A DNA stretch of 64,000 nt. It comes from a virus. Lineage: Duplodnaviria; Caudoviricetes. Location of the stretch: IMG/VR virus record IMGVR_UViG_2901966883_000003; one strand, written 5' to 3'. The notes under the pieces were generated by a model. It was not told the DNA's origin and made no database searches. It saw nothing but the letters and a program-made list of their open reading frames with translations. How positions within the stretch are numbered: the stretch's first letter is position 1; every line of letters begins with the position of its first letter. The position numbers and the translations under genes were made by a program. Below are positions 1 through 64,000 of this stretch, piece after piece.

Positions 1-88
1 ACTAGGTTCGGAGCGTGTACTATGAGTATAGTATACGTAATGTAATCACGTGACGTGATTCCTGTGATTTTAATCACAGGTAGTTCAA
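1..88 (+). mobile_element. IS200/IS605-family right end / TnpB omega-RNA 3' part (copy 1; 5' part lies outside the window)
   Basis: Hairpin CCTGTGATT-TT-AATCACAGG followed by TAGTTCAA (TCAA-type right-end motif); 87/88 identical to 16753-16840. Confidence 0.7.
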
Positions 89-373
89 TTTTATATTCCA
101 TCTGCTAACATGGCTATCGAATATGATGGCGAACAACATTTTAGGTCGATTGATTATTTCGGTGGAGACAAAGAGTTTACCAAGCGTATCAATTATGACA
201 AAATTAAGAACCAATACTGTGATGATAATGACATCTTTTTAGTAAGAATACCATACACTATCACAGGAGAAGGTTTAACAAAGATGTTAGACGGTGCAAT
301 CAAACCAATTATTGATGATGGAGGAAGTAGCAAAATGAAAGCTATCTTCTTCGCGGCACCGTATAAATACTAA
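89..373 (+). pseudogene. C-terminal part of a DUF559/Vsr-like PD-(D/E)xK endonuclease interrupted by the IS end
   Basis: Frame right after TCAA reads FYIPSANMAIEYDGEQHF...DKIKNQYC...LVRIPY, a typical motif set; N-terminus missing. Confidence 0.6.
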
Positions 374-455
374 TTAAATAATGTGAACTAAGTTAAATAG
401 TGAGGTGTCTTCAACGTTTAAAGGAGGGAAACTTTTACGAAGGGAGTTTTCCTAG

Positions 456-1730
456 TTGAGAAAACTATTTAACAAAGTAGTTGTAGCGATGGTTACGGCT
501 ATGACTTTATTCATGGGTGTAGGTGGCTTTGCTAGTGTGCAAGCTGCTGACGCACGTTCCTATGGTACTGACGTTTCTAAGTACCAAGGGGCAAATGGTA
601 ACTTGGGTTATGGTAGAGATAGCTTTAGTATTGCCCAAATTGGTGGTTCTATCAACGGTTATATTTACGACCAATGGACTTATAATTCTCAAATGAATTA
701 CGGTCGTTCCGCTGGTAAACGTATGCACACTTACATTTGGATGCAGACTGGGGCTAACCAATGGCAAACAAAACAAATGTTAGACTACTTCATGCCTAAG
801 ATTAACGCACCAAAAGGTAGTATTGTAGCTTTGGACTATGAGTCTGGTGCTTCTGGTGATATTCAAGCCAATACAAACAATATCTTATATGGTATGAGAT
901 ATATTAGAGATTGTGGCTATACTCCTATGTATTACTCATATAAGCCATACACATTAGCTCATGTTGATTATCACAGAATTTTAGCAGAGTTCCCAGATAG
1001 TTTATGGATTGCTGCATATCCTAACTACAATGTAACTACCGAACCTGTGTGGAGCATCTTCCCATCTATGGACGGAATTTCCATTTGGCAATTTACTTCA
1101 ACATATATGTCTGGTGGTTTAGACGGTAACATTTCCTTAGCACCTAATGGTAAGGATATTACTAAGAATGGTTACGGTGCAAGCTATAACAATAGCCAAG
1201 CTAAGCCAGCACAACAACCATCACAACCACAAAATAAACCACAAGCAACAGGCACATATGTAGTCCAATCTGGAGATACTTTAGGAGCTATCGCAGCTCG
1301 TTATGGTACAACATGGCAAGCATTACAAAGTCTAAATGGTTTAAGCAATCCTAACTACCTATATATCGGTCAAGTATTAAAGGTAACAGGTCAAGTTAAG
1401 AGTAATAGTACTCCAGCTACAACACAATCTGTTTACTATGTACGTTATGGCGATACTTTAGGAGCTATTGCCAACCGTTATGGAGTAAATGTTTATACTT
1501 TGGCTCGTAACAATGGCATTAGCAATGTGAACTGGATTTACCCAGGACAACGTATTGTTATCAATGGCACATCTAGTCAAGCAAGCAATGTAAGACGTTA
1601 CACTGTACGCTATGGTGACACATTAGGTGGGATTGCAGCACGCTATGGCACAAGTGCATGGGCTATTGCTCAAAAGAACGGTATTCATAACGTAAACCTA
1701 ATCTACCCAGGACAAACATTAACAATATAA
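456..1730 (+). CDS. Endolysin: signal peptide + GH25 muramidase + 3 LysM domains
   Basis: Basic/hydrophobic N-terminus ending VQA; DVSKYQG and ALDYE GH25 motifs; three YxVxxGDTL LysM repeats. Confidence 0.92.
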
Positions 1731-1740
1731 TATGATTTTG

Positions 1741-1775
1741 ATAGGCTATAATCTTTTTGGTTATGGTCTATTTTC
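1741..1775 (+). terminator. Intrinsic terminator after lysin
   Basis: ATAGGCTATAATC / GGTTATGGTCTAT stem plus T run. Confidence 0.6.
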
Positions 1776-1808
1776 ATGTTATTATTTAAATGTAAATAAT
1801 TATAATGG

Positions 1809-2294
1809 GTGGGATTGATTATGGAGAACAAGGAAGATATTGGTGTGTACAGGTATGGTACACCAGTTGTAGAACAAATCTACAATAATGTTGTAAGATT
1901 GCTGGATTCCAAGATGAAACACGTAGATTTAGCAGAATTAACAGGTATTAGCCCACAAATGATAGGGTATATGAGAAAGATATTAAGAGAAGAAGGTAAT
2001 TTAAATAGCACAACTATTACTAGAATTATGCAACTTAATTCAGCTTTTGAAACACCAGAAAAGATAGAGTATATCAAAGAACATGACGAAGATTTATATC
2101 ATTATATATTGCCACAGTTAATGGAAATATCAGACAAGGACAAAGAAATACTTGGTATGTATAAAGAAAGATATAAAGATATTGCGGTTCATAACAAGGG
2201 TAAAAGACGTGGTGGAGGTAATTATATTGTAGTTAAATGCCCGTATTGCAATGAAGAATTAACCTTTAGTCTTGAAATGAAGTTAAAACAATAA
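1809..2294 (+). CDS. Putative HTH DNA-binding protein
   Basis: KHVDLAELTGISPQMIG HTH-like segment; C-terminal CPYC. Confidence 0.5.
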   Translation: MGLIMENKEDIGVYRYGTPVVEQIYNNVVRLLDSKMKHVDLAELTGISPQMIGYMRKILREEGNLNSTTITRIMQLNSAFETPEKIEYIKEHDEDLYHYILPQLMEISDKDKEILGMYKERYKDIAVHNKGKRRGGGNYIVVKCPYCNEELTFSLEMKLKQ

Positions 2295-2323
2295 TTGACT
2301 TAGATAGTTTAAAATGTTATAAT
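2295..2323 (+). promoter_or_regulatory. Sigma-A-type promoter
   Basis: TTGACT-17-TATAAT with extended -10 TG. Confidence 0.75.
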
Positions 2324-2342
2324 AATATAGTTGAAAAACGTT

Positions 2343-2376
2343 AGGACACATTACGGAAGTAGTGTGTCCTTTTTTG
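2343..2376 (+). terminator. Intrinsic terminator between promoter and primase
   Basis: AGGACACATT / AGTGTGTCCT stem plus T tract. Confidence 0.7.
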
Positions 2377-2439
2377 CGTTTTAAGAAAAATTTGTAGTGA
2401 GGTGTTATCAAATCGGAAGTCAAAGAGTTTAAAGAATAC

Positions 2440-3477
2440 TTGCTTAAAGACAGCAATAGAATAATTAAGATACTAGAAGATATAAACTTTCATGATTTAT
2501 GGTATGAGAAAGAAGATGTTATACGTGGAGCTTTGCCAGACCATGATAACAACACCTCATTACGTGTGATATTAAATGAAAGCCTATCTACATCTATGTT
2601 CTCAATCAGTTACAGTGGTGATTTGATTGGTGCAATACAAGAGATAAAAGGTTGGGACTTCACTACAACGTTTGCTTACATGAAAGCATTGTTTGGGATT
2701 GGAAACTCAATACAGCAAGTTCAAACTACTAGCCTAATTGAAGAATATAGACAATTTGCTAAGTATGGAATGGTTGTGCAAGGCAAAGAAAATAAAAAGT
2801 ATGACAACAGCTATCTTAGTTGTTTCATTCCAATGCCACATAAATCATTGATTGAAGAAGGCATTTCACCAGATGTGATTAAACAATTCAATATTTGTTA
2901 TGACCCAGAAAGAGATAGGATAATCTTCCCACATTATGATTGGAATGATGAGAATAACATTGTTGGCATACAAGGCAGAACTATATTAGATAGTGATACA
3001 GCCAAGTTATTAGGTGTTCCTAAGTACTGGAATTACATTGATGGCTTTTCTAAGAGCAATAACTTGTATGGATTCCAACAGTCTAAGAACAATTTAGCTA
3101 AGAGTAATATGCTTGTTTTGTTCGAGGGTGAAAAGTCGGTATTAAAGCAATTCACATATAAACGTGGTAAGGGATATTCTGTTGCATTAGGCAATCACAA
3201 CGTATCTGAAATACAACGGAAATTCATTATAAGAAATACCCCAGAAGATTGTGAGATTGTCATAGCATTTGATGAAGATGTTATGTTTGGTGAAAATGGT
3301 GGAGAAGAATATCTGAAACAAGTAGCAGATAAGTTCTCCAATTTCCGTAGAGTATCATATATTAGACCGCCTGTTAATATATTCAAGCCCAAGCAATCAC
3401 CAATAGATACATTGGGAAAGAAAGGTGTAGGCTGGCGGTATTCAATGAAGACTAGAAATAAAGTAAATTTTGTATAA
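2440..3477 (+). CDS. DNA primase (Toprim)
   Basis: RIIFP, GIQGR, PKYWN, FEGEKS and IAFDED motifs; true start may be slightly upstream. Confidence 0.8.
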   Translation: MLKDSNRIIKILEDINFHDLWYEKEDVIRGALPDHDNNTSLRVILNESLSTSMFSISYSGDLIGAIQEIKGWDFTTTFAYMKALFGIGNSIQQVQTTSLIEEYRQFAKYGMVVQGKENKKYDNSYLSCFIPMPHKSLIEEGISPDVIKQFNICYDPERDRIIFPHYDWNDENNIVGIQGRTILDSDTAKLLGVPKYWNYIDGFSKSNNLYGFQQSKNNLAKSNMLVLFEGEKSVLKQFTYKRGKGYSVALGNHNVSEIQRKFIIRNTPEDCEIVIAFDEDVMFGENGGEEYLKQVADKFSNFRRVSYIRPPVNIFKPKQSPIDTLGKKGVGWRYSMKTRNKVNFV

Positions 3478-4672
3478 GGTGGGACAAACTAAAATAGCAC
3501 GATTAACAAAAGAACAACTAAATGCGTTAAAGAAAAAGTATGATGTGGATAGAATTTGGAGTTATAGTAGAATTTCCAAGTTTGAAGCATGCCCAGTAGA
3601 TTACGTAGCTACTTACTTATGGCATATGGATTTGGCTAAAGGTAATATCTATTCATTCATGGGTTCTCAATTCCATCAAGAAATGGAAGACTTTTACAAC
3701 CATGAAATTGGATATGATGACTTGTATAAGCAATGGAGTAAGTTTGTGGCTAAATGGGAAAGCGACCCAGCACGTTACATGTTTGATACCGTAAAGATTA
3801 AAGATGGTTATATCAAAAACCTTAATCACTATTTCAAACATACAAAGGTTATGACAGACAAAGCAGTTAATGAAAAGCCTGTTAGAGCTATTGTTGAAAG
3901 TGATAAAGGGAATAAATATGTATTCGTTGGTTATGTTGATACAGAATATACTGATGAAGATGGGAATTTGGTATTAGTTGATTACAAGACTTCATCTAAG
4001 TCTAGTTTTTCAAAAGCTAAGTTGCCAGAAAAATCAATGCAGTTAAGATTGTATGCTATGGCAGAACATCAAGTGCATGGTATTCCTTACGATAAGATTA
4101 AGGCACGTTTTGATATGGCTAAATATTGTACAGTTCATTTCAAACAAGAAAATGGTAAATGGAAAACAAGTGTACAAGAACGTTATCAATGGGTAGAAAA
4201 AATGCGTAAGAAGTTAGAAACTAAGTTGAAGAAAACTGACTTAGACCCCATTACAATCGAAGAAATGATTGATACAGCTTGTGCAAACAATGATATGGAT
4301 AACTTACCAGAAGATATTCGTGAACAATTCTATATTGAAAACTACTTCATTGAAATTGATATTAACGAAGATGATATAAAAGAATTGAATAAACATATTG
4401 GTAATAAGTGCGATGAGATTGTAGCTTTAGAGGATATTGAAGACTTAGAAGGTTACCTATCATACACATACCCATATGACCCAGATAACTATTATGATAA
4501 GAAATTGTGTGCATATCATACATCTGATTACTTTAAGAAACGTGAGAATTTAGTAGACGATTTACCACCAGAAGAAAACCTAGATGAAGATACAGCTTGG
4601 TTATTTGGTGGAGAAATGGACAAGCAACAAGATGATGAAACAGATGAAATCATGAACATGTTGTTTGGTTAG
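3470..4672 (+). CDS. PD-(D/E)xK (RecB-like) exonuclease
   Basis: SYSRI..F..CP, G.VD, LVDYKT and QLRLYA motifs. Confidence 0.75.
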   Translation: MYKVGQTKIARLTKEQLNALKKKYDVDRIWSYSRISKFEACPVDYVATYLWHMDLAKGNIYSFMGSQFHQEMEDFYNHEIGYDDLYKQWSKFVAKWESDPARYMFDTVKIKDGYIKNLNHYFKHTKVMTDKAVNEKPVRAIVESDKGNKYVFVGYVDTEYTDEDGNLVLVDYKTSSKSSFSKAKLPEKSMQLRLYAMAEHQVHGIPYDKIKARFDMAKYCTVHFKQENGKWKTSVQERYQWVEKMRKKLETKLKKTDLDPITIEEMIDTACANNDMDNLPEDIREQFYIENYFIEIDINEDDIKELNKHIGNKCDEIVALEDIEDLEGYLSYTYPYDPDNYYDKKLCAYHTSDYFKKRENLVDDLPPEENLDEDTAWLFGGEMDKQQDDETDEIMNMLFG

Positions 4673-4694
4673 CATTTTTAACGGAGGTGTTTAG

Positions 4695-5312
4695 ATGAAA
4701 ATACATTTAGTTGATGTACAAACTGAATATGAAGACGTTGATGTAGGAACTTGTGAACTTTGCTTTGGGACATATGAAACAGAAGAACAAACCACTTTTA
4801 TATTTAAGTTAGCCAATGGTAAAGAAATTGCGATAGAAGGTTGGTGGTATGAATATTGGACTTATGTAACAATGCCGCATATCAATAATCTAATTCATTT
4901 TGCTGAATGGTTAGATACAAAAGTATATCGCAATGATACCAAGTTCGATAAAGATTGGTTGAATAACACTATCATGGAGTATCTAAGAGTTTGTGGTGAT
5001 TTAGGTATCAAGGATAAAGATGGTAACCCTATCTATGCAGACTCTATTGTGTTAGTTACTTATCGTGGTAAAACTGTTAGGGCTGATGATTGTTATATTG
5101 ATTCGGATAGCTATGCAACCAGTCATATTGAATTTACAATGTTTGACATGAAATTTGATTATATGCCAGATGAAGAGGCTTTGTATTATACCGATGAAAC
5201 ATATGACCTTCATGTTTATGAAGATTTTGACAGTAGTAATTTATCGGTTTTAGCAGAACATTTTGATACAGAAAATAGAGAGAAGAGATGGTTAGAGGAA
5301 TATGGCAGATAA
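4695..5312 (+). CDS. Hypothetical phage protein
   Basis: GGAGGTG RBS; overlaps dnaE start. Confidence 0.7.
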   Translation: MKIHLVDVQTEYEDVDVGTCELCFGTYETEEQTTFIFKLANGKEIAIEGWWYEYWTYVTMPHINNLIHFAEWLDTKVYRNDTKFDKDWLNNTIMEYLRVCGDLGIKDKDGNPIYADSIVLVTYRGKTVRADDCYIDSDSYATSHIEFTMFDMKFDYMPDEEALYYTDETYDLHVYEDFDSSNLSVLAEHFDTENREKRWLEEYGR

Positions 5313-8300
5313 GCAATGGGTAAGTTTACATCAACATACAGACATTAGTAATAGCAACTATTTTGAAGTGGTAACTCAATTTAAAGATTATGTTGCTTAT
5401 GCTAAAGAACATGGACTAAATGCAGTTACATCAACAGAACATGGGAACGTAGTAAGATGGATATATCGAAAGGAACTGGCAGAACAGGCTGGTTTGAAAT
5501 ATATTCATGGAATGGAAGCCTATGTAACAATGAGTTTAGAAGGCAAAGAAGCCTATCATACAATTCTCTTAGCACGAAATTATGACGGTGTTAAGGAAAT
5601 TAATAAACTATCATCAAAGTCTTTTAATAGAACGGACGGACACTTCTATCGCAAACCACGTATTCTATTCAATGAATTAAAAGACACTTTCAAAAACGGT
5701 AATATCTACATTACCACAGCCTGTTTAGCGGGCTTTATCTATCAAAACAAACCCCAAAAAGATGATACAGAAGAAATAAGAAATACTAAAAAGAATGTGG
5801 TGCAACAATGGCTTGATATGGCTAAGTTGCACAAGGATATGTTCTATTTTGAAATTCAACCACATGATAATAAAGAACAAGCTGAATTAAATACTCTAGC
5901 TATTAAGTATGCTAATTTGGTTGGCTGCCATGTTATTGCTAGTAATGACGTTCACGCTTTAAACCCCAAACACAATGAACTCAGAATGATTGTTAAAAAG
6001 GGTAAGCGTAATGATTATGATAGTGATGATGAGTTTGAGTTATGGGTTAAAACTTATGATGAAATGGTTAGTTCATTTCAAAAACAACGTGATGATTTCA
6101 ATGTTGATATTATGAGCGATGAAATTATCGCACAAGGGCTACAATCAACTTTAGATATTGCTGATAGCATAGAAGAATTTGAGCTAGATAAGAGCCATAA
6201 GTACCCTAAACTGTATGACAATCCAGAAAAAGAGTTTCAAAAGCGTATTAAACAAGGATTAAAAGACAGAGGTATCTTAGACAAATCAAAAGAAGAACGT
6301 AAAGTGTACTTAGATAGAGTTAAACATGAATATGAAGTATACAAACATAACGGTTCGATTGATTATATGTTGTGTCATGAAGATATTCTCAATGCAGCCC
6401 ATGATAATGATATTGATTTAGGTTACAGTAGGGGGAGCGTGGGAGGTTCTTTAATTGCCTATTTATGCCACCAAACTGAAATAGATAGTGTTAAGCTAGG
6501 ACTAAATTTTGAGCGATTTATGAACCCAGAACGTGTAAATCTTCCTGATATAGATACCGATGCTATGAGTAAAGACCAACAATGGCTGCAACAATGGATG
6601 TTGACTAATGACAAATGGCACGCTGCTTCTATCTTGACAACTAATACCTATGGTCTAAAAGGTGCTATCAAGGCTATTGCTGATGGTATGGATAGATATG
6701 CTGGCAAACCACAATACATTCAAAGTATTAGAAATCAGATTGATGATAAGGGCAATTACAATAATAGCTTATACGAAGAACATAAAGAATTGTTTGACAA
6801 TGCAAAGCAAATTGTAGGTGTGATTGACTCCTTTGGTAGACATGCAGCTGGTGTTTTAATTGACACTAATACTATTGACGACCATGTTGGTATTCAAACT
6901 ATCTCTAAATGGGACTATCCTGTAACACAAGTTACTATGAAAGAAATCGACCATTACAACTGGGTTAAGTTTGATATGTTAGGCTTAGACAATGTTGGTT
7001 TAATCTCTAAAGCATGTAAATTAGCTGGTTTGCCATACCTAACTCCAGATAGTACAGATATTGTTGATTTTGAAGATAAAAAGGTTTGGGATTCTATGCG
7101 TGATAACAATATTGGTATCTTCCAATTTGAAGCTGATAGAGCGGGTCAAATTCTTAAAGATTTGTTCGCTGATGATACTATTGACAAAATCGAAAATGAG
7201 TTCGATAATAATGAAAGAACAAAAGTTCGATACATGGATTTGTTAAGTTTGGCTAACGCAGCACAAAGACCTTCTGGTGCAAGCTATTTATACAATGTAA
7301 CTCATGGTGTTGTTAAGGATAACGGTCATCCAGCCTTAAATGAATTTTTAGCTCCTACGCTAGGTAATCTTGTATATCAAGAACAATTAATCCAGTTTTT
7401 AGTGCAATTTTGTGGATACAGCAGTGCAAAGGGAGATTTAATTCGTAGGGCTGTGGGTAAAAAAATCCAGTCTGTTATTGATGAAGAAGTCCCTAAAATC
7501 CATACAGCGTTTGTTAAGACCATGACAGAAAAATATGGTGATAGTGAAGAACATGCTGAAAAAGTCGCAAAAGACTTTATGCAAGTATTCATGGACGCTG
7601 CCAACTACGGTTTCTCTATTAATCATTCAATGGCATATTCATATATTGGTTATATCTCAACTTGGCTAAGATATTACTATCCACTGGAATGGGGTACAGC
7701 AGCATGTGAAATCTGGAAAGATAAACCAGAAAAGATTGCTAAGGTTACTTCATATCTCGAAAGTAGAGGTATTAATATCAAGCCAGCTAGATTTAGAAAA
7801 TCACGTGCCTTGTATTACATGGATAAGGAAACTAACTCAATTTATGAAGGTATCGAACCGATTAAACGTGTAAATGAGAAAGCTGGTGAACAATTATACA
7901 GTTTACGTAACAACCAATATGACACATTTACAGACTTGTTATTGGATATTTACGAGCCTATTAAGTCAATTAAAGAGGGTAATTATGCAACAAATTTAAC
8001 AGAATTGTATAAATTATCATCGGAAAAAGTCAAGGAAATAGACAAACTTGCAAAGTGCAACAAAAACATCTTCACAAAAAAAGAAAAATGTGTTGAAGTT
8101 AATAAGTCTATTATGATAAACTTAATATCGCTGAATTATTTTGATGAGTTTGGTGGCTCTAAACTATTAGCTGACACTTATGAAAAGTTTATCAAAATAT
8201 ATAAACCGAAGAATAAGACGCTCATCAACAAACAGAAGGCATATCTTGAATGTCTTGAGTTTGAAAGAACGTCTGCTAACATTGATTTTCCGCTAGATTA

Positions 8301-8643
8301 TCAACTTAAACAACAGTTAGAACTCAAGGGGAAAATTAGCTATTCCAATGACAAATTACCTAATACTTACGTTTTTGTGACTGATTTAGCTAAGATGAGT
8401 AATAGATACAAATTAAATATTTATAGCTTAAAAACTGGAAAAGTAAGTCAAATATTGGTATCAAAACGAAACTATATATCTCAAAAAATAGAGGTGGGTG
8501 ACTTCATAAATATTAAGAAGGTTGTTGCAAAACCTAAGATTGTAAATGTCAATGGGAAATGGACTAAGAGCGAAGATGAGAGGGAGTTCTGGTTAGAAGC
8601 ATTTAGTTTAATAAATTTAAATAAAAAGGACGATGGTGTGTAA
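5302..8643 (+). CDS. dnaE: DNA polymerase III alpha subunit
   Basis: PHP domain (LHQHT, TEHG, NDVH), RGSVGGSL, PDIDTD, GRHAAG, KFDMLGL, YQEQL, YGFSINHS; 1113 aa. Confidence 0.96.
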   Translation: MADKQWVSLHQHTDISNSNYFEVVTQFKDYVAYAKEHGLNAVTSTEHGNVVRWIYRKELAEQAGLKYIHGMEAYVTMSLEGKEAYHTILLARNYDGVKEINKLSSKSFNRTDGHFYRKPRILFNELKDTFKNGNIYITTACLAGFIYQNKPQKDDTEEIRNTKKNVVQQWLDMAKLHKDMFYFEIQPHDNKEQAELNTLAIKYANLVGCHVIASNDVHALNPKHNELRMIVKKGKRNDYDSDDEFELWVKTYDEMVSSFQKQRDDFNVDIMSDEIIAQGLQSTLDIADSIEEFELDKSHKYPKLYDNPEKEFQKRIKQGLKDRGILDKSKEERKVYLDRVKHEYEVYKHNGSIDYMLCHEDILNAAHDNDIDLGYSRGSVGGSLIAYLCHQTEIDSVKLGLNFERFMNPERVNLPDIDTDAMSKDQQWLQQWMLTNDKWHAASILTTNTYGLKGAIKAIADGMDRYAGKPQYIQSIRNQIDDKGNYNNSLYEEHKELFDNAKQIVGVIDSFGRHAAGVLIDTNTIDDHVGIQTISKWDYPVTQVTMKEIDHYNWVKFDMLGLDNVGLISKACKLAGLPYLTPDSTDIVDFEDKKVWDSMRDNNIGIFQFEADRAGQILKDLFADDTIDKIENEFDNNERTKVRYMDLLSLANAAQRPSGASYLYNVTHGVVKDNGHPALNEFLAPTLGNLVYQEQLIQFLVQFCGYSSAKGDLIRRAVGKKIQSVIDEEVPKIHTAFVKTMTEKYGDSEEHAEKVAKDFMQVFMDAANYGFSINHSMAYSYIGYISTWLRYYYPLEWGTAACEIWKDKPEKIAKVTSYLESRGINIKPARFRKSRALYYMDKETNSIYEGIEPIKRVNEKAGEQLYSLRNNQYDTFTDLLLDIYEPIKSIKEGNYATNLTELYKLSSEKVKEIDKLAKCNKNIFTKKEKCVEVNKSIMINLISLNYFDEFGGSKLLADTYEKFIKIYKPKNKTLINKQKAYLECLEFERTSANIDFPLDYQLKQQLELKGKISYSNDKLPNTYVFVTDLAKMSNRYKLNIYSLKTGKVSQILVSKRNYISQKIEVGDFINIKKVVAKPKIVNVNGKWTKSEDEREFWLEAFSLINLNKKDDGV

Positions 8644-9112
8644 AGTGAAAGTTAAACGTGTAATGTCAATTAAAAATATCGAATTATCAAAAACTTGTCG
8701 TGATGTTGATGTATTAACTACAATACTAGCAGCCGACCCAAACAATGATGAAAAGATTAGTAGTTGTGAAACAGCATTGAGAAACTGGCAAGAATTACTA
8801 CGTGAGATTATGAATACAAATAACTTAGTATTGCATTGTAATGATGTAAGCAACATGCTGGGTGAAGGCAGATTATGCTTAGTAGAGTTCGAGTATATCT
8901 ATGATGGTATGTTGTACCAAATTGACGAGATTATCAGTAATGATGAATGCGAAGTCTTAACACTAAAAGAATATTTGGTAAAGACTAAAAGTGAAACATC
9001 TGGTTTGTTTGCTAAGATTTTAGAAGAACAAGGCAAAGACAATGATAGATTTAATCAAGTTAAAGACAAACTAGAAAATCTTGAAGGCAGCGGGGTAAGC
9101 GTGAATGAATAG
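8633..9112 (+). CDS. Hypothetical phage protein
   Basis: ORF overlapping both neighbours. Confidence 0.65.
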   Translation: MVCKVKVKRVMSIKNIELSKTCRDVDVLTTILAADPNNDEKISSCETALRNWQELLREIMNTNNLVLHCNDVSNMLGEGRLCLVEFEYIYDGMLYQIDEIISNDECEVLTLKEYLVKTKSETSGLFAKILEEQGKDNDRFNQVKDKLENLEGSGVSVNE

Positions 9113-10487
9113 TATCATTGAATTAAAAGATATTTTTAAAGAAATCAAGGTAGTATCTTCCAAGAAAGCTAAGGAGGATATTATTAAGAAATACAAGGAT
9201 AATGAGTTGTTTACCAAGACATTAAAGTTTGTCTATGACGACTTTATTACCACTGGTATTTCAACCAAAAAGATTAATGCCAACATCAAAGATAATGAAT
9301 TTATGGTGCTGAATACAGGTTTTAAATACAATTACGAAAATCTGTTAGATTGGGTTAAAGAACATAACACTGGCAAGTTAGATACAGTGTATATGCTGCA
9401 AACCTATATTAATCAATTTGAAGATGAAGAAACAAAGCAATTCCTAAAAGATGTTTTTACTAAAAAGCTAAAGGTTGGTATTACAGCTAAAACAATCAAT
9501 AAGGTACTAGGCAAGGGGGTTATTGAAGAGTTTGGCTGCCAGTTAGCCTATCCCTATCACAAATATTTAAATAAGCTAGAAGGTAGCGAAATTATCGTTA
9601 CACAGAAGTTGGATGGACATAGGTCTATCTGTATTGTAAAGAACGGTAAGGCTACATTCTATACGAGAAAGGGTTTGGTGGTTAATGGCTTAGATATTCA
9701 ACAACATGAGGCAGAAGAATTAGTGAAACATGGCTTTGGTGGAAAAGATTATGTGCTAGATGGGGAATTGCTTGCATATAACGCAGATGGGTTAGAAACT
9801 AAGGACTTGTTTAGATTGACGACAAGTATTTTGAGAAGTGATAGTGCTGATAAAAGTTCAGTTTTATTTAACATATTTGACTGTTTACCTTACGAAGAAT
9901 TTACCACTGGCATATCTAAAGACCCATTCTGGAAACGTAAAGAAGATTTATCTAATGCTTTCTATGCTATCTACCCACTCAAATCAGTAAAATCTACAGA
10001 AATCGAACCATTAGCTCAACATCTACGTATTGTCGAAAATATCTACGAAGACACATATCACCCAAATGTTATCCTATCCTTACAAGAAGAATACGTAGAA
10101 CCATTAGGCTGGGAAGGCTTAATGATTAATCTTTCAGACGGTTTATATCAAACCAAACGCACAAGTGATATTTTAAAAGTTAAAGAGTTTTTCAATGCTG
10201 ATGTCTTAGTTAAAGATGTATTTGAAGGCACAGGCGAACTATCTGGCACATTAGGCGGTGTAATTATTGACTATAAAGGCAATGGTGTTAAGGTAGGTTC
10301 TGGCTTTACACTAGAAGAACGTAACACATATTGGGCTAACCCTAACAAGATTATCGGTAAAGTTGTAGATGTCCAATACTTTGAAGAAACAAACAATCAA
10401 AACGATAATAACATTTCACTTAGATTCCCAACTATTAAATCAATTCGATTAGACAAAACTCCAGAAGACATTTCATATGAAGCATAA
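9105..10487 (+). CDS. ATP-dependent DNA ligase
   Basis: KLDG adenylation motif, LDGEL, EGLMI, ILKVK, KVGSGF, SLRFP. Confidence 0.93.
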   Translation: MNSIIELKDIFKEIKVVSSKKAKEDIIKKYKDNELFTKTLKFVYDDFITTGISTKKINANIKDNEFMVLNTGFKYNYENLLDWVKEHNTGKLDTVYMLQTYINQFEDEETKQFLKDVFTKKLKVGITAKTINKVLGKGVIEEFGCQLAYPYHKYLNKLEGSEIIVTQKLDGHRSICIVKNGKATFYTRKGLVVNGLDIQQHEAEELVKHGFGGKDYVLDGELLAYNADGLETKDLFRLTTSILRSDSADKSSVLFNIFDCLPYEEFTTGISKDPFWKRKEDLSNAFYAIYPLKSVKSTEIEPLAQHLRIVENIYEDTYHPNVILSLQEEYVEPLGWEGLMINLSDGLYQTKRTSDILKVKEFFNADVLVKDVFEGTGELSGTLGGVIIDYKGNGVKVGSGFTLEERNTYWANPNKIIGKVVDVQYFEETNNQNDNNISLRFPTIKSIRLDKTPEDISYEA

Positions 10488-10523
10488 ACCACAATTAATA
10501 TATTAAACTAAACGTCCTTTTTG

Positions 10524-10553
10524 ACCTCGTAGCAAAATGCTGCGAGGTTTTTT
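10524..10553 (+). terminator. Intrinsic terminator
   Basis: ACCTCGTAGC / GCTGCGAGGT stem plus T tract. Confidence 0.8.
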
Positions 10554-10564
10554 GTGTTTAATTA

Positions 10565-10627
10565 TTGATTTAAGATTGATATATGGTATAATATAGTAGT
10601 TAAGTTAAGAGTTTAGTGAATAAACGA
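10565..10627 (+). promoter_or_regulatory. Sigma-A promoter followed by the 24-bp repeated element
   Basis: TTGATT-16-TATAAT then GTTAAGAGTTTAGTGAATAAACGA (10604-10627). Confidence 0.7.
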
Positions 10628-10666
10628 ACTCTTAATAAAATCGAATAAGCGAGGTGCAGAACTAGA

Positions 10667-11140
10667 ATTAATAGAGGTAGAACAGCTTACTTTGGCAAGA
10701 AAGTTGAATTTGATGGTCTGAAATTTGACTCTGAAAAAGAAGCTAAGTTTTATGAGCGATTTATTTATGGTAGAGATTTAAATGCTACCGTACACGAGTC
10801 TTTTACAATCCAACCTATGGTGGAATTACACAATGGTCTGCGTTTAAGAAGTGCTAATTACACACCAGATGTTGTGATAAGAGATGAAGATGGTAACTTG
10901 CTACATGTTTATGATGTCAAGACAGGATTTAACTCAACATACAATATTGACCCAGCAGCACAATTAAGGTTTAAGATGTTTGCTAAGCAATATGGTATTC
11001 CTGTTGAAATTGTAGTTCCTCGTGTTCATGATTTTAGGGTTAAGGTTGTTGGTCTGACGAAGAAAACCAATCCTATTATCAAGGAAGACGTGGAATATAA
11101 GTGGCAAGACGCTTTGGAGGAAATGACTAAGAAAGGTTGA
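10667..11140 (+). CDS. DUF1064-like nuclease-fold protein (probable ATT start)
   Basis: Frame extends upstream of the called ATG through KKVEFDGLKFDSEKEAKFY; YTPD and YDVK motifs; GAGGTG RBS before ATT. Confidence 0.7.
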   Translation: MNRGRTAYFGKKVEFDGLKFDSEKEAKFYERFIYGRDLNATVHESFTIQPMVELHNGLRLRSANYTPDVVIRDEDGNLLHVYDVKTGFNSTYNIDPAAQLRFKMFAKQYGIPVEIVVPRVHDFRVKVVGLTKKTNPIIKEDVEYKWQDALEEMTKKG

Positions 11141-11312
11141 TTAGCTCATGAGAGATTTAAAGGATTTGTTAGATGATTTTCGTGACAATCACTACAAAAT
11201 AGTATTTCATAATCAAGATTTAGATAATGTTTCAATTTGGTCTGATTTGAACGAGTATCTTAATCTGATACAGGACTTAAATAATTACATTGATGAAAAG
11301 GAGGGATAGCCC

Positions 11313-11675
11313 ATGTACGATTGGTCTTGGAAAATCGAGCATATACTCACTGACATGATTGATGAAGTAGAGAAAAAGTACGGTAGCGAAGTAGAAATCT
11401 TCGTTATGGACTTTGATTTTAATGAGTTTGATACAGAACTTAATTATGATGACGGTGACGAGTTTCGTGCCGAAAAACTTACCAGAATATATATCGAATA
11501 TAAAGGTGAAACTGTTTATCTCGATAAAACCTACGGTAGTGTCTTTTATGAATTAGATGGACTTGTCCCTATTAGTTATATGGAAGTATTTAGTGACGCA
11601 TTGGCTATCGTAAGTAAACATTTAAACAAAATAGAAAAAGTGTTGAGGGAGAATGGTTATTATGAGCATGGTTAA
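11313..11675 (+). CDS. Hypothetical phage protein
   Basis: AAGGAGGG RBS. Confidence 0.7.
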   Translation: MYDWSWKIEHILTDMIDEVEKKYGSEVEIFVMDFDFNEFDTELNYDDGDEFRAEKLTRIYIEYKGETVYLDKTYGSVFYELDGLVPISYMEVFSDALAIVSKHLNKIEKVLRENGYYEHG

Positions 11676-12186
11676 CATGGACAACATTCCGTTAAGGGTA
11701 TTGGCAGAGGTAAGTAGTTCAATCAATAACATGGCTAAAATCGGCATGTGTGCAGCTGACGTACATGTCCCAAATCAATATTTGGTTAAGGTTGTGGAGG
11801 CTTTAAAAATTTTGGGTTACGAGGTTAAAAATCTTGGTAGTAACACTAATACAGATACGACAAAGTTATGTATTGATTTTAATGAACCACGAAATTTAAA
11901 CGGTGATTACAACTTGGATTGTGCTGTTTATATAGATACAGCCCAGAACGCAAATGCTTATGCTGAAGCCCATAAAAAGAAAAGAATATCCTTGCTACTT
12001 GTTATTATGAGAACTAAACGTATGAAGGAAAAAGGATATACATTAAAAGAACATGTAGATGATGTAATGAATATCTTACGTGAAACTGAATTATGGTACT
12101 TGGAACATTATCACAATATTTATGCACATGCTGTTGATGGTGGCGATACAGTTATTTTTGAGTTGAAAGATGGTGAAGATGAGTAG
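11653..12186 (+). CDS. Hypothetical protein, paralog family A
   Basis: Shares VNxDNIPLxxLxE, LGYxV, LDCA, TELW and DGGDTVIFE with the next ORF. Confidence 0.75.
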   Translation: MVIMSMVNMDNIPLRVLAEVSSSINNMAKIGMCAADVHVPNQYLVKVVEALKILGYEVKNLGSNTNTDTTKLCIDFNEPRNLNGDYNLDCAVYIDTAQNANAYAEAHKKKRISLLLVIMRTKRMKEKGYTLKEHVDDVMNILRETELWYLEHYHNIYAHAVDGGDTVIFELKDGEDE

Positions 12187-12708
12187 ATGAATAAAGTTAA
12201 TACAGATAACATTCCATTAACATTGCTAACTGAGATTGATGACGCAATTCATAGTAACTCTGGAATTGGTTTGTATTATTTAGATACAACCGTAGAAGAT
12301 AAATATGTAGACCAAGTCGTTAAAATCTTAGAATACTTAGGCTACGTAGTAAGAACATCTCACAACACCTATCCACGTCATACAAAATCATTGAGTATTG
12401 AATTTGGCAAGCCCACTAAAAAATATAATGAGTGTGAACTTGATTGTGCCATTGACATGACAACAGCAGATGACGCATGGGCACGTGCAACAAGCAACCA
12501 ATATACTATGGGTATTCTTGAGTCTATTGTTAGCAAAACCTATAAAGCTCACAAAAAGGGCGAAGTATTAAAAGAGCGATTAAATGATGTGAATCCTATT
12601 ATGTGGGGAACAGAACTATGGTGGCTTGAAGCCTACTATGACATTCATACTCATACCATTGATGATGGGAATACAGTTGTGTTTGAAGTTAAAGAGGTGG
12701 AAATATGA
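12187..12708 (+). CDS. Hypothetical protein, paralog family A
   Basis: Clear paralog of 11653-12186. Confidence 0.75.
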   Translation: MNKVNTDNIPLTLLTEIDDAIHSNSGIGLYYLDTTVEDKYVDQVVKILEYLGYVVRTSHNTYPRHTKSLSIEFGKPTKKYNECELDCAIDMTTADDAWARATSNQYTMGILESIVSKTYKAHKKGEVLKERLNDVNPIMWGTELWWLEAYYDIHTHTIDDGNTVVFEVKEVEI

Positions 12709-13241
12709 GCTTAGCAGACATTGAATTATCGGTAATTAATAATATTAGTAGCCAGATTGCTGATACTGCTTATATGGGGGCTTACGAAACTAGCTTTATT
12801 ATTCCAAAGACTTATTATGATGACATCTACAGCATGTTGTTACGTCTAGGATATGACGTTAGAGTTAGTGCTGGTGAAACAGAATCTACCGTAAAAATGA
12901 CAGTACGCTTTGACGCAGCTTGGATAGATTTACCATCTATATACGAAGAAGAAAATAAAAAGTTAAAGTTTTGGTTCGGTTTAATACCAGCACATAAGGC
13001 TGTTAAAATTGCAGAAGACAATCGTGATAATGCCAAGAAAGTAACAGGGGTTATAGATGAGATGATTAAAAAGGCTAAGAACCTTGAACATGGCAAGAAT
13101 GTATATGACATTGTCGTAAAAAGAGATGTAACAGAATATATGATATTAACGACACTAGAGGCACTCAAGTATCTCAAAGCTCATAACATATATGCTTATC
13201 TGGATGACGATAGAAGTGAGATTACATTTAAGTATGAATAA
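12705..13241 (+). CDS. Hypothetical protein, paralog family A (diverged)
   Basis: DIELSVI, LGYDV and HNIYAY similarity to upstream paralogs. Confidence 0.7.
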   Translation: MSLADIELSVINNISSQIADTAYMGAYETSFIIPKTYYDDIYSMLLRLGYDVRVSAGETESTVKMTVRFDAAWIDLPSIYEEENKKLKFWFGLIPAHKAVKIAEDNRDNAKKVTGVIDEMIKKAKNLEHGKNVYDIVVKRDVTEYMILTTLEALKYLKAHNIYAYLDDDRSEITFKYE

Positions 13242-13253
13242 GGAGGTGTTGGT

Positions 13254-13907
13254 ATGAGTATTTTTGATACGAAAACTCTTGATAATAGAATAGATAGAAA
13301 AAGAAAAGACATAATTATTGATAATTTGCTAGATGTGGCACTTAAACAAATTGAAGCAGCAGCAAAAATTGGGTTAAAAGAAATTGATGTTACTTATTGT
13401 AAGTTACAAAATCTGTTTGTTGATAAATCTATTGGTAGCAATCTTAGTGAAGGACTGGAATGTTATGAAAGATTTATCAAAATCTTAGTCAATGATGATA
13501 ACGACTTTGATGTTATAACACCAGAGGTTTTTAGACTTGTAAACAATGATTACGAAATTAATATCTCGTGGCGAAATGCTGATGGCTTTGGAACTACTGC
13601 AAGTAAAATGTTTAGATTGTCTGAAGATGAGTACAGTGTGGAATACTTACACATTTTTTATGAAATAGAACGTGAAATACTACGCAACATAGATGAAAAC
13701 GGTAGAGCCAAAGCCATTATTCCATATGCTCTTTTTGGTTATGAAGACTTCTTTCCTGGCGAAGATGTTAAAACGAAAATTTTGAATTATCATTCAAACG
13801 AGTCACAGGTTAAAACACACTATGTCTATAAGTATATCGAAGAGTACGAAAGGCTATTTAAAATAAGTACCACAGAAGACGGTGTGATGATTGTGTATAA
13901 GGGGTGA
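13254..13907 (+). CDS. Hypothetical phage protein
   Basis: AAGGAGGTG RBS. Confidence 0.7.
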   Translation: MSIFDTKTLDNRIDRKRKDIIIDNLLDVALKQIEAAAKIGLKEIDVTYCKLQNLFVDKSIGSNLSEGLECYERFIKILVNDDNDFDVITPEVFRLVNNDYEINISWRNADGFGTTASKMFRLSEDEYSVEYLHIFYEIEREILRNIDENGRAKAIIPYALFGYEDFFPGEDVKTKILNYHSNESQVKTHYVYKYIEEYERLFKISTTEDGVMIVYKG

Positions 13908-13915
13908 TTAATTAA

Positions 13916-14272
13916 TTGCGTGTATTCTTTCATGGTGATTACGAGAACATCACTCCAGAAGACAATAAATCAATCTACAAATTAATGGATTGGTTAAAAG
14001 AACAGCCAGAAGGCGAAGTTGCTTACAGCTTAACCGTATTGGCTAAACAAGAAGATTTAAACATTAAAACAAATCAGCAAGCTATTAATGGTATGAACGT
14101 ATTGTTAAAGAACCATGACCTAGATGAGATTGTATTCCAATGTTTGTATTTCAGACGTAAGAATAGAACATTTTGGGGCAGATTAACAAGTAGGATATAT
14201 TATTACATGTTCTTGATTAAAGCTAAGTTCTTTGACAATAGCAGTGTAATCAAAAATAGTACAAATAAATAA
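13916..14272 (+). CDS. Hypothetical phage protein
   Basis: In-operon ORF with GGGGTG RBS. Confidence 0.6.
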   Translation: MRVFFHGDYENITPEDNKSIYKLMDWLKEQPEGEVAYSLTVLAKQEDLNIKTNQQAINGMNVLLKNHDLDEIVFQCLYFRRKNRTFWGRLTSRIYYYMFLIKAKFFDNSSVIKNSTNK

Positions 14273-14292
14273 TAAGGTGGGATTTAGGGAAG

Positions 14293-15015
14293 ATAGTAAG
14301 CATTGATTTGAAGAAAGGTGACCGCCTAGAGCTTCTGGGGGTACAAGATATGTCGATTGACCTTATCTTGTGCGACCTACCTTATGGCACTACAAGAAAT
14401 AAATGGGATAAGATAATTGATTTGGACAAGTTGTGGGAACATTACAACCGTATCATCAAGGATAATGGTGCAATCGTATTATTCTCACAACAACCATTCA
14501 GTTCAAAGTTGATTGAAAGTAATCCAAAGATGTTCAGATATGAATGGATTTGGACAAAGGGTTTGGCAACAGGTCATTTGAATGCTAAGAAAATGCCACT
14601 TAAAAAGCATGAGAATATCTTAGTGTTTTACAAGAAATTACCTACTTACAACCCACAATGGTGGTATAGCACTCCATATAAAGTAAAGCAAGGACGTAGT
14701 AAATCTAGTAATTACGATAAGCAAAGACCTTATACTCCTAGCGAAAGTAAAGATGGTAGACGCTACCCAGTGGATATTATCGAATTTAAACATGATGGTA
14801 AGAAACTCCACCCAACACAAAAACCAGTTGCATTATTAGAATACCTTATCAAAACCTATACTAACGAAGGCGATACAGTTTTAGATAACTGTATGGGTTC
14901 TGGTAGCACAGGTGTTGCTTGTGCAAACACTAACCGTAATTTTATAGGAATAGAATTGAGTAGTGAGTACTATAACATTGCCAAAGATAGAATTGAAAAG
15001 GCGGTGGCGAAATAA
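14293..15015 (+). CDS. DNA N6-adenine/N4-cytosine methyltransferase (beta-class order; probable ATA start)
   Basis: DLPY catalytic motif, HPTQKP, LDNCMGSGST SAM-binding motif. Confidence 0.88.
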   Translation: MVSIDLKKGDRLELLGVQDMSIDLILCDLPYGTTRNKWDKIIDLDKLWEHYNRIIKDNGAIVLFSQQPFSSKLIESNPKMFRYEWIWTKGLATGHLNAKKMPLKKHENILVFYKKLPTYNPQWWYSTPYKVKQGRSKSSNYDKQRPYTPSESKDGRRYPVDIIEFKHDGKKLHPTQKPVALLEYLIKTYTNEGDTVLDNCMGSGSTGVACANTNRNFIGIELSSEYYNIAKDRIEKAVAK

Positions 15016-15593
15016 TGGGTATCGCTTATGTAAGAGGCATTGGAGGTAATCATAACCCTAATCGCCAAGAAGATGATTACTATGCAACACCGCCTAGAGC
15101 AATAGATGATTTACTATCTAAGATTTCACTGAATAGAAATGTTTGGGAATGTGCTTGTGGAGGTGGTGCGTTGTCAGACAAGTTAATTGAGCTTGGCTAT
15201 AACGTAACCGCTACCGATATTAAAGATAGAGGTGCTAAGAAGTTCGATAAAGCATTTGATTTCTTAAAAGAAGAAACACAACCAGTTAATTGTGATATTG
15301 TGACTAATCCACCATATAAGTTAGCCACAGAATTTGTTACTAAGGCATTAGATACAGTAACAGTAGGGAATAAAGTTTGCTATTTCCTTAAAATCCAATT
15401 CTTAGAAGGTGCTAAGAGATACGAAGAATTGTATAAACACAATGAATTAAAACACGTATTTGTCTATTCAAAACGTATCAGCACAGCTAAGAATGGTGAG
15501 TTTGATAAATACAAGTCAACAGCTATGTGCCATGCTTGGTTTGTATGGGAAAAAGGATATAAAGGTAAACCTACGATTGACTGGATTTATTAA
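15015..15593 (+). CDS. Phage DNA adenine methyltransferase-like protein
   Basis: DYYATP, WECACGGG, TNPPY. Confidence 0.8.
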   Translation: MGIAYVRGIGGNHNPNRQEDDYYATPPRAIDDLLSKISLNRNVWECACGGGALSDKLIELGYNVTATDIKDRGAKKFDKAFDFLKEETQPVNCDIVTNPPYKLATEFVTKALDTVTVGNKVCYFLKIQFLEGAKRYEELYKHNELKHVFVYSKRISTAKNGEFDKYKSTAMCHAWFVWEKGYKGKPTIDWIY

Positions 15594-15622
15594 ACAATAA
15601 GGAGAGAGTTCGTAAACTGAAA

Positions 15623-16162
15623 ATGGATAAAGTAGCTGGCAGCAAGAATGATGAGTTCTATACTCCATATTATGCTGTTAAACCAATATTAAAATATTTG
15701 AAGAAAGGTGCAACAATTTGGTGTCCTTTTGATACACAAGATAGCCAATTTGTTAAATCATTACAGATGGAGGGGTACGATGTGATAGCAACTCATATCG
15801 AAGATGGGTATGACTTCTTTGAATATGAGCCTAATAGAGATAGCTATGATTACATCGTAAGTAACCCACCATATTCGCTAAAAACAGAAGTATTAGAACG
15901 ATTATTTGAATTAGGTAAACCATTTGCAATGCTAATAGGTGTAGTGGGACTATTTGAAAGCCAAAGACGCTTTGAAATGTTTAGAGATAACGACTGGGAA
16001 ATTATGTATCTTAACCGTAGAGTTTCATTTATGAAAGACTTTACGAGTGGGAAGACTGCTTTAAACCCACCGTTTTCTAGTGTATATATCACACATGATA
16101 TTTTACCCAAACAAGTGGTATTTGAAGAAATTGATAAGAAACAAGTGTTGTTACCAGTATGA
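15623..16162 (+). CDS. Phage methyltransferase-like protein
   Basis: DEFYTP, IWCPFD, SNPPY. Confidence 0.75.
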   Translation: MDKVAGSKNDEFYTPYYAVKPILKYLKKGATIWCPFDTQDSQFVKSLQMEGYDVIATHIEDGYDFFEYEPNRDSYDYIVSNPPYSLKTEVLERLFELGKPFAMLIGVVGLFESQRRFEMFRDNDWEIMYLNRRVSFMKDFTSGKTALNPPFSSVYITHDILPKQVVFEEIDKKQVLLPV

Positions 16163-16374
16163 TGGGATTGGGAAGGTTGATTGGTTTGGATTATATTCCA
16201 TTGTATATACTGTTGATGGCTGTTGCTTTTATATTCGGTGCAATGGTCTGTTTTGTAATACAGTATGGGATTATTAAATTATTGTTAGTAATGTTAGCAA
16301 GTAGCATTGTAGGTGTTGTTGTTGGTTTGATTATAACGGTCATGGTTGTGTTATTTGATTTAATGAAAGGGTGA
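16159..16374 (+). CDS. Small membrane protein
   Basis: Two hydrophobic segments. Confidence 0.6.
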   Translation: MMGLGRLIGLDYIPLYILLMAVAFIFGAMVCFVIQYGIIKLLLVMLASSIVGVVVGLIITVMVVLFDLMKG

Positions 16375-16577
16375 GTAGTTTGGAAGACTTTTTCTCAAAC
16401 ATATTGATAGGACTAATAGTTGTTTGTTTATTAACCCTAATTTATCTCTTTGTATATGCTGCAATACAGTTTGGGATTGCCAGCATATTGTTTGTGCTAT
16501 TAACGAGCATTATTTTCATCGCTATTACCGCCTTAATTGGTGCAATCGCAAATAAGGTGTTTGATATATTTGACTGA
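16371..16577 (+). CDS. Small membrane protein (paralog of previous)
   Basis: Two hydrophobic segments; shared IQ(Y/F)GI. Confidence 0.6.
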   Translation: MSSLEDFFSNILIGLIVVCLLTLIYLFVYAAIQFGIASILFVLLTSIIFIAITALIGAIANKVFDIFD

Positions 16578-16700
16578 GGTGGCTAGATGAGTTTCGGTGT
16601 AAAGGTTGCAAAAGTTGAAATAAATGAAAAGAAAAATATAACTTATCAAGGCGATAAATGGTTGTATGTTGGCACAATAGCAAGTCAAAACGGGTGCGAT

Positions 16701-16840
16701 AATTAGTGAATATTATATATTTAGCATAATGGCGGTATTTCCAGTCATTATAACTAGGTTCGGAGCGTGTACTATGAGTATAGTATACGTAATGTAATCA
16801 CGTGATGTGATTCCTGTGATTTTAATCACAGGTAGTTCAA
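16701..16840 (+). mobile_element. Non-autonomous IS200/IS605 derivative / orphan omega-RNA end (copy 2)
   Basis: 16753-16840 matches 1-88 (1 mismatch) and ends in hairpin + TCAA; no tnpB adjacent; left boundary tentative. Confidence 0.6.
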
Positions 16841-16876
16841 CCTTTCGCAAACGCTAATAAACCAGCGACTGGCACA

Positions 16877-17248
16877 ATGACACAATTACAACTGTTAAAA
16901 GGAGGGCAAATAATGGACACTACGTCAATGACAATCAAGGAATTAATTAGAGAAGTTAAGCGACTAGACAAAGAGTTGCCACACGAAGTATGGGAAGACG
17001 CATTTAAAGGCTTTGACTCTCTTATATGGAACTTGGATGATGCTATTGATGACTGGGATAGTACTATGTGCGACTCTGAACCATACAGCAATCTTCATGA
17101 TTATTCTTATATGGCATACAAAGCTTTAGAGAAAGAAGATTATCCAAAATTAGCAAACGATGGATATGAAGAATTATACAAAGGTTATATTAGAGATTTT
17201 TTTGAAGAGGTTTTAGAAAGACTATCAGAAGTAATGGAGGACAAATAA
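16877..17248 (+). CDS. Hypothetical phage protein
   Basis: ORF; strong RBS before the internal ATG near 16913. Confidence 0.65.
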   Translation: MTQLQLLKGGQIMDTTSMTIKELIREVKRLDKELPHEVWEDAFKGFDSLIWNLDDAIDDWDSTMCDSEPYSNLHDYSYMAYKALEKEDYPKLANDGYEELYKGYIRDFFEEVLERLSEVMEDK

Positions 17249-17628
17249 TGTTTGATTTTGTAGATGAAGGTAAGCGTGAATTATATACGTTTGAAGAAAA
17301 GCACCCCAAAGTTTTTAGCTGGTTGAGTGTAGTTGTCTTCTTAGTGATTAACTCATATTTGATTTTAAACAACTATTCATGGTTCATCTTAGATAATGTA
17401 ATTTCATGGCATACATTAGGTTTGTTTGTGACTTATATTGTAATGTTATTGGCAATCAAGTTGGTTATGTATCTTATTGACAATGTGATTTGGGCATGGA
17501 GAGTAATTAAACTAGCTGCATTACGTGTTGATACAGCAAGCAAGTCTATTGAAAGTCTAAGCGATAAGATGGAAGAAATCACTAACCAAATGGAAGATGA
17601 TATGAAAGATATATTGGGTGAAAAATAG
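17248..17628 (+). CDS. Membrane protein
   Basis: Two TM-like segments; GGAGG RBS. Confidence 0.65.
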   Translation: MFDFVDEGKRELYTFEEKHPKVFSWLSVVVFLVINSYLILNNYSWFILDNVISWHTLGLFVTYIVMLLAIKLVMYLIDNVIWAWRVIKLAALRVDTASKSIESLSDKMEEITNQMEDDMKDILGEK

Positions 17629-17637
17629 GTGTAGATA

Positions 17638-17988
17638 ATGGAACGTGAATATGACAAGAAAGTAAAAGGGTGTGTAGATAATATCATGAGCGTGATAGAA
17701 GATAGTATACGCACTCTTATCAGTTTGGGTGTTGATTGTAATGATGACGAAGCATATGTAACCGTATCTGACAAGTACATTAGTGATTTTGTTGAGAATA
17801 TAACAAGTCCGATACGAAATTATGGAATGGTACACAGTATACATTTTACCCCATTAAATCGCTCCACACTTAACGAGTCAGTACAGCATAAGCTAAAAGA
17901 AACTATTGAAAATCATGAGAGTTTATATCTATCTGATGTGTATTATGTGGATAACGAAAGATATTTAGAAATAGGTTGGAGAGATTAA
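17638..17988 (+). CDS. Hypothetical phage protein
   Basis: In-operon ORF. Confidence 0.65.
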   Translation: MEREYDKKVKGCVDNIMSVIEDSIRTLISLGVDCNDDEAYVTVSDKYISDFVENITSPIRNYGMVHSIHFTPLNRSTLNESVQHKLKETIENHESLYLSDVYYVDNERYLEIGWRD

Positions 17989-17989
17989 T

Positions 17990-18271
17990 ATGGATAATAA
18001 AGAATTTGTAGAATTATGTAAAGAAAAAGTGATACATTACACAATCGCAACAATAGACAGAAGTAAAGTTGACTTACCATGTTTTATCAGTACAGATGAC
18101 GTGTATGTGGTATGGCTAAACAGAACGTTGCAAAATAACAAAGCACTACTCTCTACCACGTTTACAGACGGTATGTATTACGAAGTAACATATAATGGCG
18201 ACAAGAATGAGCTATATTTTGACGCTTACAAACACGTTGAAAATGTAGAATTTAAGTTGGGTGATAAATGA
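17990..18271 (+). CDS. DUF6275-like phage protein
   Basis: VYVVW..TLQNNKALLST...DGMYYEVTYNGDKNELYFDAYK signature. Confidence 0.7.
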   Translation: MDNKEFVELCKEKVIHYTIATIDRSKVDLPCFISTDDVYVVWLNRTLQNNKALLSTTFTDGMYYEVTYNGDKNELYFDAYKHVENVEFKLGDK

Positions 18272-18702
18272 TGTGGTTTAATAAAAAGCAAAAGCGTGTT
18301 TGTGGTGGTGATTGCTATGGTGGCAATAAAGGAGTTCTACCAGAACGAGGAAAAGACACAGCTCCCGCTCCTAAGCCACAACCAAAGACGTTGGGCAAGG
18401 AACTTTATGAAATAACCAAAAGGGCTGATGACGAAATAAGACAAGAAGCCATGAGAGAAGCCAAAGTGTTGTTTTACTCTTTACAAATAAAAGATAGATT
18501 TATAGAGGAAGCAAAGAAAGGCAACGTGATTTATGCTATTCCACTTAAAGAATTTGAAGAATTAGCGAAAAAGAATAATCTGCATAGCGATACACGTATT
18601 TTGATAGATAGTATGTGGGACGTATTAGACCCTATGGATATATATGTTAATCGTAAAATAATAGATAAAGAAGAGGTGGTGGCTTTCCAATGGCACGAAT
18701 AA
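18268..18702 (+). CDS. Hypothetical protein, paralog family B
   Basis: MWF...LGxELxEI...EAKKG...FxW pattern. Confidence 0.7.
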   Translation: MMWFNKKQKRVCGGDCYGGNKGVLPERGKDTAPAPKPQPKTLGKELYEITKRADDEIRQEAMREAKVLFYSLQIKDRFIEEAKKGNVIYAIPLKEFEELAKKNNLHSDTRILIDSMWDVLDPMDIYVNRKIIDKEEVVAFQWHE

Positions 18703-18819
18703 GTGATGAATTAAGAGAAAACCAAAAAGAAAATGATATTCCAGTATATCGCAAGACACTCTTTAAAGAAATATACAAACGTAATATAACGAATATAATA
18801 ACATTAAACTATTATCACA

Positions 18820-19716
18820 ATGGTGGGGTTTATGCTTTACTTGGGAGTAAATAACATGGGTTTAATATCATGGTATAGAGGTGTATGGTATCGGTACTTT
18901 TATGGGTGCGAAGAAGAATCCAAGACGTACGTAGATGTTAATGGGAATGAGTATGATAAGGGCAAGTATGATTTTGTGAAAGACTGGGTAGTGCGTGAAA
19001 AGGAAGTGGAACGTAAATTGGAAAATTACAAGAAGGACAAGTTAACATTCGGCGATAAGTTAAGAGAAAAGACCGAACAAAATAGAAGTAAAGTCGAAAG
19101 TGCTGAAAATAAATATATTGATGATATGTATTCAAAAATCAAAGACATGCTAATGGAGGAGGCTTCTCAAGGAAGAGATTCCAAAAGTATTACTGGAAGT
19201 GAGTTTGAAGAAATATTTGGCTTTCGCCTATTAATAGGTGGTTCGTCACCCACTTCATTTTGGGGTCGATTAAAGAAGAAATGTAATGACAATGGTTTTG
19301 ATATTGAAAACGATAGACCAGGCATATACACATTTAGTTGGGGTGTGTGTGGAGCTAAAAATAACTCAAAAGCATTTGGTGATGAATTAAGAGAAATATC
19401 CAGAGAAAGCCAAAAAGAAAAGAATGATGATTTTGACAAAATGATGGACAAAGCTCGTGAAGAAGCCGAGAGATTGTTCGATATATTAAAGAAAGAAATC
19501 GTAAAGTATGCAAAGAATGGTAATTTCTTTTACAGTATCAACACTGATAAATTAAATAAAATTATAGAAGAAAATGATATAGGTGTTAACAATCCAGAAT
19601 ATATCAAGATGTTCTTTAGAGGAATATGCGAACGTAACAATATGAATTTAATGGTGTTAGACCATTATGATGGTGATACAGATTATGTCTTCTCTTGGGG
19701 TAAATTGGTGGGGTGA
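18820..19716 (+). CDS. Hypothetical protein, family B with two tandem domains
   Basis: Two copies of FGDxLRE...A..G...YxFSWG. Confidence 0.7.
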   Translation: MVGFMLYLGVNNMGLISWYRGVWYRYFYGCEEESKTYVDVNGNEYDKGKYDFVKDWVVREKEVERKLENYKKDKLTFGDKLREKTEQNRSKVESAENKYIDDMYSKIKDMLMEEASQGRDSKSITGSEFEEIFGFRLLIGGSSPTSFWGRLKKKCNDNGFDIENDRPGIYTFSWGVCGAKNNSKAFGDELREISRESQKEKNDDFDKMMDKAREEAERLFDILKKEIVKYAKNGNFFYSINTDKLNKIIEENDIGVNNPEYIKMFFRGICERNNMNLMVLDHYDGDTDYVFSWGKLVG

Positions 19717-19722
19717 TAAGTA

Positions 19723-20157
19723 ATGTGGTTTAAGAAAGAGCAAACACAAACTAATGAGTCCAACAATGCACCAAGAAAAACACGATTGGGTGCAAAGTTG
19801 CACGACATTATGTTAGAAAAACAAAAACAAAAAGAAGAACAAGAAAAAGAGGAACGAAAAGAAAAGACAAGAGAAGCTCGACACGAAGCACCAGAAGTGT
19901 TTGAGTATTTACAAGATGAATTTGTAAAGAAAGCCAACGAAGGCATAGGTTGTTATATACTACCAGTATCTAAGTTAGAAGTGATAATGTCTGAAAATAA
20001 CTGGGGTAGCGATAAAGATTATTTGTATAAAGAATTAAAAGAAATATGTAAAGAGAATTGGATTAAACTTACACTCTCAACTGGTTTTCGTAGTGACGGA
20101 GAGGCTGAAAGTTGTTTAATCTTTAATTGGAATAGTATGTGGGACTTTTATTCATAG
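19723..20157 (+). CDS. Hypothetical protein, paralog family B
   Basis: MWFKK...LGAKL...KANEG...ELKEICK...FNW. Confidence 0.7.
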   Translation: MWFKKEQTQTNESNNAPRKTRLGAKLHDIMLEKQKQKEEQEKEERKEKTREARHEAPEVFEYLQDEFVKKANEGIGCYILPVSKLEVIMSENNWGSDKDYLYKELKEICKENWIKLTLSTGFRSDGEAESCLIFNWNSMWDFYS

Positions 20158-20166
20158 TGGAAAGGA

Positions 20167-20544
20167 ATGATAGCGATGTGGTTCTTTGGCAAACGCAACA
20201 AGAAATTGGGCGATAGATTAAATGAAATAGTAGATGAAAAGTTAGTCGAAAAACAAAAAAAGATGGATGACATACAAAATGAATGGAGAAGAAAAGCTAA
20301 AATATCAGCACAAGTTGTGTTTGATGTTGTAAGTAAAGACTTTATTAAACAAAGTAACGAAGGATTTTCTTACATAAGTTATTCATTTGAAGAGTATGCG
20401 GGTATCCTATTTGATAACGACATATTGACTCCAAATTTTGTCTTTGATGAATTAAAGAAGATTTGCAAACGTAACAAGATACACGCTTATACGATTAAGG
20501 AAGAAAATGGCTGGGACATAGCCTACTATTGTTTTGAATGGTAA
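20167..20544 (+). CDS. Hypothetical protein, paralog family B
   Basis: MWFF...LGDRL...SNEG...ELKKICK...FEW. Confidence 0.7.
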   Translation: MIAMWFFGKRNKKLGDRLNEIVDEKLVEKQKKMDDIQNEWRRKAKISAQVVFDVVSKDFIKQSNEGFSYISYSFEEYAGILFDNDILTPNFVFDELKKICKRNKIHAYTIKEENGWDIAYYCFEW

Positions 20545-20556
20545 CAGCAGAAAGGA

Positions 20557-20841
20557 ATGATTAATATCAAATACACACACATTTTAGCATACTCACCACA
20601 AGCTAATAATACATACGTTTATCATTATGTTAGCAATGATGTGGCTGATTTGTATGAAACAAAGATTAGATTAAAGAAAGAACCACAAATCAAGTATAGT
20701 GAGTTTGTATCAGACTCTACAGCTATACCAGATAATATGGTTTCTGATGACAAGGTTTATAAGTATATGAACAACCTTGAAGATTTCATCAAATTATATA
20801 ATGAGCAACAAAACGAGCTTAATAAAAACTTAGTTTTATAA
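20557..20841 (+). CDS. Hypothetical phage protein
   Basis: In-operon ORF. Confidence 0.6.
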   Translation: MINIKYTHILAYSPQANNTYVYHYVSNDVADLYETKIRLKKEPQIKYSEFVSDSTAIPDNMVSDDKVYKYMNNLEDFIKLYNEQQNELNKNLVL

Positions 20842-21007
20842 TACAAGAAACAAGAAATTATGGTAAACAAAAAACAGAAGGTCGGGTAAACCTTCTGCTC
20901 TTTAAAAGAATTTTTAACAAAAAATAAAAATTAAGAATTAAAGGGCGGTAATTTATACCCTCTAATGTTTTTAGTATACCATAACATTACAGAATAAGGA
21001 AGATGAT

Positions 21008-21313
21008 TTGATAGATAACTTTGTAGATTTTAATGATACAAGCTACCTACGTTCAATTCAAGACGAAGAGATAGAACATTTATTTACAGATATGCCAAGT
21101 GATTTTTTTGGGCTAGACTATTTTGGTGAAGACCTAAGCGAAGATATTCTCTACTATTCTGTAAATGGGGATATTGTCCCAATGGATAGATTGGACGAAT
21201 ATTGTATTGAACAATCAGTAACAATTAAAAATACCAATCCGTATGCTTGTATAGAGGCTTTAGAACATTCTGGCTATACAGTAGACGATTGGATAATAGA
21301 TGATACAGAATAA
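21008..21313 (+). CDS. Hypothetical acidic protein
   Basis: AAGGA RBS. Confidence 0.55.
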   Translation: MIDNFVDFNDTSYLRSIQDEEIEHLFTDMPSDFFGLDYFGEDLSEDILYYSVNGDIVPMDRLDEYCIEQSVTIKNTNPYACIEALEHSGYTVDDWIIDDTE

Positions 21314-21343
21314 ACCTATTAATTAAATAATTAGAAGAAAGTC

Positions 21344-21435
21344 AAAACATGTTCATTTTTTTGTGAATATGTATTGACTTTTTGTTTTTGTGTGATATTA
21401 TAATAAATGTAATTAAAAGCCTAGAGAATAAACGG
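21344..21435 (+). promoter_or_regulatory. Promoter with upstream 37-bp block and downstream 24-bp element
   Basis: TTGACT...TATTATAAT; 21344-21380 is 34/37 identical to 23831-23867; ATTAAAAGCCTAGAGAATAAACGG at 21412-21435. Confidence 0.7.
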
Positions 21436-21445
21436 AGGTGATTAT

Positions 21446-21958
21446 TTGGTAGCAACTAAAGGTGTAAAGTACCCAGATAAAGAATTGTATAACTTTGTTA
21501 TGCAAGAGCTAGACAAGCGTGGTATTAACGAAATCGAAGTAGGTAAAGTAGCTTACGAGTTACAACACGAATACTATCCAGAAGTTACAGTAGAACAATT
21601 TGGCAGTGAATTAAAGAACGTGTTAAAGAAACGTGAAGTACTTAATATCTTGGCTGTTGGGTTTGAGCTAGATAACTTAGCAGCAGAAAACAAGTTAACT
21701 CCAGTATTACATACTATCATTGCAAATGATTTAGGTATGTTTGGTGTTGATGAAGCCTTAGCGTTCAATATTACACAGCTATACGGTACTATCTCAAGCT
21801 CAAACTTCGGTTTAGGTGACAAGGTTAAATTAGGGTTAGCTAAGAAACTTGATAATGAAGATGGTAAAGTGAATACATTTGCTGATGATTTATTCTTAGC
21901 ATTATGTAGTGCTGTTGTGGCACGTTTTGGACATGGTTCTGCGTTAGCCTTACAGTAA
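21446..21958 (+). CDS. pgpA: Phosphatidylglycerophosphatase A (YutG/PgpA family)
   Basis: VLKKREV, D.GMFGVDE, YGTI..NFG..DK, NTFADDL motifs. Confidence 0.8.
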   Translation: MVATKGVKYPDKELYNFVMQELDKRGINEIEVGKVAYELQHEYYPEVTVEQFGSELKNVLKKREVLNILAVGFELDNLAAENKLTPVLHTIIANDLGMFGVDEALAFNITQLYGTISSSNFGLGDKVKLGLAKKLDNEDGKVNTFADDLFLALCSAVVARFGHGSALALQ

Positions 21959-22181
21959 TGCACAGGGTCTATTAATTGTAAAAGGTTAATAGGTCATAGG
22001 TAGGGATAACCTACCAAATAAAACTAATTTTGGTACAAGGCATAGTACTAAAAGTCACGTCAATCGCCTTGCATTAGCAATACTTGAGCTATCACATGTT
22101 TTTGAGAGCATGGCAAGGCATAGGCACATACCGTTAAATATACGTGCCGAGAATTTTTAACAACTTTGGAGGTACTAGACT

Positions 22182-22865
22182 ATGAAAGAGTTTAGTGTAA
22201 AAGAAATTAATGAATTGTTGGGTGTAAATGACGCATATAAAGCACCACAAAAGGTGATGGACGTCATGTTAGATGATAAGAAACGTGAAGAAATGTTTAA
22301 GCGTTTCTTGAAAGTAGAAACAGATGTAAGTCGTGATTGGTTTAGAGAGTATTTCCAAAAGGAACAAGCAGAACGTAAATCTAAGAAACAAGATTTTACT
22401 CCAGATTCCGTTGCTAAATTACTCAATGCACTAATCAGTGGCAAAGACAAGAACGATAACATTTACTATGAACCAGCTGCTGGTACAGGTAGTATCTTAA
22501 TTTCCAAATGGCAAAGAGATAGAACATACAACCCAGTAGCAAGTCGTCAATCACTTGTACAATTACTTACATCACCAGTTATGACTTATGACCCTCGTGC
22601 TTACTGGTATCAAGCAGAAGAACTATCAGACCGAGCATTGCCATTCTTAATCTTTAATATGGCTATTCGTGGTATGAATGGTGTTGCTATCCAATGTGAT
22701 AGTTTAACTCGTAAAGCTACTCACGCTTACTTCATTCGCAACAATACATCTGATTATTTGAAGTTTTCAGAAGTAATTGAACTTCCTAAGACAGATGAGT
22801 TCGCACAAGAATTGAATGTAATTTGGGTAGATGAAAACGAGGTAAATGACAATGACATCATCTAA
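22182..22865 (+). CDS. N-6 DNA methylase-like protein (SAM-binding half, no NPPY motif)
   Basis: QDFTP, YEPAAGTGS. Confidence 0.7.
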   Translation: MKEFSVKEINELLGVNDAYKAPQKVMDVMLDDKKREEMFKRFLKVETDVSRDWFREYFQKEQAERKSKKQDFTPDSVAKLLNALISGKDKNDNIYYEPAAGTGSILISKWQRDRTYNPVASRQSLVQLLTSPVMTYDPRAYWYQAEELSDRALPFLIFNMAIRGMNGVAIQCDSLTRKATHAYFIRNNTSDYLKFSEVIELPKTDEFAQELNVIWVDENEVNDNDII

Positions 22866-23259
22866 GTTTTGTGGCACAGAAGTACGTAAGGAACTATTAG
22901 ACAGGTACAATCAAGTCTTAGATGTCGCAGCTGAATATGGTTACAAGCCTTCATCTTATGGTGTTAGGGGCGATGTAATCAAATCAATTCATGCGATGTT
23001 TACAGACAAACAAAATGACAACGTAAGAGCATTTGCTTTGCGTGTAAAGATTAAGGGTTCTGTACCTGTAACATATGTAGCTGAATTAAAGACACGTAGC
23101 GACATGATTGACGCACCAACGGTTATTTTAGACAACAACAAACTGCTGGCATCCAATTCAGTAGATGAATTTAGAGATTTTGTTGATGAATTAAGAGGGA
23201 AAACAAAACCTATCATTAAGGTTGATGAAGAAACAGAAGAAATCGCTTTGGAGGTTTAA
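22846..23259 (+). CDS. Hypothetical phage protein
   Basis: In-operon ORF. Confidence 0.65.
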   Translation: MTMTSSKFCGTEVRKELLDRYNQVLDVAAEYGYKPSSYGVRGDVIKSIHAMFTDKQNDNVRAFALRVKIKGSVPVTYVAELKTRSDMIDAPTVILDNNKLLASNSVDEFRDFVDELRGKTKPIIKVDEETEEIALEV

Positions 23260-23262
23260 TTA

Positions 23263-23817
23263 ATGAAATATTTGGAACTATTAGAAAAAGTAGAACAATG
23301 GGCTAAAGACAGAAATTTAGACACTGTTGAGGCACGTACTCAATACTCTAAATTGATTGAAGAACAAGGCGAGTTAGGGTTAGCTATGTTGGAAGACAAC
23401 ATCAATGGTGACTCTGGGGTAAAAGATAGCTTAGGTGATTATCAAGTAACCTTAATTATCTATTGCTTAATTCGTGGTATCGACTTTAAGAAACAAGTTG
23501 AAGAAGAAGGTAGTTTCTGGACTGAGTATGATGACCTTGCCCAAAAACATAAGGAAGAGGGGAGCTTTGATGTTAATAAAGTATTCATGTACTTGGTTTA
23601 CAGTAGTTCACGTATGATTGCTGCCTACAATAAAGATAAGAATATCCATCTTGAACATCTTTCAGTTGTACGTATTTTAGAAGGTTTGCATGAAATTGCT
23701 ACTGAATACAATACTAGCTTAGAAGAAACTCTTGAGATGGCATACAATGAAATCAAAGACCGTAAAGGTAAAATGATTGACGGTGTGTTTGTCAAAGAGG
23801 CTGATTTAAAAGACTAG
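23263..23817 (+). CDS. MazG-like NTP pyrophosphohydrolase
   Basis: QWAKDRNL, KLIEEQGEL, KDSLGD, AYNEIKDRKGKMIDGVFVKE. Confidence 0.8.
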   Translation: MKYLELLEKVEQWAKDRNLDTVEARTQYSKLIEEQGELGLAMLEDNINGDSGVKDSLGDYQVTLIIYCLIRGIDFKKQVEEEGSFWTEYDDLAQKHKEEGSFDVNKVFMYLVYSSSRMIAAYNKDKNIHLEHLSVVRILEGLHEIATEYNTSLEETLEMAYNEIKDRKGKMIDGVFVKEADLKD

Positions 23818-23830
23818 AATTGTCAAGCCT

Positions 23831-23890
23831 AAAACATCTTCATTTTTGTGTGAATATATATTGACTTACTTCTCTAAAGTTATTATAATA
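23831..23890 (+). promoter_or_regulatory. Phage promoter driving tnpB-1
   Basis: TTGACT-17-TATAAT plus the shared 37-bp upstream block. Confidence 0.7.
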
Positions 23891-23929
23891 TAGAAGATAA
23901 ATTTATTATATCAATTTTGTGAAATAAAG

Positions 23930-25099
23930 GTGGTGAGTAAGATGTTAAAAGGTGTTAAATTACGCATATATCCAAATAAGGAGCAACGTAAACAGTTAGA
24001 TATTATGTTTGGGAATAGTCGTTTTGTTTGGAATAATATGTTAGCTATGATGAATGAGCGTTATAAGAATAACAAAGATTTGCCTATATTGAGTGGTTAT
24101 GACTTGAATAACTTACTAAAGCCATTGAAAGTTGAATATCCATTTTTGAAAGAGAGTGATAGTTCTGCCTTGCAAGTAGATTGCCAAAATCTATATCAAG
24201 CGTGGAAGAACTTCTTTAATTCTGGTTTTGGCAAGCCTAGATTTAAATCTAGGAAATTCTATAAGCAATCATATACGGGTAAGTTGGTAAGTATCCATGT
24301 AATAGCTAAAAGATATATGAAAATGCCTAAGCTAGGATATATCAAGACTAGCAAAACATCTCAACTCACTGATTGTAAGATTAAACGCTATACGTTAAGT
24401 CATGATACAACTGGTCGTTATTATTTATCTTTACAGGTAGAATGTGAAAACCAAGCATTGTTACCTAAGACAAATAAAGCAGTTGGACTAGACTTAGGTG
24501 TAGCAAATTTAGCTATTTCTTCTGATGGAATTAAATACGATACATTCCATGTTGAAAGTTTAGAGAATAAAGCTAACTTGTGGCAACGTAAGTTTTCTAA
24601 GCGTAGACATCAAGCTAAGGTTTGTATTGAGAGCGACAAATACTCAAAAGTATTAGTGCCTAGAGATTTTGATGATTTTAAAAATCTGCAAAAAGCTCAA
24701 AGAGCTAAAGCTAGATTACAAGCTAAAATAGCCAACACACGCAAAGATTACTTGCATAAATTAACCACAATGTTAGTTAAACAATACGATACTATCATTA
24801 TTGAAGATTTAAGAGCTAAGAATATGATGAAAAATCATAAACTAGCAAAAGCAATCGCTAATGGTTCGTGGTACTTATTCCGTTCTATGTTGGAATATAA
24901 GTGTAATTGGTATGGGAAACAACTAATAGTAGTTAGTCCTAAATACACTTCACAAGTATGTTCTAACTGTGGTGTAAATACAGGTAAGAAACCATTGGAT
25001 GTTCGTGAGTGGACTTGTGATAATTGTGGTACACATCACGATAGAGATATTAACGCTGCTAGAAATATCTTAGCTAAAGGATTAAAACAAGTAGCTTAA
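23930..25099 (+). CDS. tnpB: TnpB RNA-guided endonuclease (tnpB-1)
   Basis: N-terminal HTH (LRIYP), RuvC D (GLDLG), E (IEDL), D (RDINAA), CSNC/CDNC zinc finger. Confidence 0.93.
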
Positions 25100-25219
25100 A
25101 TAAGCAAAACGGTATGGGACGTACCGTGGTAATATATCTAGGTTCTGTAAGTTAGGCTTAGTCCTAAATACTACCTAGAGTTCCCAGAAACCACCGATTT
25201 TAATAGGTGTGTAGTCCAT
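25100..25219 (+). ncRNA. Putative omega-RNA of tnpB-1 with degenerate right-end hairpin
   Basis: GGTA-TGGGACG-TACC, GTGGTAA...GAGTTCCCAGAAACC layout; imperfect terminal hairpin. Confidence 0.6.
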
Positions 25220-25275
25220 AACCTATCGTTGCTGCTAGGCGGTTAGACATGAGTTTCGAGTACTCAATAGGGTTA
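25219..25275 (+). ncRNA. tRNA-like element without anticodon arm
   Basis: T-arm TGAGT-TTCGAGT-ACTCA closed by an imperfect TAACCTAT/ATAGGGTTA stem. Confidence 0.45.
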
Positions 25276-25304
25276 TTAACTTAAAATAGAAAGAAGGAAT
25301 TAAA

Positions 25305-25811
25305 GTGGAATTAACAGTATTTTTACAAAATGGTGCTACATACCACTTCATTGACGTAGAAAATGTTAGTGATGATATAATTTTAGAATTTGATTATTAT
25401 GGGCAAACAGTGAGCAAGAAACGTCATGCTATGTTTGATTTAGAAAAGATTGCTGGCTATGCAGTAGACAATGAAAAGGTTGAAGACGATAGTACAGACG
25501 ATGAAAAGGACGTAAAAGTCCCATTGAAATATCAAGAACATATTGATGTAGACCAAGCTATTGACGATTTACTTAATTTCGATACAGAAAACGGTGACAA
25601 AGAAGTAGCTAAAATAATCAATGACCGCTTATATACAGCTATTGTTCAAGACTATATGGAAAAGAATAGTAGTGATATTGACGGATTAGATACAGAAAAA
25701 TATGCAGAAGAATTAGGCAACTATTTTTTTTATCTACTCTGGAAAAAGATAGTAAAAGAAGTAGATAAAGAGGAAGCAGAAAAGGCAACAGAAAAGGATT
25801 TAGAATTTTAA
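25305..25811 (+). CDS. Hypothetical phage protein
   Basis: AAGGA RBS, GTG start. Confidence 0.65.
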   Translation: MELTVFLQNGATYHFIDVENVSDDIILEFDYYGQTVSKKRHAMFDLEKIAGYAVDNEKVEDDSTDDEKDVKVPLKYQEHIDVDQAIDDLLNFDTENGDKEVAKIINDRLYTAIVQDYMEKNSSDIDGLDTEKYAEELGNYFFYLLWKKIVKEVDKEEAEKATEKDLEF

Positions 25812-26119
25812 TGAGCCTAGAGAAGATATTTAACAAGTTGCATAAGGGAAAAGAGCTAAACAATTCAGATAAGCAATACATTGTAAATGCTTATTATGAC
25901 GGTGAGTTAGATAACAGCCCATTAATCTCTAGCATAGAAGATAATGATTATGAAATCATTGTCGTTCCTAATTTTGCTAATCAAGATTATGGATATGCTT
26001 TTGATATTACAGGGTTATATAACCAATCTACTAACTCATACGAATATGAACAACCGTATAAGGTTCGTAAAATGGTTCGTGTATATACCGAGGTAGAATG
26101 GAATAGAGTTCTTAGCTAA
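25811..26119 (+). CDS. Hypothetical phage protein
   Basis: TAATG coupling. Confidence 0.65.
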   Translation: MSLEKIFNKLHKGKELNNSDKQYIVNAYYDGELDNSPLISSIEDNDYEIIVVPNFANQDYGYAFDITGLYNQSTNSYEYEQPYKVRKMVRVYTEVEWNRVLS

Positions 26120-26221
26120 TAACAATGCGACTCTAAATTAATTATAAAAGAAAAAGCATGTCAGCAGCGATAGCTGACTTTTATTATACAAAGAAACATA
26201 AAAGAATGGAGAGAAAATAAT

Positions 26222-26365
26222 ATGACAGGATTAAAAGCACAAGTAAAGAAATTCATGAAATCAAAAGGAATTAACACAATTACATTAGCGAACGGTAGTC
26301 GAGTTAAGTTACAAAATGCTAAGACAGTTGATATTCTCAACGCGGCATTCAAGTTAGGATTCTAA
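26222..26365 (+). CDS. Small basic protein (47 aa, MTGLKAQVKKFMKSKG...)
   Basis: GGAGA RBS; below ORF-track cutoff. Confidence 0.6.
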   Translation: MTGLKAQVKKFMKSKGINTITLANGSRVKLQNAKTVDILNAAFKLGF

Positions 26366-26389
26366 TTAAACATAAAGCAAGGTGAATTA

Positions 26390-26734
26390 ATGACAGAAGA
26401 AAACAACGATTACAAGATTTTATATTACATTTATCCAAAAGAAGATATTTACGAAAACATTAAGTATGATGAAGATACAGGCTTACCCAAGAGCTATGAT
26501 GGCTTAGTATTCGTAGCAGACTTCTTATATCCTGTATTTGAACAAACATCACGTACGGTCATTGTATTTGACGCTTCACGTTTTGATGAAGTAGACGGAG
26601 ATAATCGTTTCCGTTCTCATTCTGGTTTCAAACGTAAGGAATTTGAAGAATGGGTTGAAAAAGATACACGTATTGTACGTATTGAAAAAGATGAAATTGA
26701 CAAGCTCCTTGCAAGTAAAGAGGTGGCTGAATAA
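26390..26734 (+). CDS. Hypothetical phage protein
   Basis: AAGGTGA RBS; coupled to tdk. Confidence 0.7.
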   Translation: MTEENNDYKILYYIYPKEDIYENIKYDEDTGLPKSYDGLVFVADFLYPVFEQTSRTVIVFDASRFDEVDGDNRFRSHSGFKRKEFEEWVEKDTRIVRIEKDEIDKLLASKEVAE

Positions 26735-27399
26735 TGGCTCAACTATTCTTTAAGTATGGCACTATGAACAGTGGTAAGAGTATCGAATTACTCAAAACAG
26801 CTCATAATTATAGAGAACAGGGTAAAGAGGTTATTATTATGACAAGTGCCTTAGATACACGTGATGGTGTTGGAACGGTTGCTAGTCGTATTGGTTTGTC
26901 AGAAGACGCTATTGCTATCAATGCAGATGACAACTTGGTTAATGTGGTATATAAGAACGCTCAAGATAAAGATAAACTTAGCTGTGTTTTAGTTGATGAG
27001 GCACAGTTCTTATCAAAGAGTAATGTGCATGACCTTTGCAGAATAGTAGACTATTATAATATGCCAGTTATCTGTTATGGCTTAAAGACTGATTTTCGTG
27101 GTGAGTTATTCGAGGGGTCAGAAGCATTATTAAAGTATGCAGATAAGCTAGAAGAAATCAAAACAGTTTGTGCAAACCCAACATGCCAACGTAAAGCCAC
27201 AATGAATGCAAGGCTAGTAGATGGTAAGCAAGTAACTGATGGGGAACAAGTTGTAATAGGTGATGAAGAATATACATCACTATGTAGATTTCATTGGAAG
27301 TTGGGTAGGTTAAAAACTGCTGTTATGAAAGATGTTGACAACAAAAACACACCAGTCGAAGAAATCGTTGATAGAATAGTAAAAGTAAGTAGCAAATAA
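26734..27399 (+). CDS. tdk: Thymidine kinase
   Basis: YGTMNSGKS, VDEAQF, YGLKTDF, lasso cysteines, Y.SLCR.H. Confidence 0.95.
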   Translation: MAQLFFKYGTMNSGKSIELLKTAHNYREQGKEVIIMTSALDTRDGVGTVASRIGLSEDAIAINADDNLVNVVYKNAQDKDKLSCVLVDEAQFLSKSNVHDLCRIVDYYNMPVICYGLKTDFRGELFEGSEALLKYADKLEEIKTVCANPTCQRKATMNARLVDGKQVTDGEQVVIGDEEYTSLCRFHWKLGRLKTAVMKDVDNKNTPVEEIVDRIVKVSSK

Positions 27400-27592
27400 G
27401 TATAAGGTATTAGCTCGTAGTGGGTTAGTACCTTATTTTAGTATGTTTAGGTGCTGACAGACGCATTCTAAGCACGAGTTCAGAACATTAAACAGACAAA
27501 CCATCACAAATACACCTTAAAATGCGTGTATACGACATCTAGTTATATGATTACTATGATATAAACTTCTCTGTATTTTCCAATTTTGTTAT

Positions 27593-27620
27593 ACTTTCGA
27601 TAACGTATCTTATGTAAACT
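27593..27620. other. dif: Firmicute-type dif (XerC/XerD) site
   Basis: ACTTTCGATAA-CGTATC-TTATGTAAACT; right arm equals the B. subtilis dif XerD arm as recalled; lies at the strand convergence. Confidence 0.75.
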
Positions 27621-27649
27621 AGATAAATAAAATAAGTTGACAATACAAT

Positions 27650-27685
27650 AAAAGACCTACACTATTACGGTGTGGGTCTTATTTG
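27650..27685. terminator. Terminator at strand convergence
   Basis: AAGACCTACAC / GTGTGGGTCTT stem with A/T flanks. Confidence 0.7.
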
Positions 27686-27687
27686 TC

Positions 27688-28026
27688 TTACCTAGCCTTT
27701 TGGCTTCTTCTATATGTTATGCTATCGTCTACCCCACGAGCCAATCTCTCTTTGGTTTCACGCACTACCTCATTCAAAGACCATCTCATGTCATAGTCTA
27801 ACTCATCTGTTGTGTCAAAGCCTATTACTTCTACACCATTTAATTTGCCACGAAATGTTACTCCACCATGCACTAGCAAGTCATCTTCATCACCGTTATG
27901 CCAGCAATCTGGTAGTTCAGCATAACCATTAAAGCTGCCAAAATTGTTGCGTGTGACATACCAATTCACATTGTAGTCATTGCCTTGATTAACAATATCC
28001 TTGTTGATTTCACCCATGTACTCCAT
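27688..28026 (-). CDS. Hypothetical phage protein
   Basis: NGYA...VHGGVTF...IGFDT motif common in phage proteins; GAGGTG RBS. Confidence 0.7.
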   Translation of the reverse strand: MEYMGEINKDIVNQGNDYNVNWYVTRNNFGSFNGYAELPDCWHNGDEDDLLVHGGVTFRGKLNGVEVIGFDTTDELDYDMRWSLNEVVRETKERLARGVDDSITYRRSQKAR

Positions 28027-28043
28027 CTAAATCACCTCTAAAT

Positions 28044-28133
28044 AAACAAAAGGACGGAACTAAGTCCCGCCCAAATCGTCATACTGGGGTTACCAGCCCC
28101 CAAATAGTGATATACACTATCTCATCATCACAC
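28044..28133 (-). ncRNA. Putative type I antitoxin RNA (divergent)
   Basis: TTGACT-17-TATAAT promoter (28166-28138); 5' end complementary to the toxin start region; terminator 28044-28072. Confidence 0.65.
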
Positions 28134-28235
28134 CTATATTATAACTCTAAAGAATATAATAGTCAAAACATGTTATAATATTATTAGTGCTAAGGTCTAC
28201 CAAACCTTAATAATGCACTAGAAGATGGTGATTAT

Positions 28236-28322
28236 ATGCTATCTCTCATCACAAACCTAGCAATAGGTATAATCACTGGTTTGCTTGCAAACTGGTTGTA
28301 TGACATCTTGAAGAAGCGTTAA
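28236..28322 (+). CDS. Putative type I toxin, 28 aa (MLSLITNLAIGIITGLLANWLYDILKKR)
   Basis: Single hydrophobic helix with basic tail; own extended -10 (28171-28179) and terminator (28363-28386). Confidence 0.7.
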   Translation: MLSLITNLAIGIITGLLANWLYDILKKR

Positions 28323-28389
28323 AGCTACGGCAATCACGTTGAGTTGAGATGTTGTTATAGAAAGCCTACTTCGGTGGGCTTTTTGTTTA

Positions 28390-28474
28390 TATAAAAAGCA
28401 AGCCTAACAATAGTGGAAGTGAAAGGCTCGCTCAAGTAATCTCACAAAGCAAGATTATCAATTTATACTTTATA
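28390..28474 (-). ncRNA. Putative small RNA
   Basis: TG-n-TATAAT at 28480-28488; terminal hairpin with CTTTCACTTCC loop and U tract. Confidence 0.4.
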
Positions 28475-28651
28475 CTGTTATTATATCACATCTACAAACT
28501 CATTTCAATGAATGAGAACATTATCAATCCAATACTAAAAATAGCCAAAATAATATAGAACAAACAGCCTACGCACCCAACCAAATCACGCATATTAACT
28601 ACCTACCCTTCTTAATTTTTGAAAAATCTCTACCTATTATATAGGGGTAAT

Positions 28652-29209
28652 TTAGTACCCTATTCTAAACCCTTCTAAAGAGTCTCCTAACTCATCTTCC
28701 GTAAGACCAATGTATCTCATAGTAATGGTTTGGCTAGAATGGTTAAATAGCTCCATCAAATAATATATGTTTTTAGTCTTACGATAATACCACAAACCAA
28801 ACGTCCTCCTCATAGAGTGTGTAGTAAACCCTATTCCACCTAATTCATTATCAATGCGTTTGAATAGCTTATATACATTCTGCACCGTTATATGTTTACT
28901 CTTATCATAGCTAGATGAGAATGCCCAATCACTATCATCTTTGCCTTCGATATAATCACGCACAATATCTTGTACATTATCTAGGAATAACGTTCTCTTT
29001 TTACCAGTTTTCTTCTCTGTGATTTCTGGTCGCTTGGAATGTCTTAAAGTACCTATTTTGAGTTTTACTATATCAGAACATCTTAACCCAGTGTTAATTC
29101 CAATCAAAAATAAGAATGTATCACGTTCTGGATAACGAGTTCGTCTTAAATAGAATAACACATCATCTATCTGGGCTTGTGTTCTAAGTGGTTTAGAATT
29201 GTAAACCAT
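28652..29209 (-). CDS. Small tyrosine recombinase (resolvase-like)
   Basis: TGLRCSD, EKKTGK, HSMRRT, FNHS, MRYIG: R-K-H-R-H-Y complete. Confidence 0.92.
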   Translation of the reverse strand: MVYNSKPLRTQAQIDDVLFYLRRTRYPERDTFLFLIGINTGLRCSDIVKLKIGTLRHSKRPEITEKKTGKKRTLFLDNVQDIVRDYIEGKDDSDWAFSSSYDKSKHITVQNVYKLFKRIDNELGGIGFTTHSMRRTFGLWYYRKTKNIYYLMELFNHSSQTITMRYIGLTEDELGDSLEGFRIGY

Positions 29210-29540
29210 ATTTTCACCTCAAAACCTACTTTACTGATTACATACATTATACTACTTTTTCGATAAAGTATAAATGGTACAAATACGGTTTGTTGAAAAG
29301 ATGGGAAATGACTTTATCGAATTTATACAAAATAAGTAAAGTCTAAAATTAGTGGATTTTTCTAATGATTTATATAAATAATTATCGTATTCTTTACATT
29401 TGCTTGAGAAAAACTTCGTACAATATTCAATGATTAGATTTAAGATTGTAAATAATCAGAACGGATGTATAAGCTCACCCATTAACATCTGTTCTGTGTT
29501 TTGCTTTGAAAAGTAAATAGATGTGTGATATACTTAGAAA

Positions 29541-29642
29541 TGGAAAAGGGACTACCGAGTACCAGTCGATAGCCCCAATCGTGATTTGATTGAACCAAAG
29601 TGTGGTAGACGTTAACCTTTACGGTTAGCGTCTTTTATTTTG
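29541..29642 (+). ncRNA. Putative type I antitoxin RNA (convergent)
   Basis: TTGAAA-17-TATACT promoter; terminator hairpin overlaps the toxin stop codon. Confidence 0.55.
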
Positions 29643-29755
29643 CTATAAGCCCAAGCAGCAGCAATAATTATACGGTGTAGATTGCCGAATAATACCGCCA
29701 GTGCAAAAGCCATACCAAACAAAATGTTACACCTCAGCTCTTCTCGTGTTGTCAT
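29612..29755 (-). CDS. Putative type I toxin (47 aa, or shorter from an internal TTG)
   Basis: ...LFGMAFALAVLFGNLHRIIIAAAWAYSKIKDANRKG; hydrophobic with basic tail; 5'/3' UTR complementarity. Confidence 0.55.
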   Translation of the reverse strand: MTTREELRCNILFGMAFALAVLFGNLHRIIIAAAWAYSKIKDANRKG

Positions 29756-29981
29756 AACCCATCACCCCGTTTTGATTAAGAATGTGGAAGGTGTACGGTT
29801 CGCAACAAAATCACTAAATCATCGCTAATCAATACAAAAGACTAGCAACAACCTACCTATATTATAACTCTATTTAAAACAAAAACCACTAACTCATTTC
29901 TAAGCTAGTGGATTAATTAATTATTAAAAACCAAGACTAACCACCGTCTTAAACGGTCGCTCAGACTAGGAATTGCCGTTC

Positions 29982-30365
29982 CTATTTATAATCACGAAAT
30001 GATTTCAATGAAAAATAATCATCTCGTTCTTTGATTAATGTTGATGGAGTGATTTCTACGACTACTCTCATGAAATCTGGTACGTCTTTATCAGCAATAG
30101 TGATATACTTCAATTCTGGGAAGTCCTCATCACCAACATATCTCGTGTGCATATCAGCTTCTGTGTATTCCTCATTCGTGAAATCATCAGCATAAACATT
30201 ACTACGAATTTGATAATTTAATTCGTCCATACATTCAAAAGCTAAATCTTCGGCTATTTCTTCTGCTAGACTTTGGTTATCTACAACAGTATATCTAGTA
30301 GTACTTGTCATATAGCCAGTTCTATCATATGTTCTAGCGTCAATCATTAACACTTGATTGTACAT
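29982..30365 (-). CDS. Hypothetical phage protein
   Basis: GAGGTG RBS. Confidence 0.65.
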   Translation of the reverse strand: MYNQVLMIDARTYDRTGYMTSTTRYTVVDNQSLAEEIAEDLAFECMDELNYQIRSNVYADDFTNEEYTEADMHTRYVGDEDFPELKYITIADKDVPDFMRVVVEITPSTLIKERDDYFSLKSFRDYK

Positions 30366-30368
30366 AAG

Positions 30369-30650
30369 CTACACCTCTGTTCTTGGCTTACTCATATCAA
30401 TGAACTCTTTTTGGTTCTTAATTAATGTATGTTCTGACAAGCCATGCTTATCCAATACATCAACTAATTTCATATCTTCATCTTCAATTACATAAATATA
30501 TTCATCAAAGATAGATTGTTGTAAAGCCCATTTTGGACTCCATGTCGCAGCGTCAACACGTCCTAAATATTTTGTGCTATGTGCGAACACAATCTTTTCT
30601 CCATCTAATGACTTACCTTTAATAAATTCCCATTGTACTTGTTTACTCAA
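30369..30650 (-). CDS. Hypothetical phage protein
   Basis: AAGGAGGG RBS. Confidence 0.65.
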   Translation of the reverse strand: MSKQVQWEFIKGKSLDGEKIVFAHSTKYLGRVDAATWSPKWALQQSIFDEYIYVIEDEDMKLVDVLDKHGLSEHTLIKNQKEFIDMSKPRTEV

Positions 30651-30768
30651 ACAAGCTAATCCCTCCTTATATCAGTATCAATATGTATCGAAGTGTTATT
30701 ATAGTCTAACCAAAATCTAAACTGGTTACCATAACAACACTATAAACTTTCGGTGTGTAAGAATAGTC

Positions 30769-31398
30769 TTAGTAGACTTCACCGTCATAAACATCAGCAA
30801 CTACATGTCTGAAATCAAATGTAGCTAATTCAGATAACTTAATAATGCGTGTTGTACCACATGCAACCATAAGATTTAATGGTTCGTGTACTTCATCATC
30901 TGGAATAACTACAACACATTGCTTACCATGTCCGTATAAGTTACCCATTTCCCATGCTTGCCCATCATCTGGTTCACTTGGAACATAAAGCATAATACCT
31001 AATTCACAGCCTTTAATTCCTTCAATATCGGCTGATACAGTTGCCATCTGCCACTCTTTATCAAGCATAATTTCTGGGTTGTTATTCACGTCCATACCTT
31101 TATATTGATGTGCCAATGGATAATGTGAGTATTCCCAACTTACACTAGGGTTAGCTTTGATAGCTTCTATCCCAGCTTTCATATGTTCCGTTTGTTTATC
31201 ACTAAACCATGAACAACCAATATATGCTTTGACTGGAGGCATAGGAGCTTCTACCAATTTTGTGCTTGTAAACATATAGTCACCGTCCTTTTCTTTAGAG
31301 ATTTGTTTCAGATTTTTGTTTACTACTTTATTAACTTTGTCTTTAAGTGTATTGAGATAATTTGTATCTCCATACAATACTTCATTAATTGAACTCAT
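30769..31398 (-). CDS. Nucleoside 2-deoxyribosyltransferase
   Basis: YIGCSWFS.KQ, PL.HQY, EWQ.AT...D, DDG.AWEMG, NLM motifs. Confidence 0.85.
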   Translation of the reverse strand: MSSINEVLYGDTNYLNTLKDKVNKVVNKNLKQISKEKDGDYMFTSTKLVEAPMPPVKAYIGCSWFSDKQTEHMKAGIEAIKANPSVSWEYSHYPLAHQYKGMDVNNNPEIMLDKEWQMATVSADIEGIKGCELGIMLYVPSEPDDGQAWEMGNLYGHGKQCVVVIPDDEVHEPLNLMVACGTTRIIKLSELATFDFRHVVADVYDGEVY

Positions 31399-31410
31399 TA
31401 TTTACCTACC

Positions 31411-31635
31411 TTATTTAGATAATTCAGCAATTAGATTTTCCAATTCATCTTCATTGATTTTGATTTGAGCATTGATATTATAACCTGTAACGAATGATAG
31501 CAATTCAATACCATTATCGCTACTAAACAATACATCTGTACCATCAGCAGTATTATCTGTGATTACATGATAGTAATCATCGCTCAAACCTTTAACAATA
31601 TAAATTGGTTGTGATAACTTTTCAATATTACGCAA
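31411..31635 (-). CDS. Hypothetical phage protein
   Basis: GGAGGTG RBS. Confidence 0.6.
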   Translation of the reverse strand: MRNIEKLSQPIYIVKGLSDDYYHVITDNTADGTDVLFSSDNGIELLSFVTGYNINAQIKINEDELENLIAELSK

Positions 31636-31643
31636 TTAAGGGG

Positions 31644-32363
31644 CTACACCTCCTTATTACGTTTTGCTTTTATTTTATCGAACTCATCTTGTGTTAATTT
31701 ACCTAAATCAACTAGCTTTTGTTCAATCATGTTAAGTACTTCATTACGGTCGGATAAGTTGTTTACGAAATCGTATTGTGAACGGTCAATACGTACAACT
31801 GGTGCTTGATAGAAACCATTGTACCAGCGTTTGTATGCTCTATTCACTGAATGATAATAATCTACTAACTTAGGGTCTTTACGCACATCTTCCATATCAC
31901 GACCACGTGCTTGTATTGAGTCGATTTCATCTTCTTCGTCAATATCAATGTAGACAACCAAATCTGGAAAACCGTTAAACGGACTGCCATTAACATTAGA
32001 TTGCATTTCTTGGTTCAATGTCATGTAAACGTTATAAGCGTCTTCGTCCATTTCCCCTCGTTCGTATATATTTCGTGCTAAGATATAATCGCTTGCTAGA
32101 TTTGAGTCTAATACAGCGTTTTCTTCAACGATAGCCTTTTTTAATTGTTGGTATCTAACCGTTAAGAAAGCTACCTGTAACATAGCACTAACTTGTTTTC
32201 TACTTTCTGCACCAGCACTATAAAAATGTTCTAACATGCCTTTGATTAAGCCATTGTCTACATCTTCATAATATGGGGTACTATTTAAATCTTTAGCGAG
32301 TATTTCTGTTAAGCTAGATTTGCCAGCAGAAATACTACCAATTACATAGATAATACTAACCAA
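31644..32363 (-). CDS. Deoxynucleoside kinase
   Basis: IGSISAGKSS P-loop, QVAFL..RY, PDLVVY, I.ARGRDME; start placed at TTG 32363. Confidence 0.88.
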   Translation of the reverse strand: MVSIIYVIGSISAGKSSLTEILAKDLNSTPYYEDVDNGLIKGMLEHFYSAGAESRKQVSAMLQVAFLTVRYQQLKKAIVEENAVLDSNLASDYILARNIYERGEMDEDAYNVYMTLNQEMQSNVNGSPFNGFPDLVVYIDIDEEDEIDSIQARGRDMEDVRKDPKLVDYYHSVNRAYKRWYNGFYQAPVVRIDRSQYDFVNNLSDRNEVLNMIEQKLVDLGKLTQDEFDKIKAKRNKEV

Positions 32364-32377
32364 CTTCTTTCTCACAT

Positions 32378-32566
32378 TCGTGTGCATATAGGAACAAAAC
32401 AAAATATTAGATGATAAAGGCTTATTAAATCTTGAACGCAACAAATTGAGAAACATCTTACATTATCGAAGATACAAGGGATAAGCCTTAGAATATTATC
32501 ATATATACGAAAAGACGTTAAATGAATATAACTAGATTTTTATGATTTGTTCCTATATACACACGA
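32378..32566 (-). repeat. 21-bp inverted repeat enclosing a 147-nt loop (hairpin-framed RNA)
   Basis: 32378-32398 vs 32546-32566, 20/21; the mismatch is G.U on the minus strand. Confidence 0.75.
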
Positions 32567-32587
32567 AATATTATATTTAATTGTTAA

Positions 32588-32677
32588 CGGTAAGTAAGGG
32601 ACTCGAACCCTTGCGTCCACAATTATGAACCTAACAGTTTAGCAAACTGTCCCCTTCACCAACTTGGGTAACTTACC
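32588..32677 (-). tRNA. tRNA-Ser(GCT)
   Basis: GGTAAGT/ACTTACC acceptor, TTGCTAA loop, long variable arm, AAGGG-TTCGAGT-CCCTT T-arm. Confidence 0.92.
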
Positions 32678-32683
32678 AAATAT

Positions 32684-33104
32684 AACCAGCTATCGAACAT
32701 TAAATTGCATTCGCCTCAACAATCTGTTCCCTAGCAAAGTTCGGCGAAAGAACTCCACTGCACCGAGAGGATAACTGGCTAAAGCAACTGGTGGATATAT
32801 CTAAACGATTGGGCTTATCCCCAGCGAAAAAGTCATCTCGCCACTTTGAGATAACTTACTAAATAATCGGCACACCTAACTACACACACCAAGCTCGCAC
32901 GTATGACAACAGTAGCTATCTGCTGCGAAGTAATCAACTTCCGAACTTGGCATTAGTATGTCCCTTGCGAATTGCTTTATACACTCCCTATACGCTTTTC
33001 ACACTTGGAAGTGATACTCCACAATCCGCCTTACCAACTCCCGTCCCACATTAAAGTACTCATAACGGTACTACCTTGATGAGAGGTGTGTCGGGAGTTG
33101 GTAC
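32684..33104 (-). ncRNA. Unidentified structured RNA region
   Basis: GC-richer non-coding stretch with several stems (TACCAACTCCCG/CGGGAGTTGGTA, GCCAAGTTCG/CGAGCTTGGT, CCAGTTATC/GATAGCTGG). Confidence 0.55.
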
Positions 33105-33106
33105 AA

Positions 33107-33151
33107 AACCCACTTCTGGAGTTGAACCAGAATAATACTACCGAGGTGAGT
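33107..33151 (-). ncRNA. Minimal tRNA-like element (acceptor + T-arm only)
   Basis: ACTCAC/GTGGGT stem; TCTGG-TTCAACT-CCAGA T-arm. Confidence 0.6.
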
Positions 33152-33162
33152 AAACATAAATA

Positions 33163-33375
33163 TATGTTCTTTGACACATATGAGTAGCACATTTTTTGTT
33201 GCCACAGATGTAATAAAAGGTACTGTCTGTCCCACGTACATGTGGGTAACACCAGTTTCCTACGTCTCAAGTGCTATAAACCTTAGTCTGTCCCACATGT
33301 ATGTGGGTGACACTTCTTTATCACTGTAACGCAGTCTGACGGACGTAGTCTGTCCCACGTACATATGGGTAACAC
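33163..33375 (-). CRISPR. Mini CRISPR array, type I-E-like 28-bp repeat GTGTTACCCACATGTACGTGGGACAGAC: 3 repeats + 1 degenerate, 3 spacers
   Basis: Repeats at 33348-33375, 33286-33313, 33225-33252 and degenerate 33163-33190; spacers 34, 33 and 34 bp; palindromic CCCAC/GTGGG core. Confidence 0.88.
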
Positions 33376-33557
33376 ACTAAAAATCAGACCAATAAATCCC
33401 ACAGTACTAGGGTTTTGGGAACTCCTAATTTTTTAGGGTTGCCAAAATTTCATTAGATACATCGTTGCCTTCGTATCAGAAAAATCTGAAATAAAGGTCT
33501 TACATGATAATTACCAAATGCTTTAAAGTCCGCAACAGACAAACGGACTACCTATTT
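33376..33557 (-). ncRNA. Putative omega-RNA scaffold of tnpB-2 ending in a CRISPR-leader-like sequence
   Basis: GTCCG/CGGAC hairpin, TTGGTAA...GAGTTCCCAAAACC as in the tnpB-1 RNA, then TTGGTCTGATTTTTAGT abutting repeat 1. Confidence 0.6.
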
Positions 33558-34814
33558 CTAGGCTAATTGTTTTAATCCTTTGTCTAGGATATTCTTGGCT
33601 GCATTTATATCACGAATATGGTAAGTATTACAGCTAGGACAAGTCCAACTTCTATCTTTTAGTGTTAGCTTGTTCGTATCTTTTGTTCCCATAACATGCC
33701 CACATTCACTACATGTTTGTGTTGTATTCTTAGGATTTACAGTAACAAAAGTCTTACCATATAATTCAGCTTTGTATTCTAGTTTTTGTAGGAATGTTCT
33801 CCAACCTACATCACTAATAGACATAGCCAAAGCGTGATTTCTCAACATATTTTTACTTCTTAGATTTTCAGCCACAACCAAATCGTGGTTCTTGATAAGT
33901 GTTATCGACATCTCGTCCAAGAATTTATTACGTTGATTACGCACTCTGTTCATGAGTTTTGATACCACCATACGTTGCTTTTGATAGTTCTTGCTGTCAC
34001 GTAAAGAACGTCCCTCTTTCTTGGCTCTAACTTGTCTGCGTGATAATTTACGTTGTGCTTTAGCTAATCTACCCTTAATTGTTCTATAAAATCTTGGGTT
34101 AGCCACAACATTACCTTCGCTAGTTGTTAAGAAGTTATCTGTGTTTAAGTCAAGTCCAACTTGAGAATTAGTCTTAGGCAACTCTTTAACAAAAGGTGTA
34201 TCAGAACCTAGCTGCATAGAAACATAGTAGATACCAAAAGCGTTTTTAGAAATAGTAGTTGTACCAATTCTAATATCGCCTTTATTATCCAATAGCTTTC
34301 TATATGAACCACTCACACGAATAATACCCAACTTAGGAATATTGATATGCTTATTATCTACGAACCTAATTGAGCCAGTCCACATATTTACTGGTTTCTT
34401 CTTACTTGGATAAGTACCACTTGTTTGATACTTCTCCTCGTAAGTTTTCTTATGGAAATTAGGTGTCCCAGCGTTATGAACTTTTCTAAACATATTCCAT
34501 GCAGCTTTATAAGAACGCATTGCCATAGAACGACAATGACTATCAATATAAGGGTGTTTCATGTAGGTATAGTGCGTTGCTAAATGGTTTTGAGCCTTCT
34601 TACGTTTTTCCAATTCAGCAATACGTGTTTGAATTGTATCAATAGGTAGTTTTACCTGTTTTAATTGGTATAACTCTTTATCAATCGCAACCATAGCGTT
34701 ATATACAGCCCTAGATACATCACTGTTCATCTTAATGATTTGTTTTTGCTTCGTGCTAGGGTGAATACACATCTTCAAGCCATAGTGGTATTTTAACTCA
34801 CTCATTGTCTTCAT
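33558..34814 (-). CDS. tnpB: TnpB RNA-guided endonuclease (tnpB-2), CRISPR-adjacent
   Basis: RuvC D (GLDLN), E (AENL), D (RDINAA); CSEC/CPSC zinc finger; 418 aa. Confidence 0.93.
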   Translation of the reverse strand: MKTMSELKYHYGLKMCIHPSTKQKQIIKMNSDVSRAVYNAMVAIDKELYQLKQVKLPIDTIQTRIAELEKRKKAQNHLATHYTYMKHPYIDSHCRSMAMRSYKAAWNMFRKVHNAGTPNFHKKTYEEKYQTSGTYPSKKKPVNMWTGSIRFVDNKHINIPKLGIIRVSGSYRKLLDNKGDIRIGTTTISKNAFGIYYVSMQLGSDTPFVKELPKTNSQVGLDLNTDNFLTTSEGNVVANPRFYRTIKGRLAKAQRKLSRRQVRAKKEGRSLRDSKNYQKQRMVVSKLMNRVRNQRNKFLDEMSITLIKNHDLVVAENLRSKNMLRNHALAMSISDVGWRTFLQKLEYKAELYGKTFVTVNPKNTTQTCSECGHVMGTKDTNKLTLKDRSWTCPSCNTYHIRDINAAKNILDKGLKQLA

Positions 34815-34860
34815 CTATCTCACCTCTTTTCTGTTATATATTTATAGTCTTAAAGACTAA

Positions 34861-34920
34861 TTGCAACGGTGGGGCTCGAACCCACATCATCCTTTGCTCT
34901 ACCATTTGAGCTACGTTGCT
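34861..34920 (-). ncRNA. Anticodon-less tRNA-like element
   Basis: GCAACG/CGTTGC acceptor, GCTC-AAATGGTA-GAGC D-arm, 10-nt linker, GTGGG-TTCGAGC-CCCAC T-arm. Confidence 0.8.
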
Positions 34921-35065
34921 AACCTTCTAATTCTAAAAGGAGGAAATCTTAAACCATGAACCAATCCGTAAGTCGTAATGAACCCGCTCATGAATTAACT
35001 TATTAATGTCGCATTATTACTTAACGCAAAGTTATAATCTCGGGGTAGTCATGCCCTACCCCTAT

Positions 35066-35115
35066 TACCACATTAGGAGTCGAACTCATAAAATGTACCT
35101 TTTAACATCTGTGGC
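35066..35115 (-). ncRNA. Anticodon-less degenerate tRNA-like element (matches spacer 3)
   Basis: GCCACA/TGTGGT acceptor, GAG-TTCGACT T-loop, no anticodon arm. Confidence 0.55.
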
Positions 35116-35224
35116 AACAAAAAAAATAATTTAAAAAAGGAGTGTTGATTAATACGCAAAACCTAATCAACTAATAAAAAATGAACGAATTAATAAATGT
35201 TTGTTTCGAGGTGTTTCCACCTCT

Positions 35225-35299
35225 ATGTCATAGTAAGGACTTGAACCTTGCTGCTCTCGTGTTAAGGACGAGTGTGTTACCCGCATACACCATATGACT
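35225..35299 (-). tRNA. Atypical tRNA-like gene, anticodon loop CCTTAAC (nominal TTA)
   Basis: GTCATA/TATGAC acceptor, GTGT/ACAC D-stem, CTCGT/ACGAG anticodon stem, AAGG-TTCAAGT-CCTT T-arm; C33 and A1:A72 mismatch. Confidence 0.65.
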
Positions 35300-35683
35300 A
35301 CCGATTAGGATAGATATTTATTGAATAATTACGCATAGGTTTACTAACTACACTATTCGCGTTCGCCTATCCGCTCCCACATTCCCTTTAAAGTCTGTGA
35401 GCGTGGTATGTAAAAGCCGCATATGAGCTTGTGTGGTATAGTGTTCCCGACAGTCCAACATTTTACATACCAAATGTCTACTCGTTTATTCTCTAAACTC
35501 TTAACATATAGTAGACTGTTTTTGGGAGAGCATTTTAATAGCTCCTAGAGAGAACGGGACGAAAAACTGTGTCAGTATCGTAAGTTGTATTAGGGGTTAA
35601 TTATAGCTGTATTTCATTGAGTTGAAAGGAAGTGAAAACCAACCCGTTCCCTTTAGCAACCATCAAAGCTGCCTTATGTAGTT

Positions 35684-35899
35684 TTAGTGTTTTCTCTTAA
35701 CAGAATAGATATGTTTCTTGTGCCATTCTTTTATATTGCTAAACCCAGCTGCCAAACCAGCTAAATAAAATAACTTAGTCCAGAAACCATAGCTATAAAA
35801 GATTAGGTCAAACGCAACGGTCATAATAAACAACCATTGAATTAAATACCATGTTCTCGTTAAGAGAAATCTATCAATCATATTACTTAGTTTATCCAT
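35684..35899 (-). CDS. Small membrane protein
   Basis: GGAGGTG RBS before MDKLSN; two hydrophobic segments. Confidence 0.65.
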   Translation of the reverse strand: MDKLSNMIDRFLLTRTWYLIQWLFIMTVAFDLIFYSYGFWTKLFYLAGLAAGFSNIKEWHKKHIYSVKRKH

Positions 35900-36448
35900 C
35901 TTTACACCTCCAATTAAGGATGGATATATCAACGAGTAGTTAAAAATGGAAATATATAATCAAGAGCATAAAAAATACATTAAAAGTCAACCGCCTACTC
36001 GCTGATATATCAACCCTAATGGGCTGACATTCAGATAAAAACAAAAATAGTATAAAAATAAAAGTTTTAAAGAGATGATATTAAAATCAGTATTAATGTA
36101 ATTAACAAAATAGACTAGAGATACACTAACCATAGAATATCATCAAATATAAGAAAAATTTGGAAGTACAAATCCTTTTTAGATTTGCGAAAGTTGTTTA
36201 GGTAAACTAAGTTTTGTCTACCTACATAGGATTTGGAAACTTCTTGACGGAAGGAGTTATAAACCAATATTCTAACCAAACCCTATGTAGATGGGCAATA
36301 CCGTTATTCACCCACCTACCAATATTTTGGAGGTGTCGCCACGATAACCGCTACATAAGTAAAGAAAATAAACAAAATATTTTAGTAAAAGGAGGCACAT
36401 TCATTGTGAATGCACAAAATCAAGTATCATTATAGTTATCGTGACAAA

Positions 36449-36528
36449 TATCGGATTGATGAATTGAACACCAAACCTTACAAGTACCGTTATCATACTC
36501 ATACGCTCTGCCATTAAGCTATCCGATT
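36449..36528 (-). tRNA. Atypical tRNA-like gene with extended anticodon arm
   Basis: ATCGGA/TCCGAT acceptor, GCTT-AATGGCA-GAGC D-arm, 8-bp stem with 9-nt loop, TGGTG-TTCAATT-CATCA T-arm. Confidence 0.6.
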
Positions 36529-36612
36529 GTTGAATCACGTAAGGACAATTACATTAAGTTCAACATATTTAATAGATTTAATATATTTAATTTTGTTGTA
36601 GCCTTAAGTTAT

Positions 36613-36675
36613 TCGTTTATTCTCTTAACTCTTAACTACATATATTATAATACCATATAAAAAATAAAAGTCAAC
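36613..36675 (-). promoter_or_regulatory. Promoter of the ncRNA/tnpB-2 unit followed by the 24-bp element
   Basis: TTGACT...TGGTATTATAAT then GTTAAGAGTTAAGAGAATAAACGA. Confidence 0.7.
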
Positions 36676-36682
36676 ATAAAAA

Positions 36683-36943
36683 CTAAGAAATCTTCATCTT
36701 TTTTTGAAGATTGTTTAACTTATCCATTCGTAGCCCAGTCCATGTATCATCTTCTGTAACTACAACAGACAAACTACGTAGTCCTCTTTCTAACAAATAA
36801 TCTAATGCTTTGGGGTCTTCATCTACATTGTATTCATGATAGTCAATTCCCATAGAATGTAATTTGCGTTTTGTTATCTTACATTGTTGGCAATTATTCT
36901 TAGAATATACTGTTACTACATTGCTACTTGATACTGTCGTCAA
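36683..36943 (-). CDS. nrdH: NrdH-like glutaredoxin
   Basis: VTVYSKNNCQQCKITK, NVDEDP, W.G.R.DK. Confidence 0.85.
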   Translation of the reverse strand: MTTVSSSNVVTVYSKNNCQQCKITKRKLHSMGIDYHEYNVDEDPKALDYLLERGLRSLSVVVTEDDTWTGLRMDKLNNLQKKMKIS

Positions 36944-37298
36944 CCGTTCTATTCACCTCCTTATGTCTGTTATACTCATTTTCCCAGTATTCAATATTAT
37001 CAATGAAATTGTCTACTATATTAGAAACATAAGTCATCAAAGCAAATGATATTGCCTCTACTCCTGTAACAAATATGGTTGGTATTTCATACTTACCCCA
37101 CCCCATACCAATATACACAACTAGAGCTGCTGTAACAAAAAGCCAGAAGGTAACACTATGACTTTCTAGTTTCTTCATTTCATCATATACTCTACGCATA
37201 GATTTTAGTTCAATGTCAGCAGAAATCATATCACCACTCTCAAGGTATGTAGATAGATTACGCACTGATTTATTGAACTCTCTTTCAGCACTTGTCAT
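36924..37298 (-). CDS. Membrane protein
   Basis: Two hydrophobic segments. Confidence 0.6.
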   Translation of the reverse strand: MTSAEREFNKSVRNLSTYLESGDMISADIELKSMRRVYDEMKKLESHSVTFWLFVTAALVVYIGMGWGKYEIPTIFVTGVEAISFALMTYVSNIVDNFIDNIEYWENEYNRHKEVNRTVDDSIK

Positions 37299-37705
37299 TT
37301 GTACGGATAATCTCCCTTCTTACCACTAAATTCAAAATAGTTTTCGATTGTGCTAAGGGCTAACGTCATATTCAATAATGGATTCCCAAATCTCATCTTA
37401 TAAGCATTTAATACAATTTCACCATCGTCTTCAATTTTGCATCCATACCACTTAACGATGGGACGTAGTTCATCATAGCGTTCAGATGGAATATGAGAAA
37501 AATTAATACCGAGGGTATAGCCATCATCAGAATAGACATTATCCTTGTTATAGATTTCCACGTTATCGTGCATATAGTCTACCGCACGCAGCGTATAAGA
37601 TGTCCATCCATTATCTAATGGCAATTTATACCACACTAAATTATCATAGACTTCTACAATCTTAGATGTATCTATATCGTTTATGTTCTGTAACGGTCTA
37701 TCCAT
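37295..37705 (-). CDS. Hypothetical phage protein
   Basis: AGGAGGG RBS. Confidence 0.65.
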   Translation of the reverse strand: MDRPLQNINDIDTSKIVEVYDNLVWYKLPLDNGWTSYTLRAVDYMHDNVEIYNKDNVYSDDGYTLGINFSHIPSERYDELRPIVKWYGCKIEDDGEIVLNAYKMRFGNPLLNMTLALSTIENYFEFSGKKGDYPYK

Positions 37706-37866
37706 GAGCTATCCCTCCTAATCAAGTTTTCTCAAAATATCTTCAAGTTCCCAATAAATTAGAACCAACATTGCAGCTGAAATTTTCATTGCCATATCTA
37801 TTTCTGAGAAAGCTATACCTACAGTTATTAATATGAATACTATTGTTGTTAGAATGTTCCATACTT

Positions 37867-38133
37867 TCATAGAACTCCTCCCTCCATGTTAATCGCACTT
37901 TTAAGAAGTGAACTCTTATTAATGAGTACGCAATTCTTGTTATCAAAGAACCTTAACGCAGTTTCTTTAACATCATGCTCCCAATAATATATATGAATAT
38001 GCCCGTCATGAAGATTAACAACGCATGAATTGTTTGTTTCTAGCGTAAACATATAGAAACTATCGTTATCTCTAACATAGATTATATCACCGTATTTAAC
38101 CTCGTACTTATCCAATATCTCCTTAATCTTCAT
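37867..38133 (-). CDS. Paralog family C small protein
   Basis: MKIKEIL...GDI...NLHDG. Confidence 0.65.
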   Translation of the reverse strand: MKIKEILDKYEVKYGDIIYVRDNDSFYMFTLETNNSCVVNLHDGHIHIYYWEHDVKETALRFFDNKNCVLINKSSLLKSAINMEGGVL

Positions 38134-38228
38134 TGCTTAACACCACATTTATGTAATTTGTTGTAAATACTACTGTACTCTTACAGTCATCTTTTATAAT
38201 AGTAGACTTAAAGTAATCTTTACTCTCT

Positions 38229-38507
38229 TTAATCTGTGTCATTATCTTCCTCCGTTTCTCTAACAGCTTTATATTCATCTACAAGTTCCACATCATCATC
38301 ACCAAAGAAGTCTTCCCAAAACTTGACGGAATTACCTACTGCTGTATCATCACTAAGAGCAACACCACATTCTAAATCAATGACGCATGCGAAAGTATCA
38401 AATTTAACAAAACTACATGCCAACATGAAATGTTTGTCAACGGTTCTGTCATAGACTACGTCACCAAAACGCAAATCATCTCTACTTAATATCTCTTTAA
38501 TCTTCAT
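38229..38507 (-). CDS. Paralog family C small protein
   Basis: MKIKEIL...GDV...DLECG. Confidence 0.65.
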   Translation of the reverse strand: MKIKEILSRDDLRFGDVVYDRTVDKHFMLACSFVKFDTFACVIDLECGVALSDDTAVGNSVKFWEDFFGDDDVELVDEYKAVRETEEDNDTD

Positions 38508-38522
38508 ATGTACACTCCTTAC

Positions 38523-38810
38523 TTAATTAGACACGTCTATTTCTGCGTCCACGATACCCCAATCTACAATAGCGTCACCACATAAAATTGCTTCAATCTC
38601 TGATGGTGTATCAGCTGATATTCCAGCTACACCCGTAGCTATATCGACTGCGTGATACCGTTTACCCCCAAGTTCTTTTATTACAAACCAGTATTCTTCG
38701 TACGCACTTTCACCGTTATAAACAACTTTAATCACGTCACCGCATTCTATTCTTCTTTTGTTTAAGACCCTTTTATTAATCTTCATCAAAACACCTCTAC
38801 TTAGATACAC
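38523..38810 (-). CDS. Paralog family C small protein
   Basis: GDVIKV...YW...DIATG. Confidence 0.65.
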   Translation of the reverse strand: MYLSRGVLMKINKRVLNKRRIECGDVIKVVYNGESAYEEYWFVIKELGGKRYHAVDIATGVAGISADTPSEIEAILCGDAIVDWGIVDAEIDVSN

Positions 38811-39606
38811 TTAGCTTGGCGTCTACAACTTCCCAGTCATCAACACGAGCGTTTAATTCATCACAAATATCTCTATCAAAATCTATTGAAATCACGATAC
38901 TACCAGACTCCAAATTAACTAGGTGGTACTTGCATACACCAGGGTCATATACTACTATGACATAACATTCTTGTATCTCAACGACCAAAGCCTCTTCGTT
39001 TTCGGTGTCGGAAAACAAGATTTTGATTACGTCACCAGACCCAATAATATTGTTACGACTTAAATCTTTTACAATTTCCATTGTTCTACCAATCCCTAAC
39101 TCTAACTTATTATCAACGAAACATGATTTGATTTCTTCATTTGTATAATCTCTTGCTTTGTTTGCACAAATTTCATCTTTAAAATCTTTCCAACTAGAAT
39201 GTGAGTGTGTCATTTCCACCAATTTCCATGGCTCTATAGCAACTAATCTCCCCACAATTTTTTTAAAATCATTTACAACATTACTATTCAAGATATTATT
39301 ATCCATTTTTACTGTATGAACATGTATAATCCCATCTTTAATATTTGCTACTTTGTATTCGTAAGTTATTGGAATTGCTCCATTATTTTTAAAATTTCGG
39401 TATACTTCTTCCTCAACTGGTCCATATCTCCACTTAGAAAAATTGCCATTTATTAAAGGAGTATCGTATTCAGATAAACAATAACCCTGTAAAAAGAATA
39501 ATACCTTTTGTAGCTTTAGATTTGTTACTGGCTTATCTTCTTTTTTAGCAACACCAATTATAAAATTAGCCACAGCCATAGGGCTTTGTGATTCAAATCT
39601 TTCCAT
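38797..39606 (-). CDS. Panacea/SocA (DUF4065) antitoxin domain fused to a family C domain
   Basis: VANFII, TNLKLQKVLFF.QG, WRYGPV, L..MTH...W; C-terminal MEIVKD...GDVIKI...NLESG. Confidence 0.8.
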   Translation of the reverse strand: MERFESQSPMAVANFIIGVAKKEDKPVTNLKLQKVLFFLQGYCLSEYDTPLINGNFSKWRYGPVEEEVYRNFKNNGAIPITYEYKVANIKDGIIHVHTVKMDNNILNSNVVNDFKKIVGRLVAIEPWKLVEMTHSHSSWKDFKDEICANKARDYTNEEIKSCFVDNKLELGIGRTMEIVKDLSRNNIIGSGDVIKILFSDTENEEALVVEIQECYVIVVYDPGVCKYHLVNLESGSIVISIDFDRDICDELNARVDDWEVVDAKLSVSK

Positions 39607-39626
39607 TACTATCCTCCATCTCCAAA

Positions 39627-39959
39627 TTAATACCTATGTAATGGGCATTCCCATCTGACCCACCCCACGTCTTTTTTGATGTTCAATTCCGTTTCTAACG
39701 CTTTAATCCTACAACCCAAAAAATAATATTTAGACGCTGAATCTAAGTCGTGAGCCTTTAGTACATTACCTGTCCTTAGATTAGTCATGCAATACTCTTT
39801 GTCGTCATCTTGCTCACACAAACCCATGAGCCAATAATCACGCTTATAATCTTCGTCATATGGTTGAGCCACTTCAAACATCTCACCAATTCTAATATCA
39901 CTTAATTTGCATGTATTGGGTCTTTCGTCATAAACTTTCATACTTATACTCCTAATCAA
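39627..39959 (-). CDS. Paralog family C small protein
   Basis: IGEMFEV...YW...TNLRTG...LGC. Confidence 0.65.
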   Translation of the reverse strand: MIRSISMKVYDERPNTCKLSDIRIGEMFEVAQPYDEDYKRDYWLMGLCEQDDDKEYCMTNLRTGNVLKAHDLDSASKYYFLGCRIKALETELNIKKDVGWVRWECPLHRY

Positions 39960-40224
39960 TAATATTTAGTTCTGTATCTACAACTCTAATGTCGCAGCCC
40001 AAACAATAGTGTTTAAGCATTCCGTCAGCATTCTTTCCTATCAAAGATACACCAGTTTCCAAATTAGTAAGTACGTAGACATCTATGTTCTCATCTTTTA
40101 ATTGTCCGTTATAACCAACAATCCAGTATTCGTGGCGATGGTCTTCTGGGTTAATCACTTCTAAAACATCGCCGATTTTAATGTTTTCATCAACAATTAC
40201 GTTACGATTGTCTATTATTTCCAT
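39952..40224 (-). CDS. Paralog family C small protein
   Basis: IGDVLEV...YW...TNLETG...LGC. Confidence 0.65.
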   Translation of the reverse strand: MEIIDNRNVIVDENIKIGDVLEVINPEDHRHEYWIVGYNGQLKDENIDVYVLTNLETGVSLIGKNADGMLKHYCLGCDIRVVDTELNIID

Positions 40225-40262
40225 AAAAATCTCCTTATAAAATATCCATTTTATTCACGCAC

Positions 40263-40664
40263 TTATTTTCCGTCTGTCAAATCAATAGGAACGTGTTTGA
40301 TGTGATTGTACTTTCCATCGAAATTAACACCAGCCATATTGAAATCTAGGCAATCTTTATATGCACCTTCGTCATCTTCGCCTTCTGGAACATTGTAGGC
40401 AACTAACGGTGCGATATACTCAATATCTCTTGTATGGAAAGCCCCACCCGCAGTATTAACCCACCTCGTAAACTCATCATAATTATCTAATTTGTCAAGA
40501 ATAGCATTATAGCCCCTTTCTAATTTAAGAAGACTATCATAATGTAAATAATGTATGATATAACCGTCATTCAAACCACTCTTAATATAAGTAACAATGC
40601 AATAGTGATACTCGTACTTGGTATCTACCATCAAACCATCGATTTTTCCTAACTGAAATGTCAT
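40263..40664 (-). CDS. Hypothetical phage protein
   Basis: GGAGGTG RBS. Confidence 0.65.
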   Translation of the reverse strand: MTFQLGKIDGLMVDTKYEYHYCIVTYIKSGLNDGYIIHYLHYDSLLKLERGYNAILDKLDNYDEFTRWVNTAGGAFHTRDIEYIAPLVAYNVPEGEDDEGAYKDCLDFNMAGVNFDGKYNHIKHVPIDLTDGK

Positions 40665-40667
40665 ATC

Positions 40668-41066
40668 CTACACCTCCGTTTTAAAAGTCATTATAGTTGG
40701 GGTTGCACCCCATATCCACCAAATTACACACATCCACCATGTTGGATAGCACAGTGTCAAACGACACAAATAATATGGGATGACTGTATACCACATAATT
40801 ACTAAAATACTAGCAAGTGTAGTCCCCAATTTTGTAAGGTAGCCTTCTAAGATTTCACTGATTAAAAAGAATACACCACCCATAATCATAGATATTATTG
40901 GCATCATGATAGCCCATATATAGTAAATTAAAATTCCTTGTAAATTCCCCGTTAATATCATGGCTGAAAAGCATAGTGGCATGAAAACAAAATATAAAAA
41001 ACATGAAAATATAAGCATTGCAAACAATGTACTTTCCCCCTCTGCTAACACATTTATCAATCTCAA
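40668..41066 (-). CDS. Multi-pass membrane protein
   Basis: About four hydrophobic segments. Confidence 0.6.
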   Translation of the reverse strand: MRLINVLAEGESTLFAMLIFSCFLYFVFMPLCFSAMILTGNLQGILIYYIWAIMMPIISMIMGGVFFLISEILEGYLTKLGTTLASILVIMWYTVIPYYLCRLTLCYPTWWMCVIWWIWGATPTIMTFKTEV

Positions 41067-41086
41067 TTTGTTATAGTCGCATTGAA

Positions 41087-41323
41087 TTAATCACCTAAGC
41101 TATCTATAATAATTAGCAGCACTACAACTAAACCAATCGTAGTTTGTATGCCAAAGAACAACCAGTATAATATCAACCAACCAACCCCAAGACATACATG
41201 GATTGCATGTGGAAAGAAGTAAATCACACAAGCTAATAGAACTAAATACGCAAGTGTTAATAGTCCCAATAATATTCCATCAATTATCTTTCCTATTATG
41301 GAAATCACTCCTTTAATCTTCAA
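41087..41323 (-). CDS. Small membrane protein
   Basis: Two hydrophobic segments. Confidence 0.55.
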   Translation of the reverse strand: MKIKGVISIIGKIIDGILLGLLTLAYLVLLACVIYFFPHAIHVCLGVGWLILYWLFFGIQTTIGLVVVLLIIIDSLGD

Positions 41324-41508
41324 ATAGGTCTACTAACATTGAATATGATAGATGACCCATGCCTATTACGATTAATGCAGACATGAAACCAAGCACAAAC
41401 ATACCTACCATGAATGCTCTACTTGAGATGTACAAGAAAAGGAAAGCCAATGTAAAGGCACAAGTTCCTACGAATAGTTTCAAAACTTCCATCTATCTCA
41501 CTTCCTTT

Positions 41509-41739
41509 TTATCGCCAATCTAACAGAACTATCATCGTAACCAATCCAGCTACGAAGCAAAAGAATGAAGGTACAAAAATGAAAAAACCATTTATTAGCA
41601 ACAATCCGCTTGCTACTCGACTTGTACCCCAATACATAGCAAATAATGCTACATATGTGCTTGCAATAATAAAACCGACAATGGTTGAAAATACCCAGAT
41701 AATTCTGTTGCGTTTTTCTCTTTCTGTATTATTCATCAT
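41509..41739 (-). CDS. Small membrane protein
   Basis: AGGAGGG RBS; two hydrophobic segments. Confidence 0.6.
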   Translation of the reverse strand: MMNNTEREKRNRIIWVFSTIVGFIIASTYVALFAMYWGTSRVASGLLLINGFFIFVPSFFCFVAGLVTMIVLLDWR

Positions 41740-41839
41740 ATCTTCCCTCCTTTTAGAAACAGTAGCTCTTGTCTACCACTTCTAAAAGACTGGAAAACCC
41801 AGTCTACAACAACCATTATTCTTTTAGCAAATAGGAGTC

Positions 41840-42607
41840 TTATTTATTATTATGATGGAACCAGCTAATCTTCTTATCGAATAATGCAACTGCGTCATTA
41901 GATAAGTACAATAGGTATGTTACGAATAATACCCAGTTAACTGCTCCACTTGCTGCGGTAATTCCCCATAAAACAACAGAAGAAAGACCTTGTGCAATCC
42001 AGAAATAGTAGCTTTCTGAAAAACGTAATGTAGTTAACATAGCACCTGTAATACCAATAGCTGCTGCCACACTATCTACAACTGGACGTGGGCTAATGAA
42101 CCAATGTGTATCTGAGTAGTACAATACCAAAGCAACTACTACAAAGAATACTAATGTTAATAACCAATTACGCTTACCTTTACCACCTTCATGTAAGAAA
42201 CGTACCTTTTCTTCAACGTTCTTTGCCCAAGATGGCATAAGCAATACTGGTAAGTCTAATAACAGGATATAAACAGTTTGCAATAAAACATCATTGAAGT
42301 TCTTAGCATGAATAGCTACTGTAATGTAAATCAAAGCACTAACCAAACCAAAAATACCGTTTAATGGTTTAGCGTTTGTGATAGAAATAGTACATGTGAA
42401 ACCTAATGTACCAGCCAACAAAGTTAAAATTGAGATACCATTGATACCACTAGCAGCTGTCATACCAATAATTGCACCCAAACCAAACATCAACAGCATG
42501 TAGCTAGGAAAAGACCAGCCTTTCATTTGTTCTACATACCATGTTGGTTTCAACACGTTATACCATGCACCTGTGTTATCAAACTTATCTATTGTATTGT
42601 TTTCCAA
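41840..42607 (-). CDS. pnuC: PnuC-family nucleoside transporter
   Basis: Multi-TM; N...GLVS, P.VDS, ESYYFW motifs. Confidence 0.8.
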   Translation of the reverse strand: MENNTIDKFDNTGAWYNVLKPTWYVEQMKGWSFPSYMLLMFGLGAIIGMTAASGINGISILTLLAGTLGFTCTISITNAKPLNGIFGLVSALIYITVAIHAKNFNDVLLQTVYILLLDLPVLLMPSWAKNVEEKVRFLHEGGKGKRNWLLTLVFFVVVALVLYYSDTHWFISPRPVVDSVAAAIGITGAMLTTLRFSESYYFWIAQGLSSVVLWGITAASGAVNWVLFVTYLLYLSNDAVALFDKKISWFHHNNK

Positions 42608-42724
42608 AATAATTCAACCTCTTTCTTCTCTTTAGCTTTCAGTCTTACGACTTGCTTATCCACGATTAACATCGCTTCTTAATTTGTTATAGAAAACGTA
42701 ATGAATTTAAGGTATAATAGGTAT

Positions 42725-42890
42725 GAACCGAGTGTACCTCTAATTGTTTTAACATACTGAAACTGAAACGAAAAATGTCAAAAACACCTTTCTTACTTCC
42801 ATCCTGTAAACCTAATATTCGGAATTAAAAAAGGTCGGTACACTCACGAGGTTCTAGGATAGCTGATTCTGATAAGGCTATCCTATTTTT
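42725..42890 (+). ncRNA. Putative stand-alone hairpin-framed sRNA
   Basis: TATAAT at 42713; GAGTGTACC/GGTACACTC stem; terminator TAGGATAGC/GCTATCCTA + T5. Confidence 0.55.
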
Positions 42891-43077
42891 ATACCTTTTA
42901 ATAAATCATACCCATCAATTCACTACGCTTTCGTAGTTCTAAGACTAACTCTGAATAGACATACTCCAACTCTTTCCATCTTCCAGAACGTAAAATGTAA
43001 TTGAGTATATCTAATAATTCAGAAGTTTCATAATCATCAAACATTACATACCCTTGCACACTTCCCGAATGTTAAGA

Positions 43078-43461
43078 CTATACACGTTCGATATTAAAAC
43101 CTTTATGTTTATTGATTTTGCCATCTAAGACACGTCCAATAAACTCATCTTTTAGCTTGTTATCATCAACAAACTTTTGGTATTCTTCGCTGTTTTCTTC
43201 AAACACATTTTCATTACCATCTGTGTCAGTAAATTTAATCTTATTGACTTGTGTTTGTTCTTCTTGCTTTGGTTCGTCCTGTAAATCACTAGCAACTTCT
43301 AGGCTTTCTTCACGAGTATCTTTAACTTCATGAACATCAACTGCTGGAATTACTTCCTTAGTATAGAAGTGTTCCAACCTAGTAAACATTTGATTGCCTA
43401 TGTAGTAGACTCTCTTCATGATAACAGGCTCACCTTTATACCAACGATATGGTTTTGTCAC
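43078..43461 (-). CDS. Hypothetical phage protein
   Basis: GAGGTG RBS. Confidence 0.65.
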   Translation of the reverse strand: MTKPYRWYKGEPVIMKRVYYIGNQMFTRLEHFYTKEVIPAVDVHEVKDTREESLEVASDLQDEPKQEEQTQVNKIKFTDTDGNENVFEENSEEYQKFVDDNKLKDEFIGRVLDGKINKHKGFNIERV

Positions 43462-45782
43462 TAAATTTCACCTCGCTTTCTGGCTTCCAAAGACATGAAT
43501 GCAGATAGATTTGTCTTATGCACCTTGTTTGTAGACTTCTTAATAGCCTTAGCCAAAGTAGCATAACTAGATATTACAAAACATAATTCACTTGTACGTG
43601 TAATAGCTGTATAAACCAACTCACGACTGTTCAACATGAATTGGAATGGTAATACCACAATTACACATGGGATAGTAGAACCCTGTGACTTATGTACTGT
43701 AATTGCATAACCAAGTCTAATACTTCTTAAATCACCACTGTCCAAAAGCACTCTGCCGATACCGTCAAAGTTGATTACAGACTCAATATATTCATCGCCA
43801 TCTTCGTCAACTTGTTTTGTAATAGACTCGATTATCCCAGTGTTACCATTATAAATAGGAGTAATAGCATTGCCTTTTTCAGCAGAAACAGTACGTCTAT
43901 TATTTACTGTATTGATGACCTTATCACCTACACGTAAAACATAATCATCATCTTTGTTTTGGAATGAAACGACATACTCTTCCTTTTTCCTATTCTTAGG
44001 GTTAGCAATCTGTTGGCAAAGGGCATTTAACGCATTACAATTCTTTGTAGTTTGTGTGATAATCTGAATGTCTTTTACTTTATACTTACTCAAGGCTTTC
44101 TTGAAAAAGACCAAAGCGTTAGGAATTAGATTATCTACCACTCTACCTTGATTATCATGTTCCTTCTCATTCTCAAGTAACTTATATACTAAGTCCTTTT
44201 TAGTACCACATAGGAATAAACCTTCTTTGTTTACTTCCTTTGGCATAGTACCTTTACGATACGTAATAGAATGAGATATAATGGCACTTTCTTCTGCTTG
44301 TCTATGAATTTCAGTTAAGGTGATTGTAGGAATAACTTGCGAGTCTAAAATGCCAGACATAACACCGATACCGATTGAATCAAGCTGACCCGAGTCACCT
44401 ACCATGATTAACTTAGCCCCATCTTTGATTGCACTAACCAAACTATAAAACAGGTCTAAATTAACCATTGAAACTTCATCTAAAATAATTACATCATAAG
44501 GCAATGGGTTCTTCTTCCAATAATTAAACATGGAATCTGAACTGGGATTGTATTGCAATAATCTATGAATAGTCATACCTTGCAACCCTGTAACTTTAGT
44601 TAAGTTATCCGCTGCCTTACCAGATAAAGCACATTGAGCTATTGTAAAGTCATTAGCTTGCATAGCTCTTACTACTGCTTTAAGCAAAGATGATTTACCT
44701 GTACCAGAATAACCTTGTAATAAGAAGACGTTATTTGTGGCGATGGTATGGATAGCTTCTAATTGTTGCTTACCATACTTCCAGCCTTGTTCCTTTTCAA
44801 CTTCTGATATGTAGGTATCAATATCATCAATACTCTTTTTGTTATCCCAAGCATTTTGAACCCTTAATAGTTCATAAGCTGTTTTCTTCTCAAGTTCATA
44901 TGTTTCCCTTAAAGCTACGCAATTAACACCATCTTTTTTGAATATCTTAAAGTCTTCATTACCTAAGATAAAGTTAGTAGCACTATCTAAATCAGCATTA
45001 TAGACTTCTGTACGTAGATGATTACGTAGCTTTTCAATAGGAATATATGAGTCACCAGACATGCTTAAATCATCAAAGAAATTATAGATATAAGCCTCAA
45101 CACGTCTTCTGTCATTAGGTGCAATACCATTTTCTAACGCTTTGTTATCAATAGTCTTAAACCCTATGCCAGGAATACGGTCAAGATATAGATTGTATGG
45201 ATTTTCATTCAGCTTTTTAATAGCCAAATCTTGATTGCGATATTTGTTAACGATAGTTTTAATTTTAGAATGAGTAAAGCCCCACTTACCAAATACTGCA
45301 ATAGCCATACTATAATCACGTTGGCTACCATACTTATCTAATATCTTTGAAGCCTTAACCTTGCCAATACCGTTTACCTTTTCAAGCTCACTGGTATCGT
45401 TTTGTTCGAGAGCTTTATTCATAATATCTTTAGTCTTTTCACCGAAGTATTCAGCGACCTTATCAGCACTATTGCCTAGACTAGCCATAAACTCGTTAAA
45501 GTCTTCTGCACTCATATCTTCAATAGCACGTGTACGCTTGTATGACTCGATATTATATTGCTCACCATATTTCTTATCAACAATGTATGAGGCAACAATT
45601 TCATACTCTGTTTTCGGTAGTAGCTCCATACCACCTTTAAGAGTGATATTGCCATAATTGTTGTATCTGAATAAGCCTTCTAGCTCATCAAGAACGTTAA
45701 TACTAGCAATTTTAAAATCACTTGTTTTGGAAGAAAAAATATAGTTATTAAGCGTTCCTACAAATTTAATTCCATCTCTCAT
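43461..45782 (-). CDS. recD2: RecD2-like SF1 helicase
   Basis: HhH (GIGK), GYSGTGKS, TIHRLL, DEVSM, GDSGQL, YAITVHKSQGS, YTAITR. Confidence 0.93.
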   Translation of the reverse strand: MRDGIKFVGTLNNYIFSSKTSDFKIASINVLDELEGLFRYNNYGNITLKGGMELLPKTEYEIVASYIVDKKYGEQYNIESYKRTRAIEDMSAEDFNEFMASLGNSADKVAEYFGEKTKDIMNKALEQNDTSELEKVNGIGKVKASKILDKYGSQRDYSMAIAVFGKWGFTHSKIKTIVNKYRNQDLAIKKLNENPYNLYLDRIPGIGFKTIDNKALENGIAPNDRRRVEAYIYNFFDDLSMSGDSYIPIEKLRNHLRTEVYNADLDSATNFILGNEDFKIFKKDGVNCVALRETYELEKKTAYELLRVQNAWDNKKSIDDIDTYISEVEKEQGWKYGKQQLEAIHTIATNNVFLLQGYSGTGKSSLLKAVVRAMQANDFTIAQCALSGKAADNLTKVTGLQGMTIHRLLQYNPSSDSMFNYWKKNPLPYDVIILDEVSMVNLDLFYSLVSAIKDGAKLIMVGDSGQLDSIGIGVMSGILDSQVIPTITLTEIHRQAEESAIISHSITYRKGTMPKEVNKEGLFLCGTKKDLVYKLLENEKEHDNQGRVVDNLIPNALVFFKKALSKYKVKDIQIITQTTKNCNALNALCQQIANPKNRKKEEYVVSFQNKDDDYVLRVGDKVINTVNNRRTVSAEKGNAITPIYNGNTGIIESITKQVDEDGDEYIESVINFDGIGRVLLDSGDLRSIRLGYAITVHKSQGSTIPCVIVVLPFQFMLNSRELVYTAITRTSELCFVISSYATLAKAIKKSTNKVHKTNLSAFMSLEARKRGEI

Positions 45783-46081
45783 GAACTTTTCACAGCCTTT
45801 ACTATTTGCATTGCTTGAGCGCCATCAACGTTGTAATAATCTAGCATATCTGCTACATGATTACTTGTTTCGTGATAAACCAAAATCGGTCTACCAGACT
45901 CAATAGCTCTGTCCACATCATCTTTACTTAAAACAGCTGATATAGCACCTTTAGAACGGTGATACTCTTTAAGGTCAAGAGTTGTGAACATTTCATAGTG
46001 AATAATCGACTTGAACTTTGCCATGTTAAAATCACGTCTTAACTTGAAAGTCCCACGACCTTCATCAGTTACAATTTCCAT
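45779..46081 (-). CDS. Hypothetical phage protein
   Basis: Coupled ORF. Confidence 0.6.
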   Translation of the reverse strand: MEIVTDEGRGTFKLRRDFNMAKFKSIIHYEMFTTLDLKEYHRSKGAISAVLSKDDVDRAIESGRPILVYHETSNHVADMLDYYNVDGAQAMQIVKAVKSS

Positions 46082-46568
46082 CTATTGTCTCCCTCCCTCT
46101 CAAGTATTTATTGCAAAGTAACTTGTTGTAGGGGTAAGGAATATAGCCTTGTAAATTATTTGTACGGATATATTTAAGGGCTTTTGCCTTACTAGAAAAG
46201 ATAGTAGTATCATCTATGCCGAGCGAACTAGATAATACATAATGATTTTGGTGTTTCTTGACAAGACTTACATATTCTTTGAAGTGTTTATCTGTTTTCA
46301 ACTTCTTTATGAATGGATCGTCTGTCTTTTTACCAGCAAATTTAGAAAGGACTTGCTTGAGAGTTGGTTTTGTTCGTAGAGTTAAGTTTTCCATCACCAT
46401 ATTTGCGAATGCGAAATATCTTTGATAGAAATAACGATTGCTTAGATATTCTCTGCACCATACTAGGTCTGGGTCATTATCATCTAATGTCCATTCAATA
46501 TCTAAACCGTTCTTATACTCTGCGTTTTTTAAATGCTCGTAGAAAGAGTTACTAAGCAGAATTTTCAC
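46065..46568 (-). CDS. Hypothetical phage protein
   Basis: First ORF after promoter. Confidence 0.6.
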   Translation of the reverse strand: MKILLSNSFYEHLKNAEYKNGLDIEWTLDDNDPDLVWCREYLSNRYFYQRYFAFANMVMENLTLRTKPTLKQVLSKFAGKKTDDPFIKKLKTDKHFKEYVSLVKKHQNHYVLSSSLGIDDTTIFSSKAKALKYIRTNNLQGYIPYPYNKLLCNKYLRGRETIDGNCN

Positions 46569-46595
46569 CTTCCTTATTTCGTGCTTGTAAGTTAT

Positions 46596-46658
46596 TTGTT
46601 TATTCTTTAAACTCTTAACTTAACTATTACATTATAACATATATACATATTAAGTCAA
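46596..46658 (-). promoter_or_regulatory. Sigma-A promoter plus 24-bp element
   Basis: TTGACT...TGTTATAAT then GTTAAGTTAAGAGTTTAAAGAATAAACAA. Confidence 0.75.
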
Positions 46659-46702
46659 TAATTAAACATGAAAAAAGCACTCGTTTTTGAGTGCTAATTT
46701 TC

Positions 46703-48184
46703 CTATACCAATGCTCTATCTAAACGACAAGTCCCTACATCTGTAAAGGTATTTAAACCTCGATTTACCTTTAATACAACTTGTTCATTAGTTGTCCCTT
46801 GACGGTTCTTGTCCCAGAATACAATCACATAATCATCTTCTGGTTGTAATTCAACTTCATATCCAGCTGCATTATGCACCGTTAATCTTTCAGAAGCCTT
46901 AGCCTCTGGGTCTTTTTCACTTTGAGTTACATCACGAACCAACATAACAGATGAGGCAACGTCAATGATATTTTTAGAAACCCCTAATTGTGATTGGTCT
47001 AAATATCTTGAATTGCGTCCACCTTTAGATAATTGAGCTGTAACCCAGACATGAACATTCAAGCTTGATTCCTTGATAACGTTATACAATCTAACCATGT
47101 TTTGTTGCATAACTAACCAACTTTTATCACTAACATGTGAACCTGTATCATTATCTAACTTTAACGTATCTAATACGAAATACTTAACATCATACATTGT
47201 TGCATACTTCTTAATCAATCTGATTGTCTTGGCCATACTAAAACTTTCCATACTTACAAATCGTATAGTATTTTCTTCAATATTTGCTTTATACCAATCA
47301 CTTGCTTCTTTTAGATATTCCATTTCCTTATCTGAAAAACCACCAGTAAAGAAACGGTTCTTATTGAAATAAGCATTCTTGTGTTTTGTATTGATAAATC
47401 TAACCAACAATTCCTGTTGCCACTTACTTCTATCTTCTTCGTTGGCGATGATTAATACAGGTTCTTTATTCTCAATACATGATTGAACATGAATTAAAGT
47501 AGTTAAGAAACTCTTACCAACACCAGAATGAGCTGCCAGCATAGTAATATTACCCAAGCGTAAGCCATGCTGTATGTCTTCCATTAACTTTGACTTTAAT
47601 GGTAAACCAGCTTCCTTACCGAGATTAGCGGACTCTATCATTTCGTCCATGCCTCTAAAAATATCTCCAACCTTTTCATATTGACTATCTGTGTCAATAA
47701 AAGCATTATTGACTACATTAGTAAAATAGTCGTTGAGTTCTTCTAAAGGCATACTTTTAAGGTTTTTCCATTGACTTTCGATAGGGAAACCTTTCTTGTA
47801 CAAAATTCTCAACACTTGGTATTTTTGGATATTGTTGTAGTATGTTTCGATATTGCTTTCTTCAACCAATTCCATACCATCAGCAATTTCTTGAAATCCA
47901 CCAAAGGCATTATATAGCTCTTGTAATTTATCACTTTGTCCAGATACATAAGTACCTACCGTAACAGCGTCTAGTTTATGCACATTGCTATTATCTATTA
48001 AGTCTTGTGCAATACCGTAGAACATTTTCCAACCTTCACTAGCAAACATTGTTGGTTTTAATTTGTATTCATAATACAATTCTGTGTCCTTATATATGGA
48101 TAATACATACAAACCTTCTTCACGTTGTTGGTCGTATACTAAGTTCTTTTCAAAATCTGACAACTCTTCTATTTTCTTTGGCAA
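46703..48184 (-). CDS. DnaB-like replicative helicase
   Basis: AHSGVGKS Walker A, ANEE, VLDTLK, TAQL, DKNRQG. Confidence 0.85.
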   Translation of the reverse strand: MPKKIEELSDFEKNLVYDQQREEGLYVLSIYKDTELYYEYKLKPTMFASEGWKMFYGIAQDLIDNSNVHKLDAVTVGTYVSGQSDKLQELYNAFGGFQEIADGMELVEESNIETYYNNIQKYQVLRILYKKGFPIESQWKNLKSMPLEELNDYFTNVVNNAFIDTDSQYEKVGDIFRGMDEMIESANLGKEAGLPLKSKLMEDIQHGLRLGNITMLAAHSGVGKSFLTTLIHVQSCIENKEPVLIIANEEDRSKWQQELLVRFINTKHKNAYFNKNRFFTGGFSDKEMEYLKEASDWYKANIEENTIRFVSMESFSMAKTIRLIKKYATMYDVKYFVLDTLKLDNDTGSHVSDKSWLVMQQNMVRLYNVIKESSLNVHVWVTAQLSKGGRNSRYLDQSQLGVSKNIIDVASSVMLVRDVTQSEKDPEAKASERLTVHNAAGYEVELQPEDDYVIVFWDKNRQGTTNEQVVLKVNRGLNTFTDVGTCRLDRALV

Positions 48185-48188
48185 GTTT

Positions 48189-48503
48189 CTATCCCACTTT
48201 CATTAAATTATTGGTTATATAAGCCTTTTCTTCGGCTGCAAATTTACTTAATGTTTCTGGGTCGTATAATGATTTAAGTGTTTTATCACTTCGATACATA
48301 ATTTCCAAAGTATTAAACAGCATATTTAATACCGCCCCATTAGAAACATTAAAATATTTGTGTGTATTGTCTATAATCTTCATGAAAATACGTTCCTTGT
48401 TTTCTGATTTAACAATACCTTCTAATCCAAAACTTGATAGCAACAACATTTTGTTACGTTCAAGTTCATTCTTTACATATTCTAGTTCGCTAGTTCTATC
48501 CAA
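48189..48503 (-). CDS. Hypothetical phage protein
   Basis: AAGGAGG RBS. Confidence 0.65.
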   Translation of the reverse strand: MDRTSELEYVKNELERNKMLLLSSFGLEGIVKSENKERIFMKIIDNTHKYFNVSNGAVLNMLFNTLEIMYRSDKTLKSLYDPETLSKFAAEEKAYITNNLMKVG

Positions 48504-48520
48504 CTACAAGCAGAACCTCC

Positions 48521-49372
48521 TTATTTCTCATCTTCAAGCCAAGCCCATCTAGCTTTGCCACTTGTTTTAGACTTGCGTTGATATGGTAGTTTCTCAACGT
48601 TACTCAATCTCTCTTTTTCTGCCAAGCGTTTCTTAGTTTCAATTTCAGTCAATTCCTTTTGACGTTCCATCGCTTTTACTCTACCGTTAATAAAGTCAAT
48701 GTTGTTCCAGATGATAACCATTGCATAGTTAATCTTGTGGTTCATATCATGAAATCTACGACTCGCAAATTCTTCAGTGATTTGTGTTTTAACGTATTTC
48801 ATAGTGTAAAGGATAGTCTTATAAGAATAACCAGCCTCAACACCCATAATAACGTCACCTCGGTTAAGTCTTTTCTTACCAATTCGTAATGCTGCAAGCC
48901 TATAAACAATAGCTTTATTCTCTCTTGCTTGCGATGGTCGCATATTTAGAATTTCATAAGCAAAGTAGTCGTATACTTCTTCCCATTCCTTGTTTTCTTG
49001 CTTTCTCAAGTCTGCATTTTGCATATTGTTAATATACTTGATATAGCAATTAGGGTGATACTTGCCATAGCTATTACCAAACTGGTTATACAACACCAGT
49101 GACTCATCTGTATCAACGAATAATCTTCCACAATACGTACAATTAGGCTTTTTCTGGGCGGTTCTTCTCTCATTCAATTTCTTACGATATGAAGCCGACT
49201 CGATTTCCCCACCCTGTTCTTCTAATACCTTTTTAAATTCTGGCAAACATTTCTCATGAAATCTTCTGTGAGCTGATTTCCCACTTGTATAAGGAACTCT
49301 AAACTCTACAATATCCATTTCATCTTCAAAAGTTCCACCACAGTAGAAACACGTTTTAGCTCTCTTTGCCAT
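48521..49372 (-). CDS. Zn-finger protein upstream of the helicase (loader-like by position)
   Basis: Two CxxC...HxxC modules. Confidence 0.55.
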   Translation of the reverse strand: MAKRAKTCFYCGGTFEDEMDIVEFRVPYTSGKSAHRRFHEKCLPEFKKVLEEQGGEIESASYRKKLNERRTAQKKPNCTYCGRLFVDTDESLVLYNQFGNSYGKYHPNCYIKYINNMQNADLRKQENKEWEEVYDYFAYEILNMRPSQARENKAIVYRLAALRIGKKRLNRGDVIMGVEAGYSYKTILYTMKYVKTQITEEFASRRFHDMNHKINYAMVIIWNNIDFINGRVKAMERQKELTEIETKKRLAEKERLSNVEKLPYQRKSKTSGKARWAWLEDEK

Positions 49373-49383
49373 ATTCCACCTAC

Positions 49384-50628
49384 CTAAAGAGTTACACGTC
49401 TGATTTCGTAACCTTTTTTGTTTACTACAATTATCCCTTGTGACCGACTGGATGCAAAACCTTGTTGTACTGCATAAGGGTCAATACCTTTGAATGAACC
49501 AAAGTTAACTTGGAAACGATTTTCCCCAACTTCTGTCATCTTGTAATGGTGGATATGTCCCGCAATTACAGCGTCATAATGTTTGTTATGAATGTCACCT
49601 AACTTAGATAACACACTATTGTTACTATCCACCTTATGTTTGTCCCCATGTACAAATGCAAAACTATGTCCCATCAAATCAATGTCAGTAAAGTAGTAAT
49701 CTTTAGCCTCAACATATTCAACACGTCCATCAGTAACTTCTGCTAAGCTACGAATAATTTGATTGATTAATGTGGAGGCTGTATCACCAGTTAAAGCATT
49801 TTTGTAGTTACCATTCAAACGGTCATGATTACCAGCAATACCTTCATAGGTTACATACGCTACTTCACTTAATCTAGCTAAGAATTTCCAAATCAATCTA
49901 GCAATTTCTGTAACTTGTTCTGATACAGTCTTACGTACTTCAAATGTATTTTGTTGACGCATTTGAGCATGTTCAATAGAGTCACCTAAATTAACCACAT
50001 GTACGTGGATAATATCTTTACGCATTTTAATGAAACTAATTAATTTCCCAGCGTATTCATCTAGTAATCTAGCAGACATTTCTGGGTTGTATTCATTTTG
50101 TGGAATTGAAAAATCAGCCCCATAATGAATATCAGATAAGCAGATGATTAATGAACTAGGTGATTTAACTTGATTTTTGTAAATCTTACTCTTAGGTAAT
50201 TCAGCGAAATTCATATCAGCAACTAAATTACTAATACTATCTGCCACCAAAGCACCCTTAGATATATCACGTTTAACCTTATTTAGTTCTCTACGTTCCT
50301 GTTGTTCAGCAAATTTAGCGTAATGTAGTTCGCCTATTTTCTCTTTTAAGCCCTGTAACTTATTGCTAGACAACATATCAGCGTGTTTCTCTACACTTGG
50401 TAAACTACCTTGTTCTTTTTGTACAGCTTTGATTAAACAACGATAGCTTTCGTTTGAGTCGCTATCATAAAATCCTGATTTTATCATCAACTTTTTGTGT
50501 TCTTTCCAGTTTGTACGTCTACCAGGACTGGCTTTTTGTAGTTCTTCCTTGATTTTAATCGCAGCAGCGAGATGTTCGTCACTTACAGTAACTGTTTCGC
50601 CTTTGCTATTCTTATATCTTCTTGAAAT
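49384..50628 (-). CDS. Metallophosphoesterase (probable ATT start)
   Basis: SDIHYG, LGDS, GNHD, VHGD, GHIH; frame open 46 codons upstream of the called start. Confidence 0.85.
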   Translation of the reverse strand: MSRRYKNSKGETVTVSDEHLAAAIKIKEELQKASPGRRTNWKEHKKLMIKSGFYDSDSNESYRCLIKAVQKEQGSLPSVEKHADMLSSNKLQGLKEKIGELHYAKFAEQQERRELNKVKRDISKGALVADSISNLVADMNFAELPKSKIYKNQVKSPSSLIICLSDIHYGADFSIPQNEYNPEMSARLLDEYAGKLISFIKMRKDIIHVHVVNLGDSIEHAQMRQQNTFEVRKTVSEQVTEIARLIWKFLARLSEVAYVTYEGIAGNHDRLNGNYKNALTGDTASTLINQIIRSLAEVTDGRVEYVEAKDYYFTDIDLMGHSFAFVHGDKHKVDSNNSVLSKLGDIHNKHYDAVIAGHIHHYKMTEVGENRFQVNFGSFKGIDPYAVQQGFASSRSQGIIVVNKKGYEIRRVTL

Positions 50629-50693
50629 CTTTCATAAAACCACCTTATCTTTTAATATGAAAAGAACCCACTATCGAAGTGAGTCCCTTTTTA

Positions 50694-51671
50694 TTAAGCA
50701 AAATCAGTCTTTAGGAGTTCTAATGCTTGTGTTAATTGGTCGTCACTAGCTTTACTTAATGTGCCTGTAATGCCAATTTCTGTTTTAATTCGTCCAGCGA
50801 ACTCTTTCTTATCGTCTTGTGATAACTCACCCAACATAACCTTGATTTGTTCTGTCTTTGGTAAGCTATCCAAGTCTTCGTTATCTAATTCTTTTTCATA
50901 ACTTGCCTTAGCTTTTTCTGTATCAACATTGTAATCAACGTCAACCGCCTTTAAATCTTTACGGTCTGCAATTACTTCTGCCCAATCTTCAAAGCTAGGG
51001 TTTTCAATGATTTCATCTCGTAAATGTGCTTCTGTACGGTCTTTTTCAACTTGTGCATAATACTTACCATCTTCCGTATAGAAACGTAACACTACATCAT
51101 AATCAAATTTAGCTTGTTTCTTCATATCTGGTTCAATACCAACCTTGATACGCTTGCCATTACCTAAATCTTCCATTGTGTCTTTAGGTTGTGCAATAGA
51201 AACAATATTCATACCAGTAGAAGCTAATTGTAACTTCATGTTTTGCATTGAACGTGCCTTTTGTTTAATCTTACCCCAAGAACGCATAGAAATATTTGCG
51301 TCTAATGCGTCTTGACCTTTTTCTCTAGCACGCTTTTCATCAACTGTTAACAATGCTTCTTGTAAGTTTTCGTAGATTTTTGTTTCTGAGTCAATTACTA
51401 ATGTTTCAAAGGTCTTATCGCCCTTCTTCATTAACTTAACCAACTCTTTTGTTTGTTGTGTAATATCTTTGAATGATTGTGTTTCTAAGAAACCTACTAC
51501 TTGTTCTGCTTTATCAGTACCTTCGTAGAAAGTAGTACCATTTTCTGCGTCAATGTATGCTGACTTAGGGAAACCTAAAGCAAACAATGTCTTGCCAGAA
51601 CCACTTTCTCCGTAAACTAAGAATGTTGCACCTTTTTTCTTCTTTTCTGGTTTTCTAAATTTTAATGCTAT
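50694..51671 (-). CDS. AAA_24/Sak4-like ATPase (probable ATA start)
   Basis: Upstream extension supplies Walker A GESGSGKT; IDAENG, VIDSET, KDRT. Confidence 0.8.
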   Translation of the reverse strand: MALKFRKPEKKKKGATFLVYGESGSGKTLFALGFPKSAYIDAENGTTFYEGTDKAEQVVGFLETQSFKDITQQTKELVKLMKKGDKTFETLVIDSETKIYENLQEALLTVDEKRAREKGQDALDANISMRSWGKIKQKARSMQNMKLQLASTGMNIVSIAQPKDTMEDLGNGKRIKVGIEPDMKKQAKFDYDVVLRFYTEDGKYYAQVEKDRTEAHLRDEIIENPSFEDWAEVIADRKDLKAVDVDYNVDTEKAKASYEKELDNEDLDSLPKTEQIKVMLGELSQDDKKEFAGRIKTEIGITGTLSKASDDQLTQALELLKTDFA

Positions 51672-51718
51672 TTTTCCTAAATCCCACCTTATTATTTATT
51701 TGTGTTATGCAATTTTGA

Positions 51719-52873
51719 TTAGAATAAATCTAATTCATCTAATTCACTTTCGCTTGGTGTGTCAACATCACTTTCACCAAACATATCTGCGATTGAAGCC
51801 TCTTCTGGTTCTTCTTCCTTAACAGATGTATCTAAAACTGAAATATCATAACGGTCTTTAGACATTACTGTAATTTGTTGTGTGCGTGGGTCTTTGTATA
51901 CGTATGGTTTTAATACAATGTTTTCACGAATACGCTTGCCACTTACGGTTGATGTACGTTTCAATTCATCTTCTGTAACCACACCTAAATCTAATAAATC
52001 TTTTAAATCATCTGTTAATTCAAAGTCGCCAGTAGATGTTTCTACACCGTCATACATATCAACGACTAAGACAACTTCACGTACTAAATCGTCATCTTCA
52101 ACTGTCATGAATTTTTCAATAACAAATTTTGCACGCTTGATTTCATCTTCATTATTAGCTTTATATACTAATGTTTGTGGGAATGGTAAGACTTTACGTA
52201 CTTCTACACCTTCTTCTTTACCAACATATTGTGGTACGTGTACTGTAATAGTTGTCTTACCTTTTTCTTCTAATTCATCTTCATAATCTGGGGAAATTGA
52301 GTTCTTAGAGAATAAGAATGATTGTCTAAGTGTTGCTTCGTGGCGACCAGCTGATGAACTGTCTGGTACGATTTGAGAGATACCACGAATGCTTAAACGT
52401 CTTTGGATTTGACCGTTGTAGCGATGATATTCAACATCACCCCAAATGTGAACCGTGTCACCATTCTTAAAGGTCTTTTCCATTTCTTCGATAGCGTCTA
52501 ATTCAGATACGAAAACTTTACGAGCGATGTTCCCATTTTCATCTAATTTACCTACTGCAATTAAACTTTGTGGTGAAACATTAGCTACAATGTTTTCGTT
52601 AAGGCGGTTAGCCCAGGGAATATCCATTAAGCCTTCGCCTTGTGTTTTAGAAAGTCTACGTAAGATAGGACGGTTGGGGTCATACCCACCCATCAATTCT
52701 ACGAAAGTTGAGCGTCCTTCTCCTAAGTCTACGGACAAAGCAGCTCTACGATATTTATATGTTGATGAAGCTGATTGTCTAACTTCACCCCATGAGTCTT
52801 CATTTACTCTTAATTCGCCAAACACTTCAAAACGTGCTTGACCTCTTTTCAATTCTTTTTCTAATTCAGCCAA
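51719..52873 (-). CDS. Putative ssDNA-binding protein
   Basis: Acidic tail ending ELDELDLF; adjacent to Sak4-like ATPase. Confidence 0.5.
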   Translation of the reverse strand: MAELEKELKRGQARFEVFGELRVNEDSWGEVRQSASSTYKYRRAALSVDLGEGRSTFVELMGGYDPNRPILRRLSKTQGEGLMDIPWANRLNENIVANVSPQSLIAVGKLDENGNIARKVFVSELDAIEEMEKTFKNGDTVHIWGDVEYHRYNGQIQRRLSIRGISQIVPDSSSAGRHEATLRQSFLFSKNSISPDYEDELEEKGKTTITVHVPQYVGKEEGVEVRKVLPFPQTLVYKANNEDEIKRAKFVIEKFMTVEDDDLVREVVLVVDMYDGVETSTGDFELTDDLKDLLDLGVVTEDELKRTSTVSGKRIRENIVLKPYVYKDPRTQQITVMSKDRYDISVLDTSVKEEEPEEASIADMFGESDVDTPSESELDELDLF

Positions 52874-52899
52874 AAATGGCTATCCCTCCTTATTGTTTT

Positions 52900-53586
52900 C
52901 TACAGTAGTGTATCGTACTTAATTGTTTCGACCTTACTTGTTTCCTTGTTTAGGTACTTAATGCCAGCTAATACATGTTCACCTAAATCTTCGTGAATAA
53001 AAGGTGCTACAGTTAAGCCACTGACAAATGCTTTGACAACATCTTCGTTAATCTTATCTTTGTAAGATTTATTAATGACAAAAGTTACCACATCATCTGC
53101 TTCGTGGTCTTGTAAGTAACCAAAGTAATCACCGATTAACTCTTGTTCTTCATCTGTCATATCTTGTACGATTTTGTCGTCATCATGTAAGTTTTCTGGT
53201 GGTTCTGTCATGAACATACCATCATCTTTCATGTTTTCATTAGGTTCGATATGTGTAGCTGTTGCACCAGCGATTTCACCATTTTCTTCTGGTAATTCTT
53301 CTGGTTCAACTGGTTTCATTTCTTGTGTTGTTTCTGGTTTAGTATCAACAGCTTGACCTTGATTTAAAGGTTCTACTTCACCTTGCAACACGTCAAAATG
53401 TAATGCACCTAATGTAGTTTGTATTTCATCATACTTGTGTTGTAGAAATACTTTCTCAACATCATCTGGGTTGTTTACACCAAGCATATACATTACCCCA
53501 TGAATATTTTCTGGACTAATTGCTTCGTCAATATTCATACCAACTTTAATATTGAGAATATGTGTGTAATTTTTACCTTCTACCAT
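52900..53586 (-). CDS. Hypothetical acidic protein
   Basis: Long ORF. Confidence 0.65.
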   Translation of the reverse strand: MVEGKNYTHILNIKVGMNIDEAISPENIHGVMYMLGVNNPDDVEKVFLQHKYDEIQTTLGALHFDVLQGEVEPLNQGQAVDTKPETTQEMKPVEPEELPEENGEIAGATATHIEPNENMKDDGMFMTEPPENLHDDDKIVQDMTDEEQELIGDYFGYLQDHEADDVVTFVINKSYKDKINEDVVKAFVSGLTVAPFIHEDLGEHVLAGIKYLNKETSKVETIKYDTLL

Positions 53587-53631
53587 TCTGGCTTATTCCA
53601 CCCTTCTTTCTTACATAATATTATTAATACG

Positions 53632-54936
53632 CTATCCCATAACATATTGTTTTACAGTAATTACTTGTTTTTGCCAATTATTACTATGATTAATTAAGTT
53701 GATATTTTTAGTTGAGGTGTAACTTTTATCACTATTGCTTACATACTCACCAAAAATATCTCTTAACCTTACGTTCGTTCCTTTAGACATAAATCCACTA
53801 ATATAGCCTTTCTTGTTACTATCCTTGATTTTGACATAATCATTAAGCCAAAAACCTTTAGCGTACTTAGTATTCTTGGCACTCCTTTTGCTAGTTACAT
53901 TAGGTGTTTTACGACCCTTACGTGCTGTAGCCTCATGTAAGGAACGCTTTTTCTTTCTAAATTGTTTAAACATCATAATGCTAGTTGGCTTTGCTTTGAT
54001 TTTTCTAATACCACTAATTGCTACAGCGTCATTATAGTGGGACTTAGTTAAGTCTAAGTCAGCTCGCTGTAATGTTGTCCATGCTCCATACTGAAATTTT
54101 GCTTGAGGAAAAGCTAAAAATAGCCTTCTTCTTAGAATATTCATGAAAGTCGCACCTTTATATGATTTATTAACCTTCTTTTTATTCTTGCACCATTTAG
54201 CCAAGATTCCAGTTTGGTGGTTCTTAGTTGTGTGGCAATTAGAACATACGGTAATTAGATTATCTACGGTATTAGTTCCACCTAATGAACGGTAGATAAT
54301 ATGGTGGATTTTGAGTTTACCACCTTTTTTCTTACAGGCTTGGCAAGTGTAGTTATCTCTAGCTAAAACAAACTGTTTAACAGTTTGATAACCGTATAAA
54401 TCACCTTGCTGATAACCCTCACCATTTATTTCTGGATTCTTCATTTTCTGTATATCAAATTTACCTACTTCGATATGCAAATCAGCTTTAGGTAAGACTA
54501 ATAATAAACGATTAATCCAGTTGATATTATGGTTAACCTTACTTGCTACTGACGGTGGCAACCAGTTATCTTTTCTACTAGCTGTACGATTTAAAAATCT
54601 AGCTTTACGATAACGTGTTTTACGATTACGTCTGCCCCTACGATATATCCTTCTAGTGTCTAGTAGTTTTTTGACATCTTGTCTTAACTCTACTTCGCCT
54701 TGAAATAAGACTTTATCTTGGCTTGTAACAGCTAATCCAATATGTCTTTGACCGCTATCAATACCGATACTTATATCTTGTTTATAACCAGCTGAGCCAT
54801 ATAAGAGTTGAATGGTAAAAGGCTCTTTTTTTAAGACTTTTGCTTTGCCATCTCTCAACAAGATTCTAGCCTTTTTAGGTTTACAAGGCATTAACGCTTC
54901 GCCATGTTGATTAATTACAAAAACTCGATTTTGCAT
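53632..54936 (-). CDS. iscB: IscB RNA-guided endonuclease
   Basis: ALMP (PLMP domain), GIDSG, Arg-rich bridge helix, IEVG, HNH (HHIIYRS...CSNCH), HYNDA. Confidence 0.93.
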   Translation of the reverse strand: MQNRVFVINQHGEALMPCKPKKARILLRDGKAKVLKKEPFTIQLLYGSAGYKQDISIGIDSGQRHIGLAVTSQDKVLFQGEVELRQDVKKLLDTRRIYRRGRRNRKTRYRKARFLNRTASRKDNWLPPSVASKVNHNINWINRLLLVLPKADLHIEVGKFDIQKMKNPEINGEGYQQGDLYGYQTVKQFVLARDNYTCQACKKKGGKLKIHHIIYRSLGGTNTVDNLITVCSNCHTTKNHQTGILAKWCKNKKKVNKSYKGATFMNILRRRLFLAFPQAKFQYGAWTTLQRADLDLTKSHYNDAVAISGIRKIKAKPTSIMMFKQFRKKKRSLHEATARKGRKTPNVTSKRSAKNTKYAKGFWLNDYVKIKDSNKKGYISGFMSKGTNVRLRDIFGEYVSNSDKSYTSTKNINLINHSNNWQKQVITVKQYVMG

Positions 54937-54954
54937 CGCTTTTTCTCCTTTCAT

Positions 54955-55215
54955 TTTTCATAAGGTATTAATAACCTTATCACGTATCTATCAGAGTTAA
55001 TAAATACATGTAGTTACCCTTCGACAATGTTATCTCAGCTTATTAACAAGGTTGACTAGCACATTAACCTTATGCTTGTTTACAGTGCCTCCATAGAGCT
55101 AGAAACTAGGGTATCATTTCTAGGTATGTTCACTGAAATAACGTAGTTCTCTAAGAACTTAGTCTAGACAACAAAACTATTTAGCTACCTACTTTAGTAG
55201 GTGGTTACTGTTGAC
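54955..55215 (-). ncRNA. IscB omega-RNA (HEARO-like)
   Basis: Begins GTCAAC, hairpin CCTAC/GTAGG, AGACTAAG, CTACGTTAT...CCCTAG...AACATTGTCGAAGGG. Confidence 0.8.
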
Positions 55216-55839
55216 CCCTTCTTCTTGTGCTAAATTCTCAACCAACATTGAAATTGTAACTCTCAACTCATCTACATCACTGTTATTATCAATGACATAA
55301 ATACTGTTAAGCACTGAATTGTTTGGAATATTTACCTTGCTAACATTTGGAATGTTAGTCTTGATAGTAGGTAAACTTTCAATAAAGTTAAGTTCCTTTT
55401 CGATTTTGTTACCAAAGTTTTCTGTTTGAACATAACCATCACGTTCTTTTAAACGTGATAAGGCAATGTCTTTGTCAACCTTGATATATAGTGGAACAAA
55501 ACCTTTATCTACAAAGTAATGTGAGAACTCTCTTAGCTTGCGAATGTCTGTTACGATAACATCATCAAGGAATCGTTGGTCTGATTTAATTCTCTTGTCT
55601 GTATCGTTAATCCAAACATCTTTGCCAAAGACATTTCTTAATGACTCACCTACACCTTGTAGATGACTACGCTTAATATCGTCTTCATTACCTAGAATTG
55701 AATAACAAACATCATAAATACCATCTGCTAATGCGTATTTCTTAGAATGTCTGTCATAACTGGCTAGATAAGCCAACAATATATCTGCTACTGTATCTTT
55801 ACCACTTCCACCACTGGAAGCCATAATTCCGAAATTGAT
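55189..55839 (-). CDS. Deoxynucleoside monophosphate kinase-like (probable ATC start; 3' end replaced by the IscB element)
   Basis: GGSGKDT, LADG, LQGVGE..R, DVWI, VTDIR...E, IDNN. Confidence 0.75.
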   Translation of the reverse strand: MNFGIMASSGGSGKDTVADILLAYLASYDRHSKKYALADGIYDVCYSILGNEDDIKRSHLQGVGESLRNVFGKDVWINDTDKRIKSDQRFLDDVIVTDIRKLREFSHYFVDKGFVPLYIKVDKDIALSRLKERDGYVQTENFGNKIEKELNFIESLPTIKTNIPNVSKVNIPNNSVLNSIYVIDNNSDVDELRVTISMLVENLAQEEGVNSNHLLK

Positions 55840-55876
55840 AAATTTAACCCTCCTTTATCAAATTCTTGTAAGTTAA

Positions 55877-55939
55877 TTAATTATTCTCTAAACACTTAAC
55901 TTAACTATTTTATTATAACATATAATTATATTAAGTCAA
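55877..55939 (-). promoter_or_regulatory. Sigma-A promoter plus 24-bp element
   Basis: TTGACT...TGTTATAAT then GTTAAGTTAAGTGTTTAGAGAATAATTAA. Confidence 0.75.
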
Positions 55940-55980
55940 TAATTATAAGCAAAAAAATAAACGTGCGATTTCTCACACGT

Positions 55981-57327
55981 TTAGCGAACCCTAGTTCCAA
56001 GATAGTTTGCATAAAACTTATGGTACTGTAATTGTATAAATCTCATGTCGTCAACAGTAATAAAACCATCTGCATGGAGCATGCCATACCTTCTCATGTT
56101 ATTTGCTATTAAATCTAAATTCTCTTTGTCTTCAAAATAATCACCTTTTGGTTTTTCACCATGTTCCTCTTCATACTCACGAACTACGTCCATAAAGTTT
56201 AACATTCTGCCTATTTGCGTTAGGTCGGTAGCTTTTTTCATCTTATCATCATATTTCATCACAGCAACACGCACTTGTCTTTCTGTAATTCGTACATACT
56301 CATCATTTACAGCTCTCACACCGACTATCAAAGAACCGTCAGAAGATTTTGTATGCACCATACCCAAGTACTCGTTCATTTTCAACTTTAAACTCAACGG
56401 TATTTCTATAGTTCTAGTTCCCATTTTAGGATTTCTGATTGTTAGGACACCATTGTCCTTAAAGTCTTTTGAATTAAAATCTTTCTCGTCTAGGTATTGA
56501 AACTCATCTATTGTTGCGCCTAACAATATAAGGCAGATAATAACTTGGTCTCTTGCATTAGTAAACCTATATTTAAAACTTTTGCCTCTGCTATATACTG
56601 TCCCTAATACTTTGTTTATTTCACCATATAAAGTTTGACTACTTTCAAGCTCGGCATTAGAACGTTCTGCCACTTCTTTTACAACATGCTTTATATAAGT
56701 ATCTGTGTATTCTTCTATCTCTGTTTCTGTCATGCCATCGTGTTTCAATAACCCTTTAACACACCACAAAAACTCACTTCTTTCAAAACCAGCTGTTGCT
56801 ATTCTTTCTGAATAAAAATATTTACAAAAATCTTCTACTGGTATTTTGGATAAAGGTTTACCTTCTTTTTCTTCCACCTCCCCTATCCAAGACATTCTAT
56901 CAGCTATCTTCCTCTTTTTTATATTTAGGTCATTAGCTCTTAAAACACACGAATTTTTAAATGCTAGATTGTAGCCCTCATATACTGTATAGTCTATGAG
57001 TTTTACATTACGCACAACCCTCCCAAGTACCATTTTACTAGGAATATTTTGGTAATTGGGGAAATGCACAATTTTAATTCCCTCTTTTAAAAACTCCTCA
57101 TCTGACATTCCGTCCAATCTTTTATACCAATATTCGTCAGAATGTAGACTATAAAAGTAGTCACGAATAGCGTAATATTCATCTAACATTTGATTTAGAT
57201 ATTCAATATCGTCTCTTTTTCTTGCTTCATAAGTCAGATTATGACAAAGACGCATGAGTTTTTCATACTCTTCATGCGTCACCATTCTTACATTAATTTC
57301 ATTAAAAGTTCTCTCCATTTTCATCAC
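55981..57327 (-). CDS. Degenerate tyrosine-recombinase-fold protein (MrpR-like repressor candidate)
   Basis: NARDQVIICLILLGATIDEFQYL box-I-like segment lacking the catalytic Arg; RTIEIP; no HxxR. Confidence 0.45.
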   Translation of the reverse strand: MMKMERTFNEINVRMVTHEEYEKLMRLCHNLTYEARKRDDIEYLNQMLDEYYAIRDYFYSLHSDEYWYKRLDGMSDEEFLKEGIKIVHFPNYQNIPSKMVLGRVVRNVKLIDYTVYEGYNLAFKNSCVLRANDLNIKKRKIADRMSWIGEVEEKEGKPLSKIPVEDFCKYFYSERIATAGFERSEFLWCVKGLLKHDGMTETEIEEYTDTYIKHVVKEVAERSNAELESSQTLYGEINKVLGTVYSRGKSFKYRFTNARDQVIICLILLGATIDEFQYLDEKDFNSKDFKDNGVLTIRNPKMGTRTIEIPLSLKLKMNEYLGMVHTKSSDGSLIVGVRAVNDEYVRITERQVRVAVMKYDDKMKKATDLTQIGRMLNFMDVVREYEEEHGEKPKGDYFEDKENLDLIANNMRRYGMLHADGFITVDDMRFIQLQYHKFYANYLGTRVR

Positions 57328-57403
57328 CTGTCCCTATCAATTATACCAAAGACTTATGTTACAGGTCTAGGTGCTAACCTCAATTAAGAGTTTAGTGTAT
57401 AAA

Positions 57404-58432
57404 TTAGTCAACTCCCATTCGAGCTGCGTCACGTGATAACATATCAGCAACTTCTGGTCTATTATTAATCAACATCAATAATTGTTCCTTCTTTAATTTA
57501 CTAAAATCAACGTGTGTATCTGAACTATACAAAATTGTTGTACCACTATCATTTGGGTTGGGATTATTTCTAATATAAGTCATTGTTGTATCTAAACTTT
57601 CATGGTCTAATAGTCTTGATGTAGCAACAATATCTTTAGTAATGCTATAAAATGTAGTAGCAGCACCAACCTTTAATGAATGTGGTGTCCAGTTACGTCC
57701 ACGAAGGTCGCTAAATTCCTTCATGTAATTACGCAAGGTTGTTTGTTTCATACCCTTAAATACTAACTCATCATCATTTCCATCATAACCCATAGTTTCC
57801 TTTAAGTTATTAAAGTGTTTTACTGGAATATCTTTATCATTCAATTTACGTCCCTTATCAATTACTTTTAACTTAGCAAAAGTACCACCATAAGGACTTT
57901 CATAAACTGTAAAGTCACTCCAACGAATAGTGAATGCAGCTGAAACACGAACTGCTGTATGAAACATGAAATCAATCAATGTAGCATATTTATATCCATT
58001 TGACTTGTTATCAATCAACCAACTTTCCATTTCCTTAACTTCTGATTTGGAAATTTGCTCGTTATGTCCACCATCTTTAGCAGATAAATCTTTTGTATAT
58101 AATACATCATTAACCAGATGGTCGAAGTTAACATTAGGATAAATATCTGCACGTCTAATAGCACCAAAATATGACTTGATTGAACGTAGGTAGTTAACAA
58201 TCGTAGTTTCTTTAGCTTTCTTGCTCCCTGTTAAGAATGTTTTGATATATTTACCATAAACATCATGATATGTTAAGTTAACCAAATCTTCTTCTGTTAG
58301 TTCCCAAGCCTCTTTACCAAAGACCATTTCAGAAAAGTTATCTACCTTTGCTTGATATTTTGTTCTTGTGTTTTCTGACTTGCTTTCCAACCAACTTGTG
58401 TATACATCTCTAATTTCCATAATAATTACCAC
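57404..58432 (-). CDS. Tyrosine recombinase/integrase
   Basis: TAVRVS, DKG, PHSLK (K in place of R), LDHE, TMTY. Confidence 0.85.
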   Translation of the reverse strand: MVIIMEIRDVYTSWLESKSENTRTKYQAKVDNFSEMVFGKEAWELTEEDLVNLTYHDVYGKYIKTFLTGSKKAKETTIVNYLRSIKSYFGAIRRADIYPNVNFDHLVNDVLYTKDLSAKDGGHNEQISKSEVKEMESWLIDNKSNGYKYATLIDFMFHTAVRVSAAFTIRWSDFTVYESPYGGTFAKLKVIDKGRKLNDKDIPVKHFNNLKETMGYDGNDDELVFKGMKQTTLRNYMKEFSDLRGRNWTPHSLKVGAATTFYSITKDIVATSRLLDHESLDTTMTYIRNNPNPNDSGTTILYSSDTHVDFSKLKKEQLLMLINNRPEVADMLSRDAARMGVD

Positions 58433-58473
58433 CCTTTAATCATTAATCTTTATTGTTATTTTGTTTTTATCTT

Positions 58474-58725
58474 CTAGTTCATTAATCTTTGATAGTCTGC
58501 TTTGCTAACACTTCTAAAACCATTAGCGTTCAATTCACTTACTTGATTATTTAACTCATCTTCATTCATTACATTAACAGCTGGATATTCATGAAAGTTA
58601 ACATAAATATCATCATCTGTTGCTGGAGTACCTTTATAGTACACATTGTTTTCGTAATTGATATGCAATCTCACTTCATTGTTTTCGCCTTGACTTGAGA
58701 TGACTGTTATTAAATTCTTTTTCAT
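58474..58725 (-). CDS. Hypothetical phage protein
   Basis: AAGGAG RBS. Confidence 0.6.
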   Translation of the reverse strand: MKKNLITVISSQGENNEVRLHINYENNVYYKGTPATDDDIYVNFHEYPAVNVMNEDELNNQVSELNANGFRSVSKADYQRLMN

Positions 58726-58955
58726 ATTGCATCGTTGCTCCTTTATTCTTTTAGCTTTTAACTTTACAACTGAATTATATCACATTTACTACCATTGTCA
58801 ATAACAGAAATAACGTTATTTTTGTTATTTCACCTTACACTCTTGCTTTGCCTCTTCTGTTGACACTTGCGACTTTTTACTACTTTTCTTAAATTTTGTA
58901 CTTAAAAAGCGATGAACTTAATCATCGCTCCTCTTGGCTTTTCAGTTACTATATC

Positions 58956-59687
58956 TTATTCTTCTGTACGTTTAACTTTCTTAACTGTACTTTCAAGCAA
59001 GTATCTACCGTCTAAAATAAATCTGATATACCAGTTATTATCATTTTCTTCAACACAAATTTTAACGCTATCAGCTTTTACTTCAGACAAGGTTTTTGCC
59101 ATATCATACGTTACTAAAAATTCTAATTCATCTCTATTACTTGAGATTGTTTCTAAGGATAAAGTATAATCCGTCACACCGATATTTAATTGTCCTTGCT
59201 TTAACTCATGGTGGATTCCAACACTACGTTTATCTAGTGATACGTGTTTTAACGCTTGTTTATACGCTTGTTGTAATTCTTTACCGTCAAGGTCAATCGC
59301 AACCATTGTTTGAGAGTTCATGGTTTTTCTTGAACGCATATCTAAACTACTGTATTTAGTTACGTATGTGCCATTGTTGACTACTAACTGGTTATTAGTT
59401 AGCTTAAACTCTACATCTTCACTTTCAATCTTACTTATTTCATTCTTAAATCCAACTGCGTCTCTAAGTAAAACTAATCCTTCTTCTTGGTTTTCTGCGT
59501 CTAGCACTGCCGCAAACTCAATAAAACCGTTATTGTTCGTTTGGTAAAACTCATCTAACTTTCTAACCAGTAGCAAAGTCTGAGTTTTACCAAACACGAT
59601 TGTTAAGTTGTTATTCGTTTTTTCTACTCCTAACTTAAACAAGTTAGTTAATGTTTCTTGTAATTCTTTGGTTTTTAGTTTATTCAT
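58956..59687 (-). CDS. Hypothetical protein, possibly sliding-clamp-like
   Basis: Two similar alpha/beta units; IDLDGKEL...GVTD resembles DnaN domains. Confidence 0.35.
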   Translation of the reverse strand: MNKLKTKELQETLTNLFKLGVEKTNNNLTIVFGKTQTLLLVRKLDEFYQTNNNGFIEFAAVLDAENQEEGLVLLRDAVGFKNEISKIESEDVEFKLTNNQLVVNNGTYVTKYSSLDMRSRKTMNSQTMVAIDLDGKELQQAYKQALKHVSLDKRSVGIHHELKQGQLNIGVTDYTLSLETISSNRDELEFLVTYDMAKTLSEVKADSVKICVEENDNNWYIRFILDGRYLLESTVKKVKRTEE

Positions 59688-59893
59688 TATCCTGTACTCC
59701 CTTTCTTATCCTTCTCAATCTTATACTCTTATTATCATAGGTTTTTACAAGTTTATCAATATCAATTTCATTTTATCTATCTTGACTGATTGTAGCACGT
59801 CAACTCACCCTAAGTAACACGCTGACACCCTTTTAAATTGAAATTATTTTCAACTTCTATTCTTTGGTAAAAATTCTTTTAATCGCCTAACCA

Positions 59894-60190
59894 TTAGATG
59901 TGGTAGTCTACCAACTCAACATTGCAAAACATATCTGCGATGTATTCAAATAATATTCTGTACTGCTTATTTACTCTAATACTATATTTATTTTTCTTAC
60001 CACCCTTCATGCTGCCTTTTAGAAACTCTAAGCGATTAGAAGGTATTGCTTTTAAATCACCTACGCTATCTGCCTCATCTAATAATGCCAACTTCTTGTA
60101 TGCTGTTTTTTGTATTTGATGTGGTATCTTCTTAGAAAACTTTTTCTTGTAAATCATTTCTGTATTTTTATCTGCGAATGTTAATTCCAT
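59894..60190 (-). CDS. higB: HigB/RelE-family toxin
   Basis: FADKNTE, KKL..LD.A, P.NRLE.LKG, YSIRVNKQYRI.F, VDYH. Confidence 0.88.
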   Translation of the reverse strand: MELTFADKNTEMIYKKKFSKKIPHQIQKTAYKKLALLDEADSVGDLKAIPSNRLEFLKGSMKGGKKNKYSIRVNKQYRILFEYIADMFCNVELVDYHI

Positions 60191-60207
60191 GTTAAATTCC
60201 TCCTTGA

Positions 60208-60954
60208 TTATGCCCATCTCTTACCAATGCCTTTATTTCTATTTAAACTTCCAGCTTTACCAAATTTTCCATATTGAGCTGCGAACCCATTTGCTAATAC
60301 GTAAACATTCTTTTTACCCAATCTCCTCATTAACAACTTTGAGTCTGGTGCAAGTGAGTCATGATTTTTTTGGATGTAATCCCAGAAGCTAGTGCATTCA
60401 TATTTCTTGAATAAATTTTCCATACCGTTAATTAATTCTTTATCTGTAGCATATTTCCATGTACTTCTTACACCATGTGGTAGTTCACCGTACTTTTCCA
60501 CGTAAGCGTGAATAAAGTCGCCATAAGTAAAATCATGATTTAAGAATGTTCCAAAACCAATGCCAATATCATTCTTAAAATACTTACTCAATTCAGTTTG
60601 CATACCATAACCACCTTCGTGCATAGCTGTTACCGCTTCGTCCATAATTCTTTTTCTGAAGCTATCACTTTTCCATGCTTGCTTACCTACTTTTGCATAC
60701 TTCTTACCTAAATTACGTTTACCTGTTTCACTACTTTCTTTTCGTGAGATTGACTTAAAACCAATTTCTTCTATAAATTCAATCCATGTCATCTTAGATT
60801 TTGAAAAGATAAAACTTGGACTTGGTGCTTTACCACGAATGTACCCGTCATTGTAAGATTGTACCTTTGGGTTATCTTGAATGCCCAATCGTATAATTTC
60901 ATTTCTAACAACTTCTTTCATATGTTCTAAATCCTTGTATTCAAATTTTTCCAT
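60208..60954 (-). CDS. Protein with homing-endonuclease-associated-type repeats
   Basis: EIIRLG...Y...APS...W unit shared with 62125-62811. Confidence 0.5.
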   Translation of the reverse strand: MEKFEYKDLEHMKEVVRNEIIRLGIQDNPKVQSYNDGYIRGKAPSPSFIFSKSKMTWIEFIEEIGFKSISRKESSETGKRNLGKKYAKVGKQAWKSDSFRKRIMDEAVTAMHEGGYGMQTELSKYFKNDIGIGFGTFLNHDFTYGDFIHAYVEKYGELPHGVRSTWKYATDKELINGMENLFKKYECTSFWDYIQKNHDSLAPDSKLLMRRLGKKNVYVLANGFAAQYGKFGKAGSLNRNKGIGKRWA

Positions 60955-61132
60955 GATTAATTCCTACTTTCTTTTATTTATTTTTAAAGCTCATTGTTCT
61001 GAACTTTTAGATACCCCCTATTTCTAGGAAATATTTAAAAACCCAGAACGCTGGGAAAAAATAATTTTTTGTGTTAATCTTTAGTTGTTCGTGCTAAAGA
61101 TAATTTTTCAAAATTATTTTTATTTTGGTATC

Positions 61133-61954
61133 TTAATCTTGATTGTTTCTTTCAATCATAGGTAAGATGCCTTTTTCTTTTAAGATGTCGTACAATGCCA
61201 AACGACCTTTTTGTGTCCACTTAGTGTACATTGTTACCTTGTCACCATAGCTAGTTGGAATAATTTTTGTTTCTGATGAAGTCCAACCCTTATCTTGGTA
61301 TTTAGAATATAAGAACCATGTTCCGCTTTGCTTGTATTGAATTTTTAATTCCTTCAACTTTTGGTTCATACCTTTACCACTCATACCATAATCCTTAGCA
61401 ATTTGTGTAATTGATACAAGCGATGGATTTTGTAAAATAATGTCGTAGTAAGTTACTTTTGGTTTGGCTTCACTTAATTGTTGTTCAACCATTAATTTTT
61501 CTTCTTTGGTCTTTTGATGTGCCAATCTTTCTTCTTTTAATTGTGTAGCTAATTTGATGATTGTATCTGGATTAGTTAAAATTTCTTCCACAGTTTCTTC
61601 TGTCATATAAGCACCATGTTTACGAATTGATGGTAAAACTTCTTCTGTTACCCAATCTTGAAATTTTTCTGCTACTGGATTATTTGCCTTAATTGCGAGC
61701 TTGTAAAATTGTGGTTCTGTAATGAAATCACCTTTCCCCACATGTGGGGAATTTTCTCCTTTCCGCATATGTGCGGAAACATTATTCAAATAATTATTGA
61801 TTCTTTCCCATTTTACGTAGGTCTTGCCATTCTTGACTTGAGTAATACCCAAACCAATCGCAGCTTGTTCTGCATTGAAATAAACTTGTCCATCAATTTC
61901 CTTAACTGCTAAATCTTGACCTTCAAAATTAAAACTTTGTAATTCATTTGACAT
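61133..61954 (-). CDS. Phage antirepressor (Bro-N + KilAC/ANT)
   Basis: AEKFQDWVTEEVLPSIRKHGAYM, KPKVTYYD, TKWTQKGR. Confidence 0.92.
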   Translation of the reverse strand: MSNELQSFNFEGQDLAVKEIDGQVYFNAEQAAIGLGITQVKNGKTYVKWERINNYLNNVSAHMRKGENSPHVGKGDFITEPQFYKLAIKANNPVAEKFQDWVTEEVLPSIRKHGAYMTEETVEEILTNPDTIIKLATQLKEERLAHQKTKEEKLMVEQQLSEAKPKVTYYDIILQNPSLVSITQIAKDYGMSGKGMNQKLKELKIQYKQSGTWFLYSKYQDKGWTSSETKIIPTSYGDKVTMYTKWTQKGRLALYDILKEKGILPMIERNNQD

Positions 61955-62124
61955 GTATATGTCCTCCTGTATATTTAAAATTTATTTTTATTTATAATTA
62001 ATTAATTATTAATACTATATATAAACTTTTATGATTTACCACCGTACTTTAACGTACGCTTGTTAAACAATCAATTTAACCACCACCTTAAAGCGATGAC
62101 ACCCTTTTAAATTCAAACTATTTT

Positions 62125-62811
62125 TTAGTACATAATTTCTCTAATAATTTCTTTCCACTTCTTACCAGTACGAACCATTACTGTCGTTGGTGAAGGGCTA
62201 GTTTCTTTATTTCTTTTTTCTTCATATTCATGTCGTCTGTATGGATATTTCATACCTAAACGAATTATTTCTGCCTTTAATTCGTCCAAAATATCCTCGG
62301 TTGGTTTCTTAATTCTTTTTTGTTTTAAGCCCAATCTTTCAAGCACTTCATCCCAACTCAAGTTGTATCTACGTTTCATAGCAATCGGTACTGGTGCTTT
62401 TCCAATCTGTAAATTTTTTCTATAAACAGTTGCTCTAGGATTTTCTTCGATACCTTGACGGTAGATTTCTTCTTTAATCAGTGTTAAAACTTCGTCTAGT
62501 GTGTACTTATCAAACTCGAATCTTCTTTCACGCTTTAAATTCAATCTGTTTTTTATTTTTTCTTTATCCAAAGACATAACCATAACACTCTTATTCCACT
62601 TAACATTTAAGTAGCTATCTGCCATGCCTTCATCTGCACCCCATACTTTCAACTTCATGTTTAATTTCTTTTTAAACATATCTAATAATTCTTGCTGAAT
62701 AACAACTAACTTAACATCATCTACTGTATTTAAAGCTGCAAGCACCTTATTTTGCATTTGTAGCTCACGTTCAAATTGTTTGACTTCTACCAAAATTTTT
62801 TCTTTTTCCAT
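62125..62811 (-). CDS. Protein with two EI.R.G...Y...P...W repeats
   Basis: Internal duplication; paralogous to 60208-60954. Confidence 0.55.
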   Translation of the reverse strand: MEKEKILVEVKQFERELQMQNKVLAALNTVDDVKLVVIQQELLDMFKKKLNMKLKVWGADEGMADSYLNVKWNKSVMVMSLDKEKIKNRLNLKRERRFEFDKYTLDEVLTLIKEEIYRQGIEENPRATVYRKNLQIGKAPVPIAMKRRYNLSWDEVLERLGLKQKRIKKPTEDILDELKAEIIRLGMKYPYRRHEYEEKRNKETSPSPTTVMVRTGKKWKEIIREIMY

Positions 62812-63089
62812 TATTTTTCACCACCATTCAAAATTTCACGAATTTCATTAAAGTAATTACTCATCAGAAACTTAGTTACTAACGTTGGATAGTTGTATGT
62901 AAAGCCGAATCCTTCATAAAATTTTTCTTCATGCAATAACTCGCCCATTGCATTTTCATATCCAATAGTTAAGATTTTGTTTACCAGAATGTATGCAACA
63001 CTCTTTTCTTCTAGGTTCAATTCTTTGTCGTTAATTGCTTTTAATGATACGTTTAATAATTTTGTTGCTAATTCTTCTTTGTTTTCCAT
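62811..63089 (-). CDS. Hypothetical phage protein
   Basis: AAAGGGTG RBS. Confidence 0.6.
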   Translation of the reverse strand: MENKEELATKLLNVSLKAINDKELNLEEKSVAYILVNKILTIGYENAMGELLHEEKFYEGFGFTYNYPTLVTKFLMSNYFNEIREILNGGEK

Positions 63090-63128
63090 ATTTAAGACAC
63101 CCTTTCAAATTCAAATTGTTTTTGCTGC

Positions 63129-63725
63129 CTAAAATTGATAATGAAATTCTTTATTTTTGCAAACTAAGTTACTGTACGTATGTGCTTTAATCATTCTTTT
63201 TCCATCAAAACGATAAGCACCTCGATTGCACCAATCGTAAATATTGTAAGGTTGGACACCATATTCTTTGCTGGCAACGTGTACATCATCATATGTTTTG
63301 TGGATAATCATTTCTCTATCAATCAAGAAAATTCTTTTGCCATTTTCTCTTTGTGCCAGATAATCATCATGGTTATCTAATGCTGAGTACATATTGCTTA
63401 AACGCAATCCTTCGCTTTCTAAAATACTTTTTGTATGTCTACCGTAATGAAAGTTAATATCATGTTCGAGTATTTTTTGCAGTCTAAACACTCTATTAAT
63501 TTTTCTTTCACGTTTTGATTTAGGTATAATTTTTCCATTCTTACTAATTGAATGGTTGCTTATAACCTCAATACACATCTTCACTTCATCTTTTAATTTG
63601 TTATCCTTTATGCCATTGAAAAATCTATTGTCTATCTTTCGCCAGTCTTTCGGAAATTCTTTACCAGTAGACAAGCAAAACTCAAACAGATAATTCAAGG
63701 CTTCGCCATATCGTATAGCTTGCAT
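63129..63725 (-). CDS. Hypothetical phage protein
   Basis: AGGAGTG RBS. Confidence 0.6.
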   Translation of the reverse strand: MQAIRYGEALNYLFEFCLSTGKEFPKDWRKIDNRFFNGIKDNKLKDEVKMCIEVISNHSISKNGKIIPKSKRERKINRVFRLQKILEHDINFHYGRHTKSILESEGLRLSNMYSALDNHDDYLAQRENGKRIFLIDREMIIHKTYDDVHVASKEYGVQPYNIYDWCNRGAYRFDGKRMIKAHTYSNLVCKNKEFHYQF

Positions 63726-64000
63726 ATAATCACTCCTAAAATTATTTTTTTAGTTTGAATTGTGTTTCAAACTGATAAGGTAAAAAGGAATCGAACCTTA
63801 AAATGCAATAAATTATTTTATTGTATTATACCAATTACCCTACATACCAACGTTTCTAAGGTTTATAAAATCGTTATTTTATCCGAACACTATATTTCAT
63901 CAATATTTATTTCCACAAACCGACCATCAATCAATTCACTAAAAGTTACATCATCATATTTACAGTTAAAAATTTCTTTATAATCGAATACCAAACCCTG

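Follow-up and report, generated by a model that had tools for sequence, protein, structure and literature searches.

In the window, the whole 64,000-nt stretch of phage DNA analysed here, the gene tnpB-2 lies on the minus strand and runs through an omega-RNA scaffold directly into a short CRISPR array. The features of the locus, with a related site upstream of the gene, are the following.

35095–35124, plus strand: the phage's own mutated version of the spacer 3 target, with AAAAT before it, some 280 nt upstream of tnpB-2.
33558–34814, minus strand: tnpB-2 coding sequence, 418 aa, an ISDra2-like TnpB with intact RuvC triad D222/E316/D402 and a zinc finger.
33527–33549, minus strand: first omega-RNA hairpin (AGTCCG/CGGACT), whose loop holds the 5′ strand of the pseudoknot, TCTGT, at 33539–33535.
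33413–33526, minus strand: remaining omega-RNA scaffold, with TGGTAA, internal hairpins and a stem closing at GAGTTCCCAAAA.
33392–33412, minus strand: R0*, a degenerate copy of the repeat (CCCTAGTACTGTGGGATTTAT) at the stem-4 site, its pseudoknot strand gone (ATTTAT for ACAGAC).
33376–33391, minus strand: short leader TGGTCTGATTTTTAGT that links R0* to repeat 1; at 16 nt, too short for a promoter of its own.
33348–33375, minus strand: repeat 1, with a type I-E-like hairpin body and the tail ACAGAC; pseudoknot strand ACAGA at 33353–33349.
33314–33347, minus strand: spacer 1, found only in this phage, without a target match.
33286–33313, minus strand: repeat 2, a clear 28-nt copy.
33253–33285, minus strand: spacer 2, found only in this phage, without a target match.
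33225–33252, minus strand: repeat 3, a clear 28-nt copy.
33191–33224, minus strand: spacer 3, the oldest, common to the window and its near-identical relative G001.
33163–33190, minus strand: degenerate terminal repeat, which retains its 5′ half and has lost the 3′ arm of the hairpin and the pseudoknot tail; the same in G001 and L020.

The tnpB-2 frame matches OrfB_IS605, Cas12f1-like_TNB and HTH_OrfB_IS605 (Pfam; PF01385, PF07282), and its product aligns end to end with ISDra2 TnpB (PDB 8bf8/8h1j). In this alignment D222, E316 and D402 fall on D191, E278 and D361, as expected from the original prediction that all three RuvC residues are kept, and the zinc-finger cysteines are retained as well. 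In sequence, TnpB-2 is closer to ISDra2 TnpB (E 4e-36, full length) than to LaTranC (9jfo), the sole TranC in the PDB and the one TranC compared, which matches over the RuvC part only (E 5e-24). Across seven orthologues, the dN/dS of tnpB-2 is 0.04–0.10 with dS saturated (>2), which amounts to strong purifying selection; in one lineage, L065-67, tnpB is frameshifted.

Downstream of the gene, the flank follows the scaffold layout of the tnpB-1 RNA, as had been proposed, with the hairpin, TGGTAA and GAGTTCCCA as landmarks common to both. The scaffold at 33413–33526 aligns by eye with tnpB-1 and with the canonical omega-RNAs of Lactobacillaceae TnpBs (30 relatives), and the 5′ end of the omega-RNA probably lies within the tnpB-2 ORF. 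An Rfam search of positions 30000–38000 returned tRNA matches, one weak chance match and no omega-RNA family. The minimum free energy fold of the scaffold (z = −2) is uninformative by itself, and a scan for promoters and terminators gave chance-level results only.

In the canonical IS relatives, the loop of hairpin 1 reads CAACC or CAACT (CAACY) and is complementary to the guide-adjacent 3′ tail, GGTTG or AGTTG (RGTTG), at 30 of 30 loci. Loop and tail covary, with 21 C:G and 9 T:A pairs (Fisher 7e-8, on counts drawn from related sequences, which are not independent events). This pairing agrees with the pseudoknot of the solved ISDra2 omega-RNA, where positions −5 to −3 pair with −103 to −105 (PMC10097598). 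The phage clade has a TCTGT loop with repeat tails of ACAGA or ATAGA, and in L016 a TCCGT loop goes with ACGGA or ACGGG tails; altogether, 33 of 36 repeat tails are fully complementary to the loop of their own locus. The covariation inside the clade is imperfect, as L051 has a TCCGT loop but ACAGA/GCAGA tails and one L016 repeat is mismatched. The 3′ strand of the predicted phage pseudoknot comes from the CRISPR repeat, and the repeat hairpin takes the stem-4 position of the omega-RNA. No second or longer anti-repeat was noticed, and the identifiable pairing between the two RNA parts is this 5-bp pseudoknot only.

The three clear 28-nt repeats are spaced by 61 and 62 nt and are followed in phase by a degenerate fourth, in line with the predicted 61–62 period; the window has 7 copies of the palindromic repeat core, where 0.14 would be expected. 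By our own count, the terminal repeat keeps 13 of its first 15 bases and has lost its 3′ half. The degenerate repeat at the far end, and spacer turnover among relatives on the tnpB-proximal side, support the reading of the array as co-directional with tnpB. One reading did not hold: the weak CCCTAGTACTGTGGG taken for a failed right-end hairpin is instead the degenerate repeat copy R0*, placed exactly at the stem-4 site of the omega-RNA. The leader that follows it is conserved in the window, G001, L020, L050 and L065. In L022, the R0* site reads ...GATGGGATAGAC, with a 33-nt spacer immediately behind it and regular repeats beyond; a repeat tail is here joined straight to R0* at stem 4, and with the spacer a contiguous omega-RNA plus guide is recreated. 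This intact R0 was considered as the ancestral state and rejected, because the degenerate R0* is common to both deep lineages; it is best read as a recombinant of R0* and a repeat at their shared ATGGGAT.

The association of gene and array is not peculiar to this phage. At least one repeat stands at the same junction in all recovered loci (about 11: G001, L020, L050, L014, L022, L051, L017, L016, L018 and L065-67) with TnpB 80–97% identical, and this linkage persists despite synonymous divergence at saturation (dS > 2). Lactobacillaceae homologues at or below 70% identity are ordinary IS copies without arrays. The check proposed earlier, whether close homologues in related phages keep an array at this junction with variable spacers, was thus positive for every close homologue recovered. 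Shared synteny among phages of common ancestry could reflect inheritance alone. The spacers themselves are almost entirely different across the related loci: the near-identical phages of the window, G001 and L020 have a single common spacer, shared by the window and G001, and their differences are tnpB-proximal. Of the repeat, the tail GGGACAGAC is the part best kept across lineages, and the hairpin body drifts, to the point that repeats 1–3 of L016 have largely lost the hairpin. The arrays of L016, L017, L018 and L022 contain duplicated spacers, cropped repeats and short spacers, and part of the change must therefore be recombination, not acquisition. Only a solo repeat is present in L014 and L065-67. 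The apparent spacer of L014 is backbone sequence, which in the window lies 240 nt past the end of the array; this locus therefore has a deletion and not a spacer.

A near-identity search of the region against GenBank phages, a set from which close records may be missing, gave no match. The near-identical complete record G001 aligns with most of the window, at 75–98% identity per block and mostly 92–97%. The locus occupies the same position in the window, G001, G002, L014 and L050, in contrast to tnpB-1, whose site in G001 is not that in the window. G001 and G002 gave no match to a Y1 TnpA, and no left-end hairpin was found upstream of tnpB-2, unlike in the IS relatives G310 and L029. With its right end replaced by the array, tnpB-2 has neither of the two ends of a mobile element. 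Neither Cas1 nor CasE was found in three complete or near-complete records of related phages. The proposed lack of cas and tnpA genes in the window is in this way partly borne out, through G001, which has no match to Cas1, CasE or Y1 TnpA. The unit had also been described as bracketed by tRNA-like elements. This stands for the upstream one at 34861–34920, which has an Rfam tRNA match of 41.7 bits; the downstream one at 33107–33151 is called by neither ARAGORN nor Rfam and by eye consists of a T-arm and acceptor end only.

The repeats were described as type I-E-like, and they do agree with Lactobacillaceae type I-E arrays (28 nt, 61-nt period) in their body, in their period and in the T that follows. 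None of 5000 shuffles reached the similarity score obtained against the repeat beside casE/cas1/cas2 in Limosilactobacillus (L101), and a T directly follows 25 of 28 I-E repeats and 26 of 31 phage repeats. The end of the leader was not significantly similar to that of a type I-E leader (p = 0.08), and this comparison was dropped as evidence. Two other candidates were discarded. An origin of the repeat by duplication of the canonical omega-RNA stem 4 is unsupported, as its similarity to canonical 3′ 28-mers is not significant, and 'TAGTTGAC' past the last Limosilactobacillus I-E repeat, considered as an omega-RNA tail, is merely the start of a spacer.

Because the repeat body is significantly like type I-E and not like the canonical stem 4, host Cascade could be the user of the guides. 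The locus would then be a host-dependent mini-array, captured from a type I-E system and used by host Cas6e and Cascade–Cas3 against competing phages, with TnpB-2 as a neighbour that gives the promoter. The agreement in repeat body, 61-nt period and post-repeat T, the want of cas genes in the phage, the spacers aimed at related phages, as in viral mini-arrays (PMC11656645), and a 5′ AAT motif that suits the position of a type I PAM are all compatible with this idea. Nonetheless, we consider it unlikely, although it is the main rival to the reading favoured below. The repeats of viral mini-arrays are normally identical to those of the host (PMC11656645), but the strict repeat pattern had no match in 185,579 species genomes or in JGI metagenomes, and in IMG/VR it matched G001 only. 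Nor was an array with an ACAGAC-type tail found by strict patterns among 401 Lactobacillaceae genomes, a set that may not include the host of the phage. At the position of the 5′ handle the phage repeat has ACAGAC, where Lactobacillaceae I-E repeats have GTGATCC, and it is with the TnpB pseudoknot loop that this tail matches and covaries. Moreover, the hairpin required by Cas6e is the less conserved part of the repeat, and the tnpB beside the array is intact and under strong purifying selection. CasE was not found in five genomes with the closest chromosomal TnpBs. The I-E-like body, period and post-repeat T do fit an array that borrows the I-E machinery of its host, if only to take up spacers.

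Three protospacers could be identified. Spacer 3 agrees with a site in the related phage L014 at 30 of 31 aligned bases, and with the site in its own phage only with a 2-nt deletion. The oldest spacer of L020 matches (30/33) a motif that recurs in the window, G001 and L014, and a cropped spacer of L018 equals 15 nt of the tnpB-2 gene of other phages, not of L018's own. Self-targets are mutated in the carriers and intact in relatives. A 5′-AAT precedes all three protospacers, and its T is present in the array; with only three protospacers found, the motif is read from n = 3. Spacers 1 and 2 of the window had no match in the phage collection (blastn) or in IMG/VR (exact 24–26-mers), and the L022 and L018 arrays gave one chance-level match against the phage collection. 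Since the identifiable targets are closely related phages, the role of the locus is likely to be competition between co-infecting relatives.

These observations bear on two further explanations. The transcribed I-E-like repeats might act as an RNA decoy, a Racr-like anti-CRISPR that sequesters host Cas6e or Cascade subunits, in which case the spacers would be irrelevant. Single phage repeat units acting as RNA anti-CRISPRs are known (PMC11656645), and the I-E-like hairpin body and the single-repeat relatives (L014, L065-67) would be expected of a decoy; regular spacer turnover at a strict 33-nt length in near-identical phages would not, nor would spacers that match related phages beside a conserved motif, nor a tail that is unlike the I-E handle but complementary to the loop of the omega-RNA. 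A decoy is therefore hard to credit. Alternatively, a TnpB insertion sequence may have landed beside an old array without any joint function, leaving a decaying relic. This would account for the cropped repeats, the duplicated spacers, the solo repeats and the frameshifted tnpB of L065-67. It is nevertheless very improbable, given a dN/dS of 0.04–0.10 across saturated synonymous divergence, a conserved scaffold and repeat tail, the turnover of spacer content, and self-targets that are mutated in carriers and intact in relatives.

We therefore favour, with rather more confidence than doubt, the reading of the locus from its sequence as a TranC-like TnpB–CRISPR hybrid in which TnpB-2 would use guides encoded in the array, the spacers probably being loaded by the type I-E Cas1–Cas2 of the host. 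On this hybrid model, tnpB-2 would be a domesticated, immobilised TnpB whose guide RNA ends in a CRISPR array and not in a transposon right end. A single transcript from tnpB would carry, in order, the omega-RNA scaffold (the TCTGT-loop hairpin and internal stems), R0* with the 16-nt leader, and the repeat–spacer units. Each repeat would supply the guide-proximal pair of elements, namely a hairpin at the stem-4 site and ACAGA, the 5-nt strand of the pseudoknot, with C and T after it. Scaffold-bound TnpB-2 may accept a repeat–spacer unit as a guide module. Unit 1 could work in cis; later units could work in trans after processing, docked through the pseudoknot in the manner of tracrRNA and crRNA. 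TnpB-2 would then cut spacer-matched DNA beside a 5′ AAT-type motif. Known tracrRNA systems have longer repeat:anti-repeat duplexes, and with only 5 base pairs the docking in trans is thin.

As to where the array came from, a type I-E origin is indicated by the body of the repeat, by the 28/33 geometry and by the motif base that enters the array, and the same features suggest that host type I-E Cas1–Cas2 loads new spacers. It is tempting to go further, and as a tentative possibility we consider a class 1/class 2 chimera: an immobilised phage TnpB may have fused its omega-RNA to an existing type I-E array, with tail and loop then co-evolving to restore the pseudoknot; host Cas1–Cas2 would now load AAT-flanked 33-nt spacers, possibly with Cas6e involved, and TnpB would use these spacers for interference. 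The expected cut site of Cas6e would fall exactly between the hairpin and the pseudoknot strand. Since the flanking motif stands on the 5′ side of the protospacer in type I systems (PAM) as well as for TnpB (TAM), spacers acquired in this way could be used at once. Such a chimera would be a type V-like system born by capture rather than duplication. The original prediction had offered a TnpB-to-Cas12 intermediate or an array that borrows I-E machinery; the junction linkage and the pseudoknot pairing speak for the former and the I-E-like repeats for the latter, so that elements of both are supported.

The origin of CRISPR effectors from transposon nucleases is an active question, for which the locus and its roughly ten relatives provide a graded natural series on which the TranC model can be tested: canonical IS copies with a right end, a contiguous scaffold–repeat–guide (L022), a working array behind a dead first repeat (the window), and solo repeats (L014, L065-67). 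The TranC model published in 2025 is said to stress the splitting of transposon RNA; the present series suggests a route by capture of the array of another CRISPR type, with retuning of only the 5-nt pseudoknot strand. The locus would also give related Lactobacillaceae-type phages a further way to exclude one another. It points, moreover, to a compact nuclease of 418 aa that would recognise a short AAT-type motif and take exchangeable guides, and that could be useful in practice should the motif be confirmed.

How does the locus compare with known systems? TranC (transposon–CRISPR intermediate) systems were reportedly described by Jin et al. in Cell in 2025. The concept of a TnpB–CRISPR intermediate is thus not unprecedented: TranC systems published in 2025 are cited in PMC13565253, PMC13639567 and bioRxiv 10.64898/2026.03.27.714800, the last of which also reports a phage-borne, TnpB-sized CauTranC9. 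As in TranC, a TnpB-sized, TnpB-like nuclease stands here beside a few-unit, cas-less array with no adaptation genes nearby; the guide RNA is presumably an omega-RNA or reRNA split into a tracr-like part and a crRNA, and some examples are phage-borne and phage-targeting. The nuclease is, moreover, stably linked to an array with variable spacers in all loci with TnpB at least 80% identical. The differences are that the repeats are 28 nt long, against the 32–38 bp given for the TranC clades reported in the preprint, and resemble host type I-E repeats; that the presumed split lies 5′ of the whole stem-4 hairpin, with the 5-bp pseudoknot as the only identifiable pairing between the RNAs; and that TnpB-2 is closer in sequence to ISDra2 TnpB than to LaTranC.

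With the IS200/IS605 TnpBs (ISDra2; PDB 8bf8, 8h1j; PMC10097598) the locus shares the protein architecture, the triad, the zinc finger and the scaffold layout, in which an upstream loop pairs with the bases just before the guide and the stem-4 hairpin adjoins. It differs from them in having no TnpA, left-end hairpin or right end, in its fixed position in the phage, and in the replacement of a single flank-derived guide by several exchangeable 33-nt spacers. Viral mini-arrays (PMC11656645) are likewise cas-less, with few spacers directed against related viruses, and the Lactobacillaceae type I-E arrays (L101, next to casE) have the same 28-nt repeat, 61-nt period and post-repeat T and a similar hairpin. 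In contrast to both, the repeat here is identical to that of no host array found, its last six bases fit the TnpB pseudoknot and not the I-E handle, and the array is joined to an omega-RNA scaffold in place of a promoter-bearing leader.

The locus lies on the minus strand of the window, where we recognize the following features.

33558-34814, minus strand: tnpB-2, 418 aa, with OrfB_IS605, Cas12f1-like TNB zinc finger and IS605 HTH matches
33549-33527, minus strand: first omega-RNA hairpin, AGTCCG-TTTGTCTGTTG-CGGACT, 3' of tnpB-2
3' of the first hairpin and upstream of R0*, minus strand: TGGTAA, more hairpins and GAGTTCCCAAAA
33412-33392, minus strand: R0*, a degenerate repeat copy, CCCTAGTACTGTGGGATTTAT, 3' of the scaffold
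between R0* and the first repeat, minus strand: leader of 16 nt
3' of the leader, minus strand: three repeats of 28 nt each, at spacings of 61 and 62 nt
in phase with the other three, minus strand: fourth repeat copy, its 5' half alone kept

The anatomy described in the original prediction, namely an intact TnpB, the scaffold landmarks and four 28-bp repeats at a 61-62 period with the last one degenerate, is accurate, as judged from Pfam and PDB matches and the sequence coordinates. The alignment of TnpB-2 to ISDra2 TnpB (E 4e-36; PDB 8bf8, 8h1j) spans the full length, and in it D222, E316 and D402 of TnpB-2 correspond to the catalytic D191, E278 and D361. The core palindrome occurs in 7 copies in the window, against 0.14 expected.

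A tRNA cluster surrounds the locus (35226-35298, 34861-34920 and 36449-36527, all on the minus strand); one tRNA has the anticodon TTA and is a possible ochre suppressor (ARAGORN), and two tRNA-like elements are detected by Rfam alone, at 29-42 bits, the 60-nt one immediately upstream of tnpB-2. Downstream of the array, inverted repeat I3 (33032-33103) is a conserved hairpin with an 18-bp stem, TACCAACTCCCGTCCCAC ... GTGTGTCGGGAGTTGGTA, also present upstream of tnpB-2 in the relative L017 (about 5710-5790); it is a candidate structured RNA within the tRNA region.

Ordinary insertion-sequence relatives, 30 from 401 Lactobacillaceae genomes (57-68% identity) and three from metagenomes, show what a complete omega-RNA of this kind looks like. 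Each has the same first hairpin with the loop ...GGCAACYTG, a closing stem ...CTCACAAGC followed by a TTTA-capped hairpin of 8 bp, and a tail, T-RGTTG-AC, in which the element ends. Loop and tail covary without exception, CAACC with GGTTG and CAACT with AGTTG (21 + 9 loci; Fisher 7e-8, with loci treated as independent despite their relatedness). In the ISDra2 omega-RNA structure, the strand at positions -5 to -3, which follows a stem 4 capped by UUUA, is paired with -103 to -105 (PMC10097598); the covarying loop and tail are this pseudoknot.

The homologous loop in the phage clade is TCTGT, for which no pairing partner was found inside the phage scaffold. The CRISPR repeats of the clade, however, end in ...GGG-ACAGA-C, followed by a near-invariant T, and 33 of the 36 repeat tails pair with their own loop at five of five positions, the exceptions being the last L016 repeat and both decayed L051 repeats. 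The relative L016 has the loop TCCGT together with tails ACGGA or ACGGG in 4/5 repeats, and the ATAGA tails of L022 and L065 pair with the loop via G-U. When the T is counted, the phage geometry equals that of the canonical tail: five paired bases, two bases, and then the guide.

The slot occupied by stem 4 in canonical RNAs, directly after the closing stem, holds CCCTAGTACTGTGGG. Here a weak hairpin had been noted where a right end should follow; the element is rather a dead repeat copy, R0*. Since R0* in the window and most relatives runs on as ATTTAT, it offers no pseudoknot strand. L022 reads ATAGAC-T at this position, immediately followed by a 33-nt spacer and then by regular repeats. Because the degenerate form of R0* is common to both deep lineages, L022 is most simply read as a putative recombinant of R0* and a repeat at their common ATGGGAT. 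Whatever the origin of L022, its fusion of a repeat tail to the scaffold remakes a canonical omega-RNA with its guide. The window-type scaffold is predicted to be without a pseudoknot strand of its own, its fold being completed by the repeats alone.

The label "type I-E-like" given to the array is justified. A Limosilactobacillus repeat beside casE, cas1 and cas2, GTATTCCCCATGTATGTGGGGGTGATCC, has 28 nt and a 61-nt period, and global alignment of the phage repeats to it scores 6-9, reached by 0 or 5 of 5000 shuffles depending on the repeat. A T follows the repeat in 25/28 Limosilactobacillus units and 26/31 phage units, and phage spacers are mostly 33 nt. Similarity of the phage repeats to the last 28 nt of canonical omega-RNAs is not significant. 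Divergence from the I-E repeat lies mainly in the final bases, ACAGAC versus GTGATCC, so that the phage repeat is best described, from its sequence, as a chimera whose body is of type I-E and whose tail is that of the TnpB pseudoknot. The body would also suit a mini-array depending purely on Cascade, which we consider unlikely given the tail.

That close TnpB homologues would keep an array at the same junction with variable spacers was borne out. Among the records searched, the nearest is G001 (an IMG/VR virus of 127 kb), which aligns with most of the window in blocks of 75-98% identity, the majority at 92-97%; its junction is the same, it has five repeats, and it shares with the window a single spacer, the one most distant from tnpB. 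The 94-nt "terminal repeat" of G001 (1-94 and 127242-127335), on which its "complete" mark is based, sits within the CRISPR array and is most likely an assembly overlap or artefact rather than a packaging terminus. G002/L020, a complete phage with a 97% identical TnpB, has three repeats and every spacer different. Repeat-spacer units with other spacers stand at the same junction in all more distant relatives: L050 (TnpB 96% identical), L014 (96%), L022 (94%), L051 (92%), L018 (84%), L016 (82%) and L017, where the middle tnpB is concerned, nearest to the window by dN/dS. The array does read co-directionally with tnpB, as predicted, since the degenerate far-end repeat is common to relatives and changes fall at the tnpB-proximal end. 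One spacer of the L016 array (7440-7700) is exactly duplicated and the members of a second pair differ at one base; therefore, tandem duplication of units also shapes these arrays. A decoy or relic would be in keeping with the L065-67 lineage, in which tnpB is frameshifted and one repeat is kept; strong purifying selection on tnpB-2 (dN/dS 0.04-0.10, dS 0.3 to >2) points away from a relic, and we leave the decoy and relic readings only a small share.

Three spacers have recognizable targets; the remaining ones have none in the collections searched. Spacer 3 of the window matches L014 over 30/31 aligned bases, with a single mismatch, at a site some 280 nt upstream of the L014 tnpB; the window copy of this site has a 2-nt deletion and that of G001 is further diverged. 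The oldest L020 spacer matches (30/33) a motif in the window, G001 and L014.

36612-36644: motif targeted by the oldest G002/L020 spacer; weaker copies at 10603-10628 and 35482-35505

TATAAT-like boxes stand immediately upstream of this repeated motif, GTTAAGAGTT.AG.GAA.AAACGA, which probably serves the phage as a promoter or 5'-leader element. The third spacer, from L018 and truncated, is identical to a 15-nt stretch of tnpB-2 in all the other phages, but not in L018 itself. AA precedes each of the three protospacers, whose first base is the T carried in the array. The last PAM base of E. coli type I-E likewise enters the array. The resulting AAT, a lead from three cases, overlaps the TTTAAT flank of the insertion-sequence relatives.

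A degenerate pattern of all window and G001 repeats gave zero matches in 185,579 species (one genome each) and JGI metagenomes, and G001 as the sole match in IMG/VR; a tandem-tail pattern found no array among the 401 Lactobacillaceae genomes. Cas1 and CasE were not found in G001, G002 or the related record G003, nor Y1 TnpA in G001 and G002; that of G003 lies away from the tnpB-2 locus, next to other tnpB genes. TnpB-only relatives have a left-end hairpin behind the conserved TTTAAT flank, and neither is present upstream of tnpB-2.

We propose, with somewhat better than even confidence, that TnpB-2 is guided by array-encoded spacers: a scaffold without a repeat tail is incomplete, joint changes in loop and tail set the clade apart from all insertion-sequence relatives, the tail is the best-conserved part of the repeat, and a conserved, immobilised nuclease has stayed paired with the array over deep divergence. 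The I-E features would stem from capture of the array from a type I-E system. As the phage has no Cas1, host Cas1-Cas2 would probably still load it, and since the PAM of type I systems and the TAM of TnpB flank the protospacer on the same side, spacers so acquired could be directly usable by TnpB. Once the transcript is processed, units after the first might act in trans through a pseudoknot of 5 bp, and host Cascade may use these crRNAs as well as, or in place of, TnpB-2.

Other TnpB genes occur in these phages.

23922-25219, plus strand: tnpB-1, a 1.3-kb TnpB-only element, 389 aa, 33% identical to TnpB-2
L017 7643-9520 and G003 about 60100-65150: larger TnpB-like gene with 36-nt-repeat arrays

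In G001 the tnpB-1 element occupies another site, in the opposite orientation (123226-124523) and flanked by the counterparts of window 36006 and 36176, and is therefore mobile and recently moved; its RNA has the same pairing logic, with loop ATGGGAC and 3' end GTCCAT. G003 (IMG/VR, 180 kb) carries nine TnpB-family zinc-finger matches and two Y1 TnpA genes, an unusually heavy load of IS605-type elements for a phage. The larger gene (484-558 aa), with its own arrays of a different repeat on its 3' side, stands upstream of tnpB-2 in L016, L018, L022, L051 and L065; G003 has about 21 copies of the repeat, and neither the gene nor the repeat occurs in the window, G001 or G002. This is probably another TnpB/Cas12-type array system of the phage group.

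Intermediates linking TnpB to CRISPR, named TranC, entered the literature in 2025. Several TranC clades reported in a preprint are without adaptation genes and have 32-38 bp repeats in few units, and one TranC is TnpB-sized and phage-borne, with spacers against phages (bioRxiv 10.64898/2026.03.27.714800); "duplicated" and "split" routes from omega-RNA were both predicted by Nakagawa et al. (PMC10097598). In their general make-up, tnpB-2 and its array fit the TranC kind. What sets them apart is the length and type of the repeats (28 nt, type I-E-like), the place where the split is inferred, and the series of intermediate states visible among the relatives.

Follow-up and report, generated by a model that had tools for sequence, protein, structure and literature searches.

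On the minus strand of a Ligilactobacillus salivarius phage-plasmid of the pMP1046B type lies an RNA island, in which four tRNA-like elements that do not decode alternate with hairpins and long framed stems. The comparison of relatives shows that these RNA structures are real. We propose, with a probability of about 0.55, that the island is punctuated by its tRNA-like elements, and that its structured RNAs would be released as separate molecules from a minus-strand precursor.

The window is the whole stretch of DNA analyzed, 64,000 nucleotides in length; CP007648, one of its relatives, corresponds to pMP1046B from L. salivarius JCM1046. It was compared with the relatives G001, G002, L015, L133 and L135, up to six related sequences being available. 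Searches of GenBank phages for near and distant DNA similarity returned no relatives. An initial annotation, made from the letters of the window, had described the region as a tRNA-punctuated array of small RNAs directed against ribosome-binding sites. Most of its observations are borne out, the exceptions being one motif at 35942 and a minus-strand gene that it overlooked. Of its interpretation, the minus-strand RNA unit with tRNA-like modules alternating with structured RNAs is upheld, while the trans-acting anti-ribosome-binding-site RNAs are not. The unit and its control elements are as follows.

36674-34815, minus: RNA island, whole unit, with a sigma-70 promoter at its start and the four tRNA-like elements T1-T4
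36647..36674, minus: early sigma-70-type promoter (TTGACT, 16 nt, TG-TATTAT; 10/12 match plus the TG extension)
36615..36635, minus: conserved box TTAAGAGTTWAGAGAATAAAC, just 3′ of the -10, with TTAAGAG/TTTAGAG heptads
35484..35504, minus: second copy of the box, without recognizable -35 or -10

Transcription of the minus strand from a promoter near 36640-36675 had been suggested initially, and TTGACT-16-TATTAT with its TG lies there, followed by the repeated box. The promoter is invariant across the relatives, and its architecture recurs at 10605, 21413, 46598 and 55879. The box is a candidate operator or 5′ leader element; it has eight matches within the window where 0.03 are expected, of which five stand behind canonical promoters on the gene strand. 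The promoter-less copy at 35504-35484 was missed in the initial annotation, as were a conserved block (35482-35299) and a gene for a 71-aa protein. A promoter scan gave no good plus-strand promoter beyond chance. A scan for intrinsic terminators found three against 2.3 expected, one of them inside the region (36415-36395). The tails that follow the terminator-like hairpins of the region begin with CUCC, unlike the clear terminators of the same genome. Weak termination could occur at the hairpins followed by CUCCUUUU in S1 and unit C, and this would break the polycistronic model.

The island contains four tRNA-like elements, all on the minus strand, as the initial annotation had seen; to the three that score as such is added the mini element T3.

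36449..36527, minus: T1, tRNA-like, 29.2 bits; 7-bp acceptor stem, D and T arms, 9-bp ‘anticodon’ stem
35226..35298, minus: T2, tRNA-like, 30.4 bits; tRNA-Stop(tta) according to ARAGORN
35066..35115, minus: T3, mini tRNA-like element of 50 nt; acceptor stem, one hairpin, T arm
34861..34920, minus: T4, tRNA-like, 41.7 bits; acceptor, D and T arms, without an anticodon arm

These elements are non-decoders: the stem of T1 is 9 bp long, the anticodon arm is absent from T4, T3 measures only 50 nt, and T2 combines C33 with a shifting anticodon and a body that is replaced in some relatives. The ‘anticodon’ loop of T1 is GAUAACG, without U33. That of T2 is CCUUAAC in the window (anticodon UUA) and CCUUGAA in G001, G002 and L135 (UUG); in L133 and L015 the body is replaced and the arm is swapped for 4 bp with a 5-nt loop, so that the anticodon arm of this element is variable or replaced altogether. 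The T2 counterpart in pMP1046B has been annotated as tRNA-Gln (PMC4165912). We rejected decoding tRNA genes as an assignment: the 5-bp anticodon stem with a 7-nt loop containing U33 is lacking, and the anticodon is not kept among close relatives.

What selection has retained in these elements is the acceptor/T stack of ∼12 bp with its T-loop. T1, T3 and T4 diverge by 3-18%, compared with a synonymous pS of 0.2-0.5 in the flanking genes; for T1 the figure is 3-4%, and both substitutions in its long stem are neutral to pairing. T2, T3 and T4 have compensatory changes in their acceptor stems, as T2 and T4 do in their T stems. The acceptor and T stems of T2 covary (A-U/G.U/G-C), T3 exhibits A-U to G.U in its acceptor stem and U-A to C-G in its hairpin, and the acceptor stem of T4 changes from A-U to G-C in L135, with its remaining changes falling in loops. 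In Firmicutes the RNase Z route goes with a missing CCA and a U next to the discriminator, and CCA is encoded in none of the four. The discriminator A is followed by UUUG in T1, by UAGA in T2 and by AUUA or, read alternatively, UUAG in T4; in T3 it is followed by AUAG, with no U directly after it. The 5′ half of T3 also matches the terminal spacer of a neighboring array.

Each of T1-T4 is followed on the minus strand, 3-5 nt later, by a hairpin or stem, and the intervals between them are filled by larger structures.

36340..36446, minus: S1, framed loop; outer 11-13-bp stem, inner hairpin 36415-36395, then CCUCCUUUU (36395-36387)
36306..36339, minus: S1b, small hairpin with CACCUCC inside its stem; motif paired, unpaired probability 0.15
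36211..36301, minus: S2; 17-26-bp stem, 39-nt loop with CUCCUUCC (36256-36249)
35917..36017, minus: S3; 17-23-bp stem, loop variable; 5 nt separate its end from the SD of the 71-aa gene
35550..35651, minus: S4; 9-bp closing stem 35651-35643/35558-35550, loop with CACUUCCUUUC; 3′ flank of the 71-aa gene
35208..35223, minus: GNRA-capped hairpin 3 nt after T2; G-C to A-U in L015
35118..35207, minus: unit C; AU-rich single strand, 9-bp hairpin 35171-35144, ACUCCUUUUUU (35143-35133), further U
35042..35062, minus: 7-bp hairpin 4 nt after T3; G-C to A-U in L015
34921..35041, minus: unit D; variable patch, S6 (34998-34949), CCUCCUUUU (34943-34935) partly in a 7-bp hairpin
34843..34857, minus: hairpin 5 nt after T4, shortly before the ribosome-binding site of TnpB; two pairs altered on both sides
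32377..32567, minus: framed cassette between tRNA-Ser and the dNK gene; 25-28-bp stem

The four closing stems first noted from the window are all present, as is the further frame placed at 32378-32566 (here 32377-32567) and the two 5′ hairpins at 35208-23 and 35042-62, which covary. Indeed, every one of the post-tRNA hairpins has compensatory changes, and where the loop of 35223-35208 changes in L015, from GAAA to GAGA, it is still a GNRA. The long stems S1-S4 and S6 likewise contain compensatory changes among up to six related sequences. Four outer-stem pairs of S1 and five pairs of S2 are altered on both sides, and for S1 and S2 combined 10 of the 54 pairs have such changes. The inner hairpin of S1 has its own paired sequence in each of three allele groups. 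In L133 and L135 the inner stem and loop of S2 are exchanged for a new complementary stem, and the inner stem and interior of the 32377..32567 cassette are different in each genome. Thus the stems are conserved and the loops variable between relatives, as the initial annotation had predicted.

The folds also distinguish the strands. S3 folds at -33.5 kcal/mol as the minus strand and -21.5 kcal/mol as the plus strand; for S6, which has five G.U pairs, the values are -41.8 and -25.3 kcal/mol. In both, the G.U pairs favor the minus strand. The fold z-scores are -3.9 (36448-36205) and -5.0 (35225-34921). Rfam contains no family for S1-S4, unit C, unit D or block X, returning only sub-threshold matches to microRNAs and to RsaOG.

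The island is not made of RNA structures alone. It also contains a gene under selection, together with a conserved block and a spacer.

35684..35899, minus: gene for a 71-aa protein, with GGAGGTG 5 nt upstream and two hydrophobic segments
36018..36210, minus: AT-rich spacer, dispensable; G001 has a 1.3-kb TnpB element replacing window 36006-36176
35299..35482, minus: block X, non-coding, with a 12-bp framed hairpin 35472-35461/35415-35404
33558..34814, minus: TnpB, 418 aa, downstream in the same orientation; dN/dS ∼0.04-0.06

Synonymous and nonsynonymous codon differences in the 71-aa gene number 9/0 in both L133 and L135, 3/1 in G002 and 12/4 in G001, and the frame is called as a gene in the relatives. 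Searches of Pfam, PHROG and Atlas gave no useful relative of the protein. Judged by these codon differences this is a selected membrane-protein gene. Since the array holds a real protein gene, S3 and S4 are the 5′ and 3′ flanks of that gene; an alternative pairing of the 3′ arm of S3 across its start codon is predicted. Block X (180 nt) is almost unchanged in G001, G002 and L015, and in L133 and L135 the loop of its hairpin is replaced while the stem is kept. Its fold z-score is only -0.15, and high conservation without a strong predicted fold weighs against a full account of the island as structured RNA. A scan with the exact pattern of block X found two relatives in IMG/VR and one 1.4-kb metagenome contig, with no match in genome_contigs. 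The window contains a second TnpB gene, at 23930-25099.

How might such an island function? A precursor RNA would be made on the minus strand from the early-type promoter. T1-T4 appear to be reduced to what RNase P and RNase Z need, which is the acceptor/T-arm stack and, in T1, T2 and T4, a discriminator followed by U in place of CCA. They are most likely processing signals at which the precursor would be cut into pieces, and punctuation by RNase P and RNase Z is well supported as a reading of the sequence comparisons. A stable hairpin at the start of each downstream piece would protect the new 5′ end. The pieces so released would comprise the structured RNAs (S1/S1b/S2, unit C and unit D) and two mRNAs, one for TnpB and one for the 71-aa membrane protein with S3 and S4 at its flanks. 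RNase III acts on near-perfect duplexes of some 20 bp upward, and the longest stems, those of S2, S3 and the 32377 frame (17-28 bp), are plausible substrates. Most of the pieces carry UCCUU or CCUCC, akin to the 3′ tail of 16S rRNA. The sequence comparisons establish the structures with their strand, conservation and covariation, the lost decoding features, the gene and the enrichment of the motif; cleavage by these enzymes, the stability of the products and their pairing with SD sequences are what we infer from them.

This CU-rich motif is enriched. SD-like five-mers occur 20 times on the plus strand compared with 6.0 ± 2.8 in shuffled sequences that approximately keep the dinucleotide content, and none of 300 shuffles reaches 20. 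Five minus-strand sites agree at 8 or more of 11 positions with CACCTCCTTTC, an 11-mer similar to the 3′ tail of 16S rRNA, against 1.24 ± 1.06 in shuffled sequence (5/1000 shuffles, p = 0.005). The motif is 10-17 times as dense on the transcribed strand as in the coding blocks. It returns in loops that are not homologous, as CUCCU in the exchanged S2 loops of L133 and L135 and as CACCUCCUUUAC in the G002 cassette. The initial annotation had read the plus strand as a series of isolated SD motifs; these are enriched, with no plus-strand open reading frame behind them, but AAAAATGGAA (35942), which sits in a variable loop, does not resemble an SD. At four of the six sites the motif is kept in all relatives, the copies in units C and D being invariant in six sequences. 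At the other two CAUCC is found in some: in S1, where GUGCCUCCUU is kept in four of five genomes, it is present in G001, and in S4 it is present in G002, L133 and G001. The predicted accessibilities are 0.98, 0.99 (unit C), 0.75, 0.59, 0.33-0.42 and 0.15, so that two of the motifs are paired. We conclude that the UCCUU/CCUCC motif is probably functional, and that it probably pairs with a purine-rich SD-like sequence, either in trans or in the genes of the island itself.

The initial annotation had gone further, proposing that the exposed CCUCC/CUUCC loops belong to trans-acting antisense RNAs that block translation initiation in the host or in competitors; on this model the variable loops would set the specificity. 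The enrichment of the motif and its reappearance in replaced loops agree with this, as do the conserved stems with hypervariable loops, the three motifs predicted to be unpaired, and the layout of unit C, which is the usual one of an sRNA with a 5′ hairpin, a single strand, and a 3′ hairpin with a run of U. There is also a 16-bp match (one G.U) over the SD of a 75-aa gene at 41736, whose initiation region G001 and L133 both retain. Yet when the anti-SD core was held fixed and the flanks shuffled 300 times, contiguous pairing to 61 phage start regions was no better than in the shuffled controls, which reached the observed values in 11 to 295 of 300 cases; the best pairing, of 16 bp, was reached in 11/300, before correction for six sites. 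The initial annotation had itself taken complementarity no better than that of shuffled sequence as evidence against its proposal, and for phage genes this is what we find. The CAUCC variants at two sites and the pairing of two others also speak against it. Moreover the phage's own genes have strong SDs, and therefore a generic anti-SD RNA would strike them too. An anti-ribosome-binding-site role is thus unsupported by the tests run here on phage genes, and we consider the full model rather unlikely. Three leads of this kind were set aside. Striking duplex energies for S2 and unit D against whole-sequence shuffles disappeared once the anti-SD core was fixed; a BLAST-short comparison of the region with the window gave no long match to any start region; and a 10-bp cis pairing of CACCUCC (36335) with the SD of the 71-aa gene (ORF71) in the window is lost in G001 and G002. 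We would give little credence to a still more elaborate scheme, in which tRNA-processing enzymes would release a panel of sRNAs mimicking the 16S 3′ tail, carrying (C)CUCCUUU after a hairpin or in a framed, fast-evolving loop and pairing with the SDs of host or rival-phage mRNAs, while the tRNA-like elements might also act as decoys for defense enzymes that attack tRNA acceptor ends.

Three other explanations dispense with such RNAs. The island might be a decaying tRNA cluster, with pseudogene tRNAs, stems that are terminators, RNase III sites or unconstrained palindromes, and SD-like words as a by-product of U-rich tails. Defective tRNAs are frequent in phage tRNA clusters, T2 was annotated as tRNA-Gln in pMP1046B (PMC4165912), two of the motifs come right after hairpins and before U runs, and the loops diverge at the neutral rate or above. 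But the tRNA-like elements are more conserved than synonymous sites and change in a compensatory manner, all the stems survive wholesale replacement of sequence, and the genome's real terminators have a stem and an immediate run of U without CUCC, all of which makes decay improbable. The frames could instead be inverted repeats acting as DNA, left behind or targeted by TnpB elements of the IS200/IS605 type or by MITE-like insertions; this would fit the two TnpB genes in the window, the insertion of the second type of TnpB inside the G001 island, and frame interiors that differ between genomes. We regard it as very unlikely, given that the frames share no terminal sequence and have unrelated arms, lie in register with the tRNA-like modules, and in S3, S6 and the 32377 frame are strand-specific by virtue of G.U pairs. 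The interiors are single-copy in G001 and G002, and for want of further copies we reject a MITE origin. Least credible of all is a functional plus strand, encoding micropeptides or an RNA with many AAGGA loops. AAGGA does occur eight times on the plus strand and once on the minus, and two of the motifs are suitably spaced from a start codon, but the tRNA-like elements, the selected gene and the promoter family are all on the minus strand, its G.U pairs become A.C mismatches on the plus, and the promoter scan favors no plus-strand start. Candidate micropeptides fail individually: a 7-nt insertion in L015 interrupts the 15-aa frame at 34956, and in G002 the 9-aa frame at 36406 shrinks to 3 aa.

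A tRNA-punctuated precursor, the reading that we prefer, has parallels, and the initial statement that no system with this layout has been described was too strong; both tRNA-like punctuation and phage antisense RNA matured by RNase P are known. C4 RNA base-pairs with the icd ribosome-binding region of its own transcript. In the account of Hartmann et al. (1995) given in PMC4919922, this antisense RNA of the phage-plasmids P1 and P7 is matured from a longer precursor by RNase P. The island shares with C4 its setting in a phage-plasmid and, putatively, RNase P maturation. It differs in comprising several modules rather than a single RNA with defined complementary boxes, the hosts are unrelated, and the start regions of ORF71 and TnpB show no conserved pairing in cis. 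In tRNA punctuation, organelle ‘t-elements’ and MALAT1/mascRNA, cuts by RNase P and RNase Z set the ends of the neighboring RNA, and the tRNA-like piece is non-decoding (PMC4919922). Non-decoding tRNA-like structures are common to both, but those are eukaryotic or organellar, whereas here they lie in a bacterial phage-plasmid and are followed by covarying hairpins, with processing that is putative.

In the tRNA cluster of phage T4, the tRNA-processing machinery releases two stable RNAs, C and D, whose function is unknown, alongside the tRNAs. It too is a phage transcription unit mixing tRNA forms with small RNAs, but the T4 tRNAs decode, and here only tRNA-Ser (32587-32678) looks canonical. 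In the MHV68 TMERs a viral tRNA-like structure is directly followed by stem-loops, from which it is separated by the tRNA 3′-processing enzyme. The arrangement of a viral tRNA-like element with adjoining stem-loops is the same, although the TMERs are RNA polymerase III units of an animal herpesvirus with microRNA products, unrelated in sequence or host. The CU/C-rich sRNAs of the Firmicutes (RsaI/RsaOG, RsaE/RoxS) pair with SD sequences through unpaired C/U-rich motifs. Unit C has their general layout, but its match to RsaOG is sub-threshold (20.3 bits, E = 3.7, compared with a gathering score of 50), and it is not a member.

If the processing is confirmed, the island would be a clear case of tRNA-like punctuation in a bacterial virus, and would provide a compact set of minimal RNase P/Z substrates supported by covariation. 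The 16S-tail-like motif that recurs in otherwise replaced loops is a lead toward phage RNA acting on translation initiation. How general are such elements? In a pattern scan of IMG/VR, 28 of 114 matches are tRNA-like elements that lack the anticodon arm and have full acceptor, D and T geometry, several of them directly upstream of genes or within tRNA clusters. Our literature searches gave no description of phage tRNA-like elements of this arm-less kind. The scan suggests that they are common and unannotated in phage contigs, and the principle may therefore be general. The public annotation of pMP1046B is also corrected by this analysis, in that its ‘tRNA-Gln’ (T2) is probably a non-decoder.

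To judge from the comparative evidence, the minus-strand island at 36674-34815 encodes genuine RNA structures, and all the stems claimed in the initial annotation are present. Four tRNA-like elements (T1-T4) lie within it, together with long stems or stem-loops (S1, S1b, S2, S3, S4 and S6).

Features of the island, read on the minus strand
36674-36647, minus: promoter, 10/12 match plus TG extension
Directly after this promoter, minus: 21-nt box, repeated in the window
36527-36449, minus: T1, the first element after promoter and box
After T1, minus: S1, containing an inner hairpin and CCUCCUUUU
After S1, minus: S1b, S2, an AT-rich spacer and S3, in this order
35899-35684, minus: 71-aa gene, between S3 and S4
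3′ of the 71-aa gene, minus: S4, a promoter-less box copy and block X (35482-35299), in this order
35298-35226, minus: T2, then a GNRA hairpin, then structured unit C
35115-35066, minus: T3, then a hairpin, then structured unit D with S6 inside
34920-34861, minus: T4, then a hairpin, then a TnpB gene

The box occurs in eight copies in the window (0.03 expected), five of them behind canonical promoters that are themselves located after terminators. Two stretches of the island fold with z-scores of -3.9 and -5.0. In a four-sequence alignment of 35300-34835 there are two-sided changes in 8 of 107 predicted pairs, with each hairpin behind a tRNA-like element contributing to these; within 36448-36205 both sides have changed in 10 of 54 pairs. 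S1 keeps the same shape in three sequence versions, and in the relatives L133 and L135 the inner half and loop of S2 are swapped for a new complementary 20-bp stem. A similar framed loop at 32377-32567 retains its outer stem, but each of the three genomes has an inner stem and an interior (135-230 nt) of its own. The folds of S3, S6 and this frame are specific to the minus strand because of their G.U pairs. For the dNK gene after the conserved frame a clear start codon or SD was not found (32350-32380); where the window uses GTG, the relative G002 has TAG.

Could T1-T4 be true tRNAs? We reject this, as decoding features are absent or altered in each; tRNA-Ser (32587-32678) is the only canonical tRNA. 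T1 has a 9-bp stem and lacks U33, T4 lacks an anticodon arm, and T3 comprises three arms in 50 nt. T2 has C33 and reads UUA in the window and UUG in three relatives, its body being replaced in L133 and L015. Despite the loss of decoding features the acceptor and T stems covary, and T1, T3 and T4 diverge by 3-18%, compared with 20-50% at synonymous sites in the flanking genes; selection therefore acts on the part made up of acceptor and T arm, the portion recognised by RNase P and RNase Z. CCA is encoded in none of the four, and U follows the discriminator in T1, T2 and T4. IMG/VR was scanned for the pattern of a D arm with a T arm within 4-14 nt behind it. This returned 114 hits (L016-L129), and in 28 of them the acceptor, D and T geometry is complete, where by our estimate fewer than one is expected. 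These 28 anticodon-arm-less elements have a 7-bp acceptor stem and come from contigs of 28% to 67% GC; some precede a ribosome-binding site by 10-25 nt and others lie within tRNA clusters.

From established substrate rules, RNase P and RNase Z would cut a long minus-strand RNA, made from the early promoter, at T1-T4. Each downstream piece would be stabilized by the hairpin at its new 5′ end, and RNase III might cleave the long stems. This would yield structured RNAs bearing a CU-rich motif, together with the mRNA of the 71-aa protein and the TnpB mRNA. The layout works in like manner to organellar tRNA punctuation, t-elements and MALAT1/mascRNA (PMC4919922), and the nearest phage precedent, as indicated by a reference in that source, is the C4 antisense RNA of P1/P7, which is RNase P-matured. 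Beyond weak tRNA matches the island belongs to no Rfam family. Further parallels are the phage T4 tRNA cluster with RNAs C and D, the MHV68 TMERs and the CU-rich anti-SD sRNAs of Firmicutes.

The released RNAs had been proposed to be antisense sRNAs that block ribosome-binding sites. SD-like words are indeed enriched on the plus strand (20 five-mers, where shuffles give 6.0 ± 2.8), and five minus-strand sites match the 16S-tail-like CACCTCCTTTC at 8/11 positions or better (1.24 ± 1.06 in shuffles; p = 0.005). UCCUU is their common core, and the motif recurs in otherwise non-homologous loops, as CUCCU in the S2 loop of L133 and as CACCUCCUUUAC in the G002 version of the framed cassette. The CU-rich motif is probably functional. 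Speaking against a simple block of ribosome-binding sites, site 36395 reads CAUCC in G001 and site 35634 does so in G002, L133 and G001, while site 36335 lies within a stem and site 34943 is half paired. Nor did the expected complementarity emerge: judged against controls that kept the core and shuffled only the flanks, the best contiguous pairings with 61 start regions of the phage were not unusual, and the top case (16 bp, gene at 41736) was equalled in 11 of 300 shuffles, uncorrected. Comparison of the relatives revealed no conserved plus-strand peptide. A role in blocking ribosome-binding sites is the less likely reading, and the more novel.

The initial annotation overlooked the ORF at 35899-35684. 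This has GGAGGTG 5 nt upstream and shows nine synonymous and no nonsynonymous codon differences from L133, and likewise from L135, and is by these signs a genuine small membrane-protein gene; S3 and S4 therefore become its flanks. The 3′ arm of S3 can alternatively pair with the start-codon region of this gene (35893-35926; 11 nt, one mismatch), and a 1-nt deletion in G002 removes the mismatch; this might act as a translational switch. Block X, likewise overlooked, is near-identical in three relatives, yet a strong fold was not found. The AT-rich spacer is dispensable, since G001 carries a second TnpB element in place of 36006-36176.

The window has a GC content of ~34%. Its genes run on the plus strand as far as ~27.4 kb and on the minus strand beyond ~27.6 kb, and its gene content is phage-like (including DNA polymerase III alpha, RecD2 and DnaB). 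Over 43298-30924 it matches part of NCBI contig LXZF01000019.1 (GCA_002289785.1) at 100% identity. Five relatives have 86-94% identity: G001 (a 127-kb IMG/VR record, the same as LXZH01000038.1), G002 (CP007648.1), the Logan contigs L133 and L135, and L015, a 1.4-kb metagenome contig. By this kinship the element is a phage-plasmid of Ligilactobacillus salivarius, because CP007648 is pMP1046B, a circular replicon of 129 kb from Lactobacillus salivarius JCM1046 whose annotation lists tRNA-Gln and tRNA-Ser (PMC4165912). A salivarius-1 RNA match at 22066-22121 (plus; 65 bits, Rfam gathering score 50) agrees with this host.

A SocA/Panacea antitoxin-type domain is present in a 269-aa protein (38797-39606, minus) of the same early block, 2 kb upstream of the island. 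A strong HEARO RNA match (55010-55215, minus; 117.6 bits) adjoins a 440-aa ORF (53632-54954); HEARO RNA is the guide RNA of IscB-type nucleases. The second TnpB (385-389 aa) is found at 23930-25099 in the window and inside the RNA island in G001 (L136 7139-8296), the latter position indicating that this element moved recently. A mini CRISPR-like array with 28-nt hairpin repeats (33192-33375, minus) adjoins TnpB at 33558-34814, and its spacer content is different in all three genomes. The spacers look as if they target related phage-plasmids. In both the window and G001, the terminal spacer reads antisense to T3 in the latter's 5′ half (35095-35124; 2-nt gap), and it matches T3 of L015 almost perfectly (31 nt, one mismatch); in G002 the terminal spacer is nearly a copy of the promoter box.
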